64,000 bases of DNA. Origin: Phyllosticta citribraziliensis. Its lineage: Eukaryota. The stretch is taken from contig NW_027117345.1 of NCBI RefSeq assembly GCF_038025025.1, positions 124,001 to 188,000 on the forward strand. Direction: 5' to 3'. Shown one piece after another: positions 1 through 64,000 of this stretch (its first letter is position 1; every line of letters starts with the position of its first letter). The position numbers and the translations under genes are program-made. The notes under the pieces are model-generated. The model saw nothing but the letters and a program-made list of their open reading frames with translations. It had not been told where the DNA came from and ran no database searches.

Positions 1-154
1 GCCCAGCGCGCCTCCCAACCATCCACTCTCTCTCCACGCTGCGCCCACGACACGTCCTCTCGCCCACCTGCCTGCGCTGCGCGTCACCACATCTCTCCGG
101 TAACGTCTGTCTGCTTTGGGCTCTGCTCCCCCGCGATCGGAACTGAAGGGAAAA

Positions 155-1116
155 ATGAGTAGCAACATTCAAGAGATCGAAGATTCGATTCAGGAGTTTG
201 CCCGCCAGGTAACTTGTCTCACTCGCGAGCATCTACGTCACCTGCCTGACTCTCTCTCCAGCTCGAAGAAGTCAATGCCAAGCTCGAGATCCACCCAAGT
301 GATGCCGGATACCTCGAGTTGAAGACAGAGCTCGAGTCGGGCGTCGACGAGTTGCGCACTCTCCTCGACGAGGAAAAAGCCCGCCTCCCTGCCCCAAAAG
401 ATCCATCGCCGCCCGTCAAGGAAAAATGGTCGCGCGAGAACCACCCCGCCTTCAAAAAGGCCGCCCCGTCGCCCGCTGATGACGAGTCTTCTGCCCCGCA
501 GACGTACAAGGTCAACGACACTGTGTTGGCCAAGTGGAAGTCTGGCGACAGGGGCTTCTACCCGGCCAAAATCCTGAGCATCACGGGCTCGTCCACGTCC
601 CCAACATATCACATAAAGTTCACCCAGTACCCGGACACGGAGAGCCTGGCATCGCATGAAATCAAGCCCTTTGCCAATGACAGGAAGCGCAAAGCTGATG
701 GCTCACCAGTCATGCCGACGGCGGCTTCAACTCCCCCAAACACCTCGGGTGTCATTTCGGCTGCAGCCAACATCGACCCCGTCCTAGCCAGCCAGGCCCG
801 AAAGGAGCCCAGCAAGGTCAGCGACGGGCCTGCCCGGCCGGCCAAGATTCCGAAAAAGGTCAAGGCTACCAAGGAACTCGAGCAGAACAAGAGCAAATGG
901 CAGCAATTCACTCAACAGGGCAAGGGCAAGAAGAAGGAGAGCATGTTTCGTCTGGGAACGAGCGTCAACGCCAGAGGTGAATCTTCCAGTGGCGCTCTTT
1001 ATTGATGTCTGGCTAGGCTAACTCTTGCAGTCGGCTTCACTGGCTCTGGCCAAGAAATGCGCAAGGATCCGACGCGCACCCGTCACATTTACCAGCAGGT
1101 AGATGAAGACAACTGA
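155..1116 (+). CDS. SPF30: Tudor-domain splicing factor SPF30/SMNDC1 homolog (3 exons: 155-208, 261-976, 1031-1116)
   Basis: N-terminal coiled segment (LEEVNAKLE...LELKTELE), Tudor domain (VLAKWKSGDRGFYPAKI...YHIKF) and the conserved C-terminus KSKWQQF...SMFR...RVGFTGSGQEM, restored by two GT-AG introns. Confidence 0.88.
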
Positions 1117-3017
1117 ATGCGAAATTCTGGGCAAAGCGGCGCACGGCGTTTCGGGGGACAAGGGGGGCTTGGTCTTGGAGTATTGATCGTGACGAGTATC
1201 CCAAAGCTGAGTTGGGGCAGAGCACTGATACTGATCATCGATTGCAAGACTTAGGGAGAATCCGGCTTGCCTCTACAAGCCTCGATGACCATGTCAGACA
1301 AAGCTTTTGACGGCTCAACCGACGAGAGAGAAAATTGCAACTGTGCTAAGTTTCTTTACCTTTTTGCTTGCTTGCTTGCTTGGTCGCTTGGCTTGTGTTG
1401 ATGACGTCGTCTCCTCCGTTGATGTCCGGGTCTAATGCGCTATGTATTGCTGACAGGTCCTCCGGCTCGACGTATCGTTATGGGCTTCTTGGCCTGTCAT
1501 CCTTGCTGCGTACTGCTAATGTTGCTCTTGCCGCTGCCGAAATGTGACTTACTAACATGGTGCCGCGCAAGCTCAAGCGTGAAGGCAAGATAAGTGTCGA
1601 AAGAAACCAGACCTGACAGTGCGAGCGCTTGGGAAGCGTTCATTCGCTACTACAGTCGCGCTCAGGGAGCGTTCATCCATCGCTACAGCCACGCTCCGGG
1701 AGCAGTCGTTCATCGTGCCGCCATGCCCAGAGTCTTTGTCTTTTGACACCGACCATGACGGGGAACTACATGTACTATGTCATTGGCGGTCTGCGCCGAC
1801 GCGAGCCAACTGATCTGCAGCAGGGTTCCTTCCTTCCTCCTCAACCATCTACAGTTCTGACGTCGCTTAACGTGCTGCCTGCCCGCCAGGTACTTCTGCT
1901 GACTGGCCGCTGACCAACCAAGCTCTCACCCACGCTCGCATGCTCGTAAGCCTTACCAAACCTGCCACAGCAGTAGTTGCTCGGCAATGCCGCATATTGG
2001 ACAGCTGAGTGCCAATCTTTCGCCAGAATGTCGTCACTTGTCGGCGCCCAGTCTCTTCTCTTGTGTGCCGGCCGGACCTGTTCCGCATTTCATTTTCGGA
2101 CACCGTTGTCTTTTTTCAAGCAAGGTTGTATTGTTGTTGTTTCTATCTTTGCCCTAGGGCCCTACTTGTGCTATCTGCTTACTCATACTGCCAAGCCCAC
2201 CAGCCGGTGCCTACCTCACTCACCTGAGGCGTCCCCAACTATTGGCGGACCGTGACAGTGGTAGCTGATGTAATGGAGTCGTCCTTAATTAGGAATTTAC
2301 TGTCCTCCTCCTCCCATTACTGTCACTGAAAAGGAAATGAGAAAAGGAGAGGAAATGAGAAAAAGAAAGGAAATGGGTCCGCGATGGGACGTGCTCAATC
2401 ACCGGCCTCCCTATCTTCATCCGTGTCGGTCTCGTCGGTGCCTTCGCTGGTAGTGGCGTTATCGTCGGGCAGGGCCAACAATTCAACCAGCAGGTTCTTC
2501 CACACGTTGGCGCCGCAACCGCTTTCGTCCTCACCCAATGCGGGCGTGTATCGCATGGCCGTGCCAGAGAGAGAGAGAGAGAGAGCAGTCTTCTGAAGTC
2601 TTGATTGTCTGGGATGGGCTGCGCTGCCACGCACCGCGTTGAATGCTCCTAGACCCTCTTCCCTAGCTGCCTGCATACGGACCTGGGTTGTCTATGTATC
2701 TACGTGCATGGCATGGCTGGGTACTCTAAGAGGTAGGTATGGATGGCGATATTGCTAGACTGATTTGACTATTAGGCTGACGGGCGTAGATTAAAGCCGT
2801 CTGTTCCACCTCTCCAGCAAAATACCACGAGGAAAGAGTATGCGTCGACTCAACACTTAGCCATACGTACAGTACAGTACCAACAGAACAGCAACAACCC
2901 ACACCAAAGAAGACAATCAAGACCAAACACCATACCCTTCCCATCACCGCCTCCCTCCGTTCCTCCGCTCCTCACCCCCCTCCCCCCATTCGATCAACCA
3001 CACACCACCTACCTCAC

Positions 3018-4824
3018 TCACCTCCCACACCACACGCCCCAAGCCCACCGCCCACCAACCCACGCCGCCGCCACCACGCCCACCAAGACTGGACCCGCCG
3101 TCAAACCCAGCCCAATCAAGATGCCCTGCTCAAAGAAGCCGACGCCCTTCTTATACTTCCTATTCGGCGGCAGGGGCGCCGTCGCGCGCGTGGCCAACGG
3201 CGCGAGGAGGGCGGTGGGCTGTTGCGCGGCTGAAGGGGTGGGGGTGGAGAGGAGGGAGGTGATGGTGTGGGAGAGGGCGGAGGGCGCGGCGAAGTCGGGG
3301 TGCGGGGTTGTGAAGAGGGTTGCGTCGTAGAGCGGTGCTGGGGATGAGGATGAGGCGGATGAGGATGTGATTGTGGAGGAGGGGGAGAGAGTGGAGGCAG
3401 GGGAGGCGGTGGGCACGGCCGGCCCCAGCAGCTTCTCGCTCGGCACGTGGTTGCTGTGGGTGGCGCGCGCGCGGACGAACTGCGCTAGGTACTTTGCGCT
3501 GGCGGGCGCGGCGAAGATGTATGCGGCGAGCGGTGGCTGCGGTTCTTCTTGTTGTGCTTGTCGGGTGGAGGTGGTGGTGGGTGTGCTGAGTGGCCGGTTG
3601 GACTGGTCGATGGCGTCGTCGAGCGAGGAGATGGCGTGGACGGCAAGGAGGCGCGTGGAGATCTTGCGGGGCTGGGACAGGAGAGGCGATGTGCTGTCAT
3701 TGCCATTGTTAGCTGGAGGCTGTGTGGGCGTGTGGCCAGGGGGAACAGGGGGAGCCAGGGGTCAAGAGCTTGGGATTTGGAGGTCTGAAGACGAAAGAGG
3801 GGAACGACTCACCGGCTCTCGATCTCGACTACAGCGCCGTTCGCGCCAGACGTGACGACGCGCACGCCGTCGGCCGCCTTGAGTCCCGCCAACTCTGCGT
3901 CTTCCTTTTCCCGACGCGGCTTCACGTCGCCATTGGCCACTCCGTTTGACTTGCTGCCCTCGGCCAGAAAACGGATTGTCTCTTGCACTGCCGCCTCAAG
4001 AAATGGCGTCTTGACAAACTCGTTGACGAGCACCAGGTCAGGCGCGTACGGGCTGCGGCCGCCAAAGGCAAAGCGTGCGGCAACCAAGTCGCGCGCCGCG
4101 GCGGCGACATCGGCCGTGCGGTCGACGATTGCGAGCACGCGGGCACTCGTTGGCGAGACGACGTCATGTGGGTGGATAGGCACGCCGTCACGGGCGCCGT
4201 TCTGCAGGACTTGAACTGTGGTCGAGGGGTCCAGAGATGAGGGGTATGAAGGCACAATGGCGTAGACGTCTGGGTCGAGCGCTGCTTTGAGGACTGTTTG
4301 AAGCACAGCAGGGACGCGGCGGAGCGTCGTTGTTTCGAGCTGCGGTCATTTCAGTGCCGTTTTCTCTCCTCTGACATGGTGTTGCAAAGTGAAGTGCTGC
4401 TTACCTCCAGGACGACGCAGTTGCCCGCCGCAATGGCGGCCGCCAACGCAACGAGGGCCGAGTAGAAGAGGGTGTGGGCCGTTGGATCCACATAGACAAT
4501 GCCCACGGCATCGCGTCTGTCGGCTGCGTCCTTGCCGTGCTTGATGCGGTACTCGTCGTCGAGGCTCCTCTGCGGGTCGAGGCTCGCATAGTGCTGTTTC
4601 ACGGCCGACAGTGTCAAATAGTACTCGAGCCTGGCCTCGGTGGGCGTGTTGCGCGGGGCGTCATGCTCGATGGCGGCCAGGGCTTCCTTCTCGTGCTGGA
4701 TCAGGACGCTGTGCAGCGCGCGCAGCTGGTCTTGTCGCCAGTAGATGTTGGCGAGACGGCCGTCTGTGGCTGTGGATTTGACGCGGGCAAGGTCGCGTGC
4801 CGTGGATTCTTTGAGGTAGGCCAT
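3018..4824 (-). CDS. Aldehyde dehydrogenase-fold (ALDH3-like) protein with a C-terminal TM helix; catalytic residues appear absent (exons 4824-4405, 4339-3813, 3693-3018)
   Basis: ALDH-like segments AAAIAAGNCVVL, AIVDRTADVAAAARDLVAARFAFGGRSPYAPDLVLV, SSLDDAID and LAAYIFA; hydrophobic tail GILIGLGLTAGPVLVGVVAAAWV. Introns GTAAGC..CAG and GTGAGT..GACAG keep the frame. Confidence 0.82.
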
Positions 4825-5146
4825 GGTGATGGTCAGGTTCAAGCAAGAGCTGACGAGACGATTGGGTATATCTCGCTCTTTATTTTTGTTTCGTCGTGGC
4901 TTGCTGACTGCAACTGAGAGGCGGACGCGGGCAGGTTTCGGGTCGGGCGTGATCAATTGAAAAAGACATAAGAAGAAAGGCAGCAAGGCCAAGGCGGAGG
5001 CCGAGACGAGACGATGTCCAGACGGCCATCAGCTCAGGTTACCTAGTGGCACATAGCTTAGAGGTGGCTGCACAGGGGGAGGTGAGCTAGAAGGAGGGCG
5101 AGCTGTGGTTGGCTGGCCGAGACGGGTCTGGGGACACTGGGGACAC

Positions 5147-5166
5147 CGGGGCTCCCCACATCCCGA
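5147..5166 (+). promoter_or_regulatory. CGG-N13-CCG motif (CGG GGCT CCCCACATC CCGA) within a cluster of CreA-like SYGGRG sites, in the divergent promoter of the ALDH-like gene and the small gene
   Basis: The 13-mer CCCCACATCCCGA at 5154-5166 recurs as its reverse complement at 9990-10002. Several CTGGGG/CCGGGG/GCGGGG hexamers lie at 5128-5175. Confidence 0.5.
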
Positions 5167-5423
5167 ATGCGGGGCAATCACCCGCCACCCGCACGCCTGG
5201 TCCTGGTCCTGGTAATGCTAACCTCACGGTCTCACCTCACCAAACCCTTGGCCTTGGCCCTGAGCTGACATGCCGGCCTGAGGGACGGTAGGCTGCATGT
5301 CCAATCGGCCGAGTTGTCAGATCTCCTTGAATATTCCATTCCAGTCTCCAACGCAGACTACACGATTCTTCTTCTCCAAACCCCAACTCAACCTCACCAC
5401 AGTCGATCCAGCAAACCGCGACC

Positions 5424-5842
5424 ATGTCCGTCACCACTACCCAAAACTCGGCCGTCTACAATGCACACAATGTCCTCGCCGACTACGAGATCCACCACAG
5501 CGTGCGCGGCCAAAACACCCACGTCGCCCCGCCTCCTGAACCTCATCCGGCAGTCCCAGGCGTGCGCAACCCAGAGGACTGGCCTACGGACCGCCGTCGC
5601 ATTCCCGACTATCGTCCCATCAACCACGAGCTGGACATGACGCCGCGCCGGACCTATCTCAATCCAGCAGAGGGCGTCTTTGTCTACATGCTCTTCTTGG
5701 GCGTCAGGGTCGAAGCTGTGAGTGGTGTTGAGTGATGATGGAGTAATTGCTTGCTGATCGGGGGCAGAACACTTCGAGGATTTGGCACGCGACAATGGGA
5801 AAGATTTGGGATGTTGGCTACAAGATTGGAGGAGAGTGGTGA
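5424..5842 (+). CDS. Small hypothetical protein (~120 aa) with one hydrophobic segment (exons 5424-5717, 5768-5842)
   Basis: Coding-like codon usage and good start context (ACCATGT). A GTGAGT...CTGAT...CAG intron joins to an in-frame exon NTSRIWHATMGKIWDVGYKIGGEW*. Confidence 0.7.
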
Positions 5843-6402
5843 TGTGGACAACCGTCACTGGTTGGTCTTTTCGCATGTTGAATCATCAGTGCCCATGCAG
5901 TGTCAATAGAGAAACGTGAAGCTACTCATTCACCTGACAATCAAAACAAGAAATTGAAGCTTATTTCTCGTGTAGAAAACCTCGGGACGGTGTCAGGGTC
6001 TCGGCATATTTCTCTATTCCCTGTCGAACAAGCAACGACACCATAAACTGCCGACATGACGACCAACGCGGGCGTCCACATGGAGCAAAGTCAGAGCGAA
6101 ACTCTCAATTCCGAAGGCCCGTACCAAGACTCTCGGCGGTTCCGCTCAGGCTTGGTTCCTCGGTCGCGTCAGCCGCTCCCACAGTTCCCCCTCGCGCATC
6201 TCGGCCCCACACTGGACCACGCCAACGCCACCATCCGCCAGCCTGTAGCTCCCGTCGTCAGCTAGCGTCGCACCCACCGCACCTCTTTGACGGCCTCAGC
6301 TCGTCGGGCGCGTCAAATAACTCTGACAATGCCTCATCCACCGCCACTCATTCAGTGGGTCTTTTGGGATACCTCACCAAACCACCAACCATCACTTCCA
6401 CA

Positions 6403-7347
6403 ATGCCGGCCAACAACCTCACGCCCGTCCACTTCTTCTCGCATGGCTCGACCATGATGCTGGGCGAGGAGTCGACGTCGGCCGACTACTGGAAAAAGTG
6501 CGGCGACGAGGCCCTCGCCCACGGCATCAAAGGCGTCGTCATGATGGTGAGTCTCCCTTTAATCACTTGCCCACAACACCCCCTAACAACTCTCCAGGGC
6601 GCTCACTGGGACGCCGACGCCGACCGCGTCGAAGTCGCCATGAACCCCACGCCAAACAAATCGCCCGTCGCCTACGTGCACCCCAGCAAATACGTCGACT
6701 ACGTCCTGCAACCGGACCTCGCCACAGGCGAACGCTGCATCCAACTCCTGCGCGCCGCGGGCTTCGCCGCCGAGGGCAACACCACCTTCGACTGGATCCA
6801 CGACACGTACCTGGTGCTAATCCGCATGTTCCCCGGCGGCTGCCCGCCGACGACGCTCATCAGCATGAACGCGCGCTTCGACCCGCACTACCACGTCAAG
6901 ATCGGCGCAGCGCTGCGGCAGCTGCGCGCCGAAGGCTACCTGCTCATCGGCAGCGGCGGCGCCGTGCACAACCTGTACCGCAACGTGTACTGGCCGATGG
7001 TGCGGCACGCGGACAACTTCGCGCAGCCGACGCCGCCCGAGCCCGCGTCGCTCGACTTCCGCCAGGCCGTCGAGGACGTGTTTCGCAATAACTCGGGGCC
7101 CGAGTTGCGCCGCGCCGTCACCCGCCTCATGAAGCATCCGCAGTATCGCGAGGCGCAGGGGACCGATGATCATTTTATGGCCATCATGTTTGTTGCGGGT
7201 GCTGCCGGCGATGAGGAGGATCGCGGCGATTTTGGCAGGTTGGAGGCGGAGACGTGGGAGTTGACGAATATGTGTAATTCGCAGTTTACTATTGGCGTGT
7301 GGCCGGATCAGCGGGGGCAGACCGCCGCGGTCGAGTCGGCGGCTTAG
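6403..7347 (+). CDS. LigB/DODA-type (class III) extradiol aromatic ring-opening dioxygenase (intron 6547-6597)
   Basis: Motifs FFSHGS, MGAHW (restored after splicing), DWIHD, LLIGSGGAVHNL and DDHF match the LigB family metal-binding segments. Confidence 0.92.
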   Translation: MPANNLTPVHFFSHGSTMMLGEESTSADYWKKCGDEALAHGIKGVVMMVSLPLITCPQHPLTTLQGAHWDADADRVEVAMNPTPNKSPVAYVHPSKYVDYVLQPDLATGERCIQLLRAAGFAAEGNTTFDWIHDTYLVLIRMFPGGCPPTTLISMNARFDPHYHVKIGAALRQLRAEGYLLIGSGGAVHNLYRNVYWPMVRHADNFAQPTPPEPASLDFRQAVEDVFRNNSGPELRRAVTRLMKHPQYREAQGTDDHFMAIMFVAGAAGDEEDRGDFGRLEAETWELTNMCNSQFTIGVWPDQRGQTAAVESAA

Positions 7348-7912
7348 GCGTGTTGTGGGAAGGGGGGGCGGAGGGGCTGTGGAGGGGGAAGAGGGTACAG
7401 GCCTGTTGTCTGGCGTCTGTCTTTCTCTCTTGGTCTGTTGTATCCTCACGGTAGCTACGTCATGAGCTCTGGTCCCTTCATGTGTCTCTACAAGTTCAGA
7501 CAAGAAGTAGTCAAATGGTGCAATATCCTCGCCACCGTTCTGCTCCCTCCGCCGTTGCAATGCATTCCATCGACAGCGAGAACAAGGATTGCACTGTACG
7601 CGCTGTATTATCCCAATATTTTAACTGGCAGAAGTATCAACAGAGAGACGGACAGACGGCAACACAAGGCGAATAAGGGTAAAGCTGATGATGTCCACTT
7701 CTAGATTGCCAATACTTCCTAAGTATTTACGGCGCCCCCTCAAACTTGACGCGTTCCCTTTCCTTACTTTCCAACTTCTACATCCAAGTGAAACGGTCGG
7801 GGAAGAGGGCCAGGGCTAAGTCTGTCCCTGAATTCAATGACAGCGCCACCTTTTCTCTACTCGCACACCATTCATTCCCCATCTAGCCGGCCAGAGACAC
7901 TCAGTCCCGCGT

Positions 7913-9825
7913 CTATTTGGGCGGGATGACGGGCAGCGTGACAAAATTGGTGTACTTGGGGCCGAAGGAGATGTGATTCGTGCCGCGGAGCTTCTCCTCA
8001 GACCTACAACGAATTAGCCAGCCAGTCCACAACCACGACCGCACAACGAAGCGTCAAGAAGGGGTGTGATCAACAACATACCTATCCTCCGGATGATCAT
8101 GCAAGAATAGGCCACTACCCTGCGTATCGCCGCTCGCCACCTCCAGCACGAGCTTGGCCCCCTTCTCCAGCACGACCTGCGTCGGCCACACCTCGACGTC
8201 GACGCCGTACACCTCGCCGGGGATGACGGCGCGCGCGTCCGCCCGCGTGTACTCGCGCCACGGCAGGTGCGCGCGGTGCTTGGGGTGCGCGGGGTTGGTC
8301 TGGCGCAGGCTGACGCGCAGCCAGCCCTTGGTCAGGGGGACGGGGTCGCCGGCCGTGCCCGTGTAGTAGACTTCCTTCCCGGCCGGCGAGATGTGGCGCA
8401 GCGTGAGGAAGAGGTCGATGTCGGTGGGCGTGGGCCCCGTGGCGTCGGCCGTCACCGAGACGTTGAGGTGCGCGACGACGTTGCCGGTGATTTCGGTTTC
8501 GGCGGCGAAGGGCGCCGTCGTGAAGGAGATGGCGGACGGCTTCTCGAGCGTGCCCAGCGCCGCGTAGCTCAGCTTCTTGTGCGGCTGTGGGTTGGACGGC
8601 GCCTCTTTCGTTAGCCCCTGCTCCGGCGTCAGGTAGAAGTTTTTCCATTGCGTGCGCGCAATGGGCCACTCATTTTCGGTGCGCCGCGCGTAGGCTCGTT
8701 CGGCGGCTGCGTCGTTGAATCCCACGTCGCCTTTGCGCAGCACAATGTCGACGGGCGGCACGGCGCCCTTTTTCGACCACCCCTCGCGGTCCTCGCCTTT
8801 GAGGAACGCGTCGAGAAAGCTGCGCTGCACCTCGACCTCTTCCTTGTAGTAGAAGGGTAGGTCGTGGCGGCCCGTTATCATGCGGAGGTATTTGAACTCA
8901 GAGCCTGCGTTTACAAAACCCTCGACGTTGCCGCGCAGATGTAGGAGAATGCCGCCCCAGTTGCCCACCGAGAGCAGCGGCACCTGGATGTCGGCCATGT
9001 CGTACTCCTTGGACGCATAGTAAAGGTCGTCGCGGAAATGGTTGTTGAGATTGTCAATGTTTTGGTCCTGACGATTCTTGACAAGCTCCTCCTCCGGCAG
9101 GTTTCCTTCGAGCGTGTCCGGTCCCCAGTTGCGTGCCGCGCGGCCGGGACGTCCATACTGGTTTGACACTACCTGGCGGTCCCACCAGAAGCGGATAAAG
9201 GCATTAGAGAGAATGCCGCCGTGCCGGCAGCGGTCGCGGTAATAGTCCGACATGCCCTCCCAGGGCACAATGGCCGAGAGTCCCTTGGGCTTGCGCGCCG
9301 CCACGCGCCATTGCGATCCAGCAAAGTACGAGATGCCCAGCAAGCCCACCTTACCCGATGACCACGGCTGCTCGGCGGCCCACTCGACCACGTCGAAAAA
9401 GGCCTCGCTGGTGCCTCGGGACATGGTGTCTAGCAGGCCCGGCGACTGTCCGGTACCGCGCTCGTCTGCGCGCACGACGGCGTAGCCATGCGAGGTCCAG
9501 AACTGAGGATCTGGCGTCTCCCATGCCGAGTGCTCGGAGCGGTGATCAGGGTTGACTTCGGAGAAGGATTTGGGGTGGAAACTGCACGGCCATTGAGTTT
9601 TGTTCGCCATAACATTGGAGGCGTCTCTTACTCCTTGTAGGGAATGTCTTTGCCATAAGGTCCGTATGTGACGAGGACAGGCACCCTTTCCGAGATTTTT
9701 GGACGGTAGACATTGCAGCGGACGAGGCCCTCGCTGGATCTCAGCTGAATTGTGGCATTCTGCTCGTAAACGTACGGAAACGACGTCTCGTCTTTGTGGT
9801 AAATGTCCTTGATTTGGTTCGGCAT
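7913..9825 (-). CDS. CocE/NonD family hydrolase (peptidase S15-like alpha/beta fold with a C-terminal PepX_C domain) (exons 9825-9632, 9581-8082, 8003-7913)
   Basis: PVLVTYGPYGKD, GYAVVRADERGTGQSPG, QPWSSGKVGLLGISYFA (nucleophile Ser in G-x-S-Y), and the C-terminal TKGWLRVSLR...VEVWPT. Confidence 0.92.
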
Positions 9826-9989
9826 GGCGGCGTCGAAGAGGGTATCAATTGGCCAAGGTAGATTGAAAAGGTCAAGCTCATATACAAAGCAAGGGATCTC
9901 GAGCTACCCCTCAGCTTACACACGCGGGGACTAGGTACGTCGCCATCGGACTTGGGTGAGCGTGCGGGCGCCGTGTCAGGACCATGCCG

Positions 9990-10009
9990 TCGGGATGTGG
10001 GGGATTCCG
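9990..10009 (-). promoter_or_regulatory. Second copy of the CGG-N13-CCG motif, upstream of the CocE/NonD gene
   Basis: The minus strand reads CGG AATC CCCCACATC CCGA, about 165-185 bp upstream of the ATG at 9825. Confidence 0.5.
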
Positions 10010-10307
10010 TGGAAGCAGTTGGCTGGCCAGAAGCGGTCCGCAACCGAAGACGTGATGCGGAACTGAGGGCGGCTAGGACTGCGCGGTAGCAAAGCGATGT
10101 GCCTTTCTTGGTCAGCGCTAGCTGTAGACGGTGTTTTCAGGTCGAAGGGGTCGAATTGTCGTCTGGGAGGAGGCTGTCCGGCGATATGGCGGTGTTTAGA
10201 TAAGGGCTGTCGCGTCAATACGCGTTGCGACGCGTCGGGGATGCCAGGAGGGCGCCACTCAACCACCAACGATTCCCAGCTCACCAGGCCATCGTCTCTG
10301 GATAAAA

Positions 10308-12299
10308 ATGGCCCCTCGAACTCGAAAACGCAACTCAGACCCAGAAGATTCCGTTCGTCCCACACCACGTCATGCAAAAGCATCTCCAACCCGCCCTCGT
10401 TCGGCTCGAGCTCCGCGCAGTAATGCCGCACGATACCGACAATCGACGCTCACGCAAATCGTGCCCGAAGTTTCATTCCTTTCGAGAGGATCGGCGGCAG
10501 AAGAATCGGAAGACGAAGAACATGCCCCTCGGCCGGTGAAAAGAAGGAGACGTCGCATAGGACCGTCGCAAAAGACGCTGACGCAGATTGGGTGGATAAA
10601 TCCTCTCGTGGTACCGTCCGACGATGAGGAACAGGAAGAAGAGGGCGAGGGAGATGGAGAAGAGGGATTTGAAAGCGAGGTTCTGCCCTCGGACGACGAC
10701 GAATATGACGAAGTCGTGGCTGGCGAGCAAAACGAAAATGAAGACACCGAGGAAGTGTTCTACGGCTTCTCTGACAATGAGGAGAACCATGAAGGAGACA
10801 AGCTTCATGGCGCAAATTCAGACGGAGTAAAAGATTCGCCGCAGACTCCGCGTCGACCCCGTCCCCGCGAGATTCCGTCGTCGCAAACGCCGCCAGTCAC
10901 GCCGTTAACACCGCTATCTGTTCTGCGAAAGCGAGGACTCTACAATGGGAGGTCGCCTCTGAAGATGCTGTCGACAAATGGAAACCAAGACAACAAGAGT
11001 CGGGACCGTGCAAAGATGCCACCACCCAAGTTTCCCACCCCGGTCAAAAGACGAGGCGTGCGAGTGGCATTTGAGACGAACGTAGTCAAAGTGGCACCGA
11101 AATTGCTTTCCGAACGATCGCACATCTCAGACTCCCAGGATCTCAGTGATGAAGAGGGATTCGGGGTGGCGAGCCCAAGAGGCATTGCCATCGGGCAAGA
11201 AACGCAGGCCATGATCCACCAGATAGACGCTGCATGTGGACTGGATTCACCAGGGCAAACCACACCAAGTAAGAATAGAGCTACGCCTGAAGCAGCGTCA
11301 GAATCACCGAGTACAAGTCAGGCCAGCAGATCCTTCAACTTTGATGAAGATGAGGCAGGTGTGGTTGCAAGTCCTGCTCCAGCAAAGAAGTCTCCAATTC
11401 TCGGGGAAGATGTTCAAGAGGAAAACACCCGGGCGGGAGACAATCAAGAGCAAGACGTCGAAGACGAAAATGCCGAGCAGGAGGACGAAGATGAGGAATT
11501 TTCAACTTCCTCATTTCCAACACCACGCGCGCCACCTCCTACCCAAGCAACCCCAACCCATACGCCAACTCAAGAATCGCGCACCTCGCAACCCTTTGCC
11601 CTACAACATCCCTCCCAAGTCAGCACCGTCGCCGAAACAACACAGGCGACACCAGCACGAGCAACGTCAGTGCAAAGAGAAAAGTCTCGCTCGCAGAAAC
11701 TAGGGCGAGCGCGGCATCAAACTGCCCGTTCTAGTGAAGACGTGAAATCAACGTCCCACAGGACTGTAATCCCCTCGCAAGCCTCGACTACCGATGACCC
11801 AATAGAGTCGCAGACGCCCAAAGCACAATTTCAACATCGATCACAGCAGCGACAAGATGACCGCATACCAGAGTCGCCGCTCGCCAGCAGCAATTCGAAA
11901 ACAAATGCAACACACGCACGCAACCCACGGCCGCGATCACGCAAGACACGCTCCTCTCCATCCCAAGCGGCATCTTCATCAACCCCTCGACCTCCGCCTG
12001 CTCTCCTCCTAACATCCTCACCCACATCCCCATCACTTTCAACGAGTAATCGACACGCAAACACTGAAAACATACCGGCCACACGGCAGCGCCTCGAACT
12101 ATACAGCAGCGGCGTCGGCGGCGGCGGAAATGCTGGTGCCTCGTTCGACGGCAAAGTGATTTCAGCGACGCAGATGCTGCCCGAGAGTCTGATGAACTAT
12201 TCAATGCCGCTGCCGCCGGCCGGCTGGGATGCGTCGTCTGTTGGGTGGGTGGCGTCGTCGATGCCGGACGAGGAGGATGAAGGGGAGGGTGAGAATTGA
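10308..12299 (+). CDS. Low-complexity, largely disordered hypothetical protein (663 aa), probably nuclear
   Basis: Long intronless ORF with a basic NLS-like PVKRRRRR, acidic tracts, many S/T-P and S/T-Q sites, duplicated QxTLTQI motifs and a C-terminal TQMLPESLM motif. Confidence 0.8.
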   Translation: MAPRTRKRNSDPEDSVRPTPRHAKASPTRPRSARAPRSNAARYRQSTLTQIVPEVSFLSRGSAAEESEDEEHAPRPVKRRRRRIGPSQKTLTQIGWINPLVVPSDDEEQEEEGEGDGEEGFESEVLPSDDDEYDEVVAGEQNENEDTEEVFYGFSDNEENHEGDKLHGANSDGVKDSPQTPRRPRPREIPSSQTPPVTPLTPLSVLRKRGLYNGRSPLKMLSTNGNQDNKSRDRAKMPPPKFPTPVKRRGVRVAFETNVVKVAPKLLSERSHISDSQDLSDEEGFGVASPRGIAIGQETQAMIHQIDAACGLDSPGQTTPSKNRATPEAASESPSTSQASRSFNFDEDEAGVVASPAPAKKSPILGEDVQEENTRAGDNQEQDVEDENAEQEDEDEEFSTSSFPTPRAPPPTQATPTHTPTQESRTSQPFALQHPSQVSTVAETTQATPARATSVQREKSRSQKLGRARHQTARSSEDVKSTSHRTVIPSQASTTDDPIESQTPKAQFQHRSQQRQDDRIPESPLASSNSKTNATHARNPRPRSRKTRSSPSQAASSSTPRPPPALLLTSSPTSPSLSTSNRHANTENIPATRQRLELYSSGVGGGGNAGASFDGKVISATQMLPESLMNYSMPLPPAGWDASSVGWVASSMPDEEDEGEGEN

Positions 12300-12680
12300 G
12301 TATAGCACATTGGCATACCTTTCACGTTTTTTCGGACGGTTAGGTTATGCCTGTATGCATGCATTCATAGAAGGCGATTGCATTATACCAACATATTGTT
12401 TCAGCAAGAAGCACTCAAATGAGCGCTCGCATACGGACAAGGAGCATTCATACCATTAGTTGCTAGCATCACTTCGCATCTCACACGTCCAAGAATAATG
12501 ACCTTAAAAACTCCCTAGGAACGTCGTCTTGGTCGACTTCTGAGGATAAGCTACAAAGCAATCGAAGCGGATGGGATATGGACCACTTTCAAACCAGAAT
12601 CCCTTCCAAAGGTCTATGCTGTGTCTGACAAGGACGATCGATAGATTTTGAATCAATTCAAAATGAGGTGGCCAAGTAGG

Positions 12681-12813
12681 TGCTCCCTGTCACCATCCCT
12701 GACGTGGCTCCTGAATGCTCCCTGTCTTCATCCTGCATGAGCGCACGAATGTACGAATACTCCTTGAATACTCCTTGTCAGGCTACAGCGAGGAAGCTCG
12801 AATGCTCCCTGTC
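12681..12813 (+). repeat. Four degenerate copies of (GAA)TGCTCCCTGTC
   Basis: tgctccctgtc near 12681, gaatgctccctgtc near 12713, gaatactccttgtc near 12766 and gaatgctccctgtc near 12800. Confidence 0.55.
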
Positions 12814-13957
12814 TACACCCACGCAAGAAACTCAGACGGCAGGCGAGTTCTTTCTGTGAGTTTTGGCTTCCTCGACGGTCAATGATTGAAATTTTTGCTC
12901 AATGGTCCTTCTGCTCCCGCGGTCGAGCTTTCTGGGCGCCTTTCGTAGCCCGTCAGACCAAATGATGCTGATAGAGAACTCTTGCGTGTTAAGAAGAACA
13001 GAGATTTCCTCGCACCATAATGGGTGCTCAACTTCCACGAGGCCTTCCTCGAAGACATCCTCGTCGAAAGGTATTCCTGGGCGATCATCTGTCTCCTCGC
13101 TCTCATTCTGCAAGAGGAATTCGTCGTCGTGCTCATCGGAGACCTCATCACTGCGCTTTTGGAGCTTAGGCGGGGGTTCGACACGCGGCCGTCCTTCGTC
13201 CAAATTGAGTGGCGCTGCACTGCATTTTCAAGGGTGTGGTTGTGATTGTGCTGACCGAGAGGCAAGGGAGCTGCTCAAGCTGGACTGGCCCCTTTGCCGT
13301 CTCAGGGAGATCTTTAGAGGCACGTTTGCATTGTGCTGAGTTAAAACCATTAACTTCTGTACTGTCTACTAACATTAATTTTGCTAATTCTGGTATAGTG
13401 AAGCATGCTGGTATAGTTAGGTGCTCTAGAGGCGCGTCTTATTAGGTAATAAAGGAGTATGGATCTGATTTCTTTCGACATCTCCTGCGGCGTTGACGCA
13501 GATGTAACTTACAAAAGTCACCAGGAAAAAGAAGAAATAAAAGACGGGGTGGGAGGAAGAAAAGCAGAAAAAACATGGTGAAAGAAGAGAAAGAAAGAGC
13601 GAGAGGTATCTGGTTCGCACCAGCAAAGCCACCAGTATACCAAGCCTATAAATGCGCGGAATTATGTCTTGCAGTCAACCGAAAAAGGAAGGACGGACAA
13701 GAAGAAAAGCGAAGAGGTAAGCAATGACGTGCTTTCAACAGTGGGGGGCATCGCCCAATTGGGGCCCCCTGTTCGGCATGCCGACCACCAACCGAGAGAG
13801 AGACGGCGATTCTCAGTCGCTCGATAACCACCAAACAAGACCGCAAACCATACCACAATATTGCTTTGCTGCACCGGCTCCCCAAGCGCGCTCCGGCAGG
13901 CGTTCGTAGCAACTACTCTCTTGCGCAATAACTCCACCACTACCACCACAACGCGCC

Positions 13958-15795
13958 ATGCCAACAAACTACGTCGCCTATGTCGACGCTCGCCTCGGCG
14001 TCGCGCGCATCGGTCATCTCGATTTCGAGTCCGACTCCATCACGCCTCTGACGTTCAAGTCAGGGACGCCCGTAGCGAGCCTGTACCAAGTGATTGAGGC
14101 GGGCGCCGAGCACATCGCCGCGGCGCCACCGCCTCGTTTGGTTGCAAGCAGCAGCGAAAGCGAAAACAGCATTGGCGGCGCCGTCAACGCATTTCCGGCT
14201 TCCAGCGTCAAGATCCTGCCGCCGCTGGCTGGCCGCGACGTGCTCGCCGTGGGCAAAAACTACGCCGAGCACGCAGTCGAGTTCAACAGCTCCGGATACG
14301 ACAGCTCGGACAAGGTCGCCCAGCCGACGCATCCCGTCATCTTCAGCAAGCGCGCGACGGCCATTGTTGCTCACGGCGACGCCATTTACGCGCATCCCGA
14401 CTTCACCCAGTCGTTGGACTATGAGGGCGAAATCGGCGTGATTGTTGGGAAGTCTGGGTTCAGGATCAGCGAGGAAGAGGCCTGGGACCATGTCTGGGGC
14501 TTTACCATCATCAATGATGTGACTGCGCGCGAGAGGCAGCGAGACCATAAGCAATTTTTGATCGGCAAGTCGGCGGATACGACTGCTCCAATGGTATTTG
14601 ATCCCCAACCGCAAATGAAGAAGGGCCAGGTCTGATGGAAGATGAAAAGGGGCCAGTGGCCGTGTCCAAGGAGAACCTCCCTCAAGTCCTCCGCGTGCAA
14701 ACGGTTGTGAATGGCGAGTTGAGGCAGGATGCAACGACCGAAGACCTCATCTTCTCGATTCCATTCTTGATCAAGACCGTCTCCGAAGGCATGACTATCC
14801 AGCCGGGAGACGTCATCGCCACGGGAACTCCAGCTGGTGTTGGTATCGGCAAAAAACCACCAGTATTCCTCAAGGCTGGCGATGAGATTGCCATCTCAGT
14901 CACAGGTATGGGCACGCTCAAAAACAAGGTTACTGATTCACTGGCGGCGAAGAACGTCTCTTCTTTTCCTTCGGTCGATCGGACGCCAGGGCTTGTTGTT
15001 GCAGGCGGAGAGTCCCTGGCAATGGCCAAAGGAAAACCTCTCTACTGGAAACGCCTTGGCCAGAAAGATGCCGAGACGGTTGTTTTTCTCCACGACTTGG
15101 GCGGATCTTCCGAATGCTGGATGCCTTTGATCGCCGCGGCGTCATTGGAACAATCCCATTCGCTCATCGTGCACGACTTTGAAGGGCATGGGCTCTCTCC
15201 AACATCTCCCCTGAGCGTTCTCAGCGTCGAGTCTTTCAGCAATGATCTCGAGGGACTTTTCACATGCGCGGAAATCTCCGGTGCCACAGTCGTTGCTCAC
15301 GGGTTCGCAAGTCTAGTTGCCCTCTCCTTCGTCAGCTCGAACCCTGGGTTGGTCAAGAAGCTCGTCTTCATTAGCCCGCCACCTCTCCCTCTCACAGCAG
15401 CAGCGCGAGCACATGCTCACGCAAGATCAGAATTGGCTCGTACGTCGGGCACGTTGAACGTGGCAAGAGAAGTGGCCTCGTCGGAGACTTCTGAACATAC
15501 CAAGAGGACCAACCCCCTCGCTCTTACTGCTTTGAATCTAGCAATTCGAGGACAAGATAACGAAGGATATGCAAAGGCATGCTGTGCTTTTGCTAGTGCC
15601 GGTGAGACGTTGGATTTGCGCACTGCAGATGTAGATACTACGGTTATCTTCGGCGGAGCGTTTGGGCCACCTGCGTTAAAGCTGCATCCAGACGCAGTTC
15701 CGCAAGTTCGTCATGTCGAACTTCCAAACGTTGGACGCTGGGCAGTGTTTGAAGATCCAGCCGGGCTTGCACGTGCCATCGTGGAGCTCCTGTAG
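13958..15795 (+). CDS. Fumarylacetoacetate-hydrolase-family protein fused to a C-terminal alpha/beta-hydrolase domain (intron 14594-14649)
   Basis: FAH motifs VGKNYAEHA, LDYEGEIGVIVGK, INDVTARERQ, GKSADT, (M|GP across the intron) and GDVIATGTPAGVG, followed in frame by VVFLHDLGG, HDFEGHGLS and EGYAKAC. Confidence 0.92.
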
Positions 15796-18700
15796 CTTGC
15801 CTTGTTCTATGTTTTTCTTTGTTGGATGAGGACGTTTCCCCGGCGCTGGAGTGTGTCAATATACTTTCTGTATGCGTCAGCAAGGACATGGCTGGGGTTG
15901 ATGTGGCGTGCTTCCAAAATTAAGCGCATGTACCATCTTCTTATACAAACGCGTCAGCAAACTTTGTCGCTCCCCGGGTCGCTGACGCCATTGAACCCAG
16001 CATGCTTCTACGTTTGTAGCAGATATTGTTTCCTTCTTTTGTCGGAAATTGTGATGCCTGGACAACGTTCGGGATGAACCGGAGTTTTGCTTATCAGTAG
16101 GCCTGACAACAAGCAACCAAATACGTGCTATTCCGCGGACGTATCGGTTTGAACCGGATTGGAAAGCCGGTTCGATACTTCGGGACTAAATTTGATGAAG
16201 TCTTCGTGAAGACCTTCAACGATCGGCCCGACCTAGCGTTCGGAAAGCCTGGAGGTCAAGTGATCTTCGTGTTGCGGTCTTCTCGGTCGAAGGGCGGATT
16301 GTTTCAGCAAGAAAATCAGGAACATGCAAGTCTTAGGAGTCGATTCGCCGGCGATAAGTTTTGCAGCTGGAATGCCGAGATCCAAGGCAGGCGAGCGAGA
16401 CTGCCCTTGGGTTGCGCAATCCTGTCGCATGCATTTGATCTGCAATGCCGCAGGACACCGCCACCCAAATCTCTCAGAGATCCCGACTCATCAGTCGTGA
16501 GGATCTCCCCCTGCATGCTTTGAGATCAAGGCTTGGTCCTAGAGCTTGTGGAGCACTCAATGTAAAAAAAGAAAAATGGAAAAAAGTGACGAGTGGCAAC
16601 GAGGAGGATTCGCGTGCTTTAGTCAGCCGTGGACTTTAGCTTCTAATTCTCCCGAAGCTGCAGCGTTAGAAGGCATCCAGGTATCCTCGACGGGTCAAGA
16701 TAGGGATTCTTCGACTGCGTACACACCCAGAGCGCAGTTCCGTGTGCCACGACCTTTGGCAACGAGCGCGGATGCTGTGAGACGTCGGCAACGTGACATG
16801 CGGCGCTTCCCGAGGTGAGTACCCAGCCACTTTGATAGGCTCGGCCGAGAGACGACTTCAGAAACTTTTTTGGTGGATATCAAAGACACAGCACGAGAAA
16901 GGAAACGGTGGCGAGCAGAGAAAAAGAGACATGGTTGAGAATGAGAATGAGAAATCGAGAAGGCTGGTACGACCAGACATTGCAGGTGGCTGGGGTCTTA
17001 GGAGACGGGCTGAAAAGCGCTGTTGCACGGGGCGTGGAAGTGGTTTTTCTTGAGCACGCGGTGCACGTGGACCCAAGGCCATCCAGCAACCCAGCCACGG
17101 AGTACATGGACGATTGAGATTAATGATGCGCTGACGAGGTGGCGTACGCATTCGTATACACCTCGAGTAGAGAGATGAAAGTGTTGAGGAGCTTCGTTTA
17201 TGCGCAGGTCCCTCGTACTGTGTGTAGATGGCAGGAGACGACGTTATGGCCTGAGCGATGACGGAGCGCACCCAAAGCCAGACAAGACACGCGGACCGAC
17301 ATCAAGGCCCCATGCGCATGCACCGGAAAACAAATTCTGCGTTCCAAAGGCATGGGAGAGACGCAGCAAGCGCTTGTGCGACGGGACTGCATGGCGAGTG
17401 CGGGTTTTCGGGAGCGGGCCAAGGATGGAGGTGAGCCCGGACGAGGCGTACGCAGAGGAGCAACAAGAGGAAAATGAAATGCAGAGAGTGAGAAGACAAC
17501 AATCGATGGCGGTGGGGAGGCGGTGATGCAGATGGAGAAAGGCTTGAAGCAATAGGTAGGTGGTAGCATTAAGGCTGCTTAATAAGCCCCCAAGCGCCTT
17601 GGCACTTCGGCTCGGCGGCTCGGCCTTTTTCACACCTCATCCCGACAGGCATACCACTCGGCCCCGGTTCTCCTCTCTGCATTTCCAGATTTTGACAGCG
17701 GCGCCTCGTCTCGCGTTCTAGCCGCTCGACTACCCCTCTTGCTGGTGGATCCACTCGCCGGCTTGCCTTCGCTAACCCCCGACCCAAATGGCCAGCGTGC
17801 ATGTCCAGGACGCCGCCCAATTGGCCCCAATCCGCCATCAGCCGATAACCTCCACGTTTGATCGTGGACTGGACAAGTCACGGTGAGCCCCTCTGCTCAG
17901 TCCACATCTCGACAAGATCGCTTCCAGCCCAAATCTTCAAAGCCCGCAGATCGAAGACAAGCCCTTCTTTCAGCTGCCGCTGTGTTGGTTCTATGGGTCT
18001 GGCTGCAGGAGTGCGGCGAGTCGAAGGATCCTACGCTTCATCGGTACGACCACCAGTCAGGCAGGCATTGGCACGAGGTTACCACAGCCAAGTAGCACAA
18101 TCAATGATGCACGCACTCGCCACATGCCTTGAGGAATGCTCCCGCCTGTGCGCCCGCGTCTCATCAGCCTAAGCCCATTGAGCTTATGCTCATGTCATGA
18201 GTTGGACCCTCTGACGAGTGCGCCTCCTGCTGATATTCTGACTTGTCCTCAATTGGATCATGATGGTGAGGTGATGAGGCCGTGGCTGCTCTTCAAAAGC
18301 ATAGCTGGAAGCCTGACAGCTGTGCCGTTCTCACTGTGCGCCCACTCCTTCTCCTGTGGGGTTCGATGGGTTTCTCCACAGTATGCACAGCCTTGCATGG
18401 GTTGTTCGCTAGGCACCACGGTTGAACTCTTCCGTTTGCCAATCTATACTGAATCAAAGTCTCCAGATACCCGTCGGCCTTTGGTAAAGCGCTGCCAAAT
18501 GACTGTGGAAAAGAACCGGCCGAGGGGGTCAATAGACGAGTGGCCGAGGACTGACTTGTTCAAAAGACAGTGTAGACTAACAAGCGGGAAGGATCAAATA
18601 AGCATAGTTCCGGCGTGGACGGGTTTCCTGCATTTCACTGACAGCAGAAGGGTGCGCCGCTGTATTTGGCCCCGAATGCCATTCGGAGACAGCCAAACAC

Positions 18701-19290
18701 CGTTTGAGCCGATCAGCGACAAGGACTTGGTTTTGATTAATACTGGGCCTTGAACCGCTGCCGCCGTGCCGGACTCGTCCCGCGTATTCATGCTGTCTCA
18801 ATTCGGCCTGTGTCCCGGTAGTGCAGCTCGTTCCGAACAGCAAGCACGGTCTCAAAAACTGCATACACCGCTCGACTATTTCTAGATTCGGCCAAGGATA
18901 TGACATGGCTTTCAACGCGACCAACCAGGATAGGCAGAGCTCTTGCAGGAAGCGTGGCGCGGACCGCAGCAATCTTTCATGTCATCACTGTCGCGGAGGA
19001 AAAAGCCGTTCCGGACGCTGGCCAAGCTGTCATGATCACATCTATGCGCAGGTCAAGGAAAAAATATTTCTGGAAACCCGGCCGACCTTAGGGCACCATT
19101 CCGCGCGAATTTTCCTCGTGGCTTAAATACGGCTGTGAGTCCTTTTGAGTCCATTACGCGGATCCTTTTGGCACCACGCCGCTCCTAATCGAAACCTCCC
19201 CCTAGTCGACGGCGGACTTGTCGTTTCTACTTTCTCCTATTCGAGCATTGGACCAGGACCATCGTCTCAAGGCCGACAGGAGGCTTCGCC

Positions 19291-21865
19291 ATGAAGTATT
19301 CAATCTGGTTTTTCTTACTCGGCCTTGCCCAAGCTCGGGCGACGGTGTCCTTCAGTGGCCAATGCGGAGGACCGGATGGCTTAACATGCATGTCAAGTAT
19401 CTACGGAAACTGTTGTTCAGCGGATGGCAAGTGTGGCGCGTCTTCCCGTGAGTGCGGAGTTGGTTGCCAATCAGACTTTGGCATTTGCGCCTCGAACAAG
19501 TTCTTGAACGCCACATCTCCCGACGGCACTTGTGGAGGATCTTCAATGGGCTTCCAGTGTAGAGGATCAGCGTTTGGAAGCTGCTGTAGCCAGTATGGCT
19601 ACTGTGGAAATTCGAGCGCGTACTGCGATGAAGGCTGCGATCCAAAATACGGCACATGCAACCCGACCAAGCGAAGCCCGGCCAAACTGCAATCAAGGGC
19701 GAACGCTACGGTAGACCTCTCAGTCTCTCTTGGACTTTCCCTCGGACTTGGCGCCACCACCACAGCCACAGCTTCCGCCTCCGCCTCCGCCTCCGCCTCC
19801 CCATCGGCATCATGCACCCCGTGCGAGGGCCAACCTGGCAGCGATCCTGATTCTTACTGCGGGTACGACATTAATACCGACTACTATGAGTTTGTTCCCA
19901 AGACATGCCGGACTGTCGACTACACCTTTGTCGTCACCAACACTACCATTTCCCCTGATGGAATACCTCGCATTGGTCTCCTCATCAACGGCAGTATGCC
20001 AGGACCCACAATTGAGGCAAACTGGGGAGACACCGTCAGAGTGACAGTCGTCAACCAGATGGAAAATAATGGCACCAGTGAGTCTCAAAAGGTCGAAAAG
20101 AGGAATCAAAGCTAAGAATCGCCAGGTCTCCATTTCCACGGTATTCGCCAAAATGGAACGAACCAGAACGATGGAGTACCGTCGCTTACCCAGTGCCCCG
20201 TTGCTCCTGGCGAGAGCTATACCTACACTTGGGTTGCGGAGTCCTATGGCACCAGCTGGTAAGTTCTTGAGCGACGAAGATCCACGGCAAACATGGCCAC
20301 TTTGGGGCGGGCAATCGAATGCTCCCCGTCTTACCTCTTTCCTCCCCAGAACCCAACTAATCCGTCGATAGGTACCACTCTCATTTTTCAGTCCAAGCTT
20401 GGGAAGGTGTTTTGGGTGCCATTGTCGTCCATGGACCTGCCAGCGCTGATTACGACGTGGATGCTGGCCCAATTGTCCTGCAGGACTGGAGCCACTTGAC
20501 CATCAACCAGCAGTACGACCTTGCAGAAGACTCGACCGCGGGTGCCAATGGAGGAGCCCGTGTCATGGACAATGGTCTGATCAACGGCAAGAACACTTGG
20601 GGACCTGACGGCTCGAGCAACCAGACTGGAGAGCGCTTCCAACTGGACGTTGTTCAGGGCACCTCATACAGGCTGAGGGTCATCAACGTTGCGATTCAGT
20701 CGACTTTCAAGTTTTACATTGATGGTGAGCCAAGGAGCCCGAGAAAACTGACGAATTAGGCTGACATTTGCAAGGACACAAATTCACGGTCATCTCAACT
20801 GATTTCACTCCTATCCAGCCATACGAGACTGATATCTTGAACATCAACTCAGGTGAGGGCATTGGACCAGGAGAATCCGAGCCTCGGGCTGACTTTTCCC
20901 AGGCCAAAGATACGACCTGATCGTCACGGCAGACCAAGATGTCGGAAGCTACTGGATGCGATCAGACAACCAAAACGCTTGCGCAGGTATCAGACAATCC
21001 ACCGACATCAAGGGTATTTTCCAGTACTCGGGAGCTTCGGGTACCCCCACTTCTACGGCCTACAACTACACCTCCGAATGTCGCGACGAGGATCCGGCGC
21101 TGCACACGCCCATCGTCTCACGCGACGCCTCGGGTGCCGACTTTACGTATGATGCCGACATCAATATTTCCAACAACACCAACGGAACCAACATCTACCG
21201 GTGGCTCGTCTCCGGCACGACTTTTGTCGCGCGTTGGGGCGACCCAACTGTCAACGGCATCTTGGACGGAGGTGAACCTACTGATTACTCCAGCAACCTG
21301 ATGTTTGACGCACCGACTCGTGGAGTATGGGTTTATGTTGTCGTTCAATCAGCGATCGCCCTGCCTCATCCCATCCATTTGCATGGTGAGTTTTTCGGCG
21401 CCCTTCTTGGATTTTTTCTGACTTGCAGTAGGACATGACTTCCTTGTGCTTGCACAAGGCAACGACACGTACGATGCTTCTATCCCGCTCAATACTGTCA
21501 ATCCGTCTCGCAGAGATACTGTGTTGATGCCCGGTCTGGGTTATGTCGTCATCGCCTGGCAGGTGGACAACCCCGGAGTCTGGTATATCATCCCAACCCC
21601 CTCTTCAATTCCTGAAAATGCCGCTGACCGTTTTTCGAGGCTTATCCATTGCCACACTGGTAAAAGAACAATCTAGAGACAATAAAAATTTCATGCTAAT
21701 TGATATTTAGGTTGGCACTTGGCCATGGGCTTCGCAGCTCAAATCGTGGAACTTCAGGACGAGATCGCAGACACCTTCGACCGGAACACTCTGCAGGACA
21801 CTTGCTCTTCCTGGAACGCGTATCAAAACGCCTACAATGTTGAGCAGGACGACTCTGGCGTATAG
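19291..21865 (+). CDS. Secreted multicopper oxidase (laccase-like, AA1) with two N-terminal chitin-binding CBM18/hevein modules; multi-exon
   Basis: Signal peptide and two CCS..G.CG....C..GC...G.C modules, then a Ser/Ala/Thr linker. All four Cu motifs are recovered after splicing (HFHG, WYHSH, HPIHLHG, HCHTGWHLAMGF), and the protein ends in DSGV*. Confidence 0.93.
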
Positions 21866-22648
21866 GTACGAACGCAACGAAGTGATGAAGTAATTATGTG
21901 TCATGGGCGCGGACTGCTTGTTGATATTTCTACTGATATCCTGATCGCTGCAAATAGCTGCGATCTTGTTGAATAATAAACTGTAATTTCATGGCATGCT
22001 AAGCTTGTGTTGTGCTTTTGAGGCTTAATGTCAAGGTTGTGGGCAAGGCATTAGTGGGCAGAATTCTTGCATTCTTGGGGAATTTCCATCTACCATTTCA
22101 CAAGTTTGGTTTCATTGAAAAGGGTAACTCCAAATTCTCTCTAGCTAAATTTAAGGAGCATCCATTCACAACCACATTTGCGCCTTGGGAGCAGTCGTCT
22201 GCCATCACGCTTGCACATAGGGATCCGTGTCCGCTACCACAGTTGCGTGTAGGGACGTGTCGCTCAAAACTGCAGCTAGACCTTGTCGGTATCACTCTTC
22301 TGGAACTCACCGTAACTCTGCAGTCTTGCGTTTCAATTCGCAAGGACCGGTGACTGGATGCTCTGCAGATCTCCGTTTCGATGGACTGGTCGACAAAGCT
22401 GCCTAAATAGGAATAGCACGATGAGCCCCTGGAGATTGCCAAGCTCAACATGACTCGCTAACCTCATCACGACCAACCCGTACCACTTTTCGTCCCCAGA
22501 AACATTTCACTGCTCTTCAACAAAAGTTGGAGGCTCAAAGTCTCCCTCACCTCTCTCGCGCAGATTCGTCACCGCCACGGCATGCCGGACAACTAACAGG
22601 GCAGCGCTTCCTCCCGATCCTTGACCGCTCCTCTCCCACTCTTCCACA

Positions 22649-24259
22649 ATGGATAGCTCCACGCACCTGCGCACAACGTCCAACGGCTCTGCTGAGGCTC
22701 AAGCCGGCGCCATACCTTTGATAGACATTTCTCGAACGCCATCGCCGTACCCGCGCGCCCGTAGCGCCGCCCAGTCCGAAGACGAAGACGAAGACTACGA
22801 GCCCGCCGCGTCGCTTGTCCGGCCGCTGGTCGCATCGGACGCCGGGAATGGACGCGAAGGCAGAACATGGCAGAGGATAACGCGTAATGGTGGGCTGGGC
22901 AAGTTCTTCTTTGGAACGTGGGTAGGCTGGCAGATCTACGTGGGTCTGCTGGTGTTCTGGGTTGCTGGCACCTCTTTCTACCTTCTGTTGATGAACCGTT
23001 TCATACTGTTGAGTAAGTGTCGCCGCGCGTCAGAAAAGACTGCAGCTAACTTGTTTCTACAGCTGGCGTGTACAAGTACGCAAAGCCATACAATTGGGTG
23101 GAGGCGAACCGCTGACCGCTGTGCAGATTTCCCTATCCCTTGACCATGACGTGGATACAACTTGTCCTGGAACACATAATCCTCCTCGGCTTCGCATCGT
23201 TCACTCGGCTTCTCGCGAGACAATTTCAGATACTGGGTCTGGGTGCTGTGGTCGCGCCGGCAACTCCGCTGTCGGCCGGCTCGGGATACAGAACGGCCAA
23301 AGGCCACGGATACCTCGCTGGGCTGGCCAGATGGATAAGCGGAGGGTCAGGCGGTATAGCTGGAGGCGGTCTGTTTGAGTTTGAGTGGTCAACTGCCAAA
23401 AAGGTGCTACCACTGGCGGTTGTCTACATGGCAAAAGTGGTTTTGAGTAACATCTCATTCGCGTGAGTATTTCCACATCTCTCGAGACATGCATGCTGAA
23501 TTCGCCGACAGGTATGCCGCCCAGGAGACGTACACGCTTGCCCGCATCGGCGTAGTACCGTTTTCTTTGATCCTTGCCTCGACATCCTCCCGCTCCTCGC
23601 TTTCCGTAAACTCGGTCCCGACGCTCTCATCCGCTCTCACCGCGGCCTTTAGCCTTCTCGTCGCTTGCATCCGCTCCGGAGTCCGTGTTACTTGGGAAAG
23701 CATCTTGGCTGGCGTCTTCTCTTCTCTTTTTGTTGCCGTTTACCCGATCATTCTCCTGCGAACATATCGGATGCTGGTCAACGACATGGTTCCCCAAGGC
23801 GATGTTCTGACCGGATTCCCGTCTGCGGACGGCGGGGACGAGCCGTCGGTGACACGCGAAGAGACCCGCGCATACTGGCGCACGTTGCACTACACATCGA
23901 TCTTGACGCTGATCATTCTGTCTCCGATCGTGCTCCTTTCTGGGGAGTTGTCTAACATTCACCACAACTGTTACTTCCTCGACGTGCCCTTCTTCTGGGT
24001 TTTGACTCTCTGCGGTGGGATTGGAGCGTGGGCTGTCTTTACCAGCACTCTGCTGCTGACCAAGGCGACTAGCCCATTGACGGTCAACTTCATCTCCGTT
24101 CCAAGGGGCGCCTTTGAGCTGATGTGTCTGAACCACTTTAAGCTGCCAGTGCACAGCTGGCTGGGCGTGGGATTTTGCTGGGTCGCCAGCGGCTGGTTTC
24201 TGGTTGCGAGGAGGGACGAGGGCAGGACGCTGGACAGGATGAGGCTCGAAGGGCGGTAA
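22649..24259 (+). CDS. Nucleotide-sugar / triose-phosphate transporter (DMT superfamily) (exons 22649-23012, 23063-23075, 23127-23462, 23512-24259)
   Basis: Multiple TM helices; motifs N+FIL..GVYKFPYPLTMTWIQL, KVVLSNISFAY, YTLAR and LTKATSPLT. Confidence 0.85.
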
Positions 24260-24496
24260 AGGTACTAGAAACGAGCCTCATGAGTAGATGGATGCTTCAT
24301 AGAGTAATGTGTGTGCCTCGAAAGACGACCTTCATCGACAGAATCAGCCACGGCCGGCTCCCTGACTCTCGAGGCCAAGACTTCGTCAAAGCTGCCCCAC
24401 TGTGGGGTCCTCCTACGTCATATCTTCAACCTTAGCTCGACTCCCACGCTGCATCCCCTGTTGCTGACGACACAAACCAGCTTCGAAGAACTGAAT

Positions 24497-25639
24497 ATGG
24501 GTCCAATGGCTACTCCAAGGCTTCGCGTTGGTCTTGTCGGTGCCGGCGAGGTCACCCAGGTGATCCACTTGCCAGCCCTGAGCCTCCTTTCCCATCTGTA
24601 CACCATTGAAGCCGTCTGCGACATATCCAAAAAGAACGCCGAGCACTGTGCAGCCAAATTTCACATCCCCAAGGCATCGACCAACGCATACGATGTCATC
24701 AACGACTCAGCCGTCGACGTTGTCTTCGTCCTCACATCAGACGAGTTCCATGAGCAATACGTCGTCGCCGCGCTCAACGCCGGCAAGAAGGTCTTCATCG
24801 AAAAGCCCATTGCGCTCTCGGTCCAGTCGGCCCAACGCATCGCCGATGCCAATCGTGCAGCAGGCGGCTCCCGCGTCTTCGTAGGCTACATGCGGCGCTA
24901 CGCGCCGTCCTTCTGGCGAGCCTTCAAGCGCGAGATCGCCGGCATCGACCAGATCCTGTACGCGCGGGTGCGCGACTTTTCCGGGCCAAATAAATCATTC
25001 GTCGACCAGTCGGGCACCTTTCAAGTCAAGAACACGGACGACATCCCATCCGAGGCCGGCGCGGAGCGCGAGAGGCTGCTGGACGCGCTCTTCGCAGAGG
25101 CCTTTCCCGGCAAGCCGTCGACGCCAGAGCGCCGCACGCTGTGGCGCTTCCTGGGCAGCCTGGGCTCTCACGACATCTCGCTGATGCGCGAGGTGCTCGG
25201 ATTCCCCGAGTCGATTGGCGGCGTGTCGGCCAACGGGCTCTTCTACTCGGCCATTCTCAACTTCCGCAACCGCGGCCGCGGCGGCGACAAAGGCGCGCCG
25301 TTTGCCGTCACGTACGAGAGCGGCATCGACAGCGTGCCCGAGTTCGACGCGCACCTGGCCGTCTACGGCCAGAACAAGCGCGTCTCGATCCACTACGACT
25401 CGCCGTACGTCAAGGGGCTGCCCATCAAGGTGCGCGTGGCCGAGGTCAACGCGCACGGCGAGTTTGTCACGCGCGAGATGCTCAGCTCGTACGAGGACGC
25501 GTACACGGCGGAGCTGCAGGAGATGCATGCGAGCTTCGCCCAGGGCCGGCCCATCAAAACGACGCCCGAGGATGCGCTGCAGGACCTGAGGCTCTTTGAC
25601 ATGATTATCAGCAAGTACGAGGAGACGGTTGCGGCATGA
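24497..25639 (+). CDS. Gfo/Idh/MocA family NAD(P)-dependent oxidoreductase (inositol-dehydrogenase-like)
   Basis: LRVGLVGAG Rossmann motif, AGKKVFIEKPIA, VGYMRRY and LGSHDISL. Confidence 0.9.
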   Translation: MGPMATPRLRVGLVGAGEVTQVIHLPALSLLSHLYTIEAVCDISKKNAEHCAAKFHIPKASTNAYDVINDSAVDVVFVLTSDEFHEQYVVAALNAGKKVFIEKPIALSVQSAQRIADANRAAGGSRVFVGYMRRYAPSFWRAFKREIAGIDQILYARVRDFSGPNKSFVDQSGTFQVKNTDDIPSEAGAERERLLDALFAEAFPGKPSTPERRTLWRFLGSLGSHDISLMREVLGFPESIGGVSANGLFYSAILNFRNRGRGGDKGAPFAVTYESGIDSVPEFDAHLAVYGQNKRVSIHYDSPYVKGLPIKVRVAEVNAHGEFVTREMLSSYEDAYTAELQEMHASFAQGRPIKTTPEDALQDLRLFDMIISKYEETVAA

Positions 25640-26598
25640 GATGCTTGGATTGCACTGTACAGGTGGAGAGAGGCGGGGGCTCGCCTCAGCGACGTGCGAT
25701 TTGTGAGATGGGAATGTCGCAGTAAATCACCGCATTCAGGCCCTGTGGTGATGGCTGTTGATTAGGGGACAAGAGCTAGTCAATAAGGGACGGCGACTCG
25801 GGGGAGACGGCACGGATAGAGACAGTATTAACTCATTTTCGGGAATCAATACCGTGTCAAATCCCCCTTGCTAAATACCTACGTTTCTGCATTGAGCTGT
25901 CTGATGATTCTGGTGTACAACAGAGACAACGAGACGACCACTGAACTCACGATACCTTCCCAAGTCTTTACGAACCGCATTTGCTCTTGGATGGTCGAAT
26001 CTTGGCTCTTCAGACTCGTCAAATCGAACCCTCCCTATCTCACCTCCATCTCATATACGCCATTTGAAAAGACCTACTTCCGCGATCGCCACACCCGTAC
26101 ATGATGTTCAATAGTCTGCCTATCGATGGAAAAATGACCAGTCTATCCGGCGTCGGAGTTGGTGCAGCAGATGCACTGACTACGGTGTTCAGTATTTCTC
26201 CTTTTTTCCTCCTTCCTCTTCCCCTTATCGAACGCCGATAGCATCGGCCCCATCAGTCACAAGTCTTCCGCAACGGCACACGCTGTTGAGAGCGCGTAAA
26301 TATCAATTCTCCGCTTCTCCAAATCCGCCTGTGCACTTCCACTCAACTTTGACGCAAATCATGTCCATCTCTGGGTTTGGTTCGATCGGTGGCTTTGTCG
26401 GGGAAACAGCTCCAGTCTTGGTCCCAAAAACCATGCCACTTGTCGAAGACCGGTACACGTGGAGCATTCGTGCAACCATAGCAGAGTGGAGAGGGAGAAT
26501 ACAGAATTCTTGAGAGACATGGAAGGCCACAGAAGGTTTTCTGTACGAAAGGCCCAGGAAAGAACTCCCTGAAGTGGTGAAATTTGTAAGTACGTCCT

Positions 26599-29500
26599 TC
26601 AATCGGGGCCAAAGAGATCGATGCCCAATTGAACTCCGTAACGATCGCCCCAAGAATTAACGATATATTCTTCGAACTCTTCGATACCCCTTGTCCAGTC
26701 CTGCTTGGAACCAGGCGTTGAAGATGCATCGGAAACTTCATTACGAGATTGAGCTTCTCGATCCCACGGGAACTTGTCGAACTCAGGGAGCATTTGCAAG
26801 ACGCGTGTCCTGCCGAACTTCTCGGCCAGCCCTCTCGCAGTCAAGCCTCGCACATCTCTGGCATCAACATCCGCGCCATGGCTCAAGAGGATCTCGACAA
26901 CTTCGGTGTCATCGCGGACAGCAGCTTGGTGTAGGGGCGTCATCAGCAGCCAGTCCCTGGCAGAGACGTCAGCTCCTCGTTCCAGGAGTAATCGGACAAT
27001 CTTGGGATGCTGCCTATTTGCGGCCTTATGGGTAGTTACGTTAACAGCCCGTTGGAGTGGCGTGTTCTCTTTCTTGTTGCGAACGTTCACATCGGCCCCG
27101 TTTTCCAGAAGTATCTGCACCATTTCCAAGTCTAGATTGCCTGTAGCCACGTGCAGCGGAGTGTTTGCGAGTTCGTTGCAATCATTGACTCGAGCACCTT
27201 TCTCCAGTAGTGCCCGGACAATCTTAACATTTGGCTTTCGACTAACGACAGCTTCGATAAGCCGCGTATTGGTTGTCGATGGATCTGTGCCGTTGGCATC
27301 GGCGCCGTTTTCCAACAGGACTTGGACGAATGTTGTGTTGGAATAATATATTCCCAACCAAAGCGGCGTATACCCATCTCTGTCGGACATGTTCACTCTG
27401 GCGCCATGAGCTATGATTGCTTTGGCGATCTGAGCGCCAGACCTTAGGTCCTGGCTGCACAGATATAGAGCATTTCTTCTCAGCATTGTGTCTATCCAGC
27501 TGATTTTAAAGTCTGGGCCTAGAAGTCGATGTGCCAAGTCCAAGGTAATGTTGACAACGCCTTGAACAAGCGTCCTTGGATTGGCGCGCCCGTCCGTAGC
27601 ATCCAGTGACTTCATGATTCTCTCGATGCCAGCCTGAAGTTTGGAGTACAACTTCTCAAAAGCTTCCACATCTTCCACCTTTTTCTGGACGAGGCTCAAC
27701 TCTAGAGCTTCGTTTAAAATGACAGAGAGTTGAAGAATACGTTTTCGCAGTATGATAACCAAATCCCGCTCATCCTCGATCGTGTCTAACGGAGCCAGCA
27801 AAAACTCCAAGTTCGTGCAAATTTCGCGTTTGACAGGCGCGTGAGGATCCTGCGCTGAAGATTTTGCAATTTCATGGGAAATGCAGTCCAAGTGGATGCC
27901 GTAGTAGAGCATCTTCTCCACCATTGAAAAGTTTTTCGACCTGATTGCGATGTCCATAAAGCGGTGTTGCTGTTGGCCACTGATTCCTGGTACCTTCAGC
28001 TGTTCATGCTCAGTCAGGCCGAAAGCATCAAGAGTCCATATTACATGATTTGCGACTACAGCCTGAAATGTGAGGTTTTCAGAATGTGTTGGAATGCCAC
28101 TCAGGTGGATTTGACTAGTGCCTATCGCCGTGTGGAAACCCTGGAAACCAGGCGATATCTCCGAGCCTTCGAAGACGAAGTCCATAATTAGAGATTTTAG
28201 AGGCTCTGATGACTTCAGGTCGCCGCTAGATGAGACGTGGTCAATTAAGAAGAAGATGTAATGGTTTTCCCATTCCCGTTCCCGTTCGTCTCTATTCATG
28301 ATGGTTCGGGGTTCGCCTGCTGATTCTAACGCCTCTTGATTCATGAGACGTTTCATGTGACGTGATTCCCGCATCAGACACAATGACGCAACGCGAGCGT
28401 TCGCCTGGGGAGCGAGAAATTCCGTGCTTTTGCTTTTTGACAGTGAATTTTCAAGGAATTCCCGCACTGACAAGTGCGCAAATCGGATTGTACTATCCTT
28501 GTCCTTTTCGACAAGGTTCAGACAAACTCGAAGTATTTCATCTCCTGTGTACGGCTCGTCCGAGTCTTCCAAGTCAGTGGAAGCAAGGAATGCAAACAGT
28601 TCCAGGTTGACTTTGCGATGCGCGCAAAGTAGCCATTGGAAGGTTGTGGTTGCAAGCTTCTCTGCGTTTTCGCCCAGCCTTTTGATCTGTTCAAAAACGT
28701 CCCAATAAGACTTTTCCAAGGTTTCTGGGAGATGGCCCAGTTTGGCCTTAATGTCTCTTGGATCCTCACATCTTCGCAACATTTGGATTTGGAGCTCGAC
28801 CCATCGGAACATGCCATTGGCGCCATTAATGAGAGTCTTGATTACTTCTTCTCGGAGAGCAGCTCGCTTTGGCCCCTTGAGGCCTCTTACAACACGAATA
28901 TTTTCGAGTCTATTCATAATGTTAGCAAGACAGTTTTGCGGGCCAAGAAAGCAATTGTTGACCTACACAAAAGCCTCGATATCGTTTGAGTTGTCTTGGG
29001 CATCAATGCGAAGACTTGGGTGGTCCTCTAGCTGCTCATTGATTTCGCCGCTGTCTCTGCTCGAAAAGAAAATTTTGACGACTCCTCTTGACTCTCGCAT
29101 AATCTTGATCAGAGCCTCAAGGAGGTCGCTAACCTCAGACTGCCTCATTTCGTCAAGCGCATCCAACACCAGAACTGTTGACGCATGGAAACTGGTCAAG
29201 TCAATAAGGGCCCGAGTGCTCTCCTCGATGTCCCAGGTAACGTCTTCATAGCGCTCGGAGCCGTCGATGGCCTCCAAATATCGGAGTCGGATGGTGTCAA
29301 ACACGATTCTCTTGTCGGCACATGCCAGCTGTTCAACCAAAGATGCAAGAATAGGCTGTGCCATGGCGCGTTCTGGCTCGGCAGGATTCCTGACACAGTA
29401 AAAGAAGGCCAATCTTTCATCTCGCATGCTATCAATCACGAGCGAGGTAAGCTTGGTTTTCCCAGATCCGGGGATGCCACGAAGCCAGAGGATGGACGAA

Positions 29501-30785
29501 GAAGTGTCTTCTTGCCAGTTTCGGAATTCGGGCTTTTCGAGAAGCCACTGTCCAGAGCTTGCGAGGCGGCCCTTTGATAGATCGGCGTGCTGGGACTTGT
29601 GCAATATTTTGGAGATAGATTCCAGAATCTTCCTCTGGTCCTCTGCCTTGAGACAATTGCGCAAATCGGCGAGTTGAACTTTGACTTTGGACATGTCGAC
29701 CCCAAAGTCCTCCAGCATGTTCCTCAGCTTCTCATCTTTCTTCCGACTTTCGCAAACGAATTGTTCTTGGCGATCATTGGTTGTGTGCATCAACTCAGAC
29801 ATGCTCTTTGCCCGCTCCGCGTCAGCTAACAAACGGTTCTTCTCGACTTCTTCTTGCTTTACGTCCACCGTGGAAAACCATGTTTCGGCGCCTTTTGATG
29901 TGAAAAAACTCTTCAAGATCTTTTGTCTCGCGCTGTAGTTGAAGTAACGAACAGCCTTGGACAGAAACGAAAGCACTGCAGCATACAGATCGACTAATGA
30001 TCGACGGAGGCGTCCTGCGATGTCCGAGTCTCTGTGGAAAAGTTAACAATGGCAAGAGACGGGTGTCAGTGACAGAAGACGAAAGCTGACTGCGGGTAGC
30101 CATGGCGCTGAGCGACAGCTCTCTAAGTGCATTCGTGGGAACGTGCAACCGCTACCTGGGCGCAGCCGCAGTGGTGAACGAATACTCCCTAGGCGCCCTC
30201 CTGGCGCTGGAACGCCCTATTTATTTCTGCGCACGTTGTGACGGCGACTAAGAAACAGGTCTTACTCACACTGAAAGGTACAGTTCCTCTAGGATGGCGC
30301 AGCGAGATATGATTTCGGCAGCTCGCTCGACTCCCTCCATGGCGGCTCCATACATCTCCTCCTCTTTCACCGGTGCCACCAACAAGAGCCGGACTATCGC
30401 CCATGGCAGGGTTGCATGGCCCGGATCAAGCTGCACAACAGCATCCCCGACTTCCTGGACTCAGTCAGTGGGTATTAATTGCTGCCAGCGGTGTCGCATA
30501 TACCTTGAACCGGTCTGTCCACACTGCCAACTTGCTCATGACATCTCGCAAAACGATTTGCTTTCCCCGAAACGAAAACGAGGCCTTTCTCTCTCTCTCC
30601 AAGAGCTCTATCTTCCTCTGATCGGTGGCATGAAGGACGTCTTGGAGCAGGTCTTTCCAGTCCTTCTGTTCAGTCTGAGCAAGGCCGAAAATCTCCTGGT
30701 CCTCTTCGCTCAAAAGCTTCTTTGCATCGTCCCAGTTGTTTGTCGTAATGTTTTTGATACCACCCAATTGCGCTTTGGGGGCCAT
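26599..30785 (-). CDS. Fungal NLR-like protein: N-terminal NACHT_N/Goodbye-like helical domain, NACHT NTPase, ankyrin repeats (at least 4 exons)
   Basis: N-terminal WDDAKKLL...DRFKEVGDAVVQLDPGHATLPWAIVR; Walker A WLRGIPGSGKT; Walker B VLVLDALDE; KIFFSSR; ANGMFRWVELQI; LPETLEKSY; about 6-7 ankyrin repeats (e.g. NTPLHVA...LLENGADVN). Introns at ~30503-30455, ~30269-30032 and 28966-28910 keep the frame. Confidence 0.9.
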
Positions 30786-31163
30786 AATTGGCGGGAGAGT
30801 GTTAAAGCGTTGGCTTGTCTTTGAAACCGGACGAAACAAGAGGTGCAAGCAAAACCGGAACGAGAAGGTCAATTTGTGTCCCTGTGCTAGTTGTACATAG
30901 CTGGGCGACAAAAGACCAGGCTGCAAGGTTTGAGAGAGAAGCGCCCGATGGCAGGCGGATTTGGACAATATCAAAGGTGGAGCGGTCCACAAAGCTCCAT
31001 CGCCCCCACTCCCAGCGTGTTCAGCACCCCTGTCTCAAGCGGAACCGCGCGCGTAAGACAGAAGATCCTTTCTTCAAAGCCAACGCCGCCAGTATCAGCG
31101 GCCCACCCTCTTCTTCCAATCACTGATTCATCTCGACTCTCGCGCGCTCGTATTCTTTCCGTG

Positions 31164-31751
31164 ATGGCGGAGTCCCAGGGTGAGCAAATGCATTTCCCTG
31201 CAACAATCGCTCCAGCGTCTAAATTTTCAGATGTTCCGAATCATTTGAGCCGCAGCCTGACGGCCAAACAATTTGTCGAGAGCTCCGGTGTCGTCTTGTT
31301 CAACAAGTCGCGGGACCAAGTCTGCATTATGCTCCACCAAGGCGATTGTTGGGTCCTCCCCAAAGGCCGACGCAACTGCGGCGAGACACGCCAGGCCGCG
31401 GCGCTGCGTGAGACCAAAGAAGAGACTGGCCATACGTGCCGTCTGCTGCCAGTCCGCATGTCAACGCGTGCGCCGCCAGCCAATGAAGATGATACATCGT
31501 TGCCAGACGAGGCGCGCCAGATGAATGACCTGACCGAACCGTTCGAGCTTAGTCTCAGGGGCCTTGGCAAGGCTGGAATCAAGCTGGTTTGGTGGTTCAT
31601 TGCCGTCGTTGACGAGGCTGAGCCTCCTTCAGCCGGAGAAGCCATGTTTCAACCCCGGTTTCTGCCGTGCCATGAGGCGATGGAAAGGTTGACTTTTCAA
31701 GGGGACCGAGAGACGTTGGCGGAAGCGATTGAAATCGTTGAACAGCAGTAG
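31164..31751 (+). CDS. NUDIX hydrolase
   Basis: Nudix box LPKGRRNCGETRQAAALRETKEETG (G-x5-E-x7-RE-xx-EE-x-G); ATG chosen at 31164. Confidence 0.88.
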   Translation: MAESQGEQMHFPATIAPASKFSDVPNHLSRSLTAKQFVESSGVVLFNKSRDQVCIMLHQGDCWVLPKGRRNCGETRQAAALRETKEETGHTCRLLPVRMSTRAPPANEDDTSLPDEARQMNDLTEPFELSLRGLGKAGIKLVWWFIAVVDEAEPPSAGEAMFQPRFLPCHEAMERLTFQGDRETLAEAIEIVEQQ

Positions 31752-32799
31752 CTCTCTATTCTGTGGGTAGCATTTGTCGCCTGTGAACGTGATGAGCTCA
31801 GCTCAGTACCGATAGGGTCGAGGTTCATGAACTCGTCATTGGCTACGTTTGTTGCAGCTCTTGCCGCGGAATATCTGAAGAGACAGTGTGGAAATTATCT
31901 TCCATTGTGTCCTGACGCACATGTCAATCTGTCTGCGTGCCTTTCATGGCCCCAAATTCCCGATGAAGCCGCCACAGAGCTCGTGTGGTTGCACGCTAGC
32001 CTTACGGCCTCTTGTGAATGCTTCCGAAAACATAGGCAGCTAGCTCTAGGCAGAATCGGTAAGCCAAGACGATGCCCAGCCATTCCTGGATATCTTACCC
32101 TTGGCCAGGGAGCTTTGGCGGAGTTTCCAGCCGACGGCGAGAGTGTTTAAAGAAAGGGGACGATTCGCACATAGCCGCTCAATATGTATAGGCTCCGAAC
32201 GAGCAGGAGAGGAAGTGGGCGATGAGGAGCCGGCGAGCATCGGTCTGTGTTTCGCAAAGCTTGGTCAGTGATGGTATGGTTGCGAAGGGAGAGAGGGAGG
32301 TACCAAGACAATGTGTCCGTTTTCACTAGAACGAACGGTAAGCAAGAAGCCAGAGCCGAAGGAGACGAAAGCAAAGATGGTTTGAATTTCGAGAGAGCGG
32401 AAAAGACAGCGCAGTGGCGGGCGATCATTGGCGGGCGGTCAACGATGTACGGTGAGGGAAGAAGTGATGAGCAAGACTGTTTGTCAAAAGTCGTGGAGCA
32501 CGAGTAAGGCAGCAGACAGGGAGTGATCAAGCCATCCCACCCCATGCCTGAGCACTGGAAGCATTCAAACCCACGTCGCGCAATTCCATGGCCGCGATTG
32601 CCAGGCCCTTTGTCGCCAAGTCTCATAGCGTCCGGTGGTCTGAAGCGGAAGTAATTCGAAGGTCCTCGAAGGTCGTGACGCGGTCTGTTTGCGTGCGATG
32701 AAATTCCAACACAGGCGTTGAGGATGGGAATTTCGACTTTGAATTTGCGGGCAGTTTTCGTCATCCAAAGACCAGAGAGACAGCGCTATGAGGTAAAAA

Positions 32800-33360
32800 G
32801 CATTTGCCGTGCGCTCAGTCGTAGGTCGGAGTTGGTCGGGCCGGTCAACCTCAACACCATGAAGCTGCATCCGGTGCAAAGACAAACCTGCGCAACTTCT
32901 CTGGCCGATAGATTCAACAGCGTTCTCCAATCGGTTTTGTGGCAAGTTGAAGGCCAGGCGTGTTCGGGGTTGGGTGTCCAGGCGCAGAGACAGGCTCAAC
33001 ACCATGACCTCCATCGTGAGATCGACTGCATGAGCAGGCCCCAGCGTAAAGTCGATTTTTGGCAGTCAGGTAGATGAAACAGCTGGCTTAAGCCCACCAA
33101 AGAGGCTTTGCATGGCGCTGGAAGGTATGAGAGGGTGGTCGAGGTTGCGTGTTTTGGCGCAGGGTGACCTCAACACCATGACTTGCATCGCGATGTCGAG
33201 CCTCAGCAAGCATCAGCGTAAAAGTTTTGGCAGCCTTGCAGCCAATGCGGCCAACTGGAGCTCACCAAAATGGCTTTGTGTTGGCATTGGCGGCAGGTCG
33301 CAAGCAGGCGCCGTCGTGGCAGGCGTCCGGGCTAAGTGCCAGCTCAACACCACGAAAAGG
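32800..33360 (-). repeat. Degenerate tandem repeat array with ~174-bp period
   Basis: CTCAACACCA(T/C)GA at 32850, 32995, 33169 and 33343 (spacings 145, 174, 174); CAGCGTAAA...TTTTGGCAG at 33042 and 33214. Confidence 0.7.
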
Positions 33361-33574
33361 CGCACGACGAGCAAACACCAGAGCTTGAGCGGCCTCAAAG
33401 CTGCTTGGGTATGATATTAGCAAGTAGGCGTCTTCCGCAGCCAAAGCCCAAGATTCGACGTCCACGGGCGCGAAAACACCAAGAAGGCCACGACTTCGAC
33501 CATCGACCGCGCCACGCCACCACCGCCCGCGACCCAAGCTATATATACCCAAATAACGGATCCAAAAAGCAACA

Positions 33575-33876
33575 TTGAGAGAGCCGGGCGAGTCACATCC
33601 GTGAGCGAACTCTCTGTAGACCAGGCTGGCGTGGTTAAGATGGACCTGGGGTTTAAAACACCCCATACCCCGTTCTAACGCCTCGGGAGCGGCTCACCGC
33701 ACACTCAGTTACCTGGCGCCAATAAACCCGAGTTCGACTCTCGGTCCCGACAATGCGACATATTCCAAACGCAATCACTCTCTGAGTAAGTGCGGACCTT
33801 ATGATCAAAGGGAGGGCTGGGCTCCACGTTGTGGTGGCCCTGATCCTGCGTCAGGTTCGAACTGACGCACTTTTTT
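33575..33876 (+). ncRNA. Candidate structured Pol III-type non-coding RNA, or tRNA-derived element, of unknown class
   Basis: TATATATA 33540-33547; A-box-like TGGTTAAGATGG 33632-33643; B-box/T-arm CCGAG-TTCGACT-CTCGG 33728-33744; several helices; terminal 8-bp hairpin TGCGTCAG/CTGACGCA followed by TTTTTT 33871-33876; no credible ORF. Confidence 0.55.
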
Positions 33877-33979
33877 GATCTTTTTCGAGCCGTTTCTTTT
33901 TGCTATTTCTCGTCTCGTTGACTGGCGGCTCGTTTGCGGCGTCGCATGCGTTTTGCTGAATTGTCAAATCTTCCAGCGA

Positions 33980-34320
33980 CCTGGTGGTGTTGAAGTCAAT
34001 CAACCTCCTTCGAGGCACTTTCGCCCACCACTCTCGCCTGATGTCGGAGCAGAGGACGACGACACCTTCGGTATGGCGTCTGAGCCTTCGACATCAGCCA
34101 TACCGAAGTTAACCAGAAAGCCGCTCACCTTCGACAGCGCAACGGCCAAACCATTCAGCGGCCTGGAGGTGTTGAAGTCTCGAGGCACTTCCGCCCGCCA
34201 CTCTCGCTTGGGTGTTGGAGCAAAAGACGACAATCCCTTCAGTGTGGTACCCGAGTCTTGGAAATCAGCCATACCCAAGCTGAACAGAAAGCCGCTCACC
34301 TTTGACTGCACAAAGGTCGC
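33980..34320 (+). repeat. Direct duplication, two copies about 180 bp apart
   Basis: CCTGG(T/A)GGTGTTGAAGTC at 33980 and 34162. Both copies share TCGAGGCACTT..CCACTCTCGC and ATCAGCCATACC...AGAAAGCCGCTCACCTT (peptide SAIPKL.RKPLTFD twice). Confidence 0.8.
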
Positions 34321-34731
34321 TCACTCGCTCCGCCCAAAGCTCCGGAGGCACCGACATAGTTGAGCATCAAAAGAGATCGTGCCGCAAAACATCACTGCGT
34401 ACACAAAGATTGGCAAGCAGGCAGGAAAACGCAAGTCAAAGCCAACACGCCAACGACATTCGAAGTTCGCAAAACCAAGAAGACGCCGCATGCCTGGAAG
34501 ACCGCTCAGGGAAAGATTGTGACTCGATCTTTGGAAAGCGAGGACGCGAGCAAGTAGGGCCATGAAAAAGACGTTTGAAAGCAAGGTCGTTCTTGTAGGC
34601 AAAAGGACTCTCCAAACACGCGAAAGATCAAAGAAAAGACAAGCGGCAAGTCAGAACATGATCTGCCAAAGAGAAGGGCATCGCCATTCACTAACTATGC
34701 AAAGCACCACCCCATCCATCCACCGTCAACC

Positions 34732-36090
34732 TCAAGCGCTGAAGAAGCGACCCTGCTTCCCCAGCCACTGCGCAACATGATTAAACGCGGTGACAGTCGT
34801 ATTGCCAAACTCGCCAGGGTAGCTCTCGCACTCCGTGCACGTCGAGGTATCATGATTGGCGCCCTCGACAAACGCAATCGACGTATCATTGCTGCCCGAG
34901 TTCAAGTACACCTTCTCGGCATTCAGGTACTCGTAGTGGCCCGTCATTCCCATGGCCAGCAGCGGCACCCTGATGCCCTGCACCGCCGCGATGGGCACCA
35001 TGTGGCTCGAGTTCCACTGGATGCCCGCGACGCTGTCGGCGTCGTAGGAGAAGGCGGCCGCGTCGACGCGCAGCGCGAAGATGCCGAGGAAGCGGCGGAT
35101 CGTCGTCTTGACGGCGCCGTCGAGGAACGACGACGCGACGGACGTGACGCCTGACGGCACGCGCACCGAGTGCACCACCTGCGTCGTCGCCGTCCCGTTC
35201 TTGTGTAGTAGCGGCCACGCGTACTTGGTGTGCGAGAAGAGCCGCACGTCCTGCGTGAAGAGCTTGTTGTTGTTGCCCGTGTACATCGAGTCAGGGATGA
35301 TGAAGGCCTCATCGTCGGCGTAGGATCCGTTGCCCGCTTTGATGATGGCCAGGCGCTCCTCGGCGTACTTGACCAGTCGGTTCATGCGCAGCGCCACCTT
35401 GTACTGGAACTCTTTGATGAAGCTGGCCGTGTAGTTGGCGCCATTGGCGGTCCAGCCGTTGGCGGGGCTGAACAGGTTGAGCGATGAGTTGATCTTCATG
35501 CCGCTGGTTTCGTCCTCGATGGCCGGGTTGAGACTGAGGAGAAACATGGAGGAAATGCCGAGGTTGGCGTCCATCAAAACGACACCATCCGCGGCGGGGA
35601 GGTCTGCCACAGCGTCGGAGCAGGGGTAGAGCTTCTCCGGTCCCTGGCACGCCGCGAGGCCGTTCTCCGCAATGTTCTGGTAGGCCGTCATCATGGCGCC
35701 GCCGCCACTGTGTCCAAGTAGGACGACTTGGTTGATGTCGGTCTGGTTGCGCAGGTAGCTGACTCCCAAGGCGGCATTCTCCAGCATCTCTTCGAAATCG
35801 AGGTCCGACATGTACCCGGACTTGCTGGCTGCGTTGTTGGCGCAAAAGACGGTGTAGCCTCGCTCAGCCAGCTCCGTACACGCATAAAAGCTCAAGTAGT
35901 CCTGTTCGGCATGCATGACGTAGACTGCAAGGCCTGCTTTGGCACCACCGGTAGCTGGGCGATGGAGGCCTCCAACAACGCCCCCTCCCATGTCGACGAG
36001 CTCTGGAGCTGGTAGGCCGGCTGCTTGGGAAAGAGAGACATTGCCGATTGTAAAGAGGACAGCCAGTGCGGCTTGTTTGAAAGACGGCAT
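34732..36090 (-). CDS. Secreted alpha/beta-hydrolase-fold protein, intronless
   Basis: Signal peptide MPSFKQAALAVLFTIGNVSLSQA; nucleophile elbow LLGHSGGG; His motif FVEGANHD. Start taken at 36090. Confidence 0.85.
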   Translation of the reverse strand: MPSFKQAALAVLFTIGNVSLSQAAGLPAPELVDMGGGVVGGLHRPATGGAKAGLAVYVMHAEQDYLSFYACTELAERGYTVFCANNAASKSGYMSDLDFEEMLENAALGVSYLRNQTDINQVVLLGHSGGGAMMTAYQNIAENGLAACQGPEKLYPCSDAVADLPAADGVVLMDANLGISSMFLLSLNPAIEDETSGMKINSSLNLFSPANGWTANGANYTASFIKEFQYKVALRMNRLVKYAEERLAIIKAGNGSYADDEAFIIPDSMYTGNNNKLFTQDVRLFSHTKYAWPLLHKNGTATTQVVHSVRVPSGVTSVASSFLDGAVKTTIRRFLGIFALRVDAAAFSYDADSVAGIQWNSSHMVPIAAVQGIRVPLLAMGMTGHYEYLNAEKVYLNSGSNDTSIAFVEGANHDTSTCTECESYPGEFGNTTVTAFNHVAQWLGKQGRFFSA

Positions 36091-37060
36091 TTTCGTCTGC
36101 CTGACAAGGACTCGATGAAAAGATTGTTGCTTCAGCCATGACGGTTGCTCAAAGACGGTTATATACTCTTGCACAGCTTGTAGATTCGTCCTGGCGTTAT
36201 TAAATCCGCAGTTTAGGCGTTTGTGGTGGAGCGCAATGGATAGAGCACACCAAACCGTGCGTATATTCCAATATCCACAGTGATGGAATATACCAGTGCG
36301 CAGGCTCAACATGCGGCTGTTATTGGTCAGTATTCTCCGACTACTACACAAAAAGAGTAGGTGGGTTGTACACCAAGCAATGCTGAGTGCCTTATGCAGG
36401 TGCACTTTCGCGGATTAGGTGCCCGATGGTTGGGTCAGCCATATACCCCGAGTCGGAGATAGGATCTAAGATCGCTTGCACCTTTCGTGAGGCTCTTGCG
36501 GGGGTCGGTCCGAAGGTTAAAATCCGCCCAGAGCCTTAATAGGTCCGAAATAAGTCTTGCTCCTTGCTCAGAAGGTCTGGTTCCCTCTCAGAATACCTTC
36601 CAAAGGAGCCTAGTTGATTTGGGTTCAATCCAATTCAGGTTTCGGCTGCTCGCTTGGCTTCAAGAGTACGTGTCTCCCCGCATTTTCTTTTGCAGGCACG
36701 ATCACCAAGCGAATTTGCACAAGAATTCGGATCTTGAATTTCGGGAATACGCGTTTAATACCTTGGTCACCACCGAGCAAGGTTATGGCGACTTGGTCGC
36801 AGTTCGAGGGGCGTAATAGCCAGTTAGGGAGGGTGGGACGACACGTAGTTGGTTTGAGCCCGAATTTTTCAAGGGCCGCTCTCCTTTCAACACAATTGAG
36901 AGTCAAAGGTTCGATGCTGATTGCGCTCGACAAGTTTGAATTGTTTCAAGCGCTGAGAGTCCGTCAGCTACTAATACATTGGAGATTCACAGGTGCTCAG
37001 CAATCACCCACAGTCAATCCTCTTCAAAGCGAAGTAAATCTTCAGCATCTCCAGTCCACC

Positions 37061-38063
37061 TCACTGAAGCGGCTTGACGCCCTTGTGGATGGCCGAAATG
37101 CCCAACGTCAAGTCTTCCCAGCCCTTTCCAGGTACAACAAAGCCCGCGTTCTTGATCATCTGGCTGAACTCCTCTTGGCTGGGGAACTTCTCGATACTCT
37201 CAACCAGGTACTGGTAGCTGTCCCGATCACCCGCAACCAGCTGTCCAATCAGCGGAATGGCGCTGAAGCTCCAGTTCTTGTACACGGTGTTAAAAACAGG
37301 ATTGTTGACCTTGCTGAACTCGAGGCAGGCGAAGACGCCGCCTGGACGCAGCACGCGGAAGGCCTCTCGCAGGGCGCGATCCTTGTCGGTGAAGTTGCGG
37401 ATACCAAAGGCGACAGTGTAGAGGTCGATGCTGGCGTCGGGGATCATGTCGAGGTGCTCGGCGTTTGCCTCGACAAATGCGAGGCGGCCAGTGCGAGCAT
37501 AAGGAGTGCTCAAGCTGCGCTTCTTGCCTTCAACCAGCATCTCTGGGTTGATGTCGGCAACGGTGACGCGCGTGTGAGGGTCGTTGTTGACGGTGCTGGC
37601 GTGGTCGAGGAGGCGAAAAGCAATGTCGCCGGTGCCACCAGCGATGTCGAGAATGTTCCAGCCCTTGGCTTGTGGTACTTGGAGCGGGTTGGTACCAGGG
37701 TTCAGGCTGCGTACAAAGTGGTCTTTCCAGAGTCGGTGGATGCCCAGGGACATGAGGTCGTTCATCGTGTCGTAGGATTGGGCAACGGAGGAGAAGACGC
37801 CGCGGACTGTCGGTAGGTCAGCCTCGAGATCATTGGGGTTGTGAGAACAGCGATCGCGTACCCTTGGACTCCTTGAGGTACTCGGGAATGGTTTCAAATC
37901 CAAAGTGAGTCGTCTTGTCCTTTTCCGATGATGACTGCTGGGATGCATTTTGCTGCTGTGCGTGGCGAGCGGTGCAGGAAAGGCAGCGGTAGGGCGCCCG
38001 CAACGCACGCGCATTGACCTGGCGCAGGAATTGGGGCCGAGGAAGTAATCTTGAGGCGCTCAT
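37061..38063 (-). CDS. COQ5: Ubiquinone biosynthesis C-methyltransferase (UbiE/COQ5) (exons 38063-37862, 37806-37061)
   Basis: Mitochondrial presequence; THFGFETI, VFSSVAQSYDTMNDLMSLGIHRLWK, LDIAGGTGDIAF, YTVAFGIRN and YQYLVESIEKFP. Confidence 0.96.
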
Positions 38064-38342
38064 GATGGTGTTGGAGGAAAAGGTGCTTTACGCGTCAAAG
38101 TGACGGCCAAGGTTGACGTGCCGAATCAACTTTCTGGCGGAACAACTCCGGCCGGAGCCGATAGGGCTGAGGACCTGGCTGTGCCGTGTGGCTGGAGAGG
38201 TCGACGTCAGGGCAACCCATAACTGATCAGCGCGGCTACTCGCGGCTTGTGTGAACCAAGGGAGTGCACTGTCCTCCCCCACAGCTTCTCCGCATTCTTA
38301 CTCTCATCACTGTTCTCCCATTGAACATGAGATTGTCCGACT

Positions 38343-39821
38343 ATGACTCTCTGGCAGGGAGCACGCAGACTCGCCAGCAGACGGGCCTCAATTCCCGCGA
38401 GACAAGCCTCTAGGCCGCCATACCTCGAAGCACGGCAACAAAGGCACCCGACACCACTACAGGCAAGATGGAGCTCCTCCATCTCTCAGAGACCTGGCTC
38501 AGACCAGTAAGCCGTGCAATTGGATATCCATGAGACCAAAAACTAACAGCATGCTAGTGTGCACTTCCCAGGCGCCGTCAACAGCAAGTTCACCACCACC
38601 TTGTCTTTTGATACACCTGCCGACAAGCCTGCCATGCACACGTACCGCATCCTCGATCAAGACGGCGAGATAGTGGACAAAGATCGGGGGCCACCCGATG
38701 TGCCAGCAGACCAGCTTCTCACCTGGTACAAGAACATGATCACTGTCTCCATCATGGATCTCATCATGTTCGAGGCGCAGCGGCAAGGTCGTCTGTCTTT
38801 CTACATGGTGTCTGCGGGCGAAGAAGGGATTGCAGTGGGATCAGCAGCCGCCCTCACACCCGACGATGTCATCTTTGCCCAGTACCGCGAGGCAGGAGTT
38901 TTTGCCCAGCGCGGCTTTACCCTTGACGAATTCATGTCGCAACTTTTCGCCAACGCACACGATCCTGGCCGCGGACGCAACATGCCTGTACACTACGGCT
39001 CTGACCGCCTGCACATCCACACCATCTCGTCGCCGCTGGCCACACAAATTCCACACGCGGCTGGCGCCGCCTACGCCCTCAAGTTGCAAGATCTCCAAAC
39101 TCTGCCTGGACAAGAGGCGGCAGATCCGGAAAAGCGTCGTGTCGTTGCGTGCTACTTTGGCGAAGGAGCGGCGTCGGAGGGAGACTTTCACGCCGCTCTC
39201 AACATTGCAGCGACGCGGTCATGTCCTGTTGTCTTCATGTGCCGAAACAATGGCTATGCCATTAGCACCCCAACGCTAGAACAATACCGCGGCGATGGCA
39301 TTGCTTCACGAGGCGTCGGATACGGCATCGACACCATTCGTGTTGACGGCAACGACATTCTGGCCGTGTACGAAGTGACCAAAGAAGCGCGTCGGCGCGC
39401 CTTGACCAACGGATGCAAACCTGTCTTGATTGAGGCCATGAGCTACCGGGTCAGTCATCACAGCACGAGCGACGATAGCTTCGCGTACCGCGCACGCGTC
39501 GAGGTGGAGGACTGGAAGCGTAGAGACAATCCCATCACGCGGCTGCGCAAGTACTTGGAAAGTCAAGGACTGTGGAGTGAAGAAAAGGAGCAGGAGGCGC
39601 GCAAGGGGATTCGAAAAGAAGTGCTGGCTGCATTTGCGCGGGCTGAAAAGGAAAAACGGCCGCCCTTGAGGTGCCTATGGGAGGACGTGTACGCTGATTT
39701 GACAGAAGAGCAGTTGGATCAGATGCGGGCAATGAAGGACGTGGTGAGTAGATACGAGGCGGAGTACGACCTAAGCGAGTTTGAGGGCGGCATTGGTGGA
39801 TTAGACGTCAAGAAGCCATAG
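38343..39821 (+). CDS. BCKDHA: Branched-chain 2-oxoacid dehydrogenase E1 alpha subunit (exons 38343-38506, 38558-39821)
   Basis: Arg-rich presequence; AQRQGRLSFYM, GRNMPVHYGS, ISSPLATQIPHA, TPP motif YFGEGAASEGDFH...RNNGYAIST, and HHSTSDDS. Confidence 0.96.
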
Positions 39822-40785
39822 TTGCTGGTGTGTGGATGGAGCGTCGGCATCAGTAGAACAAGCATATTGTTTGTATTTTGGAACAGATTTTTAACGTCAA
39901 CGTGGTCTCGGTCTCGGTCTGCCACACAGTACCGTAGAGTTGAGTAAAATCTTTTACCTGGAATTCTTCCGTTCTTCCGTTCAACAAGACAGTCTTCAAG
40001 GTGCCAGCTGCGTCCCGGAACCAGGCCCCCAGATCGATCCGAGATGGATTTGTCAGGGCGACAGAGTGGAGAAAAAAAGGGTTCGCGTACTCCAACGAGC
40101 ATAGCGCCGATCGACAAGACGGACGATGACGGACGCGACTACTGTACGTTACCTGAGGAATCAACGATCGGCCGGCTGGCGCCGCATCTGATGGCTCACC
40201 AACGTCGGTGGTTGAAGCTGACGGTCGAGGCGTGGAGCGAGGAGCGCTGGCGGCGTCACCACTACAACAAGAACAAGGGCTTTGTCGCGTTGGATGAGTG
40301 ACAGCGAGGGCGAGCTGGGGTAGCTGTGGGGAATCGGCGTGTCGGCCAAATGGAAAGACACGTTGGAACGCGGTTGGATGGGGAGGATTGGGTCTGGCGC
40401 GTCGAGAGTACGGATAGAGGAGGAGAGATGCAGTGCAGGTTGCGGCTTGGCTATGGCGCCATCTAGACGTGCACGTCTTCCGTTAGTTCGCGATAAGCAC
40501 TGACACCTCGCCGGCCATTTTCTCATAAAGACGCATCATGGACGACTCCGCTTCTCCAGGAATCGCTTCGCTCTCTCTCAATTCTTCCTTTTCTCGTCTC
40601 TCTCCAATCCCTCCAGGCTCCTGTTTGTCGGCGTCCGAGACCCTGCTGATCAACCGCATCCTGCGTCGCAAGCGCCCCACCATCTATCGTGATAGACGAC
40701 GGCATTGAGGCCAGCTATAATATCTGTTGACGCCGGACGGATCTCCACAACCCAGACGCGTTTCTTTTGACCCCGATCCTCTACA

Positions 40786-41760
40786 ATGGCCGCCTCCATC
40801 TCCAACACCACCTCTGCGGGTACAACCCCAACCAGCAGCGACGACGGCCACAGCAGCCCGCGTAGCAACAGCGGCGCCTCTGACTCGTCCACGACCGCCT
40901 CTCTCACGTCCGCAATCGCCCCGGCCGCTTTACGGAATACCAATTACCCAACGCTCAAGCGCAAGTGCTCCGTTGACCAAGACCTCGACGACACGGCCGA
41001 AGCTCTGACGCCCCCACTCTCGGCCACCGACGACGACTGCCAAACCGACACGCCGCCAACCCTCTCCCGCGCCCTGCACGTCTTGGCCACTGAGGCGACC
41101 GCGCTGTCCAACGTTGCACGCTTGTACGAGACGTCGCGCTCGGCACGAGCTGGGCTGCTCGCGGCCGTCGACATTGTGGAATCTACATACTGGGCCGGCG
41201 GGAAGCTGGTTGTGTGCGGGGTGGGCAAGAGCGGCCTCGTGGGGCGCAAGACGGTTGCCACGATGAAGAGCTTGGGGCTGGGCGCCAGTTTCTTGCATGC
41301 GGCCGAGGCAGTGCATGGTGACCTGGGCGATGTCCGCGAGGACCGCGACGCCGTGCTCTTCATCAGCTTCAGCGGCAAGACGGCGGAGCTGGTCAACCTG
41401 CTGCCGCACATTGGAGCAGGCGTGCCAGTCATGGCACTGACAGGGCACGCAGACTTTGAAGAAGAGTGTCCCTTGCTCGTGGGTAGGCGCAGAGGCACCC
41501 ACGCGGTGCTTCTGCCAGCGCCAATCCACGAGAGCGAGGAGAAGAGCTTTGGGGTCAGCGCGCCCACTACGAGCACCACGGTAGCCATGGCCGTCGGCGA
41601 CATGCTGGCCATCACGGCAGCCGAGCGGATACACGACGATGACAAGGGCCGCGTCTTCAGAAAGAACCACCCAGGCGGCGCCATAGGCGCGAGGACGGCC
41701 GCAGAGGGCCGAGATACAGCTTCCAAGAGGAGGCGCAGGGAGGGGAGCTCGATGCACTGA
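40786..41760 (+). CDS. SIS-domain sugar-phosphate isomerase (KpsF/GutQ-like, no CBS domains)
   Basis: KLVVCGVGKSGLVGRK, FLHAAEAVHGDLG, ISFSGKTAEL, APTTSTT and NHPGGAIG. Confidence 0.9.
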   Translation: MAASISNTTSAGTTPTSSDDGHSSPRSNSGASDSSTTASLTSAIAPAALRNTNYPTLKRKCSVDQDLDDTAEALTPPLSATDDDCQTDTPPTLSRALHVLATEATALSNVARLYETSRSARAGLLAAVDIVESTYWAGGKLVVCGVGKSGLVGRKTVATMKSLGLGASFLHAAEAVHGDLGDVREDRDAVLFISFSGKTAELVNLLPHIGAGVPVMALTGHADFEEECPLLVGRRRGTHAVLLPAPIHESEEKSFGVSAPTTSTTVAMAVGDMLAITAAERIHDDDKGRVFRKNHPGGAIGARTAAEGRDTASKRRRREGSSMH

Positions 41761-43342
41761 AGCGCGGCAGTCAGACTGTCATGATTGTTTTCGAACCTTG
41801 GATCGTCCCAAATGGTACTCGACCATCTCCACCTGTTCCTCCTGCAGGGCGCAGTGCATCTGGACTCGGCACAAGCCGCGCCGCCGACGCAGCGGGCTGG
41901 CTGCGCTGCTGCGAGTGGCGTAGCGTGGCGCGGCGCCCCAACACCGTCACCAAAGGAACCTACGGCCGCGACCGCAAACCAACGGTGCGGCGCGGCGCCG
42001 TCTTTCACCTACTGTACATCCCTGTCGATGCGTCTGGAGCACATCAGGGTGGCTCAGGGTCACCGGCCATCCCAGCCCATCTTTCAATCATCCAAAGAAA
42101 AAGGATGAGGACGGCAGAAAAACGTCCGCGCTCGACACTTTACCATTGGACAGGCTAAGGAGTGTGGTTAGACAGCAGGCTGACGCGCAGACAAACGGAC
42201 ATTGTCCATGTCGTCACCGTCCCCCGCTGCACTGCAGCCGCTGCGCTCCAGGCTACTCCCCGCTAGACGCATGCCCCTAGAGACGTCTCGTCGTCATTAT
42301 CGTCATCGTCTCCGCAGCTGCACACCGGCGGTCGTCCGCACCCGCAGGCAGCAGGCAACACAGCGCAAACAGGACCGCGGTATATCCGATGAATGATGGT
42401 GTCGGATTAGGGGGTAGTAAGCAGGAAGCTGTAAGCCGGTGGAGAGGAAATGAGGAGTGTTGGACGTTGAGCTACAGTGTGGATCGTGGCGCCGCGTCGT
42501 ACTTTCAATACCACATACCTACATACTAAACCAAATCTCTTCTACAAGACTGGACTTTTGGCACTGTGCTTTTAAAATGCTGCGCTTCTCCGCCTTCCCT
42601 CCATCTATCTCCCTCTTTCGCCCCTACTTATGCCTACATTAGTCTTCACTGCCGCCCACAACCCTCCCTACCGCCCTACGCTCCCGCCTAGCTTCATCCC
42701 CAAAGCCTTACTGCAGGCGTGCTTGACTCCCACTCCGTCCACTTATTCACTCACTCATGCATACGTTTAGTACGCACGCACCGTTGTCGTCGCCATTGCC
42801 ATGGCCTTGCGGTTGTCGTTATCGTTATCGTTATCACTACCTTTGTCCTCGTCGTCGAAATAAGCTTATAAGCATGTACCCGTCCCCGTATCCTCGCTTG
42901 CGTAAGGTTGCGTGATGCGTCGAGCGACTCATGCCATGCCCACTGCTGTCGTCATATCGTACCGCGTCGGGGTACCTCGTATCACGTCGTCTTGCATGCT
43001 CTCCTTGTTCTGCGCGGCATGTTGGCCTGGCCTGTTTCCCTATACTAGCTAGCTACCTAGCCTGTCGAATAACGCAGAGAGAGAGAGAAGGGTGTGGTAT
43101 GTCAGGGCGGGCAGCGACCACGAAACGCACCGTGGCGAGGAGGGGGACAAAGTGAAGGTCCACGGGGGCTCGCTCGCTCGGTTGGTGGTTAGGAAAGCTT
43201 ATTACTGCCGTTGCCGCCGTGGCCAGGGCGGGCGGGCTGGCTGGCTGCTTAATTCAATGACATACCTACATGTACCTATCGACCTGTACATACCTCCGCC
43301 TCAAAGACAACAATAGTGGCGGCGGCGGAGACCACAAGAGAC

Positions 43343-43366
43343 AAGAAGAAGAAGAAGAAGAAGAAG
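43343..43366 (+). repeat. (AAG)8 microsatellite
   Basis: Read directly from the sequence. Confidence 0.9.
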
Positions 43367-43687
43367 AGTAGAAGGTGTAGATTCGGACAGATTTGAGATA
43401 GATAGGTAAGCGGCTGTGTATTTCCACACGTGTAATATACAGTTAGAGCGGCGCATGGGGTACAATGCATTGCCGCATTGCGGGATGTCCAGCTGCTGCG
43501 CAGGAGCCCGCGTTCGGAGGCTGCTAGGTACGTACACAGTTGCCATCTAGATATCTAGGAAGTGGAGATGATGCCATGCTTTTGTTGATGCAGAGGACGG
43601 AGTCAGGTGTCCGACACAATGGCTGTAACCCACCATACACACCTACCAGCCACGATGCTTCATCAAATCCACGCGTCAGGCGTGAGC

Positions 43688-45460
43688 TCACCTCCGCCTC
43701 AACGCCTCGATATCAACCACCTCCTTAACGGCCTCAGACGTCAACTTAATCGGATCCTCGGCACCCACACAAACGCTGTCCTCAATGCGCACAGCAAGGC
43801 CCCTAAAATGCTCCGGCCACCGCTCATCGTCGACAGGGACGTAGACGCCAGGCTCAATCGTGATGCACTGGCGCTCCTTGAGCAAGCCACTGCGCGGGAA
43901 GCCCGGCGAGTCGTGCACGTCGAGCCCGATAAAGTGCCCGACGTGGTGTGGGAACAGCGTCTCGATGGCGCCGCGCTGCGTCATGTCGAAGCCGAGGTCG
44001 CGCAGGCCGGCGCTGAGCAGCGTGCACGCCTGCGCGTGCAGCTTGTCGAGCGAGAAGCGCGCCGACTCGCGGCAGAGGGAGATCAACGTCGTCTGCACGC
44101 GCAGCACTGTCGTGTAGAGGTCGCGGAAGGCTGGGTCGAAGACGCCGTTGTTGGGCCAGGTGCGCGTTATGTCGGTGATGTAGCCCCCGTAGGCGCCGCC
44201 GGCGTCGACGAGGATTCCATCGTTGGGACTGGTTTCACTGTCAGTGGCCGCTGGAAGAGTACAGAATGGAGACGGACCGTATCCGATGGTCGTTGCGGAC
44301 ATAGTGGATCATGAGGCCATTCTGCCCGCCAGCAACGACGGGCACGTAGGCGTTCCCATCCAGGCCCCTCTGCTTAAATTGGACCTCCAAGTCAAGCGCC
44401 AGCATCTTCTCCTCGTCCCACGACCGCGCCATGGCATTGTTATAAGACAGCGCCGACTCCCGTCCTGCCTTGCGCATGTTGACAATCTCTGCGTCGCTCT
44501 TGGTCAGGCGCAAGTCGTTCATGAGCGGCCGGAGCGGTCTGGCTGCCGACGGTGCCACGGCCTTGAGTGCCTTGGGAAAGCCATTGTCCCCAGTGAACAT
44601 GGTCCCGCTGAGATATCGCGTGATTGCCGATCGATGGTCGAGTGTCCTGGGCAGGTCCGTGTATACATTTTTCGAGCGCTTGATGACGTCTGGGACGACT
44701 TTGCCAATGGTCTTGATATCGCCGCTCTTGAAAATCCCATAAGCTTTGCGTGTTCGTCAATTGGAAGCTGGGCCTTACAATGTCGGCGTTAAAGACGTCC
44801 TCGGCGGCTTGGATACCCGAACGGGCGCCCTCCCACATTTCTGCTCTCACATCTTTGGGCCGGACGTAGAGATGGAATACATAGTCTTCCTCGGCGCCGC
44901 GCTTTTCTGCTGTTGATCAGCGCTGTTGCTGCCCTGCCATTGATCCGTAATGCGTACCAATTACTGCGAGCGCATCGGGCTCGTTGAAGCCTGACAGACC
45001 TTAGCTTCCCCCAATATTCTTCATCGTATCATGGATCGTACCGGTCAGGTAGAAAAAGTCGGGGTCCTGGTGGAACTCGTAAAAGACGGCGCCGGAGCGG
45101 TACTTTGTGTCGGACGCGCCGAGGATGGCGACAGAGTGCGGTGGGAGAGCTTTGGCGAGGGCGTCGCGGCGTTGGGCGTATTCGAGGGCAGTGATGCCAC
45201 GAGTCACTGCAGATGATCCATCAGACGTCTACAATGGCATTGGAAGGTGTCGTTGGCGCAGTACATTCGCCTGGTGCGAGCAGGTGAGGATGCGTCTCGT
45301 GCACAGGCTGGCCGAACTGGAGGTCTGCAGCCGAGACGGCTTCATGATGGTCTCTCCGCGGGGCAGAGCATGACAGGGGCCTGCGCAGCTGCAGCGGACT
45401 CAGGCGCACGCTGGGTCGGGATCTGGAGAGGGCGTGCAAAAGCCGCAGGCCGGCTCTCAT
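43688..45460 (-). CDS. ICP55: Mitochondrial intermediate cleaving peptidase / Xaa-Pro aminopeptidase (M24B); multi-exon
   Basis: Presequence; LQFGQPVHETHPHLL, FHQDPDFFYLTG, WEGARSG, AYVPVVAGG, LVDAGG..GYITDITRTWP, HHVGHFIGLDVHD, TIEPGVY and RIEDSV. Confidence 0.93.
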
Positions 45461-45836
45461 GATGATGGCAGTCTGGTGGTTGAAGTTTTGGAGTCGCGCG
45501 ACAGGGCAATCGATAAGGGCGGCGGCTGATTGGCTGCCGAGCTCTGACGTCGACGGGTCTCCGCCGCCTCGCGTTCCCGTCGAGCCTCCGCCCATCTCGG
45601 CGGGCATCACCAACAACATCCCGCGTCACTTTCCATTGCTACGCGCGTTACGCCGTGTGCTGCTTCCCGATGACTCGGCGTGCCGAGACTGTCATCTTGT
45701 ATTTCTGTCTTGATTTTGGAGCTCCACATCTTTGAAATTCTTCACACTGCACTCCTCAGCCTTTGCAGCATATCAGTCCGCCTTCGATTGCAAACTACCC
45801 TTCTCCACCATTCCCGTCGCCAAAGGCTTGTCCAGG

Positions 45837-46823
45837 ATGGCGTCCAGCACGGCGTCGTCCGTATCTGCCGCCGACCTGAAGAGCTTCCACGACCATCTCC
45901 AGTCATCTACCCGGATCCTCGCCTTGTTGGGAGCAGGCCTGTCAGCGTCTTCTGGACTGCCCACTTTCCGGGGCCAGGGCGGAATCTGGCGAACTCATGA
46001 TGCCACATCGCTCGCGACTATGGAAGCATTCACTGCCGACCCTGCTCTCGTCTGGCACTTTTACAGCTACCGCCGTCACATGGCCCTCAACGCCAAGCCG
46101 AACAAGGCACACTTCGCTCTAGCAGAACTGGCCAAGAAGAAGAGCGATTTCCAGACGCTCAGCCAGAATGTCGATGGCAAGTCTGAGCCTTTCAGTACGC
46201 AATCAAGTTACTAACCTCACAAAGGTCTCTCTCAGCGTGCCGGACATCCTCCCTCCCAGCTGCAGCTCCTCCACGGCAACCTCTTCGACGTCAAATGCAT
46301 GAACTTCTTTTGCAACTACCGCGGCACCAACTTCGATGACCCAATCGTCCCCGCGCTGGAGCTTCCAACCGAGGACGTGGACCCCACCACCAACGCCGCG
46401 CGCGAGCAGAAAGCGCGCGAGCTCGACATCTCGGACGCGTCGATTCCACTGCCGGAGCTTGCGCTCAAGGACCTGCCGCACTGCCCCGAATGCCACGAGG
46501 GACTGCTGCGCCCCGGCGTCGTGTGGTTTGGCGAGATGCTGCCCAAGAAGACGCTGAACACCATCGACGACTTCATTGCCGAGGCGCCCTCCATCGACCT
46601 TATGCTCGTGATTGGCACCAGTTCCCAAGTCTACCCCGCGGCTGGCTATGTCGAGTATGCGCGGCGCAAGGGGGCCAGGGTCGCCGTCATCAACATGGAG
46701 CGCACTGATGCCCTGGCCGACGGAGACTGGTTTTTCCAGGGAGATGCTGGCGTCGTGGTGCCGGAGTTGCTCAGGCCGGTCGTGGGTGATTTGAGTGGCG
46801 CAGAGGAGGCCAAAATGGTTTGA
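45837..46823 (+). CDS. Class III (SIRT5/CobB-like) sirtuin, NAD-dependent deacylase (GC-AG intron 46177-46224)
   Basis: GAGLSASSGLPTFRG, FYSYRR (the Y-x-x-R desuccinylase signature), QNVDGL restored across the intron, LHGNL, Zn-site CxxxxC and CxxC, LRPGVVWFGE and GTSSQVYPAAG. Confidence 0.94.
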
Positions 46824-46900
46824 TGGAGAGGTTGCGAGCGAGTGATTTGAGCGGTGCAGAGGAGGTCAAAATGGTTTGATGAAAAGGTTCTGAGCGAGTG
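46786..46900 (+). repeat. 56-bp tandem duplication spanning the sirtuin stop codon
   Basis: GTGATTTGAG(T/C)GG(C/T)GCAGAGGAGG(C/T)CAAAATGGTTTGATG...GAGCGAGTG starts at 46786 and again at 46842. Confidence 0.85.
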
Positions 46901-49900
46901 GTGCTGCTTTACGGGTGGGCGGGCTTGGAGTTGTGGCCGGCCGGGTGTCTGAAGTCGGAGCTGCGGGCTTTGGTTGACGAGCGGTTCGGTGTCCAAAGTT
47001 TCGGCACTTTTTCTCTCTTACGAGGTCATGAGGGTACAACTAATGCACGGCATACGTGCTTGGATGCGGGGCCTGTCTTTGCCCGAATGCATCTATCGGT
47101 CTACGAATTCTGACAATTGCTGTCGACATGTATGCACCCACCTTACAGACGACGGCATTAAGCGTGGCTCAAGATTCAAAGCTTCAAATCCTTCATGACG
47201 AACCTCGTCCTCGCTACCCCACCCCCGGCAGCTATCCACACCTGTCCAATCTACATGTAGTCCGAACCGCATCTTCCCAACTCTCAGCCCCTCTGAACAT
47301 CCCACTCGTGCACCGCAAGCCACCTCTCACCTACCAGATGGCAGACGCACAGCCCAAGCTCCCCCCAAAACAAACCCCCTCCTTCTCTCCCTTCCCTTCC
47401 TTTCTCGTAACCAGTCAGGTTAAATTAGTCAGAAAGCACATCTCACCTCTGGCCTCTGCATCAACACCGCAGACATCACATCAAATACATGCAAGCCACG
47501 ACGCCATCGCTGCCAGCACCTATGAGAATTCATTCACTACCTTACGCTGGCAGACAGGCAGACAGGCAAGCAGCATCTCGTCATTTGGTGCGGCGGCGGG
47601 GGGAAGCAGTAGCGATTCCACGCCCCTTGAGCTGAGGCAGCGCAGCAGGCAGCTAGGCAGTGAAGAAAGAAGGGGTGGTTGGTTTATCGCGATTGCAAGA
47701 GGCTTCCACCCTACTTCCAATCCACTGACGGGAGCGAGTGGGGAGCATGGAGGGAATGGCTGGACTTTGGAATATTCAAGAGGAGGGAGTGGAAGGTAGA
47801 GAGAGACAGGGACGAGGTGGAAAGGAGCAGCGAGTGCTGGAAAAGACGGAAGACGAAGGATGGTCAAACAGATGGAAACACGTCGAGAGACGGACGAGCA
47901 AGCAGACGACTGTCTAGCTGTACCCAGCTCCAGCTTAGCCGTGGGAGTGACAATTCTATCTCTTCACGAGAGAAATACAGTATGTCTGAAATGACTCCTG
48001 AAAGCAGAGTTCACAAAGCCACGTACCTAGCGCAGGCAAGACAGGAGCAGAGCCAGCCGAGTTCAACCTATGAAGGGATACCAGGTGACCCGGACTGGAG
48101 AGGAAGCTCAGCCTGCTCGCTTTGGGAAAGCAGTAGGCACACGGAGCAGGAGAATCCGCACGGCGCAAAAGACGGACAGACAGCGACGACGACGCCAGCT
48201 GTCCACTCCGCAAAGGCCAAGAAGGAGAATGGAGTATTGTGGAGGCGGGTCAAGAGTTTGTCCCACAAGCCCAGTCCGCTCGCCTACCTTGCCTGTCTGG
48301 TTTCTTGTTGCCCATTTGCCTTCTTGGGCTGCATCCACCTTCAGCCAGCGCCAGAAACAACGACAGCGGCAAAAGAGGCGATGAGTTGTACCCTTCAAAC
48401 AAGACGGCAACGTGAAACAGCAGCACGGCAGATGGACTGGACAGAGGGAGGAGCTGAGCTGAGCTGAGCCCCACGGGACGAGGCGAGGCGAGGCGGCAGC
48501 AGCGGCGGCGGCGGAGAAGCCGTCCTGGATGGAGGGAAAGACGGGGCGCGGTGGTGCGGGCCGCCCGTCAGCGAGCGAGCGAGTGAGTGACAGGTCGTCG
48601 TCGTCTTCGCCGGCGCCGCTGCCATCGATGCCTACCCGACGTTGTTGCAAAGATAGAACAGCAGGAGGGCAGGCGGTTTGCTCATCGACTGTGACGCCGT
48701 CCGCGTCGGGGCAGGTAGACGACGAGCGCGGCTCGCGGAGACGGCTGCCATGGACGCGAGACAGGCACGAGAAGAAGACGCCCAGGACGCCTACACCAAG
48801 AGCCTGTTTCCATTGTGGGTCTGGTGGTTGTTTTCTCTGAAGGGCTGAAACGAAACAATGTGGGCAAGGCACACATGGCCTTCCTAAAATTAGGCATGCA
48901 GGCATACACACGCGCAGCAGCGACGGAGAGGCGGATGGATGCGCGTGCTGCGTCCCGCCCGCACTCACTATCCCCGGCGTCTGTTGATGTGTGTGGACGA
49001 GAGTGTGGGTTCGGGAGGACGCTCCCACCTACCCGACCAACGCTCTCGCCTTGGCGTCGGGCACTAGTGTGTCGCGTGTCGAGAAGTATATCCGCCTTCT
49101 TCTTCGGCGTGTCCGCGGACGAGACAGTCAAACCTTAACGGCAGCGGTCGTCCATCAACTTGAAAAGACGTTTCGCGGCGAGGGTTGTCCGAAAGGTGGT
49201 GGCGGGTTGGCAACCAAGACGTGCGATGTTGCGCCGCGCGATTCAGTTGCAGATGGTCAAGCTTGACCAAGCATTGCAACAAGTTTGGGTTTACCTTTTG
49301 AGTTTCTTGGTTCCCGTGCCGCCTCTGGTCTTTTGGGTATGCATATTTTTCCCCCGGTGGTGGTGACGTACCCGAAGATGGAGAATGACTGCCACAGTCA
49401 ACCACAGCGCGGGTCGAGACCAAGTGCAGATTCGGAGAGCCCGCGCCATTGCTGTCTGACGGATCAACCGCCCTGCAGCGTGCAAAATTGGAAAAGGTGC
49501 AGCGGCTTTGCGGGCGCATGCCAAGCAGGAGGCGGGAACTGCAGGCAGGTCGTGCGCACCGCCAGTCTCTCACCACGTAGTAAGAATCTTTTTGCTTCAG
49601 TCGGTCCTAGCTCGATTGACTTCCAACTTGCTCCTCACATTCATTCGCCCGTGCATGATGATCGAAGCGCCGTGCATGTCACTGTCGACCGTGGAAGAGA
49701 CTGAGGACACTTGTTGGCATTGCGCGCGATCGGACTAGTTTCGATGATATGGTTTCTGCCATGGCACGGAGTATGCCCAAGCCAACACTTCACTTGAGAT
49801 AGAGTTGTGTTGCAGCAGGACAATCTACCTAGTTTCTGGAATACAAGGCAACATGTTTACCAGGTTTTTCGGTTCGAGGCTGTGTGGCACCGCGTCCAGA

Positions 49901-50254
49901 ATCTGTAGCCAAAAATTTAGGTGGCTGTACATGCTCCATTCTTCTCTCTGCATTGCACGTTTGAGGGTTTCAATTGGACGAGGCTGGCGTTAATTTTCTT
50001 TTCCTGTAGGAATACCCGCGGGCAAGTCTGTATGCGAAGCCGTTACTGGCTCGAATTGCAAACCGGGAGGCTTCAAGCTTTGGGTCAGGGTGTGTGGACG
50101 GCGCCCTCGACGAATCGAGCCTAGTGACGTGCGGCTTGCTAGATGGTGCAAAAGATAGAAGTCGATCTGCGTCCGGGCGCCGATTAATGTACCTTGACGT
50201 TTTGACAGGCAATAGACAGGCGTGATCCATGCATGCCAGTATGGCAAGAAGCTT

Positions 50255-51508
50255 TCATGGCAGTCCAGGACGCCAACTTCCAGGGCCATTCAATGCGGCA
50301 GGGTCATAGACAGTCAACTCGTAGCTGGAAGCTGTCCCACGCCTCTTGAGAAATTTGAGGAGTTTTTCATTCTGCAACTTGGCAGCCTGCACGGAAGCTT
50401 CATCCTGCTCGCGTAGAACGTCATCCCAATATTTTGTCGAGCGCTGAAGCTCCTGAAGGAATGATGTTGCTTTTGCCATGGCTTTGGAACTTTTCCATTC
50501 ATCTTTGTAAAGTGCAAAAATAAGCAGTGCGTGCATTGTGTAAGCTGCGTCGTTGCCGGCATTATGCGCGCATGGCGTGGGCATCCGGAATCTGTCCAAC
50601 ATGCGCTCGAGATTGAGAGGAAATGATTCACCTTGCGCGATGCCCTGCGTGTCGATAATTCCGACGAGATTTGGCCATGAGCGTGGGTGTATTCCAAGGG
50701 TCGCAAGATATCTTTCGTCATTTGGAAGGCCATGACCTACCAGCACGATAGGCCGATCCTTGGTGCTAAGCCCTTTGGGAACCGCTTTGTTGTATCTGGC
50801 GGAAAGCCATTGGGATGATCGCGTTTGCGACTCGCCAAAGAGGAACATGTGTGGGCAACTCCGGGAAAACTTTTTGTTCTTTTTCCTACGATTCTTGTCG
50901 ATGATGTAGTGCTCATAGACCATGTGCTCGAGCAAATCCCAGGGATTACAATTGGGGTATGTCGGCAATTGCTGGAGATCGAGCGTTGTGACGCCGAGCT
51001 CTAGAATCCTTCCCTGGTCGAATTCCCATGCTTCCAAGTCTACGCATAGGAAAACAGGTGGTCCCCCTGGCAGTTCTAGCGGTGGGACTGAGCCATTGGG
51101 AAGTCCAAGAAGGTGACGGACGGCCTGTCGAGAGCTAAAATCTGCAATTGGTGGTCCTGATAGCTGCTGCTGCTTAACCCTATCGTGGGGCGGTTGCAAT
51201 ACGACCGGTTGATGCGGCCCCTTCATTTCCCAGGACAAAGCACTAGCGGATACTTCATTCTTTGACTCGGAATCAGAAATCTGTTCCCAGCGGTCCATCC
51301 ACCAAGCGTTCCTCTCTCGGGCCAATTTCTGCGTTTTTTTCGTCTCTCTGATCCTCCTCAGCTCTGCTATGCTTGCCAGCTTCTCTTGCTCAAGCAGCTC
51401 CCTCTCTGTAGGGTTAATTCTGTGGTATTCATCTTTTGACATCCACTGGTAGCCTACCCGTACTCCACCTGAACGGTCTCGGCGAGAGGAAGCCAATTTC
51501 CTGGGCAT
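50255..51508 (-). CDS. DEDDh 3'-5' exonuclease-fold protein (Gfd2/YDR514C-like, QIP-related)
   Basis: Exo I FLCVDLEAWE...ILELG, Exo II VLVGHG...D and IIDTQ, Exo III HNAGNDAAYT. Start codon uncertain. Confidence 0.82.
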   Translation of the reverse strand: MPRKLASSRRDRSGGVRVGYQWMSKDEYHRINPTERELLEQEKLASIAELRRIRETKKTQKLARERNAWWMDRWEQISDSESKNEVSASALSWEMKGPHQPVVLQPPHDRVKQQQLSGPPIADFSSRQAVRHLLGLPNGSVPPLELPGGPPVFLCVDLEAWEFDQGRILELGVTTLDLQQLPTYPNCNPWDLLEHMVYEHYIIDKNRRKKNKKFSRSCPHMFLFGESQTRSSQWLSARYNKAVPKGLSTKDRPIVLVGHGLPNDERYLATLGIHPRSWPNLVGIIDTQGIAQGESFPLNLERMLDRFRMPTPCAHNAGNDAAYTMHALLIFALYKDEWKSSKAMAKATSFLQELQRSTKYWDDVLREQDEASVQAAKLQNEKLLKFLKRRGTASSYELTVYDPAALNGPGSWRPGLP

Positions 51509-53191
51509 GTATTGGAGTTGGCAGTGGTAGGCTCCAGTAAGGCGAGGCGGCAGTGGCCAGCCTCCAGCCAAGCATGACGCAGCAGCCAGCGAGCGAGGAG
51601 AGAGCATGTCGTATCGCAGCAGACGCGGTGGTGAGAAAAGCTGCCGTGGACCTGGAGCTGGGCCCGACGGGAGGCGGTAAGTCGGAAAAGGGTGAGGCCG
51701 ACAGCCGGGCCGAGTCGACGCCCGCGAACCGGGGCAGACGGTGCGTTGTCACCCATCCACCCATTATTTCTCTCGGTCAAGGCAGGTCAGCCATCAACTC
51801 CTCCGGCCGTCCTGGCACCTGCTGCACCGCCGCCTCTGCTGCAACCCACCTCACATCCAACACGCTCACAGCTGCCCATCGTGCCATTGTCTGCCGTGCT
51901 CTCGCACCTCGCTTGTCTCAGCCTCGAGCGCGACGACAGAACAACCTCATGGCTTAGCTTCCCATGATTTGCGCTCGGCGCGCGGCACGCCAGGATCAGC
52001 CCGGACGCTTCCCGCTATGCTGCGCACAACGACACCGTCGCACCACTGAGACGGGGTGCTTCGCTGTCTTTCAATCAATTCGAACTTGATTCGGTTTGAC
52101 ACTGGCTAATTTTGGACTCTACACCATGCCGAGCGCTCCAACGGTCTGCATTGTCAACATGAACAAACCGCGCCTTCGTATCGATCAAAGCAGCATCCTC
52201 TTCATCTCTGCATCGGATCAGACTACAGAAGCTCGCAAGCAAGGGCGACAGTCTGCAGACGCGACAACATGTTGCTAATCCATTTGGGAAGTGCTCAACT
52301 CAGACAGGCATTAGCCCTCCGTTTGGTCGCGCTGTCAGCTATGCGCGGCACGGCCCTGGGCACGCAACCACGGCATGGTACCAAGGAAGAAAAAAATAAC
52401 AATACCCACAGGCACAGAGACGAAGAGAATAGAAGCTGCGGGAGGGGCTTGTTGGGCTCCAGTCTCAATGTCGTGCTTGGACGTGTGCGGCTGGGCTACA
52501 CAGCAGATTTATTGTATTGAACAACATTTCGACTGTTTGGCATGGCCTCGAGCTTTACCATGTCCCTTCGGCGCGGGCGGTCTTGTAGCCTGCAGACAAG
52601 GATGGACCCAGGGCACAAGGCCGGTGGCTAAGGTTGGCCTGCGGCAGAGGCTGGCCCTGCAAGTCGACTCAACCCGGTTCAGCAAGCCTCAAGCACGCAT
52701 CCAGCTGGACGGAGGGCTGCCGCGCGCTATCCGCGACCAGCGGCTCCGTCTGGTGATGGAATGGACGGCGCAAGGCCAGCAACGACGAGAGACGTCACTC
52801 CGTTCTTGCGGGCATTGATGGAGATGCTGTACCTGCGCCTCCCATGGCACATCACGCAGCTCACGCAGCAATCGGAACGGTCATCAGCACAGCGCAGCTC
52901 ACAATCTCCTATGCAGACGGTTGTATGGAATGTCAGGTCGACGTGTGGTCGGGCTTGGCGTCTGTCAGAGTGCGGGGCCTGCCTTAGCAGCTCGCTCGTT
53001 CGGTTCCTTACGCTTGGTCCACCGTCTGGCCGTCACCACAGTCATCAAGCCCGCCGGTAACTTTACGCTCCTCCGCGTGTCCGCCTCCGGCCACCACTCA
53101 AACACCGCCCCCAGCCATTCCATCATGAAGCGAGTCTCACATCTGCTCCCTCCTTGTCCTCAGGAACCGCTCCGCGTCGCTCTCCTCCCAA

Positions 53192-53207
53192 CCCCCCCCC
53201 CCCCCCC
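53192..53207 (+). repeat. C16 homopolymer
   Basis: Read directly from the sequence. Confidence 0.9.
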
Positions 53208-54350
53208 ATGCGTGCTCGACTTCCCCAACAAGGCAGGTCTCTAGAGGTCGCCTGATGACGAGCATCTTGGACCCCCGCTCTCGTTGCATGCGTCCAAGTC
53301 AGCTCCCTGGTCTCGACCACCATGTTCTCCTGTCATGGCGGCTCGTTGCCTCTCCCGCTGATCCCCCGCCCCAGTCACCCGTTTGCTCTGCGAGTTGCGT
53401 CGGACTTTTCTCCAGTCGCTCGAGGCGGCACGATGCTCGCCTTGTCGGTTTTGGGCCAGAAAGAGGTCACCGGGTACCCACATACTGCTTGCCAATGTTT
53501 CCTCTTGTCCCATCACGAGACCGGGACGCCTCTTGCACGACTCTTGGCTCTCTCGTCGTCTTTGGCAGGCCGAGCTCGTGCAACTCGAGCCCTTTGGTAC
53601 TTCGAGAAGGATGTGCAGAGGCTCTCTTGTTACCCCACAAGCAACAGGGTTACACCCGCTCCGGTCAGGCCAAGGTACAGGCATGGAGCGTCCCGGCAGA
53701 GCTGCTGCGCGAGATCCATCCGCAACCCGAGCAAGCACTGCCTCCCTTGCTGGTTTTGACTCTGCTCTTTTCTGCTGCTGTCGGGACCAGACTTGTTAGC
53801 TCGAGCGGCCCGTCTACGTGCCCAGTACCGCCCACACCTTAGCATCACTCACCGCCTAACATCCCAGCCTGCAGGGTGGTGTGCTGTTTCCGTGGTGAAA
53901 AAAAAGGAACACATCTCATTTGGCATCAATCCATGCCGCTCATGGGACCCTCCCGGGAGCTGGCCAAGGTGTGAGTTTTCAGGCTTTTTGTCCAACCACC
54001 TCTTGCCTCGCCAAAACTGTGGCCCGCTCTCTGTTGGCGTTCGCGCCTCGAGCTTGACCCATTTGGCACACACCCGGACCATGTGCTAGCGGGCGTGGCG
54101 GCCTCATGGTTAGAATTAGCTATGGCCATGGGACTTCTTACCGCATGCACGACTAGGCCCTGACATCATGTGTAATGCTCTCCTGGGTCCGCTCCAGGCC
54201 GCCAATTCTCTATAGATGACAGGGGTCTGCAGTTTCCCCAGTAATCTCCAGCACCTACCTACCCCTTCCTTATAAAACGCCTGGTCCACCAGGTGTTCGC
54301 TTTCGTCTTTGCTCACTTACCCTCTTTGGCCAAGAAGCACCAGACACAAC

Positions 54351-56933
54351 ATGCTACCCATTGTCTTGATAGCTACCTGTCTGGTAGCCGCTGCTTCGGC
54401 CGCTTCCACCTTTACTCCAGCTCGCCCGCCTGCGCTGCCCTTGGCCGTCAAGTCTCCGTACCTCAACGTCTGGCTCAATGCTGGCAGCGACGGAGGCAAT
54501 GGCGGCTACATTGCGGGGAAGTGGCCCGTCTTTTGGAGGTTTGTTCTAGTACACCGTCCCGGCTTCCCCAGAACTGATGCTTGAGCAGCAATCAGGTCAA
54601 TGGCTGGGCAGGAATCATCCGCGTGGACGGCACTTCTTACACCTGGCTGGGCGACCCGGGTCCGCAGGCCGTCACTCAAACTTCGTACGAGTATACGTCG
54701 ACCAGGAGCACCTTTACCATGGACGTCGCCGGCAAGGTGCAGATGAACATCACTTTTCTCTCGCCCGTCACTCCCAACGATTTGAAGCGCCAGTCCTTGC
54801 CCTTTTCCTACCTGAATGTCGAAGTGGTGTCTTCGGATGGCCAGAATCATGACATCGAGCTGTACTCTGACATTTCAGCTGGTTTGTTTACCTTTTCCAA
54901 TTCACGTGATCGAGACTGATTCTGTTGCAGAATGGGTTTCGGGCGACAGGACTCAGGCCGCGGCGTGGAACTACACCAGCAGCGGGGGCCTTGAGATTCA
55001 CAAGGTGTTCAAGCAAAACCAGCAAATCTTTTCCGAGTACAACGACCAGGCCGAATGGGGCAACTTTTACTACGCCACGGATTCCGGCGATGGCGTGACC
55101 TATCAGATTGGACAAGACACCGTTGTCCGCGGTTCCTTCACAAGCGGCGGTAAGCTCAGCAACCAGGTTGACGACAACTACCGCGTCATCTCCAACAACT
55201 GGCCGGTATTCGGATTTGCCAAGGGTCTGGGCTCTGTCGGAACTACCGCAACAAACACGCTCTTCACCATCGGCCTGTGCCAACAGGAAGCCCTTCAGTT
55301 CCTTGGTGCGCAGGGCACGGTCTCCCTCCCTTCGCTCTGGACAAGTTACTTCTCGGACGACATTGCGGCTGTGAGTAGCATTCGAATCTTTTACGCATTT
55401 AGTGCTGATCGTGTCCAAGCTTGATTTCTTCCACAAGGACTTTGGTACGGCCTCCGGACTTGCTACGGACTTGGACAACAAAGTCAACAGTGATGCCGTT
55501 GGAGCCGCAGGCCAAGACTATGCCAACATTGTTTCCCTTTCCGTCCGGCAAGCATTCGGCGCCTGGCAGCTTGTAGGAACCGAGGACAAGACGTATCTGT
55601 TCCAAAAGGAAATCTCCTCCAACGGCAATACCCAAACGGTGGACGTAATCTTCCCGGCCATGCCAATCTTGTTGTACACCAACCCGGACCTGCTCAAGCT
55701 GATGCTAGACCCGCTGTTTGAGAACCAAGAGTCAGGACACTACCCGAACAACTACTCTATTCACGATCTCGGTGCGCACTACCCCAACGCCACTGGTCAT
55801 CCTGACGGGAATGACGAAGCCATGCCTCTTGAGGAGTGTGGCAACATGATCATCATGGCTTTGGCGTACGCCCAGCGCTCGGGCAACAGCGATTATCTCA
55901 ATCTGCACTACCCGATTCTCAACCAATGGAGCAGTTACCTTGTCGAAGAGGCCCTGTACCCGTTCAACCAGATTTCGACCGACGACTTTGCGGGCTCTCT
56001 AGCGTGAGTGGAATGCGTGTGCCCAAGCCACTGTCGAGCAAGCTGACGGATATGACAGGAACCAAACAAACTTGGCGCTTAAAGGAATCATTGGCATCGA
56101 GGCCATGTCGCAGATTTCCAACCTGACTGGACACGCTGACGACGCGAGCAAGTACCACCAGACTGCAGTCGACTACATTACACAATGGCAAGGACTAGCC
56201 ATTGTCAATGGAACCGACGGGGGTCCTGCGCACACGACGCTCTCTTACGGAGACGCAGCTTCGCACGGTTAGTGTTCCTAGTCAACGCCCCCGCCACACA
56301 TTCAGCCAAGTGCAGCCACGGCCTCGGCCAGCCAGCCCGGCCCCACCACCAAATTAAGCATAAGCTAACGCGACACGTCTCTAGGGCTTCTGTACAACCT
56401 GTACGCCAACAGCCTGCTGGGCTTCAATCTGGTGCCCTCGTCGGTCTATGACACCCAGAGCGCCTTCTACCCTACGATTGAGATGAAGTATGGTGTGCCG
56501 CTCGACACCAGGCATTCTTACACCAAGAGTAAGCTTCCTTGTTCGTGCCCGCTTCCGAATCGAGAACTAACTCGCCCTGCTAGGCGACTGGGAAATGTTT
56601 GTCGCCGCCGTTGCCTCAACCGACACTCGCAACATGTTCATTCGCGACTTGGCAAAGTGGATTAATGAGACGCCGACAAGTCGCGCATTCACCGATCTTT
56701 ACGAGACAGATACGGGAGCGTAAGTTTACCCCTGACGCTCACGTCTGTAGGCCACGATGGTCTTGCTATGACCTCATATGCGCCAGCCCCCACCCCGCTC
56801 CATCCAATCGAATCTTGGTAGCAGCAACTGATCATGGCATCTTAGCTACCCCTCCTCTCTCCAATTCGTCGCCCGTCCCGTCCAAGGCGGTACATTTGCC
56901 CTCCTGGCACTTCCAGTCAGTGCGCGAACGTAG
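54351..56933 (+). CDS. gtaA: Secreted glutaminase A (GtaA family); about 8 exons
   Basis: Signal peptide; RPPALPLAVKSPYLNVW, YSDISAEW, FQKEISSNGNTQTVDVIFP, HDLGAHYPNATGH, MPLEECGNM, QISTDDFAG, YGVPLDTRH and FVARPVQGGTFALLAL. Confidence 0.93.
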
Positions 56934-58355
56934 CGCGTCTGGCCTGAATCGACTTGTCGCCCGGCTTTTTGCATCGATCCACGACCACTGCTGCCTCTAA
57001 TATCTGCTCATTTCCAACCAACTACTACGACGTGTCCACCACACTAGCGACCGACGCCTGACGCCAGCCTTCCTTTCTCCTTTACTCTCGCCTTGCATAT
57101 TCATCCAACTCCCCGCTCGGCGCCTAAGCTCGCTGGCAGAATAATGTTTAGGCCTCGCCAAGCCGGCCCCCGTTGTCCACCCGACGCTACCAACCTACCT
57201 CTTACGCTCGACCAACGAAACAGCAGCGGGCGCGCACCCATCATCCCTGCATCATCCCTCCGCGACCCAAACCCGATCGGACGACAGGGATCCAAGTAGT
57301 ACATATCCCTGCAGCGGGCACATCCCTGGTGGGGTGTGGCTCAGTCAGGCTGGCTGGCACCTTTTGCACATTTACCGGTCTGCCGATTTACTCACGACTT
57401 TCCTTTTTTCCATGCCTGCACTGGGAAATTCCTCTTTTTCTGTTTAAGCATCTTTCCTTGGTCTGAGCTTCCTTCACCCCTCCCTCAACAAACCCTTCTC
57501 AACGAATGATTGGATCGAACTTGACACTTCCCCGATGGCCGGCTCGCAGCACCACCAGATGCGAACGACGGGTCTTATTGCAATTGATTGGTACAGCAGT
57601 TGATGATGTGGCTGGGCAGAGTTAGGGCATGATGTACAGGCATGTCGACTGTGCGAGTGTGCAGAGCAAGCACGGCGAACGATATCACGCATGGGCGTTA
57701 TTTTGCTGTTCCCAGTCCGACCTCCCTTAGACTCTTTGGACTTGGCTTTTTTTCCTTTTTTTGCTTTTCAAAGAAAGAGACGGCGAACGGATGGATGAGA
57801 GATTTGGTTGGGCAGGCAGGCAGGCAAGTGATGGCATGCATGCATGCGCCAAGAGCAGGATTGAAAGAGTCGTGGTTGGGTGCGAACACGAAGAGTAAAG
57901 AGGTGGAAGGAGAGGCACATGGCTTGGCTTGGCTTGGCTTTGCTTTGAGACCTTTGGACTGCCTGCCTGACAGAGATGGGAAGAGGTTGGCGAATGCGAT
58001 GGGGCATGGAATGAGGTTGGTTCTGGCAGCATCCGTCATTCTGAGGAGTCACTTGGACATGGCCGAAGTTGCTCGCTCCCTTCCCGCATTACCTACGTAC
58101 TTAGTCCAGTCGACCAATTACTCAGACCGCCTACACACTTGACTACACGTCTGCCTTCCTCTCTCGTATTGATGTGCGCGCATCTACAGACTCTTCCGAA
58201 GACGGAAACCCGGATACACGGCAACAAAACAACAACGCATGCACGCACGGCGCTGCAATGCACGAAGAAAGCAAGTTGGGTCGTGCAAACCAAGACGGCG
58301 ACGTTGGAGCGAAAAAGAAAAGAGCTGGACACGGGATGGTTCGCACGGTTCGTTG

Positions 58356-58379
58356 GCTGCTGCTGCTGCTGCTGCTGCT
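58356..58379 (+). repeat. (GCT)8 microsatellite
   Basis: Read directly from the sequence. Confidence 0.9.
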
Positions 58380-61300
58380 CTGCCGTCTCTCTCTCACCCT
58401 TTGGGCTGCTCACAGCGGTGGGTAGTTAGTCGACTATGTGGTTGGTAAGGTATGCCGGGCAGAGTTGGTGCGGCAACCGACCACGCATCCATGCACTGCG
58501 CCGACCCATCCGACTGTCCTGTCCACCTCGAGTGCTGAGTGAGGTTTCCATTCTTTTGGCCTGCTCGGTGTTTGCGATGTCAAGTCGGCTTTGCTTCGCC
58601 TTTCGCCGAGCTTCTACACTCCACCTACCTGTCATCCTGCAAGACCTGCTGCCTCTCTGCTCTCTTACTATGTCTACTCGCCGCACTTGGCGTTATGGAG
58701 AGGAGAACAGATGATGGCATCACGAATGGCTGACAGACAGAGAGTTGCGCGCCCAGCAAGCTAACCGACCGGCCAACCTGTCACGCACGCACTCCACAGT
58801 AGCGCATCAACGCCCGTCCCGCTGCCACTACACACACGCTCCATCATCAACATCATCCGCCAAAGCCACCGTCGAAGGCGCCTGCGCCTGGGTACAGCGA
58901 CCTACTGCAGGTACCTTTCCCCGTCATCACGCCTCTGTTTCCGGTGCACTTTGGTCGTTCTCGTCTTACTTCGTATCACTGATTCAGCAAGCCGACTTCT
59001 CTATTCAGTTGAGCCACGCACCTGACGCGCTCATCGGTCGTTGCTTTTTGTTGTGCGTGCTTCAGTCTCTGTCGCCCCCACGTCGTCAATGGCGCAAATT
59101 GCTACGTGTTTCCCAACTCCCCAACGCGAGGTTACCACAGTACGTCTTCGCATCTCTGGCGATTTCGTTTGGGAAGTCGGGGCTCGCGAAAGGTTGCTGG
59201 CTGCGGCTCGTGCAGGCAGACCGGCTAGACAGACGCGCATCGCGACGCGTCTCGCGGCGCGTACAGCACAGCGCGCTACACACGGCGTGCGCTCGAAGAA
59301 GCGAAAGCGGAAGAGGTGAGGTCGGCAGCTTGCGCGGACGGCTGCTTGTTTGCTCGCGGCGCTGCTGCTGCTGCTACGGCGGCGTCACGTTGCACGCGCG
59401 GTCTTCCTGCTACACAAAGCACGACGACAATGCCCAGCACCGTGTTCGATGGGTTCGCGTTGGCTCCGCCGTCGGGCTGGGCGCTGCGTGCCATGTCTGG
59501 CGCGGTACCTACGTGGTCGACGACGGCTACGGTACGTACCCTTTGTGCCACGCGCGTACCCTAGGGACGTGTCTGGGTGGTTGGGTCTCGCGCGCTCTCG
59601 GTTGGCTGGCTGCATGTCGCAGGAACAGGTCGCGAGGTGTCCAGACATGACGCAGCGCAGCGCGGTACGCAAAATAGAGGTGGTGAGTGGACTGACAATG
59701 ATGAGGGCTGGATGGCTGGTAAGCAAGCAAGCACAACGACGACGACGAAAAATATGCGGAACAGACTGGCTCATGCCATGAGGCGCGCGCGTCGTCCTGC
59801 ACAGCCTGGGCGGGCGGTTGTGCCATCTTTTCGATCCACGCATGCATGTTGAGCCACATGTTTCTGCCGGCGTCAGCGTCGTCCATCCATCCGTCAAAAG
59901 AGTCGTTGCAACCCATGCGGTGCAGCAGCGCTGCTCGTCACTGTATATCCAACCAGTGACGTCGGCTCTGAGAATTCACATTGGCAGACTTCTTGCCTTC
60001 TTTCCATTGACCTTGCTGCTCCGAGACCGAGCGAATGAAGCAAAACAGGGCTGAGTGACGTCGAGTGGTCAGCCTTGCCAGCAAAAACAGCCTCGCGCCT
60101 CTTCTTTTCTGCGATGCTTCCTTCTTATTCGGGAAGTGTATCCAGCCGAACGTATCGTACGGGTATTAATGGTCGATTTCAAGCCACGACAGGTGTTTTC
60201 TAAACAGCGCCATCAATACACGAGACACTTACAGCCTGCATACTGTACGTGGTCAATACTTTCTGCATGTCTGCTCTCGACCAACCGACCAATCAGATAA
60301 TTGCTGGCATATTAGTTCTCCGCATTTTCCTCTGCTGCTGTCTGCGGCTGTGATTGGCTCGCTGGCTAGCTGGCTCGCTCGCGTTGCAGAGGGAACGAAC
60401 GGCACGCATGCACGCATGCACGTCGGCCAGCCCGCATAGCGACAGCCACCCACGACCTGCAGCAGCCAGCGACGGGGGCGGCCGGTTCCCGAACACGGGC
60501 GGACGGACATACAGTACAGTACACCCATCCATCTGCATCAACGTCGAACGACAGTCCCGCAGGGAGCGGAGAAAGAATGGAGAAGGCAAAGAGAGGGGAA
60601 GAAGGGAGATGGAGCGGTGAGTGAAGAATGGCTGAACATGACCTGCTTCCCCAGCTGGGGATCCGTGTGTGGGTGGGTGCTCGTGCCGCCGGCTGCTGGA
60701 CAAGTGACTCTGGCTAGCAGAGCTTGTGGTCTCGTCACGCACCACATACCGAACATTGTTGAGTGAGCAGCAAGGCCAAGAAGATCGAGTCTCAACGTTT
60801 GAGGGGTGCAAGTTCCAGCCACGGATGGACGAGGCTAGTCGGATTTGAGGGCGAGGTGATCAGGTGTGGTGCAAGTCTTTTTCCGCCCCGCCGTCCAGTC
60901 TGTCCGTCTCTAGCGTCGCTCCAGCCACCCGACTGCAAACTTGACAGTTCCCTGTTCGCTGGCTCCGACCCGCTGGGGTGTCCCTTTTCCGACTGCTCCA
61001 GCATTGTTGGATTTTGCTTCTTTGCGGTTTGGCAAAGCTACTGTACTGCACTGCAAGGCCAACGCTTCTCCGACACCGACTAGTCGGCGGCAGACATCCG
61101 TCACCTCTTCGTTTTTCTGTCCTCCATCTTCTTCAGATATCCCAGACTGCGTACCTATCCATGACACAGTTGCCGCCACGTCGACCAGCCGCTGGCGCCA
61201 AACGCACCAATCATGCCGCTCCGAGGATGTAACGGGCTAGAATTGACATCTAGGTAGCTGGCCAGACCGCGGAGCTGGGAACACTTTTGCGGCCGGTCTC

Positions 61301-63598
61301 AGCTCAGAACAAGGACAAGGGGCATAAACCACCTCCAGCTTGCTCACAGCCTCGAGACGCAATTTGATAGCGCCAGCAGCACATACACAGACTGCCACTT
61401 GCTTGCGCGGAGTTCGCCATCTGCTACTCAGCCGAGAACGAGAGAAGAGGACACCGCGTGCCACGAGCAGTCAAAGGGAAGCCCCGTTTTGCATCGATCC
61501 ATCGAAACATAGATCTGGATGCCTGAACTCTGTTTGCAAAGGCGCGACGAGACGAGACGAGACGAGACGCAAAACGAACTCCCCCACGCTACTACTTCTT
61601 CTCGGCAATCCTCTTGCTCGTCGTCGCATGGACGGTAGATGTCGGCTTTTGAGACGCAGGCGCCGATTTCTCAAATGAGGAACGGCCGTTGGAAATGTGC
61701 AACAATGTACATGCTGCGGCGGTGCCCCGATCTCGCCATTAACTGGGATCGGCTATGGGAATAGAAAAAGCAGTGACAGTCTATATCAGCAAAATCGTGG
61801 CGGTAAAGTGGCGGTGATGGGCACAGCGTCAAGGACTTCCCATAACGGCTGCAGATGAAAGAATATCGCAAGAGCGGACATTGCCGCCGCCGCCGCCGTT
61901 GTTGTTGCTGTTACAGCAAAGGCGCCTGCGAGCCAATCATCAACCCGAAACGACTATAGAAGAGTTCAGCCGGGACAAGAGGAGGAATGAAACAAAGGCA
62001 GGCGGTTGGGCTGGCCAAAGACAAGCAATGACCACAACAACAACAACGGAAGCAGCGGGAATTACCAGCAACGCAGACTCCTCAGCCGGAGCAAAAATGC
62101 CGTGCAAACGGCTTCAACTCCGAAGGCGATGGCAGACGCCGACATCAACTCGCGCCACCGTCTTCCGCGATCACCACGCCGTCGCGGACTGAGCGAGTGG
62201 CCAGGAAAACAGCAGGCAGGCAGGCGATCAGGTAGGTGTTGAGGAAGCGGTGAGCAACACACAGTACAGCTGCGGTCGAATTTGACTTTACGAGGGCGCG
62301 CCGACGGTCCGATCAACTGACCGGACCTTGGCTTTTCTCCCAAGCCAGCAGCGGTAGTCTGGTTAAGCACCGAGCACCGCCGCAGGTGGCAGCCAGCCTT
62401 ACCGTAAACCAAGCATCAAGACCTGGATGCAGACACACCGCCCGCCCGCCCCCCGCGCCGCCCATGAATCGTGGTGGCTAGCTGAAGCCAGAGAGAGAGA
62501 GGGCTGAAGGGCTGAAAAGGGAAAAAAAAAACAGAGTCAGTGTTGTTGACCCAACCCGCCCGCCTGCGCGCCGGACCGGATGGCGGGCGGTCGATCGATG
62601 ACGGCACTGCCGCTGCTTTGCCTTCTCTCCCTTCCTCGCTCGCTGCATGGTCGCCATCTAGGTCACCAAGCATCGCTATACGAGAAAGATTAAGCTTGTC
62701 CATGCTAACCGTCTTGTCCAGAGCAGCCCGTCCACGGCGCCGGCGCCGGGCGGCGGGCGCGAGTCGTTGAGGTGAGTGAGGCCTTGGCCGTTGCTGCGGC
62801 GTGTGGACGGGATGGGCAGCTTTCGTTGTGCTGCTGCGAGGTGATTGACGATGATTTCTTCCTGTTGTCACTATCGCAACCACCCGTCGCCGCTGCGGCC
62901 GGCCACGGCAGTATGAACCTAGGCATGTCTTCCTGTACTGTACGCAAAGTATGCATCAACGCATCAGCAGCCGTCGCGATTTGCGCAACTGAACCTTTCC
63001 AGCGCCGTCTCATTCGTCCATTTCCAAAATTTCCTCCGTCTATCCCGCCATTTCTTCGTCTCGTCTTGCGCCCAGGTCTCAGTGCATTGGACTGCCGTTG
63101 AACTGACCAACGGGGATGCGAAACACGCAACGAGCTCCGAAACTCTGTCTCTGAAGTGAGCAGCAGCAGAACGCAGCGCCTCTTCTCGTCATCCATCCAT
63201 CCATCCATCCACACGCACGTATGTACAGAGAGAGGATCATGTGTGCCTACCCAACCAGCGGCCATACGGCTGTCCATCCATCCGGCTGTGCATGCATGCA
63301 TCCATTGGCGCTTTGTTCGACCATTCGTTCAACATGCAACACCAAAAAGCTAAGCTCGAACCCCCTCCCTCCTTCCCTCTCACTCACTTCTCTCGGCGCG
63401 CACGCCTACAGTGCCTACCCAGTTGTGTACTTACCCCCTATCCGTTCAAGCCCTGCGTTGTCCCTACCACCAACACCGCCATCATGCATATCTCCCTGCT
63501 TTCCGGCTCCGCAGATCAAAACCATCCAACCAACCACCACCCCCTGCTTGATCGCCATGATCCCTCGCTCGCTCCCGCTGCTTTTTACCTTCTTTCTA

Positions 63599-63622
63599 CG
63601 TGCGTGCGTGCGTGCGTGCGTG
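63599..63622 (+). repeat. (CGTG)6 microsatellite
   Basis: Read directly from the sequence. Confidence 0.9.
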
Positions 63623-64000
63623 CCCTCCCTCCACCAGCCACCGCCCCAGCCAAACAGCCAACCAGCCCTATCCACCCACGCACCCGTCTACCCGTCTCCC
63701 TTCCTTCCTTCCTTGTCTATCCCATCCCTTCTCATACGAGCGCCACGTTACCCAGCCAGAACTGCACAAGCCAGGAAATCCAAAATCCAAAATCCAAGAA
63801 ACCAAGGAATGATGAGCCAGGATAGGGGTACGGCAGGGAGAACAATGACAGGGGCAGGGCTGGCAGCAGCAGCAGCGAACAAGGTATTGATGCGCAGTAA
63901 GTAAACAAGGTTAGCGGTTATCCAACGGCCGCGGCGATCACTATGATGATGATGCAACGGCTTGACGGACGCCTCCTCGCTCGATTGGCTTTTGGCCGGT

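Follow-up and report, generated by a model that had tools for sequence, protein, structure and literature searches.

A conserved structured RNA element, probably an undescribed small RNA gene, in an intergenic region of Phyllosticta citribraziliensis

The locus and its sequence features

The element analysed here is intergenic and lies in a 64-kb window (the whole stretch of DNA that was analysed) of contig NW_027117345.1 of Phyllosticta citribraziliensis, a filamentous ascomycete. Its conserved core is preceded by a candidate TATA box and followed by a cluster of T-runs, while a T/C-rich tract is found 3′ of the conserved block, which itself is located upstream of an open reading frame (34073-34360, ATG at 34073) without a relative among longer proteins. 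Inspection of the sequence recovered every motif and helix given in a preliminary description of this DNA, and these are listed below together with the structures predicted in the present analysis.

33540-33547, plus strand: candidate TATA box TATATATA, about 34 bases 5′ of the conserved edge
33578-33876, plus strand: predicted RNA and conserved core, about 295-299 nt, bounded by the TATA-directed start and T6
33578-33615, plus strand: predicted 5′ hairpin GAGAGA/UCUCUC with inner UCAC/GUGA; RNAalifold favours another pairing
33632-33643, plus strand: A-box-like sequence TGGTTAAGATGG
33634-33679, plus strand: irregular long hairpin (H2) whose stem comprises 4 bp, 5 bp (33639-43/33670-74) and 5-6 bp (33647-52/33660-65) and encloses a 7-nt loop
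33647-33665, plus strand: anticodon-arm-like hairpin TGGGGT/ACCCCA, seen in the sequence
33683-33750, plus strand: tRNA-like cloverleaf in the RNAalifold consensus, with a 6-bp acceptor-like stem (33683-88/33745-50), a 4-bp arm (33689-92/33697-700), a second 4-bp arm enclosing a 4-nt loop (33705-08/33713-16) and a T-arm (33728-32/33740-44, loop UUCGACU)
33683-88/33745-50, plus strand: acceptor-like TCGGGA/TCCCGA, seen in the sequence
33697-708/33782-95, plus strand: 6+6 bp helix of the preliminary description, seen as complementarity in the sequence
33728-33744, plus strand: T-arm-like CCGAG-TTCGACT-CTCGG, seen in the sequence
33729-33739, plus strand: B-box-like GAGTTCGACTC within the T-arm, judged against the B-box consensus
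33754-33773, plus strand: short UGCG/CGCA stem enclosing a 12-nt loop; RNAalifold pairs this region otherwise
33802-06 and 33841-45, plus strand: two TGATC sequences bracketing the hairpin at 33819-40
33813-33847, plus strand: hairpin of 33819-23/33836-40 and 33824-27/33831-34, with an extension 33813-18/33842-47
33847-33869, plus strand: 8-bp terminal hairpin whose GUUCGAA loop forms a second B-box-like sequence
33871-33901, plus strand: candidate Pol III terminator cluster of T6 (33871-76), T5 (33881-85) and T5 (33897-901)

Conservation and pairing in related fungi

Contigs from public sequencing runs of relatives (X1, X4, X5 and X7) were aligned to the window, with X1 covering the region from 33527 rightward, X5 that from 33430 rightward and X7 that left of about 33811; counts in the 3′ half of the element, like every count for X5 and X7, are lower bounds, with 94 further differences and 7 further indels beyond those listed. 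The alignments delimit a conserved island, from 33581 to about 33898, which is far better kept than the surrounding DNA. In X4 the locus is present as two diverged variants (contigs 3 and 4), which collapse to one shared contig across 33581-33717, and this contig differs from the window by seven substitutions and two one-base deletions, all inside 33640-33674. The more diverged variant (contig 4) carries 17 differences in the 88 bases of 33493-33580 (19%) and none in the 59 bases of 33581-33639, and left of 33493 it has 139 window bases swapped for 147 unlike bases. On the 3′ side, contig 7 of X4 (33688-34135) shows 52 substitutions and 29 gap letters. At least five of the substitutions and one inserted base precede 33877, while the remaining 28 gap letters are at or beyond 33899; the listed differences of the diverged variant start again at 33899/33902. 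Compared to a few per cent within the element, the flanks of this variant are about 19% or more different. A contig of X7, a run labelled with a different organism, matches the window from 33579 on, with 65 unlike bases 5′ of that position.

Since the X4 and X5 flanks can be aligned with those of the window, the locus is orthologous, and its conservation pattern supports the view that the element is under purifying selection in these related filamentous ascomycetes. A protein-coding reading was rejected, because the two one-base deletions in X4 shift every reading frame and relatives have lost the ATG found at 33640.

The fold energy of the element is no better than chance. On the plus strand the minimum free energy is -105.4 kcal/mol compared to -98.3 ± 4.9 for shuffled sequences (z -1.43), with 9 of 100 shuffles folding as well, and the minus strand gives a z of -1.33. 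Moreover, four 9-bp and six 8-bp alternative perfect stems are available in the sequence, so that a list of helices is by itself little proof of structure.

The substitutions in relatives speak more directly to pairing. Among the differences listed, 13 places are substituted, seven of them in predicted pairs, and all seven keep a standard pair on the plus strand, whereas on the minus strand 33640 and 33756 give mismatches, and 33843 would do so in one of two alternative pairings. A double change, 33649 G>C with 33663 C>G, turns a G-C into a C-G pair in X4, X5 and X7, although these relatives are close and one compensatory event has possibly been counted in several of them. Within H2, the changes 33640 A>G, 33672 G>A and 33674 T>C also keep their pairs on the plus strand, the helix 33639-43/33670-74 having been spotted only once the substitutions were known, and the X4 form of this hairpin, with two one-base deletions and two loop changes, still gives a 5-bp stem and a 7-nt loop. 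Further 3′, 33756 C>T changes C-G to U-G on the plus strand (an A-C mismatch on the minus strand), 33843 A>G converts the C-A mismatch 33817-33843 to C-G or, in an alternative GAUC/GAUC pairing, U-A to U-G, and 33835 T>A falls at a bulge. Taken as comparative sequence evidence, these changes support a structured RNA element on the plus strand, and in particular the hairpin 33647-65 and its extension.

The cloverleaf at 33683-33750 has three listed changes (33703 deleted, 33718 G>A and a C inserted after 33726), all in linkers, and the comparison is compatible with the tRNA-like minihelix. The 5′ hairpin at 33578-33615 is the most conserved part of the element; as 33581-33639 is identical in the window and both X4 variants, no variation bears on its pairing. 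The terminal hairpin 33847-69 is likewise a predicted pairing, and X4 and X5 show no listed change there. In contrast, the 12-bp crossing helix (33697-708/33782-95), which had been put forward as a pseudoknot or alternative fold, found no support in the comparison: 33787 T>A breaks the pair 33703-33787 in the second X4 variant, X5 and X7, and X7 also lacks base 33703, the partner of 33787. With a pair lost in three relatives, and with the alternative cloverleaf placing the three listed changes of 33683-33750 in linkers, the pseudoknot is unsupported.

The block might also be conserved as DNA, either as an extra TFIIIC-bound site or boundary element or as a dense module in the promoter of the gene that follows, derived from decayed tRNA gene remnants. 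The two B-box-like sequences at 33729-39 and 33854-64, without a listed change in any covering contig, would fit this explanation, as would a third, weaker copy of the motif at 33491-33514 and the position of the block 5′ of the open reading frame and followed by the T/C-rich tract. However, about 300 bases with roughly 2% change outside one hairpin greatly exceed the needs of protein-binding sites, and pair-keeping substitutions, one of them double, on one strand only are not predicted by constraint at the DNA level. We therefore regard conservation as DNA as unlikely.

Searches for known RNA families

No match to Rfam was obtained at gathering score in the whole 64-kb window, nor at E≤10 for 33400-34000, and the search of 33570-33880 at E≤10 returned two chance-level matches (E 6.6 and 9.4). 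These were to Rothia-sucC (13 bits compared to a gathering score of 64.5) and psbNH (9.8 compared to 45), and both were discarded. The signatures of SRP RNA and RNase P/MRP RNA had not been found in the preliminary description, and neither family is among the Rfam matches (4227 models) at E≤10 in either interval; no significant match places the element in any other Rfam family. Signatures of U1, U2, U3, U6, 7SK, snR30 and C/D and H/ACA snoRNAs, judged by eye, gave nothing convincing, and a telomerase RNA template (a CCCTAA 9-mer or 8-mer) was found neither in the window nor near the element. A metagenome scan with a 23-base core motif gave no matches. Three metagenome loci (L001-L003), picked up with two motifs and a gap, proved unrelated on alignment, as the searched motifs alone match. 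In the literature searched, no paper contained a 21-base core string, and none on Pol III ncRNAs of filamentous fungi describes the element. We consider it a candidate ncRNA gene of no described family.

That the element does not fold as a normal tRNA, as previously suggested, was borne out: ARAGORN found no tRNA in the window by default and none in 33500-33950 with introns allowed, and the Rfam tRNA model had no match at E≤10. Only with the threshold relaxed to 80% and introns allowed did ARAGORN build a tRNA-Leu(taa) at 33625-33752, a poor model in which the acceptor stem has two mismatches and the intron spans 58 bases. Such a model, together with the tRNA-like pieces (a canonical-looking T-arm and an acceptor-like stem), could point to a functionless copy of a tRNA-derived SINE or to a decaying, possibly dimeric, tRNA pseudogene, and the several core variants that X7 shows at unequal depths could mean several copies. 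A 5′ stretch of the element also resembles the D-arm of a class II tRNA. Yet the anticodon stem of the ARAGORN model clashes with the covarying pair 33649-33663, and the locus is orthologous and several-fold better conserved than its X4 and X5 flanks. The element occurs once in the window, where the next best blastn match is 19 bases long (E 0.21), no flanking direct repeats that could represent a target-site duplication surround it, and it ends in a hairpin and T6 instead of an A-rich or simple-repeat tail. The earlier suggestion of a tRNA-derived SINE thus conflicts with the single copy in the window, the lack of direct repeats, the alignable flanks and the better conservation compared to these flanks, and we find a SINE or pseudogene origin very unlikely. 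The fungal tRNA-derived SINEs Mg-SINE and Foxy are, like the element, a few hundred bases long and contain a B box in a tRNA-related part. The element differs in being single-copy in the window, in lacking a target-site duplication and a tail, in its orthologous flanks in relatives and in being under purifying selection.

A very divergent SRP, RNase P or RNase MRP RNA may have been missed by the Rfam models. Short stretches of the element presumably resemble the 5′ end of human 7SL. According to PMC4605306, covariance searches can miss fungal SRP RNAs, and the size, likely purine start and U-run end of the element are alike; SRP RNA, as described there, is about 280-300 nt long, transcribed by Pol III (predicted here), poly-U-ended and encoded by a single intergenic gene. 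Against a universal family of this kind stand the 4227 models without a match at E≤10, apart from the two unrelated chance hits, and the absence of long end-to-end pairing: the RNAalifold consensus pairs just 3 bp between the 5′ and 3′ ends, where SRP RNA would have helix 5. The AGCA-type helix 8 motif was not present in 33578-33876, nor was an RNase P/MRP P4 strand of the GGAAAGUC or AAAGUC type visible in the element. Unusual features of the SRP S-domain are, by PMC4605306, not found in Ascomycota, the group to which the window appears to belong, which argues further against a divergent SRP RNA. Unlike SRP RNA, then, the element lacks an Rfam SRP match, an end-to-end helix 5 and a helix 8 signature, and we judge a missed member of these universal families highly improbable.

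A ribozyme-like RNA had also been proposed, and the helix order of the element does invite comparison with HDV-like ribozymes, which are abundant as variants in fungi (230 representatives in 26 species, PMC5640933). If 33683-33795 were such a self-cleaving RNA, cleaving 5′ of 33683, P1 would be 33683-88/33745-50, P2 33697-708/33782-95, P3 33728-32/33740-44 and P4 33754-57/33770-73, and the strand order P1-P2-P3-P1′-P4-P2′ is indeed that of a nested double pseudoknot. However, the P2-P3 connector, which has zero length in the general consensus and one extra nucleotide in the fungal variant (PMC5640933), is here a linker of 19 bases (33709-33727), which contradicts the family definition. Furthermore, P3 has 5 bp compared to the 3 bp usual in this family, three relatives have a broken pair in P2 and no HDV-type model of Rfam matched. 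Thus, while the four-helix order is that of the fungal HDV-like ribozymes (PMC5640933), the 19-base linker, the long P3 and the unkept P2 leave self-cleavage of this type exceedingly improbable.

Predicted transcription and relation to known systems

The promoter and terminator signals around the element are uncommon in the window, and transcription by Pol III is plausible. The TATA-like TATATATA occurs once in the 64-kb window, and its spacing from the conserved block, which begins at about 33579-81 and provides a candidate start, fits a Pol III gene; in relatives, changes are listed at 33550 and 33553, just 3′ of it, and none inside 33540-47. From +33 of the TATA box no T4 occurs for about 297 bases, up to T6, which is the first T-run of four or more and has two T5 runs behind it; the plus strand of the window contains 13 runs of T6 or longer. 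While the A-box-like stretch (33626-43) is a weak match and variable (33640 A>G in relatives), both B-box-like sequences (33729-39 and 33854-64) are good by eye compared to the consensus and are without a listed change in relatives, in the case of 33729-39 across both X4 variants, X5 and X7. We infer Pol III use from the TATA spacing of about 34 bases to the conserved edge, the T4-free interior, T6 with the two T5 runs and the invariant B-box-like T-arm.

The main alternative, which accommodates the conservation and the plus-strand structure equally well, is that the block is a structured domain in a longer Pol II transcript, either a 5′ leader of 500-650 nt belonging to the open reading frame with its ATG at 34073 or an ncRNA of about 600 nt. 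Such a domain could act in cis, in the control of translation, stability or processing, or the mature core could be cut from a precursor, and T6 would be a mere U-run, possibly paired with an upstream A5. The contigs of X1 (571 nt, 33527-34097) and X5 (650 nt, 33430-34037) span the TATA box, the element and the T-runs unbroken, and if they represent RNA, which is a guess, they begin 5′ of the TATA box and read through T6, which would suit a longer Pol II transcript better; at 33427-30 the X5 contig runs out in letters of a sequencing adapter, and therefore has no read path further left. In addition, 33555-69 can pair with 33880-94 (13 of 15 positions) or 33559-69 with 33870-80 (10 of 11), either of which would close the domain. 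However, the contigs of X1 and X5 give neither strand nor ends, and their left ends are about 100 bases apart. A Pol II transcript would also leave unexplained the sharp start of conservation at about 33579-81, some 34 bases past the sole TATATATA, and the T4-free block until T6. As for a leader, the downstream open reading frame has no relative among longer proteins and the DNA from 33899 to the ATG is indel-rich, and in an alignment by eye the 30 upstream letters shown for X7 seem to lack the A5 arm that would close the domain. We regard a Pol II domain as possible, if somewhat doubtful.

Our tentative preference is for a new structured ncRNA gene on the plus strand, with an embedded tRNA-like cloverleaf, probably transcribed by Pol III and with a predicted length of about 295 nt. 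Initiation would take place about 30 bases 3′ of the TATA box at 33540-47, Pol III may be assisted by tRNA-derived internal elements, one resembling an A box (near 33626-43) and the other, in the T-arm at 33729-39, a B box, and transcription would stop in T6 (33871-76), behind a stable hairpin. The predicted RNA would consist of an invariant 5′ domain (33578-33633), the long hairpin 33634-79, in which the sequence drifts while pairing is kept, the embedded cloverleaf (33683-33750) and two 3′ hairpins. As an acceptor/T-arm minihelix is the kind of structure recognised by RNase P and RNase Z, the transcript may possibly be cut, and we speculate that the primary transcript could give rise to two RNAs, about 105 nt long from its 5′ part and about 125 nt long from its 3′ part. 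The fuller proposal, a conserved, clade-wide Pol III RNA of filamentous ascomycetes in which the cloverleaf doubles as internal promoter and RNase P/RNase Z signal, releasing these two RNAs (the 5′ one invariant), is rather unlikely as it stands; such an RNA would constitute a new family with its own biogenesis route and, probably, a housekeeping function.

Pol III genes with tRNA-like leaders or internal promoters, and lineage-specific Pol III RNAs derived from tRNAs, are exemplified by RPR1 and SNR52 of S. cerevisiae, with their leaders, and by rodent BC1. The likeness extends to an upstream TATA box, internal tRNA-derived boxes, a T-run terminator, a length of 100-370 nt and a single-copy gene. 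Unlike in these systems, the tRNA-like part is not succeeded by a mature domain of RNase P or C/D snoRNA type, the cloverleaf is located in the middle of the RNA, the 5′ 100 nt are most conserved and the use of Pol III is predicted. Cleavage by RNase P and RNase Z steered by tRNA-like structures is known from MALAT1 mascRNA and from the tRNA-miRNA transcripts of gammaherpesviruses, with which the element shares a good acceptor/T-arm stack, a stunted anticodon arm, a location within a longer RNA, and hairpins and a U-run on the 3′ side. It differs from these in lacking an upstream triple helix and in having hairpins too short for microRNA precursors, and its cleavage is speculative.

To our knowledge, very few structured ncRNAs of filamentous fungi are known beyond the universal set, and a new RNA family would be gained with this island, which is sharply delimited, spans about 300 nt under selection for RNA structure and combines Pol III-type signals with a tRNA-like module in its interior. 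If the tRNA-like module were a processing signal, a mascRNA-type mechanism would be extended to fungi; if the element were instead a Pol II leader domain, fungi would gain, besides the TPP riboswitch, a rare example of a large conserved RNA structure that acts in cis. Intergenic ncRNAs of 220-350 nt that are conserved across species and belong to no class have been cloned and confirmed by northern blotting in Aspergillus, as reported in PMC2377427. By their description there, Afu-182, Afu-202 and Afu-309 of A. fumigatus resemble the element in being intergenic, in length, in conservation of sequence and predicted structure and in lacking a class. A known family may by now have been recognised for some of these RNAs.

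Transcription signals and conservation

The element, a block at ~33578-33876 on the + strand, is a conserved structured RNA element of no described family, and over all readings taken together we consider it likely to be a functional structured RNA made from this strand. On reading 33300-34100, all motifs and helices of the preliminary description were found in place.

Features of the element (sequence read over 33300-34100)
33540-47, +: TATATATA, candidate TATA box
~33578-33615, +: 5' hairpin
33632-43, +: TGGTTAAGATGG, A-box-like
33647-65, +: hairpin UGGGGU-UUAAAAC-ACCCCA
33683-88/33745-50, +: acceptor-like pairing UCGGGA/UCCCGA
33697-708/33782-95, +: helix of 6+6 bp
33728-44, +: T-arm-like CCGAG-UUCGACU-CUCGG, adjoining UCCCGA (33745-50)
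33819-40, +: hairpin between two UGAUC
33847-69, +: terminal 8-bp hairpin with GUUCGAA loop
33871-76, +: T6, followed by two T5 runs

A k-mer search across public sequencing data recovered the complete stretch from two runs with one organism label; a surface metagenome and runs with five other labels contained parts of it. Contigs of four runs (X1, X4, X5 and X7) were compared over 33200-34200 at ≥80% likeness; differences were counted among those listed, the numbers for the 3' half and for X5 and X7 being minimum values. In X4 the locus is present as two diverged variants, with upstream contigs 3 and 4 both ending at 33610, downstream contigs 6 and 7 both beginning at 33688, and one shared contig 5 (33581-33717) that differs from the window by seven substitutions and two 1-base deletions, every one within 33640-33674. 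Since these changes are so confined, all 17 differences seen in contig 4 (33493-33610) have to fall within 33493-33580 (19%), directly 3' of which 59 bases are identical; 5' of the diverged stretch, 147 unlike bases replace 139. Over 33688-34135, contig 7 shows 52 substitutions plus 29 gap letters, with at least five substitutions and one inserted C listed before 33877 and the remaining 28 gap letters all at 33899 or later. Short X7 contigs, from another organism label, match 33581-33798, and one has 65 unlike bases 5' of 33579. Conservation has a sharp 5' edge ~34 bases 3' of the TATA box, and the T6 with its back-up T5 runs coincides with the end of conservation. The X4 versions over 33200-34200 have depths of ~75-80 and ~120-128, strongly different flanks and an identical 33581-33717, and may represent two related genomes or haplotypes.

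In the 64-kb window TATATATA has a single occurrence, and the + strand carries 253 runs of at least T4, 13 of them T6 or longer; between +33 of the TATA box and the T6, ~297 bases are free of T4. The unique TATA box, the sharp edge, this T4-free interior, the terminal T-runs and the B-box-like T-arm, for which no change is listed in relatives, together make a coherent transcription unit. A TATA box of this type is, as far as is known, required by the 5S genes of Neurospora and by every Pol III gene of fission yeast. Our tentative first choice is an independent gene for a ~295-nt RNA with predicted Pol III transcription. The main rival, which we hold possible but rather unlikely, is a structured domain within a longer Pol II transcript. 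Should X1 and X5 be RNA, which is a guess, the X1 contig (33527-34097) and the X5 contig (33430-34037) would run across the TATA box and every T-run; adapter letters at 33427-30 terminate the latter. An upstream stretch containing A5 is also complementary to each of the three downstream T-runs, and its first pairing below could close the entire domain.

Pairings of the upstream stretch
33555-33569 with 33880-33894: 13 of 15 complementary
33559-69 with 33870-80: 10 of 11 complementary
33563-73 with 33892-902: 10 of 11 complementary

These pairings could be the closing stem of a longer transcript, or a chance match of A-runs to T-runs. A weaker third TTCGAC-type, B-box-like motif lies ~90 bases 5' of the element (33491-33514; 71% identity to 33729-33752 over 24 bases).

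Substitutions, strand and structure

Substitutions occur at 13 places in one or more relatives; seven of these fall in predicted pairs and all seven retain a standard pair on the + strand, the relatives being close, so that a single event may be counted in several of them.

Substitutions in predicted pairs (+ strand)
33649 G>C with 33663 C>G: G-C to C-G (X4, X5, X7)
33640 A>G: A-U to G-U, pair kept
33672 G>A: U-G to U-A, pair kept
33674 T>C: G-U to G-C, pair kept
33756 C>T: C-G to U-G, pair kept
33843 A>G: C-A to C-G, or U-A to U-G in an alternative pairing; standard pair results

On the - strand, an A-C mismatch would arise at 33640 and 33756, and at 33843 in one of two pairings, and helix 33639-43/33670-74, recognised only after the substitutions were seen, would have only three of five pairs in the window. 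That the element acts as DNA, for instance as an extra TFIIIC site, is improbable in our judgement. In X4, two substitutions and two deletions remodel the loop of hairpin 33647-65, and a 5-bp stem and 7-nt loop persist. At least nine listed events are concentrated in the long irregular hairpin 33634-79, which therefore behaves as a helix in which shape counts and sequence is free to vary; no change is seen in the 5' 59 bases of the element. The 12-bp long-range helix, suggested as a pseudoknot or alternative fold, was not supported, 33787 T>A breaking pair 33703-33787 in three relatives and 33703 being missing in X7. RNAalifold on the window and three rebuilt rows instead folded 33683-33750 as a cloverleaf with a 6-bp acceptor-like stem, two 4-bp arms and a 5-bp T-arm, and all three changes listed there (33703 deletion, 33718 G>A, C after 33726) lie in its linkers.

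The element's only ATG-led mini-ORF (12 codons, + strand, ATG 33640, stop 33676-78), inside the variable hairpin, is not conserved, because its ATG becomes GTG in all relatives compared. A coding element was ruled out, since the X4 indels shift every frame and this ATG is lost.

Known families and folding energy

The element belongs to none of the families tested. Rfam 15 gave no match in the entire window at gathering score and none at E≤10 over 33400-34000; over 33570-33880 there were two unrelated, chance-level matches, in line with the novelty suggested in the preliminary description. An SRP, RNase P or RNase MRP RNA that has diverged very far is very unlikely. At default settings ARAGORN reported neither a tRNA nor a tmRNA, and allowing introns changed nothing, which bears out "not a normal tRNA"; with introns and the threshold lowered to 80%, it gave a poor tRNA-Leu(taa) at 33625-33752 (58-base intron, two acceptor mismatches), whose anticodon stem is at odds with the comparative data. 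The suggested tRNA-derived SINE, or a tRNA pseudogene, is quite improbable: the 64-kb window holds no second copy, and no direct repeats were found flanking the element. Least probable is the ribozyme-like reading. The helix order P1-P2-P3-P1'-P4-P2' of an HDV-like ribozyme is present on paper, but the P2-P3 gap is 19 bases, against a connector of zero, or one in fungal variants, in the family as described in the accessible text of PMC5640933.

By folding energy alone the element is not above chance (+ strand MFE -105.4 kcal/mol; shuffled sequences -98.3 ± 4.9, z -1.43, with 9 of the 100 folding equally well), and the - strand is much alike (z -1.33). The hand-picked helices weigh little, because the GC-rich element offers many alternative perfect stems (four of 9 bp, six of 8 bp). 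More weight falls on the promoter and terminator signals than on folding.

Possible workings and surroundings

The element would be a lineage-specific ncRNA built from tRNA-like parts. The acceptor/T-arm minihelix could plausibly serve RNase P and RNase Z as a substrate, so that cleavage of the transcript might, speculatively, release an invariant 5' RNA plus a 3' RNA. In its presumed workings, the nearest counterparts of the element are Pol III genes whose promoter elements derive from tRNAs, together with tRNA-like processing signals carried inside longer RNAs. As a kind of finding, and by description only, it resembles conserved intergenic ncRNAs of 220-350 nt cloned from Aspergillus fumigatus and assigned no class in the accessible text of that report (PMC2377427).

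At 33673-33680 and 33784-33791 the element RNA also has a branch-point-like UUCUAAC and a 5'-splice-site-like GAGUAAGU, and it holds two copies of UCUCUG(U), complementary to the U6 ACAGAGA box; all are probably coincidence.

The ~3 kb holding the element contain no ORF with a Pfam match. Neighbouring ORFs have NUDIX, ankyrin/NLR-type, alpha/beta-hydrolase-like and E1 dehydrogenase domains, and the nearest clusters of the window's proteins are ascomycete, so that the window resembles DNA of a filamentous ascomycete.

Open reading frames
34073-34363, +: start MASEPS, direct internal repeat SAIPKLxRKPLTFD twice; no relative found among longer proteins
26599-28962, -: 787 aa, ankyrin repeats and GPI inositol-deacylase winged-helix domain

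Relatives carry many small indels at 34021-34052, directly 5' of the 34073 ATG. The architecture of the 787-aa frame is typical of fungal NLR-like proteins.
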